Sequence record: KC755108.1
Strand: one strand, 5' to 3'
From: a phage
Length of the DNA stretch: 814 nt
Shown: piece after piece, positions 1 through 814 of the stretch
Position numbering within the stretch: position 1 is the stretch's first letter
Layout of the letters: every line of letters begins with the position of its first letter
Program-made: the position numbers and the translations under genes
Notes under the pieces: generated by a model
What the model was told of the DNA's origin: nothing
The model's input: only the letters and a program-made list of their open reading frames with translations
The model's database searches: none

Positions 1-25
1 TATATTGTTTAATCTTCTTTATCAT
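1..25 (-). other. Window-start segment where the gp23 translation diverges (probable 1-nt deletion near 23-25, and about 13 nt at 1-13 not recognisable as gp23)
   Basis: The core frame reads ...ALLFQM IKKIKQY. gp23 as I recall it continues LLFQ-IDKEAVEIARQ. The coding strand cag atg ata aag aag matches cag atT gat aaa gaa g (Q I D K E) if one T is restored, but the remaining ...attaaacaatata gives D-stop in that frame and does not resemble the expected continuation. Confidence 0.4.
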
Positions 26-727
26 CTGGAACAGTAAAGCTTTGAAGCTTTCACCAGCCCAACGAGCACCACGGATATCAATCGGGTCCTGGAAGTCAAA
101 CACACCAGCTTTAGCGCCAACGGTGTTGGTCATACCAGATTTACCAACCTGTGCGGAGTAGTTAATCCAATCGATAACTTCGCGGTTGATTTCCAGCATA
201 ATTTCGGTAGCCAGAATACCACTCAATTCGGCATCAGCATCCATACCGTGAACAGCGCGGAGGTCCTGTGCCAGTTCGATGGAGTAGCTTGCTTTCAGCT
301 GACGGGATTTAGCTTCGATAACTTGTTTGTCGATGCGGAAGCCCATTTCGTTCCACGGGTTATCAGAGGAACCGTTAAAACCTTCTTGCAGTTCGGCGAT
401 GGAGGTAGCCATACCTTCAGCGATTTCTGCCAGCTGACCAGCTTCGAGCAGTTTGGTAACTTCAGCGTCAAGTTTAGCAGCATCAGTAGCACCAGCATCA
501 ACGGTTACAGCTTCAACAGCCTGGTAGTGTGCGGAACCGGTTGCTTCGAAGAAGTGAGAATAAATTTTACCAACTTCCAGAACTTTGCTTGCAGCCAGTG
601 CTTCAAAAGTCTGAGCAGCGCCCTGACCAGAGAACATAGCGTTCGGAGCATACATCGGATGGAAAGCTTCTTTAGCACCAGCAGCGACAGGGTCTTTACC
701 GTATACTGCACGCAGTGCAAATACCTG
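2..727 (-). CDS. 23: Major capsid protein, T4-type (gp23 family), internal fragment; open at the window start (no stop codon in window), 5' side interrupted by a frame break at about 727-729
   Basis: Hand translation of the minus strand in the frame whose codons occupy + positions 3k+2..3k+4 gives no stop from 727 down to 2. Read N to C it starts QVFALRAVYGKDPVAAGAKEAFHPMYAPNAMFSGQGAAQTFEALAASKVLEVGKIYSHFFEATGSAHYQAVEAVTVDAGATDAAKLDAEVTKLLEAGQLAEIAEGMATSIAELQEGFNGSSDNPWNEMGFRIDKQVIEAKSRQLKASYSIELAQDLRAVHGMDADAELSGILATEIMLEINREVIDWINYSAQVGKSGMTNTVGAKAGVFDFQDPIDIRGARWAGESFKALLFQM... Long blocks match T4 gp23 as I recall it from memory (not a database search). Codon usage is that of a highly expressed gene (GCT, GGT, CGT, CTG, AAA, GAA preferred). 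Confidence 0.92.
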
Positions 728-729
728 GG
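727..729 (-). other. Apparent single-nucleotide insertion (extra G in a GGG run on +; extra C on the coding strand) breaking the gp23 reading frame
   Basis: The coding strand reads ccg act ggc C cag gta ttt. PTG is in one frame and QVF in the next, with one surplus base between them. Removing one base from the run restores a continuous ...NNPTGQVFALRA... matching gp23. Confidence 0.7.
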
Positions 730-806
730 CCAGTCGGGTTGTTCAGAGGCTGTACGCCACAAATATCAAACGCAATCAGATGCGGGATAGCACGCCGCAC
801 AACCCC
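729..806 (-). CDS. 23: 5'-proximal segment of the same gp23-family capsid gene, in a different reading frame from the core (frame shifted by one nt at about 727-729)
   Basis: Minus-strand codons occupying + positions 3k..3k+2 translate, N to C from 806 down to 729, as GVVRRAIPHLIAFDICGVQPLNNPTG. This matches the gp23 region immediately upstream of QVFALRAVYGKDP (T4, as I recall: MVRRAIPNLIAFDICGVQPMNSPTG). In the core frame the same bases read through to TGA at 743-745. An in-frame TAG at 807-809 ends this segment on its upstream side. Confidence 0.8.
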
Positions 807-809
807 CTA
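803..809 (-). other. Second apparent single-nucleotide insertion with an in-frame TAG (807-809) in the upstream gp23 segment
   Basis: The coding strand reads tg tta tag ggg gtt gtg cgg cgt gct. Deleting the A at +808 gives gtt atg ggg gtt gtg (VMGVV; T4 has VMGMV as I recall). Deleting one G from the 5-nt G run (+803..807) gives gtt ata ggg gtt gtg (VIGVV). Either way one extra base is present. Confidence 0.55.
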
Positions 810-814
810 TAACA

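Follow-up and report, generated by a model that had tools for sequence, protein, structure and literature searches.

With a probability that we put at about 0.9, the window (the whole 814-nucleotide stretch of phage DNA analysed here) carries on its minus strand an internal 800-base piece of g23, codons 93-359 of about 520, from an Escherichia coli/Shigella phage of the genus Gaprivervirus (Tevenvirinae), and the breaks in its reading frame are sequencing or assembly errors at the ends of a read or contig. In our judgement, the interruption of the g23 frame is a fault of the record and not of the gene. In T4, gp23 is an HK97-fold capsid protein that forms hexamers, and these make up the lattice of the prolate head. 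Assembly of the T4 head proceeds on the gp22 scaffold and is initiated at the gp20 portal, the prohead protease gp21 cleaves off the N-terminal 65 residues of gp23, and gp23 depends for its folding on both GroEL and the phage co-chaperonin gp31. The features of the window are listed below, in the direction in which g23 is read and followed by the open reading frames (ORFs) that had been listed for the window.

14..813, minus strand: g23 fragment with neither start nor stop; the homologous stretch in Escherichia phage P896, whose g23 has 519 codons, is codons 93-359 (megablast, 97.9% of 800 bases identical; pairwise CDS alignment)
808, minus strand: extra base, second frame break (relatives GTTATGGG, window GTTATAGGG; 59 bases of the query pair with 58 of the record)
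795..804, minus strand: cluster of five substitutions within 10 bases that only the window has, one of which changes M96 to V (seven-sequence and CDS alignments)
730..807, minus strand: upstream continuation of g23, P896 codons 94-120, including RRAIPHLIAFDICGVQPLNNPTG; because of the extra C at 729 it falls in a different minus frame
729, minus strand: extra C in a run of C, +1 frame break between codons 120 and 121 (relatives CTGGCCAGG, that is GGCCAGG; window CTGGCCCAGG, that is GGCCCAGG)
25..728, minus strand: main in-frame g23 block, P896 codons 120-355, T4 gp23 residues 123-356 approximately
24..25, minus strand: missing T, third frame break (relatives CCAGATTGAT, that is AGATTGAT; window CCAGATGAT, that is AGATGAT; 47 bases of the query pair with 48 of the record)
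14..24, minus strand: last 11 bases that match g23, in a third frame, codons 355-359 (..DKE; CDS alignment)
1..13, no strand assigned: terminal 13 bases TATATTGTTTAAT, AT-rich, with no alignment to any relative
295..762, minus strand: two listed ORFs, 295..501 and 505..762, which are g23 read out of frame (their frame starts at base 813, that of g23 at 814); no family match
248..790, plus strand: listed antisense ORF of 180 amino acids, a codon-usage artefact with codons in register with g23; no Pfam or PHROG match

Identification of the window as part of g23

According to the original prediction, the minus strand carries the gene of a T4-type major capsid protein; a search with a gp23 profile, together with a comparison of the minus-strand translation with phage proteins, had been proposed as the way to check it. 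Both gave the expected matches. The translation of 727..2 on the minus strand, 242 amino acids in length, scored 165.1 bits against the Pfam family PF07068 (Gp23; gathering cut-off 24.4, E 4.1e-48) and matched PHROG 138, major head protein, with an E-value of 2.5e-69. Solved chains of T4 gp23 matched the same translation without a gap over residues 123-360 of 521 (6uzc_a, E 3.3e-129), and 201 of 234 residues were identical to T4 gp23 when only the genuine gp23 part of 727..2 was counted. The upstream piece at 800..699 on the minus strand yielded a match of its own to Pfam Gp23 (28.1 bits, E 1.8e-6) at profile positions 12-35. As these positions directly precede those of the main block (36-231), the upstream piece belongs to the same gene, read in another frame. 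The predicted coverage of approximately residues 95-360 of the T4 protein was likewise recovered, residues 123-360 in the main block and about 100-122 in the upstream piece.

The DNA search pointed to the same gene. By megablast, 987 phage records matched the window, and among the matches listed the annotated feature was the major capsid or major head protein. The best matches were to Gaprivervirus at 95-98% identity, and the records with a taxonomy line were assigned to Gaprivervirus, Tevenvirinae. The matched P896 gene is part of the usual head module, preceded by the genes for portal, prohead core and scaffold and followed by that for the capsid vertex protein; the window itself contains no flanking genes. 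The description of the gene as a well-known essential structural gene rather than part of a novel system agrees with the Pfam, PHROG and T4 gp23 identity and with the annotation of the relatives. Nothing in the window is new: the gp23 family and the genus-level lineage are already known, and close relatives have already been deposited.

Comparison with T4 gp23 and gp24

The encoded sequence is colinear with T4 gp23 (PDB 6uzc, 5vf3, 7vs5 and 8t9r; PF07068) and free of gaps at residues 123-360, with E-values around 1e-129. It differs from T4 gp23 at approximately 14% of the residues, and the phage lineage belongs to the genus Gaprivervirus, unlike T4, which belongs to Tequatrovirus. The differences are unevenly distributed: 27 of 33 fall into residues 149-222 (window 430-650), which appear to be the variable stretch of the protein, and residues 223-356 are almost invariant. 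All residues in the window belong to the mature protein. From the 86% identity to the solved T4 gp23 we infer that the protein would adopt an HK97-type fold and would serve as a subunit of the capsid lattice.

A weak local similarity to the T4 vertex protein gp24 (PDB 1yue) was also obtained, over 82 residues with an E-value of 2e-7, as expected of a gp23 paralogue. When the two proteins were set against each other as an orthology test, the T4 gp23 chains gave E-values of approximately 1e-129 and the gp24 chains of approximately 2e-7. The two E-values lie more than 120 orders of magnitude apart in favour of gp23, and the window therefore represents gp23 and not gp24.

Reading frames of g23 and the listed ORFs

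Six-frame translation showed no stop between +742 and +2 in the minus frame that starts at base 814, and this frame leaves the window at its low end. Recognisable gp23 sequence in this frame begins at +727 with QVFALRAVYGKDP, reading QVFALRAVYGKDPVAAGAKEAFHPMY... The ORF listing reports only ORFs that are closed by a stop inside the source, and the open g23 frame is absent from it because this frame runs off the end of the window without a stop. Six-frame translation and the ORF listing thus agree with what had been proposed, namely that the g23 frame has no stop between 727 and 2, exits the window and for this reason went unreported.

The original prediction required revision on three points. 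The gene had been read as 727..2, and the main block within these limits is indeed gp23; however, coding continues up to +813 in another frame, and the last eight codons (+25..+2, MIKKIKQY) do not belong to gp23, given the T lost between +25 and +24 and the lack of any match for bases 1-13. An ORF of 34 amino acids at 696..800 on the minus strand begins with RRAIPHLIAFDICGVQPLNNPTG, and its first 24 residues are gp23. Similarly, the frame does run off the edge of the window as had been stated, but the gene is also interrupted as written and not merely cut off. The covered part of g23 has no uninterrupted frame in the record, since the indels at 808, 729 and 25/24 split it among the minus frames.

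The three listed ORFs had been described as not being the gene, the minus-strand pair as g23 read one frame off and the plus-strand ORF as its antisense. This description held, and no match of any of the three to a Pfam or PHROG family was obtained. That one of them (248..790 on the plus strand, or 295..501 or 505..762 on the minus strand) is nevertheless a real overlapping or antisense gene is an idea to which we attach next to no weight. The observation that speaks for an antisense gene is the length of the open frame: read in codon register with g23, the antisense strand has no stop over 250 codons in the window, over 205-258 codons in all six relatives, and over 344 codons in the whole g23 of P896 (L001 2725-4284). 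The stops of this frame, however, correspond to the g23 sense codons TTA, CTA and TCA, and the frame stays open because these codons are almost never used. They occur one, zero and zero times, respectively, among the 266 g23 codons of the window and two, zero and zero times in the whole P896 g23. Their near-total avoidance fully accounts for the open frame, none of the listed ORFs has a family match, and the annotation of P896 in this region consists of the capsid gene only. On codon usage, the 180-amino-acid antisense ORF was rejected as a gene.

Comparison with Gaprivervirus relatives

Over 800 bases, the window shares 95.8-97.9% nucleotide identity with g23 of Gaprivervirus phages, and it represents the same gene from the same genus-level lineage. 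The closest records are those of the Escherichia phages P896 (97.9%), 212, PSD2001 and vB_EcoM_RZ and of Shigella phage SP18 (95.8%). After repair of the indels, 263 of 266 residues agree with P896; for 212, PSD2001, RZ and SP18 the count is 258-260 of 266. The window differs from these relatives in its three single-base indels, its five clustered substitutions and its 13-base tail, which occur in no relative.

The main block differs from P896 at 9 of 704 bases. Five of these mismatches are synonymous single-base changes, one results in G167S, and the remaining three make up the codon swap Q241S. That the single-base mismatches are mostly synonymous is as expected under purifying selection.

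The haplotype of the window is identical to no single record. Residues 159-222 follow P896 and not 212 or PSD2001. The change in codon 167 (G167S) is located at position 589. At codon 241 (365-367), three bases are swapped relative to P896, converting CAG (Gln) to TCT (Ser), and S241 is common to 212 and PSD2001. This combination marks the allele of the window as a mosaic of known Gaprivervirus haplotypes and suggests recombination within the genus.

Origin of the frame breaks

Differences private to the window were determined in a seven-sequence alignment of the window and six relatives. All of them are located at +1-25, +729 or +795-813. Between 26 and 794 there is no private substitution, and at 63 polymorphic columns the window has the same state as one or more of the relatives. 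The length of a short homopolymer is altered by two of the three indels (CC to CCC and TT to T). Once the three indels are repaired, 266 codons without a stop are obtained, of which 263 are identical to P896 gp23, and the sole private amino-acid change, M96V, falls into the garbled end. For the segment 755..814, the best identity to any phage record was 89.8%, compared to approximately 98% for the whole window.

Of the five private substitutions at 795-804, four introduce a G when read in the orientation of the gene (C on the plus strand as given). This one-sided bias looks like a base-calling artefact.

Exact counterparts of the defects were sought in other records. For the extra C at 729, a query of 71 bases matched 712 phage records; the best of these were identical at 70 of 71 positions over 70 record bases, and none of the records had the insertion. 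Exact-pattern scans of viral, metagenome and genome collections found neither the extra-C pattern nor the tail-junction pattern, and the pattern combining the missing T with the tail was absent from the viral collection. Look-ups of the exact products of the antisense ORF and of the open g23 frame likewise gave no match, and no longer contig containing the window turned up in these searches. When window positions 1-60 were used as the query, none of 321 phage records reached into bases 1-13. These bases represent either the garbled end of a read or contig or foreign sequence (vector, adaptor or chimera), the stretch being too short to identify.

Taken together, the clean interior, the homopolymer indels, the dense substitutions at one end and the unalignable tail at the other indicate that the ends of one read or short contig are degraded, and do not look like a decaying or specially expressed gene. 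From this pattern of differences, the best reading of the breaks at 808, 729 and 25/24, of the cluster at 795-804 and of bases 1-13 is that they probably stem from read-end or contig-end error. The extra C at 729 stands against it, lying 85 bases inside the end of the window and deeper than the remaining defects.

The three frame breaks are present in the sequence as written, and taken literally they would mean that the frameshifts are real and that the window derives from a defective copy of g23, carried for instance by a phage genome that is not viable, by a fragment in decay or by a frameshift mutant from the laboratory. We regard this as quite improbable. It is established that g23 is essential in T4-type phages. 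Decay is at odds with an interior that is devoid of private substitutions and in which more than half of the main-block mismatches to P896 are silent, and defects at both ends accompanied by a substitution cluster and an unalignable tail are typical of poor read ends; the extra C, moreover, recurs in none of the phage records compared. Nor was any match found in 5,426 complete E. coli genomes, a result that speaks against a chromosomal remnant and on which we rejected a prophage or chromosomal origin of the window. Less probable still is a naturally frameshifted g23, either in a defective or satellite-like T4-type genome that would borrow the capsid protein of a co-infecting helper or in a gene that would be expressed by ribosomal frameshifting at the GGCCCAGG run.

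About as improbable as a defective gene copy is the proposal that bases 1-13 mark a real junction in g23 after codon 359, formed by a mobile element (a homing endonuclease gene or an intron), by a recombination breakpoint, or by the boundary to a vector or adaptor. Homology does end abruptly at +14, the tail is rich in A and T, and the minus-strand open frame that runs across the junction starts its non-gp23 part with an ATG (MIKKIKQY). This ATG, however, is created solely by the missing T, 11 bases upstream of the tail. Thirteen bases are too few to identify anything, and the other end of the window is similarly garbled. In addition to the failure of the junction to appear in the sequence collections or in any phage record extending there, an Rfam scan of the window at E-values up to 1 gave no match to an intron or any other RNA family, and on this result an intron or structured RNA in the window was rejected. 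Sequence error at the ends of the record is the most probable explanation of the breaks, and g23 is most likely intact in the real phage.

The g23 marker region and significance of the window

Among phage genes, g23 is one of the best studied, and it serves as the standard marker of T4-type phage diversity. The sites of both primers used for this purpose are present in the window, that of MZIA1bis at 743-767 on the minus strand with two mismatches and that of MZIA6 at 181-205 on the plus strand with one mismatch (primer sequences from PMC10101079). The window accordingly contains the whole g23 diversity amplicon, 181..767, which includes the site of the extra C at 729. The window itself was rejected as a standard g23 amplicon, as it extends 47 and 180 bases past the primer sites.

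The biological import of the window is small, close relatives of the allele being already in GenBank. It does hold a lesson for annotation. On a short fragment that contains errors, an ORF caller can miss the sole real gene when the frame of this gene runs off the edge and is broken by a frameshift, and it may instead report long spurious ORFs, some of them out-of-frame readings of the gene and others codon-aligned antisense frames that are kept open by codon bias.

Follow-up and report, generated by a model that had tools for sequence, protein, structure and literature searches.

We are highly confident that the odd sequence at positions 1–25 of the window (the whole 814-base stretch of phage DNA analysed here; coordinates are those of the + strand) represents the unreadable first calls of a one-direction Sanger read from a PCR-amplified capsid gene, and thus an artefact rather than a biological breakpoint. 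The anomaly at the window start is not a genomic feature. The original prediction, which was made from the letters of the window, had named three options (a low-quality read start, a chimeric or adaptor junction, and a real breakpoint such as a truncation or the edge of an inserted element) and did not choose between them. The primer geometry and the distribution of errors favor the first of these, and the evidence set out below speaks against the other two.

The record would have arisen as follows. The window would be a single-pass Sanger read, kept in the direction in which it was read, with the reverse primer CAP8 as its starting point and a Mzia1/CAP8 gene 23 PCR product (∼845 bp) of a T4-type (Gaprivervirus) coliphage as its template. 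Positions 1–25 would then be the first calls past the sequencing primer, where unresolved peaks may have led to bases being miscalled or dropped: about 21 true bases would have been called as 13 meaningless ones, and shortly afterwards one A of an AA pair would have gone missing. After this the read would be clean for ∼700 bases, decay past + 727, and finally pass through the complement of Mzia1 and off the template (Table 1).

Table 1. Segments of the window distinguished in this analysis, with the evidence used to place each of them
Feature	Positions	Strand	Basis
Uninterpretable first base calls, TATATTGTTTAAT	1–13	+	Alignments, primer mapping, junction searches
First gp23-matching bases, with a frame-shifting single-base deletion (one A of + strand AA, at 24/25)	14–25	+	Alignments
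Clean gp23 coding sequence	26–726	-	Alignment with seven relatives
Extra G in a G run (GGG vs. GG; extra C on the coding strand), second frameshift	727–729	+	Alignments, frames
Copy of primer Mzia1, TGTTATIGGTATGGTICGICGTGCTAT	787–814	-	Primer sequence (PMC4229321), mapping

The gp23 fragment and its relatives

The minus-strand product of the window is an internal fragment of the T4-type major capsid protein gp23. The gene had been correctly identified from the start, as both the translations and the alignments with Gaprivervirus gp23 genes confirm. A megablast search of 50,697 phage records matched 987 of them, and the best matches belong to Gaprivervirus, specifically the JS98/SP18 group (P896, 97.9%; phage 212, 97.8%; PSD2001, 97.6%), with vB_EcoM_VR7 (HM563683) at 94.8% identity. 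The top matches all span minus-strand bases 2–801 (+ 14–813) and fall inside a gene annotated as major capsid or major head.

The window was aligned once with three and once with seven Gaprivervirus gp23 genes, and the Escherichia phages P896, 212, and PSD2001 are its closest relatives. Over + 24–726 (703 bases), not a single difference is private to the window when it is compared with the seven relatives; DNA identity in this core is 96.3%–98.7%, and the reading frame is unbroken. The clean core (+ 26–726) is an ordinary Gaprivervirus gp23 fragment. What sets the window apart from these genes is limited to two frameshifts and the terminal 13-nt mismatch, all of them at the ends of the read, along with the primer-derived bases at + 787–814.

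Some variation within the core deserves mention in its own right. The minus-strand codon at + 365–367 is TCT (Ser) in some of these phages and CAG (Gln) in others, a change of the whole codon in the context ...NGS[S/Q]DNPW. The Ser codon is common to the window, 212, PSD2001, and P479, and is not found in P896, RZ, SP18, or DK-13; this is a real polymorphism, not an error. In addition, differences relative to RZ and SP18 cluster at + ∼405–515 (alignment columns 300–410; sequence ...VDAGATDAAKLDAEVTKLLEAGQLAEI), where the window is identical to P896, although P896 diverges from it elsewhere. This pattern suggests that variation in Gaprivervirus capsid genes is mosaic. Outside the window, related phages have, between g23 and g24, a conserved ORF of 282 nt that runs on the other strand and is annotated as a hypothetical protein (2835–3116 in related locus L001, and at the same place in L002–L005 and L007).

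Primer geometry and the distribution of errors

Both ends of the window can be placed relative to the primers Mzia1 (5'-TGTTATIGGTATGGTICGICGTGCTAT-3') and CAP8 (5'-TGAAGTTACCTTCACCACGACCGG-3'), the sequences of which are given in PMC4229321. The minus strand of the window opens with TGTTATAGGGGGTTGTGCGGCGTGCTAT, and its base 1 is exactly base 1 of Mzia1, so that the read stops at the 5' base of the primer. At this base the window carries the T specified by Mzia1, where all seven relatives have A. At inosine positions 16 and 19 of the primer it has G and G, whereas the genomic base is T at both positions in 7/7 relatives; G is what is read there because a copied inosine pairs with C. The third inosine (position 7) lies inside a miscalled stretch, and the genomic base is G in any case, so it is uninformative. 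Given the Mzia1 bases at this end, the last 28 positions are primer-derived, and the read must have run off the end of the PCR product.

At the other end, the CAP8 site is found in all seven relatives with one mismatch, and it ends exactly 21 nt past + 14, the final window base to align, and so a short way ahead of the point at which the read becomes legible. Sanger data are notoriously unreliable over roughly the first two dozen calls that follow the sequencing primer, and the place of CAP8 in the relatives therefore puts + 1–25 within this zone. Lengths can be reconciled as well. With an amplicon of 845 bp in the relatives, 821 bases remain once CAP8 is subtracted (845 − 24). The 814 bases of the window comprise 801 aligned bases (800 true ones, plus a net indel of +1) and 13 that do not align and stand for 21. 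Mzia1 and CAP8 reportedly come originally from Tetart et al. 2001.

A published protocol provides a close parallel. The products of PCR with Mzia1 and CAP8 were sequenced directly (BigDye) from CAP8 alone, and the E. coli T4-like phage studied was 95% similar to vB_EcoM-VR7, HM563683 (PMC4229321). The window resembles such a CAP8-sequenced amplicon in its Mzia1 far end with the inosines read as G, in the CAP8 site located 21 nt beyond its start in the relatives, in length (821 nt expected past the primer vs. 814 seen), and in its errors at either extreme, which make it look like a read from one direction. The 94.8% identity of the window to VR7 also agrees with the published 95%, and the window is probably the record of that coliphage (GenBank KC755108), but its source may be another study that made use of the same primers. 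CAP8 was presumably the sequencing primer of this read, and the errors would have arisen in base calling.

The far end of the window, near the 5' side of gp23, is no less degraded, and in a like manner. At + 727–729, the coding strand has GGCCCAG where the seven relatives have GGCCAG, and after this insertion the frame reads ...PLNNPTGPGICTACSIR and then a stop, as compared with ...PLNNPTGQVFALRAVYGKD in the relatives. The extra G is a late-read error, an artefact of the same class as that at the read start. Alignments with the relatives place three further mismatches, which we consider to be miscalls, and one inserted base at + 801–808. Overall, in the seven-relative alignment the differences private to the window are found only in + 1–23 and + 727–814; thus, errors occupy the first tens of bases and those beyond ∼700, and the middle is clean. 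There are six non-primer error events over the 801 aligned bases, and the chance that all of them would miss the core is ∼(98/801)^6, or ∼3e-6, assuming that such events are placed at random over the aligned bases.

It is important to note that the frameshifts at + 24/25 and + 727–729 would inactivate an essential capsid gene, and the phage evidently grew. The record is probably single-direction rather than assembled from reads in both directions, because the errors in + 727–814 persist, in a region where a second read, started at Mzia1, would have been clean. The original prediction did not mention the degraded far end, the Mzia1 terminus, or the CAP8 site that lies 21 nt past position 1 in the relatives. 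Taken together, these observations explain the geometry of the window without any need to extend the sequence, which had been the check originally proposed.

The first 25 positions

The minus-strand translation ends with ...GESFKALLFQMIKKIKQY; its final residues are FQMIKKIKQY, where the relatives have FQIDKEAAEIARQTGRG. The proposal that one T is missing near + 23–25 is borne out by the alignment with seven relatives: one T is gone from coding-strand ATTGAT, and the + strand reads ATCA-TCTGG instead of ATCAATCTGG at + 24/25. Restoring this T yields I-D-K-E-D-stop, again as anticipated. The divergence from gp23 is therefore genuine as a description of the record, although the expected continuation requires a minor correction: the closest relatives of the window have IDKEAAEIARQTGRGAGNF, not the IDKEAVE of T4.

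Beyond GATAAAGAAG, the window has 13 nt (TATATTGTTTAAT; coding strand ATTAAACAATATA) that, as had been noted, do not match gp23. At their place, 7/7 relatives carry an invariant stretch of 21 nt, CCGCTGAAATCGCTCGTCAGA, followed by CCGGTCGTGG; these 21 nt (TCTGACGAGCGATTTCAGCGG) sit between the CAP8 site and CTTCTTTATCA. The junction in the window is thus TATATTGTTTAATCTTCTTTATCATCTGG, compared with the normal ...GATAAAGAAGCCGCTGAAATCGCTCGTCAGACCGG across the same region. The G+C content of the 13-mer is 8%, vs. 57% for the true 21-mer, and the longest common subsequence of the two is 8, where shuffled 13-mers give a mean of 8.1; the 13-mer is thus no closer to the 21-mer than its shuffled versions are. 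The 23-mer that spans the junction had no match in viral, genome, or metagenome contigs, and the single-base-deleted (T-deleted) sequence had none in viral contigs, whereas the intact, normal junction is present in viral contigs.

The 13 nt could in principle have been joined on in vitro, from a second PCR template or from a cloning vector or sequencing adaptor, and contaminating foreign bases are common at the extreme ends of deposited reads. The geometry is wrong for this explanation. Vector would adjoin CAP8 in a cloned amplicon, and the divergence in the window instead lies 21 nt inside the CAP8 site. The comparison with vector and adaptor sequences that had been suggested earlier gave no match: the 13-mer shares no word of 6 or more bases with a list of common vector flanks, universal primers, and Illumina/454 adaptors, which is weak evidence given that the list is far smaller than the full UniVec database. 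A related 170-kb phage genome, TH41, contains no exact copy of the 13-mer, and its single-mismatch matches number 2, with 1.1 expected. We consider a vector, adaptor, or chimeric junction very unlikely. We also rejected a chimera formed with DNA from elsewhere in the phage genome, as TH41 lacks an exact copy of the 13-mer and matches to it with one or two mismatches are at the level of chance.

A different possibility is that gp23 is truly truncated, rearranged, or interrupted in this phage, for example by a homing-endonuclease gene or an intron, and that + 1–13 is the edge of foreign DNA. The AT-richness of the 13 nt makes them unlike gp23, mobile elements of T-even phages are AT-rich, and 13 nt are too few for this origin to be excluded directly. 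Several lines of evidence nevertheless speak against it. Just 21 nt separate the divergence from the CAP8 site, and Mzia1 forms the far end; with ends at Mzia1 and in the CAP8 region, the template was an amplicon of ordinary size, in which an insert has no room. The divergence is preceded, at a distance of 10 nt, by a frameshifting deletion, the opposite end has a frameshift unrelated to this one, and two independent frameshifts would inactivate an essential gene. A mobile element, intron, or truncation edge should be reproducible in independent sequence of high quality and have an identifiable foreign side. As described above, the junction is missing from all three sequence collections and the T-deleted form from viral contigs, the 13-mer is missing from TH41 (where near-matches are at the level of chance), and the 21 nt that it replaces are invariant in 7/7 relatives. 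A real breakpoint, including the edge of an inserted element, is thus extremely unlikely.

It is also conceivable that the window start is a genuinely divergent segment that remains in frame. If + 1 adjoins the CAP8 site, 13 residues (IDKEAAEIARQ...) would be replaced by 10 (MIKKIKQY...) with no stop; the net change of −9 nt (−1 and −8) is divisible by three, and nothing closes the frame before the window edge (FQMIKKIKQY-TGRG). However, a fit of the frame is by itself a one-in-three coincidence, and the DNA replaced is invariant in relatives that are otherwise 96%–99% identical. The change would also involve a fall in G+C from 57% to 8%, and neither the junction nor the T-deleted sequence occurs elsewhere in the contigs searched (viral, genome, and metagenome for the former, viral for the latter). 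Moreover, the opposite end of the read carries a frameshift that is plainly an error. Sanger calls do not begin at the first base past the primer, and it is therefore unlikely that + 1 adjoins CAP8. We assign next to no probability to this explanation.

Consequences for use of the sequence

With an unreadable read start as the explanation for + 1–25, the canonical sequence expected in this phage is ...CTGTTCCAGATTGATAAAGAAGCCGCTGAAATCGCTCGTCAGACCGGTCGTGG..., and the GGCCCAG of the other frameshift should read GGCCAG. It is highly improbable that gp23 is truly altered here, whether through the replacement of IDKEAAEIARQ by MIKKIKQY in frame directly before the conserved TGRG or through an AT-rich insertion of which only the edge is seen. 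If it were, the change would be unusual for a stretch that is among the most conserved in the T4-type capsid protein.

The significance of the finding is one of data hygiene only. Positions 1–25 and 727–814 should be trimmed or masked before the sequence is used for phylogeny or translation, given that these parts hold miscalled bases, both artificial frameshifts, and the 28 bases that derive from the primer and, like the inosine-derived G's among them, are not phage sequence.

Follow-up and report, generated by a model that had tools for sequence, protein, structure and literature searches.

Nature of the sequence

The 814-nt stretch of phage DNA analyzed here, referred to below as the window, encodes on its minus strand an internal part of gp23, the T4-type major capsid protein, and as written the reading frame of this gene is broken. 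Does the broken frame record a capsid gene in decay, or did it arise when the sequence was determined? A preliminary description of the window had preferred the second reading, that of a single-pass read with degraded ends, and had kept as the alternative a capsid gene in decay, perhaps in a domesticated remnant. We conclude, with a probability that we put at about 0.93, that the window is a single unedited Sanger read of a g23 amplicon obtained from a T4-like coliphage with the primers Mzia1 and CAP8, and that its disruptions are artifacts rather than decay of the capsid gene.

A megablast search of 50,697 phage records with the window matched 987 of them. The best matches listed were to Gaprivervirus coliphages, with P896 (OL451225) first and 212, PSD2001 and P479 following; identity to P896 was 97.9% over window positions 14-813 and 98.7% over the clean core, window 26-786. 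SP18 and vB_EcoM-VR7, at 95.8% and 94.8% nucleotide identity, were both more distant in this search than P896, 212 and PSD2001. Every match listed covered window 14-813, with 799 bases of the subject aligned to 800 bases of the query. For closer comparison the window was aligned with P896 and with the corresponding region of 13 relatives, of which nine were GenBank genomes, three were IMG/VR contigs and one was a metagenome contig. In the relatives P896 and T4, g23 is located between g22 (scaffold) and g24 (vertex). A search of Rfam with both strands of the window at E <= 1 gave no match, and a window-specific central 35-mer had 0 matches in IMG/VR.

As written, the window does not carry gp23 in a single uninterrupted frame; the homology is split over two frames and does not extend into the last 25 nt. 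When the two single-base indels described below are undone, by taking one base out and putting one in, 258 uninterrupted gp23 codons result, with 2 amino acid differences from P896, and at both positions the residue of the window is also present in other relatives. The corrected 258-aa translation matched the Pfam Gp23 profile (PF07068) with 205.8 bits against a gathering cut-off of 24.4 (E = 1.7e-60), and matched the T4 gp23 chains 6UZC, 5VF3 and 8T9R of the PDB over residues 103-360 with E about 1e-144. The phage-derived part of g23 occupies window 14-786 on the minus strand, corresponds to T4 gp23 residues about 103-360, and is a natural allele of the Gaprivervirus type.

Location of the disruptions

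By comparison with the 13 relatives, anomalies are confined to window positions 1-25, 727-729 and 795-814. The first 13 nt (plus strand, 1-13) are unalignable, since only 3 of the 13 bases match the expected GCGATTTCAGCGG, which is the chance level, and in the search of phage records these positions were covered by none. A 1-nt deletion follows at 24-25, where the plus strand has a single A in place of the AA common to all the relatives (the sense-strand TT of the codons ATT GAT); at this site 47 nt of the query are aligned to 48 nt in all the top phage matches. A 1-nt insertion is found at 727-729, with GGG in place of the GG seen in 13/13 relatives, and across it the gp23 homology changes reading frame. 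Finally, the region 795-814 has one base inserted and five bases substituted, and its terminal base is mismatched as well. Three of these substitutions and the inserted base make up a garbled stretch at 801-808, which yields an in-frame TAG stop, and the further differences, at 795, 798 and 814, lie outside this stretch. The sequence of this divergent end was found in no phage record.

The rest of the window is strikingly regular. In the 769-nt core from 26 to 794, the extra C at 729 is the sole base that is not shared with at least one relative, and 89 of 89 polymorphic core columns in the 13-relative alignment carry a state found in some relative. At least 24 of the 25 columns unique to the window fall within its outer 5.5%, for which the chance probability is about 1e-29. 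The preliminary description had placed the disruptions at the ends of the window and called the center intact, and on this point it is borne out. It had also assigned all three to short homopolymer contexts. An association of this kind does exist, but it carries little weight, as 47% of the bases in the g23 segment sit in runs of two or more; furthermore, the third disruption is no simple homopolymer indel and must be withdrawn from that class, because it sits inside the sequence of a PCR primer (see below).

The switch of frame at 727-729 could also be read as a programmed ribosomal frameshift or other recoding site in g23, a proposal that would account for the shift itself and nothing more. 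In 13/13 relatives, and in the best 30 of the 987 phage matches, the extra base is lacking and gp23 is encoded in one frame, so that the shift would be unique to the sequence of the window. Since the extra base occurs in no relative, a conserved programmed frameshift is excluded, and we regard recoding at this site as the least probable of all the explanations considered here.

Primer sequences and amplicon boundaries

The reverse complement of the window starts TGTTATAGGGGGTTGTGCGGCGTGCTAT, which we took to be similar to the classical g23 diagnostic primer Mzia1. The pair to which this primer belongs was then confirmed verbatim in PMC4229321, which gives Mzia1 as 5'-TGTTATIGGTATGGTICGICGTGCTAT-3' and CAP8 as 5'-TGAAGTTACCTTCACCACGACCGG-3'. 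Both primers match T4 g23 perfectly, at sites 845 nt apart, and in 13/13 relatives the two sites are also 845 nt apart; the segment is thus one without natural length variation. With up to 3 mismatches allowed, an ungapped search of the window did not match Mzia1, because of the 1-nt insertion in the primer stretch, and the site becomes visible in a gapped alignment.

Sequence derived from Mzia1 occupies window 787-814 (minus strand), as the primer complement at the run-off end of a read, with the inosines of the primer represented by G in the sense strand. Positions 787-800 and 809-814 match the Mzia1 complement exactly, and only 801-808 is garbled. The last base of the window, 814, corresponds exactly to base 1 of the Mzia1 site as located in the 13 relatives and in T4. 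Where the primer and the genomes differ, the window follows the primer in 3 of 3 cases. Position 814 is the T of the primer (sense strand) and is A in 13/13 relatives; positions 798 and 795, which are both of the unambiguous inosine positions, are G in the sense strand and T in 13/13 relatives. G is the base expected in the sense strand at such positions, since inosine is copied as C. At the opposite end, the window opens 8 nt past the 3' end of CAP8, which makes the unalignable bases nt 9-21 past that primer, and the window is antisense to g23. Taken together, the boundaries, the primer-specific bases and the antisense orientation indicate that the window is a CAP8-primed run-off read of the Mzia1-CAP8 amplicon. 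The TAG stop and all the differences at 795-814 therefore sit in primer-derived sequence and are uninformative on the phage genome. It should be noted that the 8-nt garble at 801-808 is unaccounted for by the primer sequence, and that base-calling error is needed there as well.

Two further readings of the ends of the window were considered and rejected. The differences at 795, 798, 801 and 804 have a 3-nt spacing that resembles wobble-position divergence in a real divergent allele; two of these positions are inosines and the rest lie in the garbled stretch. For the AT-rich positions 1-13, which in the sense strand would read 'MIKKIKQY', an intron, a homing endonuclease insertion or a chimeric junction was rejected because the segment is only 13 nt long, comprises nt 9-21 of the read, and is followed by homology that resumes in the register of the amplicon.

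The CAP8 site itself (P896 2321-2344) varies within the genus. The primer has 1 mismatch (GAA to GCA, Glu to Ala) to g23 in most of Gaprivervirus; from the VR20-like and metagenome alleles it differs at 3 bases, of which two lie close to its 3' end. Judging from these mismatches, the Mzia1/CAP8 diagnostic PCR may under-detect part of Gaprivervirus.

Origin of the window as a single read

The following series of events would produce the window. An 845-bp piece of g23 from a Gaprivervirus-type coliphage would have been amplified with Mzia1 and CAP8, and the product sequenced once, from the reverse primer CAP8, which would give an antisense read. Such a read would open 8 nt past CAP8 with about 13 unreadable bases and would drop a base at about nt 32; a clean stretch of about 700 nt would follow, and then a spurious G at about nt 737 as resolution falls. 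The read would finally run off the template through the Mzia1 complement, where the inosines would have been copied as C and 8 bases miscalled. Beneath this primer-derived end, the genomic sequence would be expected to be AGTTATGGGTATGGTTCGTCG.

Dye-terminator chemistry typically leaves the first bases of a read unreadable, and in capillary Sanger dye-terminator reads roughly the first 20-40 bases and those beyond about 700 are unreliable. The deletion at 24 is about 32 nt, and the insertion at 727-729 about 737 nt, from the sequencing primer; both positions fall in these unreliable zones, and we have counted this toward miscalls. Both indels would thus almost certainly be base-calling errors, and the g23 gene of the phage itself is most probably intact.

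A published protocol follows the same course. According to PMC4229321, sequencing of a Mzia1 + CAP8 product relied on BigDye Terminator v1.1 and was done 'using reverse primer CAP8'; the source was a T4-like E. coli phage 'with 95% of homology' to vB_EcoM-VR7 (HM563683), and the sequence was deposited as KC755108. In a later paper, the phage of KC755108 is named ELY-1 and is a plaque-forming lytic phage still in use in 2021. The protocol and the VR7 percentage make this record (phage ELY-1) a candidate source of the window, the primer pair being one that is common to other laboratories as well.

Errors clustered at the ends, and indels beside short runs, are also produced by other platforms, and the window could in that case be a read or contig from 454, nanopore or short-read assembly with degraded ends, unconnected to the Mzia1/CAP8 amplicon. 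An origin of this kind is improbable, if somewhat less so than the other alternatives to be weighed. It does not explain why the edges of the window match the 5' end of Mzia1 to the base and lie 8 nt from the 3' end of CAP8, or why primer-specific bases are present, and with one error in the 769-nt core the sequence is much cleaner than a raw nanopore read would be. The earlier preference for a single-pass read with degraded ends is therefore upheld, and the primer boundaries, the primer-specific bases and the antisense orientation now give it a definite form.

Decay of the capsid gene as an alternative

If the sequence is taken at face value, g23 is truly disrupted, and the window would represent either a decaying pseudogene of a defective phage or a domesticated remnant. 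The frame disruptions and the in-frame TAG are indeed there in the sequence as written, and the single insertion at 727-729 could be real. The TAG and the differences at 795-814, however, sit in sequence that came from a PCR primer. Decay would scatter substitutions along the gene, but the 769-nt core has 0 substitutions unique to the window, and two single-base edits are enough to give back the 258 codons. Synonymous differences exceed non-synonymous ones in comparisons with the more distant relatives (20-25 against 5-8), the counts for the closest relatives being too small to judge. Thus, the alignment revealed neither lineage-specific substitutions spread over the gene nor relaxed constraint.

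Recurrence of the disruptions in independent data, which according to the preliminary description would have favored real pseudogenization, was not seen. A 24-mer spanning the frameshift had 0 exact matches in IMG/VR, in JGI metagenome contigs and in GTDB genome contigs; the same 24-mer without the extra base gave 3 + 1 matches and was absent from the GTDB genome contigs. A search for similar DNA in 5,426 complete E. coli genomes found none, and so gave no sign of a domesticated copy. In these collections, then, neither an independent sequence with the disruptions nor a host-resident copy came to light. If the source of the window is ELY-1 (KC755108), its continued propagation in 2021 as a plaque-forming lytic phage, as reported in the later paper, is a further argument against a decayed capsid gene. 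With no unique substitution in the core, a frame that can be restored and no copy in the E. coli genomes searched, we consider the suggestion of a decaying gene or domesticated remnant very improbable.

A narrower form of this alternative would treat the start and the end of the read as artifacts and accept only the extra G at 727-729 as real in the phage stock, a view to which we assign a chance as slight as that of gene decay, or a little slighter. The extra G could then belong, for instance, to a dominant g23 frameshift allele in a defective or interfering sub-population, rescued by co-infection or ribosomal slippage.

A single Sanger read with artifactual ends remains the preferred reading, and the significance of the window is one of data quality only. 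Untrimmed single-pass amplicon reads in databases retain primer sequence, bases read from inosines and low-quality ends, and these retained ends can mimic frameshifts, premature stops and pseudogenes in essential phage genes. Here, spotting the primer footprint averts a false claim that the capsid gene of a lytic phage is decaying. Apart from the indels at 24 and 727-729, the trustworthy phage sequence is the 773 nt of window 14-786.

Other features of the locus

A long open frame runs antisense to g23. On the plus strand, codon-aligned with g23, a frame at about window 37-790 is stop-free for 250 aa; the listed plus-strand ORF spans 248-790 (180 aa). The same antisense frame extends without a stop over 258 aa in 12 of the 13 relatives and over 205 aa in SP18. 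Stops in this frame arise only from the sense codons TTA, CTA and TCA, and if these are avoided in the codon-biased g23, as seems probable, an open shadow frame would result. The long ORF fits such a codon-bias shadow of g23, and no sign of a gene was seen.

The differences between the window and its relatives are unevenly distributed, being clustered at positions 138-464 of the reverse complement (window 351-677), with the remainder toward the 3' end of the gene almost invariant. The codon at window 365-367, for gp23 residue about 243 (T4 numbering), varies at each of its three bases among close relatives. It is TCT (Ser) in the window, 212, PSD2001, P479 and TH41, CAG (Gln) in P896, RZ, DK-13, SP18 and the VR phages, and ACT (Thr) in a metagenome contig. 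The allele of the window resembles a mosaic put together from known Gaprivervirus alleles.

In T4, the interval between g23 and g24 contains segD, a gene for a GIY-YIG homing endonuclease, on the opposite strand (6562-7233). The corresponding interval of P896 contains only a 93-aa hypothetical ORF, also on the opposite strand (2835-3116, minus), and this ORF could be a remnant or a small, unrelated gene.

Comparison with known systems

The corrected translation aligns from end to end with T4 gp23 (5VF3, 6UZC, 8T9R; PF07068), over residues 103-360. The difference lies in the origin and extent of the sequence, since T4 is a Tequatrovirus, whereas the window carries an internal fragment of a Gaprivervirus-type allele. 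With the g23 of Gaprivervirus, represented by P896, the likeness extends to 256 of 258 identical amino acids after the two single-base corrections. The missing base at 24, the extra base at 727-729, the unalignable 13-base start and the primer-derived end are, in contrast, the window's own, and occur in 0 of the relatives. As an amplicon, the window resembles the Mzia1/CAP8 product of PMC4229321 in its primer sites, 845-bp geometry, orientation, read start and E. coli host. The reference relative in that paper is VR7, whereas SP18 (95.8%) is slightly closer to the window in megablast; for VR7 itself, the '95%' given there for the phage compares with the 94.8% that we measured for the window.

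Follow-up and report, generated by a model that had tools for sequence, protein, structure and literature searches.

An apparent frame break in a T4-type capsid gene fragment, very probably introduced by sequencing or assembly

The frame break that interrupts the capsid gene in the window analysed here, by which we mean the whole 814-base stretch of phage DNA, is very probably a base-calling or assembly error and not a biological feature. Judging from the pattern of changes along the window, the source phage almost certainly possesses an intact gp23 gene with GG where the window carries an extra G at positions 727-729. The indel is present in the window sequence and unique to it, and all of the differences unique to this sequence are located at its ends; we infer that these differences arose during sequencing or assembly. 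The frame break is best read together with the state of both window ends. In what follows, a state of the window is called private when, scored position by position, it is common to none of 22 distinct relatives, a set comprising those with at least 89% identity. The relevant features are:

14 to 813, minus strand: internal fragment of gp23, the T4-type major capsid protein gene, identified by megablast, Pfam and alignment to T4.
727 to 729, minus strand: homopolymer one base longer than in the relatives, which on the plus strand have GG where the window has GGG (CC and CCC on the gene strand), according to the alignments.
743 to 745, minus strand: TGA triplet in the frame of the downstream "core", located upstream of the break; the intact gene reads CCT CTG AAC (P L N) here.
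696 to 698, minus strand: TAA, the first stop in the shifted frame; the open reading frame at 696 to 800 on the minus strand ends here, its translation finishing in ...NNPTGPGICTACSIR before the stop.
24 to 25, minus strand: second frame break, where a homopolymer of two bases has lost one (AA to A on the plus strand; CAGATTGAT to CAGATGAT on the gene strand).
795 to 814, minus strand: degraded terminus with an insertion at 808 and private substitutions at 795, 798, 801, 803, 804 and 814, according to the pairwise alignment to phage 212.
1 to 13, no strand assigned: unalignable tail of 13 bases, TATATTGTTTAAT; the megablast alignments end at query position 801 (14 on the plus strand), and the other alignments agree.

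The minus strand of the window codes for the T4-type major capsid protein, and the plus strand contains no long open reading frame that resembles any known protein. The gp23 product is the essential shell protein of T4-type phages. The fragment corresponds approximately to residues 97-361 of the 521-residue T4 protein and includes neither the start codon nor the natural stop. A megablast search of the window against 50,697 phage genomes returned 987 matching records; coverage of the window reaches at least 80% in 934 phage records. The top match is Escherichia phage P896 of the genus Gaprivervirus, which is 97.9% identical across window positions 14-813 in a region annotated as major capsid protein. 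The nearest relatives possess an intact gp23 gene of 1,560 bases, which in P896 is adjoined by the scaffold gene (gp22) upstream and the vertex gene (gp24) downstream; the window itself does not extend past gp23. The repaired translation, obtained from the window sequence minus the extra base, matches the Pfam family Gp23 (PF07068) with E=1.3e-60 and 206.3 bits against a cut-off of 24.4, spanning profile positions 13-227 of 376. Its alignment to residues 100-356 of the solved T4 gp23 (chain 6uzc_a) is gap-free (E=5.8e-144). These three lines of evidence bear out the identification of the gene as gp23 that a sequence-only reading of the window had proposed, and both the profile match and the collinear T4 alignment place the fragment within the Gp23 family. 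An uninterrupted reading frame, as would be expected of a family member, is not found in the window, where the frame breaks at 727-729 and again at 24/25; both breaks are attributed to sequence error and not to a property of the gene.

At the first of these sites the gene strand of the window reads ACT GGC CCA GGT ATT, whereas the relatives read ACT GGC CAG GTA TTT, the difference being one extra C in the CC run. Relative to T4 gp23, the frame changes between the counterparts of Gly122 and Gln123, and the homopolymer that causes it sits 86 bases from one window end. Translation in the gene direction yields ...RRAIPHLIAFDICGVQPLNNPTG followed by GPGICTACSIR and a stop in one frame, and QVFALRAVYGKDP... 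past the break in the other, in agreement with the earlier observation that conserved gp23 sequence continues in different frames on either side. The proposal of a single inserted base in a short G/C homopolymer likewise holds, as the extra base is missing in all six aligned relatives and in 22 of the 22 distinct relatives, which carry GG where the window carries GGG. A comparison with the closest gp23 sequences had been suggested as the way to tell GG from GGG. When a 79-base query centred on the break was used, 899 phage records matched and none of them did so at 100% identity; in the best five of the 899 (phages 212, SP18 and RZ, two of which are also present as RefSeq duplicates), 78 of 79 bases are identical and the sole difference is a one-base gap. 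In 57 of 71 fetched gp23 loci the peptide across the break, DICGVQPxxxPTGQ[VI]F[AS]L, is of constant length; the other 14 did not match the strict pattern. The TAA at 696-698 lies ten codons downstream of the inserted base, and if the insertion were real, the protein would terminate there.

The sequence-only reading had also called attention to the TGA at 743-745. This triplet does lie in the core frame, as stated, but it does not follow the break, since in the gene direction it is found five codons upstream. All six aligned intact relatives have the surrounding stretch, CCTCTGAAC, unchanged except for a synonymous AAT in JS98. The TGA is not a product of the indel, because the aligned intact relatives carry the same out-of-frame triplet. 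It has no functional meaning, and the weight placed on it was misplaced, given its out-of-frame position in every aligned intact relative and its location upstream of the break.

Searches for the frameshifted form returned no match to the frameshifted string in viral contigs and none in metagenome contigs, whereas the unshifted string was found in three viral contigs, those of phages VR26, VR25 and VR20. An exact protein look-up of the two products that gene calling would predict for the window (218 and 34 residues) found neither on record. A single match to the frameshifted sequence was obtained among genome contigs and was set aside: the degenerate 27-mer CCNACNGGCCCAGGTATTTGCNCTGCG is matched exactly at positions 139-165 of JAEUQD010000215.1, a metagenome-assembled genome contig of Bryobacterales that is GC-rich and has flanks unrelated to gp23. 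The expected number of chance matches to this 27-mer is about 0.004, a rough figure that takes 24 specified bases, approximately 1.2e12 positions and equal base frequencies. Given its sequence context the match is a coincidence, though an unlikely one. An integrated remnant in E. coli was considered as well, and the fragment was unmatched in complete E. coli genomes.

The break at 727-729 is not the only defect of the window. The account given by the sequence-only reading stands as far as the structure of this break is concerned, but it overlooked the most informative context, namely the second break near position 24 and the degraded state of the termini. The deletion at 24/25 converts ...LLFQIDKEAAEIA... 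to ...LLFQMIKKIKQY, and the T that is lost here is present in 22 of 22 relatives. At the opposite end, the states of the terminus at 795-814 are common to none of the 22 relatives, and in four of the substitutions the gene strand acquires G (the plus strand C); this suggests that the base calling was systematically biased, and speaks against random mutation. The tail at positions 1-13 consists either of junk base calls or of a short piece of adapter or otherwise unrelated sequence, and is too short to be recognised as vector, adapter or junk; the junction string that joins this tail to gp23 had no match in viral contigs. Against every close relative, blastn places three gaps. The three one-base indels (24/25, 729 and 808) are each located at most 86 bases from an end, and two of them are in short homopolymers.

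Private states occur only at plus-strand positions 1-25 and 729-814, and none is found in the 701 bases from 26 to 726. Approximately 20 private events thus fall within 113 terminal bases against none within the 701 of the interior (Fisher p ~1.5e-18); when the test is limited to the two frame-breaking indels, p=0.019. One frame is open across the whole interior, and the interior protein is 97-98% identical to intact gp23 proteins. Across the interior there are 9 differences from P896 and 10 each from phages 212 and PSD2001. These differences are ordinary polymorphisms, because each state is common to 5-21 other relatives.

Between positions 92 and 716 the interior is a mosaic. Where it departs from P896 it resembles phages 212 and PSD2001, at 716, 704, 659, 629, 598, 589 and 365-367, and where it departs from 212 it resembles P896, at 613, 539-422 and 92. 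This mosaic reflects either natural recombination within Gaprivervirus or the merging of co-occurring strains into a consensus or chimera. Neither metagenome nor viral contigs contained a match to a 77-base interior stretch crossing a junction between P896-like and 212-like segments.

A sequencing or assembly error is favoured over a decaying gene because the private indels and miscalls are confined to the ends and the interior is free of them. In an inactivated or decaying gene, the private changes would not all be confined to 25 bases at one end and 86 at the other; this distribution points to error. The marks of such an error can be seen in the window: a homopolymer indel that is missing in all relatives, and private errors that cluster at the termini around a clean interior. 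On this account the window behaves as a single-pass read would, or a contig with just one or two reads underlying its ends. Its interior of about 700 bases is accurate, and its termini contain miscounts of homopolymer length (727-729, 24/25 and 808), miscalls at 795-804 and the tail at 1-13.

A biological origin of the extra base would take the form of a real and very recent frameshift, leaving a defective gp23 that is truncated after approximately residue 122 and extended by ten aberrant residues, and that persists in a sub-population complemented by co-infecting wild-type phage or as a non-viable DNA remnant. We consider this improbable. The insertion is present in the sequence as given and leads to the premature TAA at 696-698, a very recent mutation would also be expected to be private to the window, and the 65 bases past the indel (730-794) are error-free, so that the indel is not embedded in continuous junk. 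A real frameshift would nevertheless leave unexplained the frameshift at 24/25, the indel at 808, the miscalls at 795-804 and the tail at 1-13, all of which are private and terminal. It has no counterpart among the 899 phage records or in the viral and metagenome contigs, it would affect a shell protein that is known to be essential, and the interior frame is open without any private change in 701 bases and shows no sign of decay. A pseudogene or decaying remnant, in which lesions should be spread along the gene, was rejected on the same stretch, whose 701 bases contain no private difference and no stop. Of the two explanations offered by the sequence-only reading, the homopolymer sequencing or assembly error is accordingly the one strongly favoured, and that of a dead gene or remnant falls, given that the private changes are end-confined and the interior is clean. 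Were the extra base real, one could speculate on a gp23 allele truncated near residue 122 and carried by a cheater or defective-interfering genome within a mixed Gaprivervirus population, which would use the capsid protein of co-infecting wild-type phage; this appears more doubtful still. Such a defective capsid allele in a phage population would be of modest interest, and no evidence supports it.

The break could also be functional, if a full-length gp23 were still made by programmed recoding, either through a +1 ribosomal shift at GGC-C-CAG or through polymerase slippage on CCC. Conserved coding sequence does carry on in the +1 frame, and gene 10 of phage T7 offers a known case of frameshifting in a capsid gene. 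Yet the shifted arrangement is found in none of the relatives, and this lack of conservation in effect refutes recoding. The sequence ACU GGC CCA GGU does not permit +1 re-pairing of the tRNAs (GGC to GCC, CCA to CAG), and neither a stop nor a rare codon adjoins it. Folding of the 87 bases downstream is no stronger than in shuffled controls (z=+0.87; 157 shuffles of 200 do at least as well), and the deletion at 24/25 would demand a second, compensating event. A three-base run is in addition far too short for transcriptional slippage. Among the titles and abstract openings retrieved from the literature, none was found on gp23 frameshifting. We regard recoding as having a negligible chance of being correct. 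A phase-variable tract was likewise considered and rejected, as the run comprises three bases in the window and two in every relative and is neither long nor variable among them. A chimeric or engineered fragment, in which a cloned or amplified piece of gp23 is joined to vector or adapter sequence and the break stems from PCR or cloning, is very unlikely, though less so than recoding; it too is an artefact reading. The terminal bases 1-13 are indeed unmatched to gp23, and the P896-like and 212-like mosaic of the interior could in principle represent a PCR or assembly chimera of co-occurring strains. However, a 13-base tail is too short for identification, viral contigs contained no match to the junction string, every mosaic state is common to several relatives, mosaicism among T4-type phages is common in nature, and a polymerase error would not account for defects that are concentrated at both ends.

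The case is foremost one of quality control: the apparent frameshift in gp23 should not be annotated as a pseudogene, as the sign of a defective phage or as a recoding site.

Several known systems share features with the window. At the sites of T7 gene 10A/10B, of the lambda G/GT tail chaperone and of bacterial prfB, which uses a +1 shift, coding likewise continues in another frame, and those of T7 and lambda are in phage structural genes. These sites are, however, conserved, slippery with tRNA re-pairing and usually accompanied by a stimulatory element, none of which is found at 727-729. Phase-variable homopolymer tracts, which act as contingency loci through slipped-strand mispairing, also change frame via homopolymer length, but they typically comprise at least 7 bases and vary in length among strains, whereas the change here is from 2 to 3 and the GG is invariant in the relatives examined. 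With the gp23 genes of Gaprivervirus (Escherichia phages P896, 212 and PSD2001 and Shigella phage SP18) the window shares 97.9-95.8% nucleotide identity over 799 bases; it is unlike them in its three one-base indels and degraded ends, and in an interior that mixes P896-like and 212-like segments. The closest likeness is to the homopolymer and read-end errors of single-pass reads or low-coverage contig ends, which show the same gain and loss of bases in short homopolymers, the same terminal clustering and the same accurate interior, and which likewise make an essential and otherwise perfectly conserved gene look broken; with this pattern the window shows no difference, the assignment being made by pattern alone.

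Follow-up and report, generated by a model that had tools for sequence, protein, structure and literature searches.

The gene 23 fragment and its relatives

The stretch of DNA analysed here (814 nt, hereafter the window) is part of the major capsid protein gene, gene 23 (g23), of a T4-type Gaprivervirus phage, and shares at most 97.9% identity with known genomes. The gene is encoded on the minus strand of the window, and the plus strand is antisense to g23. A megablast search against 50,697 phage records returned 987 that match the window, and every annotated one among them is a major capsid or major head protein. The Gaprivervirus phages P896 (97.9%), RZ (96.8%), SP18 (95.8%) and VR7 (94.8%) headed these matches. 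Outside a primer footprint at the end of the window, the g23 genes of these four phages (P896, vB_EcoM_RZ, SP18 and vB_EcoM-VR7) are 95–98.6% identical to it. The window covers the same region of the protein, gp23 residues ~93–360, and likewise matches the Pfam family Gp23. The features of the window are collected in Table 1.

Table 1. Features of the 814-nt window, in order of position, with the evidence on which each is based.
Feature	Position	Strand	Evidence
Thirteen bases unrelated to g23, TATATTGTTTAAT; putative read-start noise replacing ~21 nt after CAP8	1..13	+	Alignment
Missing base, AA read as A; third frame disruption	24..25	+	Alignment with relatives
Gene 23 (major capsid protein) core, intact and in one frame	26..726	-	Frame translation, Pfam, identity
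Extra base, GGG for GG on the read strand; template-derived, late in the read	727..729	+	Relatives ACTGGCCAGG or equivalent
Mzia1 footprint (27 nt) plus one spurious base; synthetic, run-off end of the read	787..814	-	Primer alignment
Mzia1 inosine site 3 (CGI) read as G, giving a CGG codon	795..795	-	T in 12/12 relatives
Mzia1 inosine site 2 (GTI) read as G, giving a GTG codon	798..798	-	T in 12/12 relatives
Probable miscalled zone: one extra base (808 or the G run 803-807) plus substitutions at 804, 803 and 801	801..808	-	Comparison with primer and relatives
In-frame TAG, probable artefact of the extra base in the ATI-GGT segment of the primer	807..809	-	Relatives all GTT ATG GGT
Mzia1 5' T	814..814	-	Close relatives all A (GCA GTT); more distant T4-type contigs T (GCT GTT)

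The core of the gene (26–727 on the minus strand, 234 codons) matches the Pfam family Gp23 (PF07068) with a score of 161.6 bits (cut-off 24.4; E = 4.6e-47). When the core was divided into blocks of 60 alignment columns, overall identity to Gaprivervirus g23 was 95–99%, with long runs identical to one or other of the relatives. The region of P896 equivalent to the window aligns with residues 89–367 of T4 gp23 (E = 1e-156). The fragment is an ordinary Gaprivervirus g23 allele. However, the Gaprivervirus genomes carry g23 as one unbroken ORF of 519 codons, whereas the window contains three indels, all of them at its ends.

Within the core, a single codon is private to the window when compared with Gaprivervirus g23. 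At 365–367 on the minus strand the window codes for Ser with TCT, whereas the codon in each of the four relatives is CAG (Gln); the equivalent T4 residue is Thr (NGS-S/Q/T-DNPW). The change affects the entire codon, and the high-quality middle of the read holds no other private difference. The codon probably represents a genuine allele, at a surface position that varies.

The core also shows a mosaic pattern of similarity. Positions 547–726 are identical to RZ and SP18 and differ from P896 and VR7, while over 427–546 it is P896 that is identical (120/120), with RZ and SP18 matching at 107/120 and 102/120 positions, respectively. Judged from these alignments, the mosaic across 427–726 suggests recombination among Gaprivervirus g23 alleles.

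The longest unbroken ORF in the window lies on the plus strand, antisense to g23 (248–790, 180 aa, GTG start). A search of this ORF against Pfam gave no significant match, the best (E = 0.072) falling short of the cut-off. We therefore rejected it as an alternative gene, as it has no Pfam support and runs antisense to a highly conserved capsid gene. Most likely it is a spurious ORF lying antisense to a gene with strong codon bias.

Reading frames of the window as written

The minus strand of the window starts TGTTATAGGGGGTTGTGCGGCGTGCTAT. Its translation passes in turn through VIGG, then GVVRRAIP...TGP, then QVFALRAVYGKDP... through to ...ESFKALLFQ, and lastly MIKKIKQY. The single frame that gp23 requires is therefore not present in the window as written, which instead needs three frames and a fourth shift at 24/25. 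A TAG lies at 809–807 on the minus strand, in the frame that yields GVVRRAIPHLIAFDICGVQPLNNPTGP (frame translation L*GVVRRAIPHLIAFDICGVQPLNNPTGP). The five-G run occupies 807–803 on the same strand (CCCCC on the plus strand), with an A at 808.

Alignment with the four intact relatives places one extra base at 803–808 and another at 727–729. In context, the former reads TGTTAT[A]GGGGGTTGT in the window and AGTTAT-GGGTATGGT in the relatives, whilst the latter reads GG[C]CCAGG. Moreover, 69 bases of the window align to 68 genome bases in each of the best 15 of 751 matching genomes. The original prediction had described a TAG, a five-G run and one base to be removed at 801–814, all of which are present there, and had ascribed the loss of the gp23 frame to a +1 insertion, which the alignment shows as the one extra base at 803–808. 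It had also held that the two +1 insertions do not compensate each other, so that three frames are needed, and this is indeed seen in the minus-strand translations.

The peptide that it had proposed for this site, V-M/I-G-V-V-R-R-A, was mistaken. All of the relatives and T4 have V-M-G-M-V-R-R-A in a continuous frame, and the bases at 804, 803 and 801 of the window are wrong in addition to the extra base. Across 801–808, GGTATGGT is read as GGGGTTGT, with substitutions that differ from both the primer and the relatives. The checks that had been suggested (inspection of quality, resequencing and alignment to relatives) were well chosen; the alignment found an unbroken gp23 frame in every intact genome, and the single g23 frame is kept in all relatives examined. 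It also continues unbroken further upstream (...VTQIGPAVMGMVRRAIP...). The prediction had allowed that gp23 might genuinely end or begin at this point. This is true only in the trivial sense that the amplicon begins at 814; the gene does not.

The site corresponds to V95–I103 of T4 gp23, where the amino acids are identical in T4, and lies inside the mature capsid protein (gp23*), which begins at residue 66. The V95–I103 stretch is included in the protein sequence of the deposited T4 capsid structures.

Codon usage at this end of the window is also unusual. CGG and GGG are each absent from the 234 codons of the core, as had been claimed, and each occurs once in the last ~90 nt; CGG is likewise absent from the full g23 of the four relatives. 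The judgement that the end region is less reliable than the core was correct. However, its cause had been missed, as 787–814 is the footprint of a primer and not gene sequence carrying an insertion. The third bases of the odd CGG and GTG codons are inosine sites 3 and 2 of that primer read as G.

Positions 787–814 derive from primer Mzia1

The primer pair Mzia1/CAP8 was reportedly introduced by Tetart et al. in 2001 (Krisch laboratory). We took the primer sequences from a later user of Mzia1 (PMC4229321), in which Mzia1 is given as 5'-TGTTATIGGTATGGTICGICGTGCTAT-3' and CAP8 as 5'-TGAAGTTACCTTCACCACGACCGG-3'. In that study the g23 amplicon was subjected to direct sequencing with BigDye v1.1 chemistry, once and 'using reverse primer CAP8' only (PMC4229321).

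When minus-strand bases 1–28 of the window were aligned to Mzia1, 21 of the 24 specified bases matched, with the three inosine sites left open and one gap of 1 nt. The end of the window coincides to the base with the 5' base of the primer. There are three sites at which Mzia1 departs from the close relatives (814, 798 and 795), and the window agrees with the primer at all three. Polymerases preferentially place C opposite inosine, and G is therefore the base expected at the inosine sites 798 and 795. The reading of inosine site 1 is ambiguous, as either the A stands there or the extra base occupies the site. These data show that 787–814 is primer-derived. As the bases in this region are specified by Mzia1, they provide no evidence on the phage genome.

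At the other end, the CAP8 site in the relatives begins 21 nt past the last base of the window that matches g23. The Mzia1–CAP8 amplicon measures 845 bp in the relatives, which after subtraction of the 24-nt CAP8 leaves 821 readable nt, compared with the 814 nt of the window. Furthermore, the plus strand of the window, antisense to g23, runs in the direction that sequencing from CAP8 gives. The Mzia1 and CAP8 sites mark the two limits of the window. The base missing at 24/25 (relatives ATCAATCTGG, window ATCATCTGG), a third frame disruption beyond the two that the prediction had listed, changes the C-terminal end to ...FQMIKKIKQY, where ...FQIDKEAAEIARQ is expected. Taken as a whole, the start of the read (1–25) fits the unreadable first bases of a dye-terminator read after CAP8.

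With Mzia1/CAP8 amplicons of g23 the window thus shares the start at the 5' end of Mzia1, the primer T, the two inosine-to-G sites, an end just inside the CAP8 site, a fitting length and the orientation of a CAP8 read. It differs from the published Mzia1 oligonucleotide by one extra base and three substitutions within the footprint. Primers are usually trimmed before deposition, whereas in the window Mzia1 remains untrimmed.

Errors along the read and the origin of the broken frame

We counted as private those differences in which the window departs from a state common to all four relatives. Seven such differences fall in the 28-nt footprint, compared with four in the 761 nt of 26–786 (Fisher's test, p about 1e-8). 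Indels were found only at read positions ~24, ~728 and ~808, so that all three lie within 110 nt at the ends of the read and none in the 704 nt between (p = 0.002). The miscalled zone at 801–808 holds four events in 8 nt. The middle of the read, by comparison, is a near-perfect patchwork of known alleles, with 547–726 identical to RZ and SP18 at 180/180 positions and 427–546 identical to P896 at 120/120, and the errors are therefore specific to the ends. This clustering indicates that the disruptions track position in the read and are not a property of the gene.

The variants were also sought in natural phages. The string bearing the insertion at 808 had no match in IMG/VR, compared with eight for the wild-type string, and there were likewise no matches in IMG/VR to the string bearing the insertion at 727–729 or to a version of Mzia1 in which inosine sites 798 and 795 are both G. 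None of the 751 phage genomes that match the last 70 nt of the window exceeded 91.3% identity there. Moreover, the frame disruption was absent from all 12 relatives compared base by base.

The explanation that we favour, at a probability of roughly 80%, is that the window represents a raw Sanger read, made in a single pass, of a Mzia1/CAP8 g23 amplicon from a Gaprivervirus-like T4-type coliphage, and that the TAG and the frame break are artefactual. The plus strand would be the read itself, primed from CAP8. Such a read would open with noise after CAP8 (1–13), drop a base at 24/25, run clean through 26–726, gain a base in the G run at 727–729 and then run off the template through the complement of Mzia1 (787–814). 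The oligonucleotide would have imposed the 5' T and the two G-for-inosine bases, while at 801–808 the additional base and the three substitutions would be base-calling errors at ~800 nt, where peak resolution is poor. The apparent +1 shift, the TAG and the GGG, GTG and CGG codons would all result from the primer-imposed bases combined with the miscalls. We attribute the broken frame to errors in the read and not to the gene. The extra base at 727–729 is most likely a late-read homopolymer miscall. The residual errors at 801–808 probably arose in base calling and not in the molecules themselves, with the caveat that 804, 803 and 801 are not inosine sites and yet differ from the primer, and that the density of errors is high even for the end of a read.

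The SP18 sequence was public before 2013, and SP18 (95.8%) is nearer to the window than VR7 (94.8%). This sits slightly awkwardly with VR7 as the best match named in PMC4229321. The phage described there is a T4-like phage of E. coli, '95%' identical to vB_EcoM-VR7, with its sequence deposited as GenBank KC755108 (PMC4229321). The identity of the window to VR7 is 94.8% over its whole length and 95.2% once the primer is set aside, and from this circumstantial agreement we infer that the window is probably this deposit.

Two other readings also make the broken frame an artefact. The extra base and the substitutions may have been physically present in the amplicon, either through an n+1 or otherwise faulty batch of the oligonucleotide or through slippage or misincorporation by the polymerase across inosine in a G-rich stretch. 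Four events within the 8 nt of 801–808 would suit such an origin, as would the position of the errors beside inosine site 1 of Mzia1, and a CAP8-primed polymerase would presumably have to copy the inosine-containing oligonucleotide. However, direct sequencing reports the average of a population, in which rare faulty oligonucleotides are unlikely to dominate, and the indels at 727–729 and 24/25 lie outside the primer and still at the ends of the read, pointing to an effect of read position. We therefore regard this origin as unlikely; were it correct, the errors would still be artefactual and silent on the phage genome. It is less probable still that the window is a low-quality g23 read or assembly made without Mzia1, which ends at the primer site by chance and carries ordinary end-of-read errors. 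Errors at both ends would fit any single-pass Sanger read, but here one end matches the 5' end of Mzia1 to the base and the other halts just short of the CAP8 site. Furthermore, the T, G and G at the three diagnostic sites follow the primer against all close relatives, and G at both wobble sites occurs in none of the IMG/VR contigs.

The remaining reading takes the disruption as real, with g23 either a pseudogene or a gene whose expression relies, near codon 95, on a programmed +1 frameshift or on translational bypass. The in-frame TAG and the three frames as written speak for it, and T4 gene 60, a well-known case of translational bypassing, makes recoding conceivable in this group of phages. 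However, the likeness to gene 60 is superficial, being limited to an in-frame stop after which reading resumes in a different frame; in the window the disruption is unconserved, falls in synthetic primer sequence and correlates with read position without following any sequence feature. We therefore rejected a programmed frameshift or bypass site, which is not conserved in the 12 relatives and would lie in the primer footprint. As 787–814 is set by the primer it cannot report the genome, and a pseudogene or recoding at 801–809 is effectively excluded because the primer overwrites the genomic bases there. Moreover, all relatives, including those 98% identical to the window, keep one frame with an invariant VMGMVRRAI, and neither insertion occurs in any natural contig in IMG/VR. 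As the major capsid protein, gp23 is essential, and a propagated phage must be viable. Given this essentiality, the unbroken frame of every relative and the effect of read position, a real disruption at 727–729 is very unlikely. Overall, we consider a truly disrupted gene 23 highly improbable. The most extreme version, in which the insertion at 727–729 is real, the major capsid gene depends on a programmed frameshift and 801–809 hides a compensating change overwritten by the primer, can hardly be credited at all.

Read as an untrimmed Mzia1/CAP8 amplicon with errors at the ends of the read, the broken frame has no biological significance for the phage and matters for data hygiene only. Any use in translation, phylogeny or primer design should be preceded by trimming 1–25 and 787–814 and deleting one G from 727–729. 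The signature of an untrimmed inosine primer consists of G at wobble sites, rare codons and an end exactly at the primer, and in a scan it can pass for a frameshift, a pseudogene or recoding.
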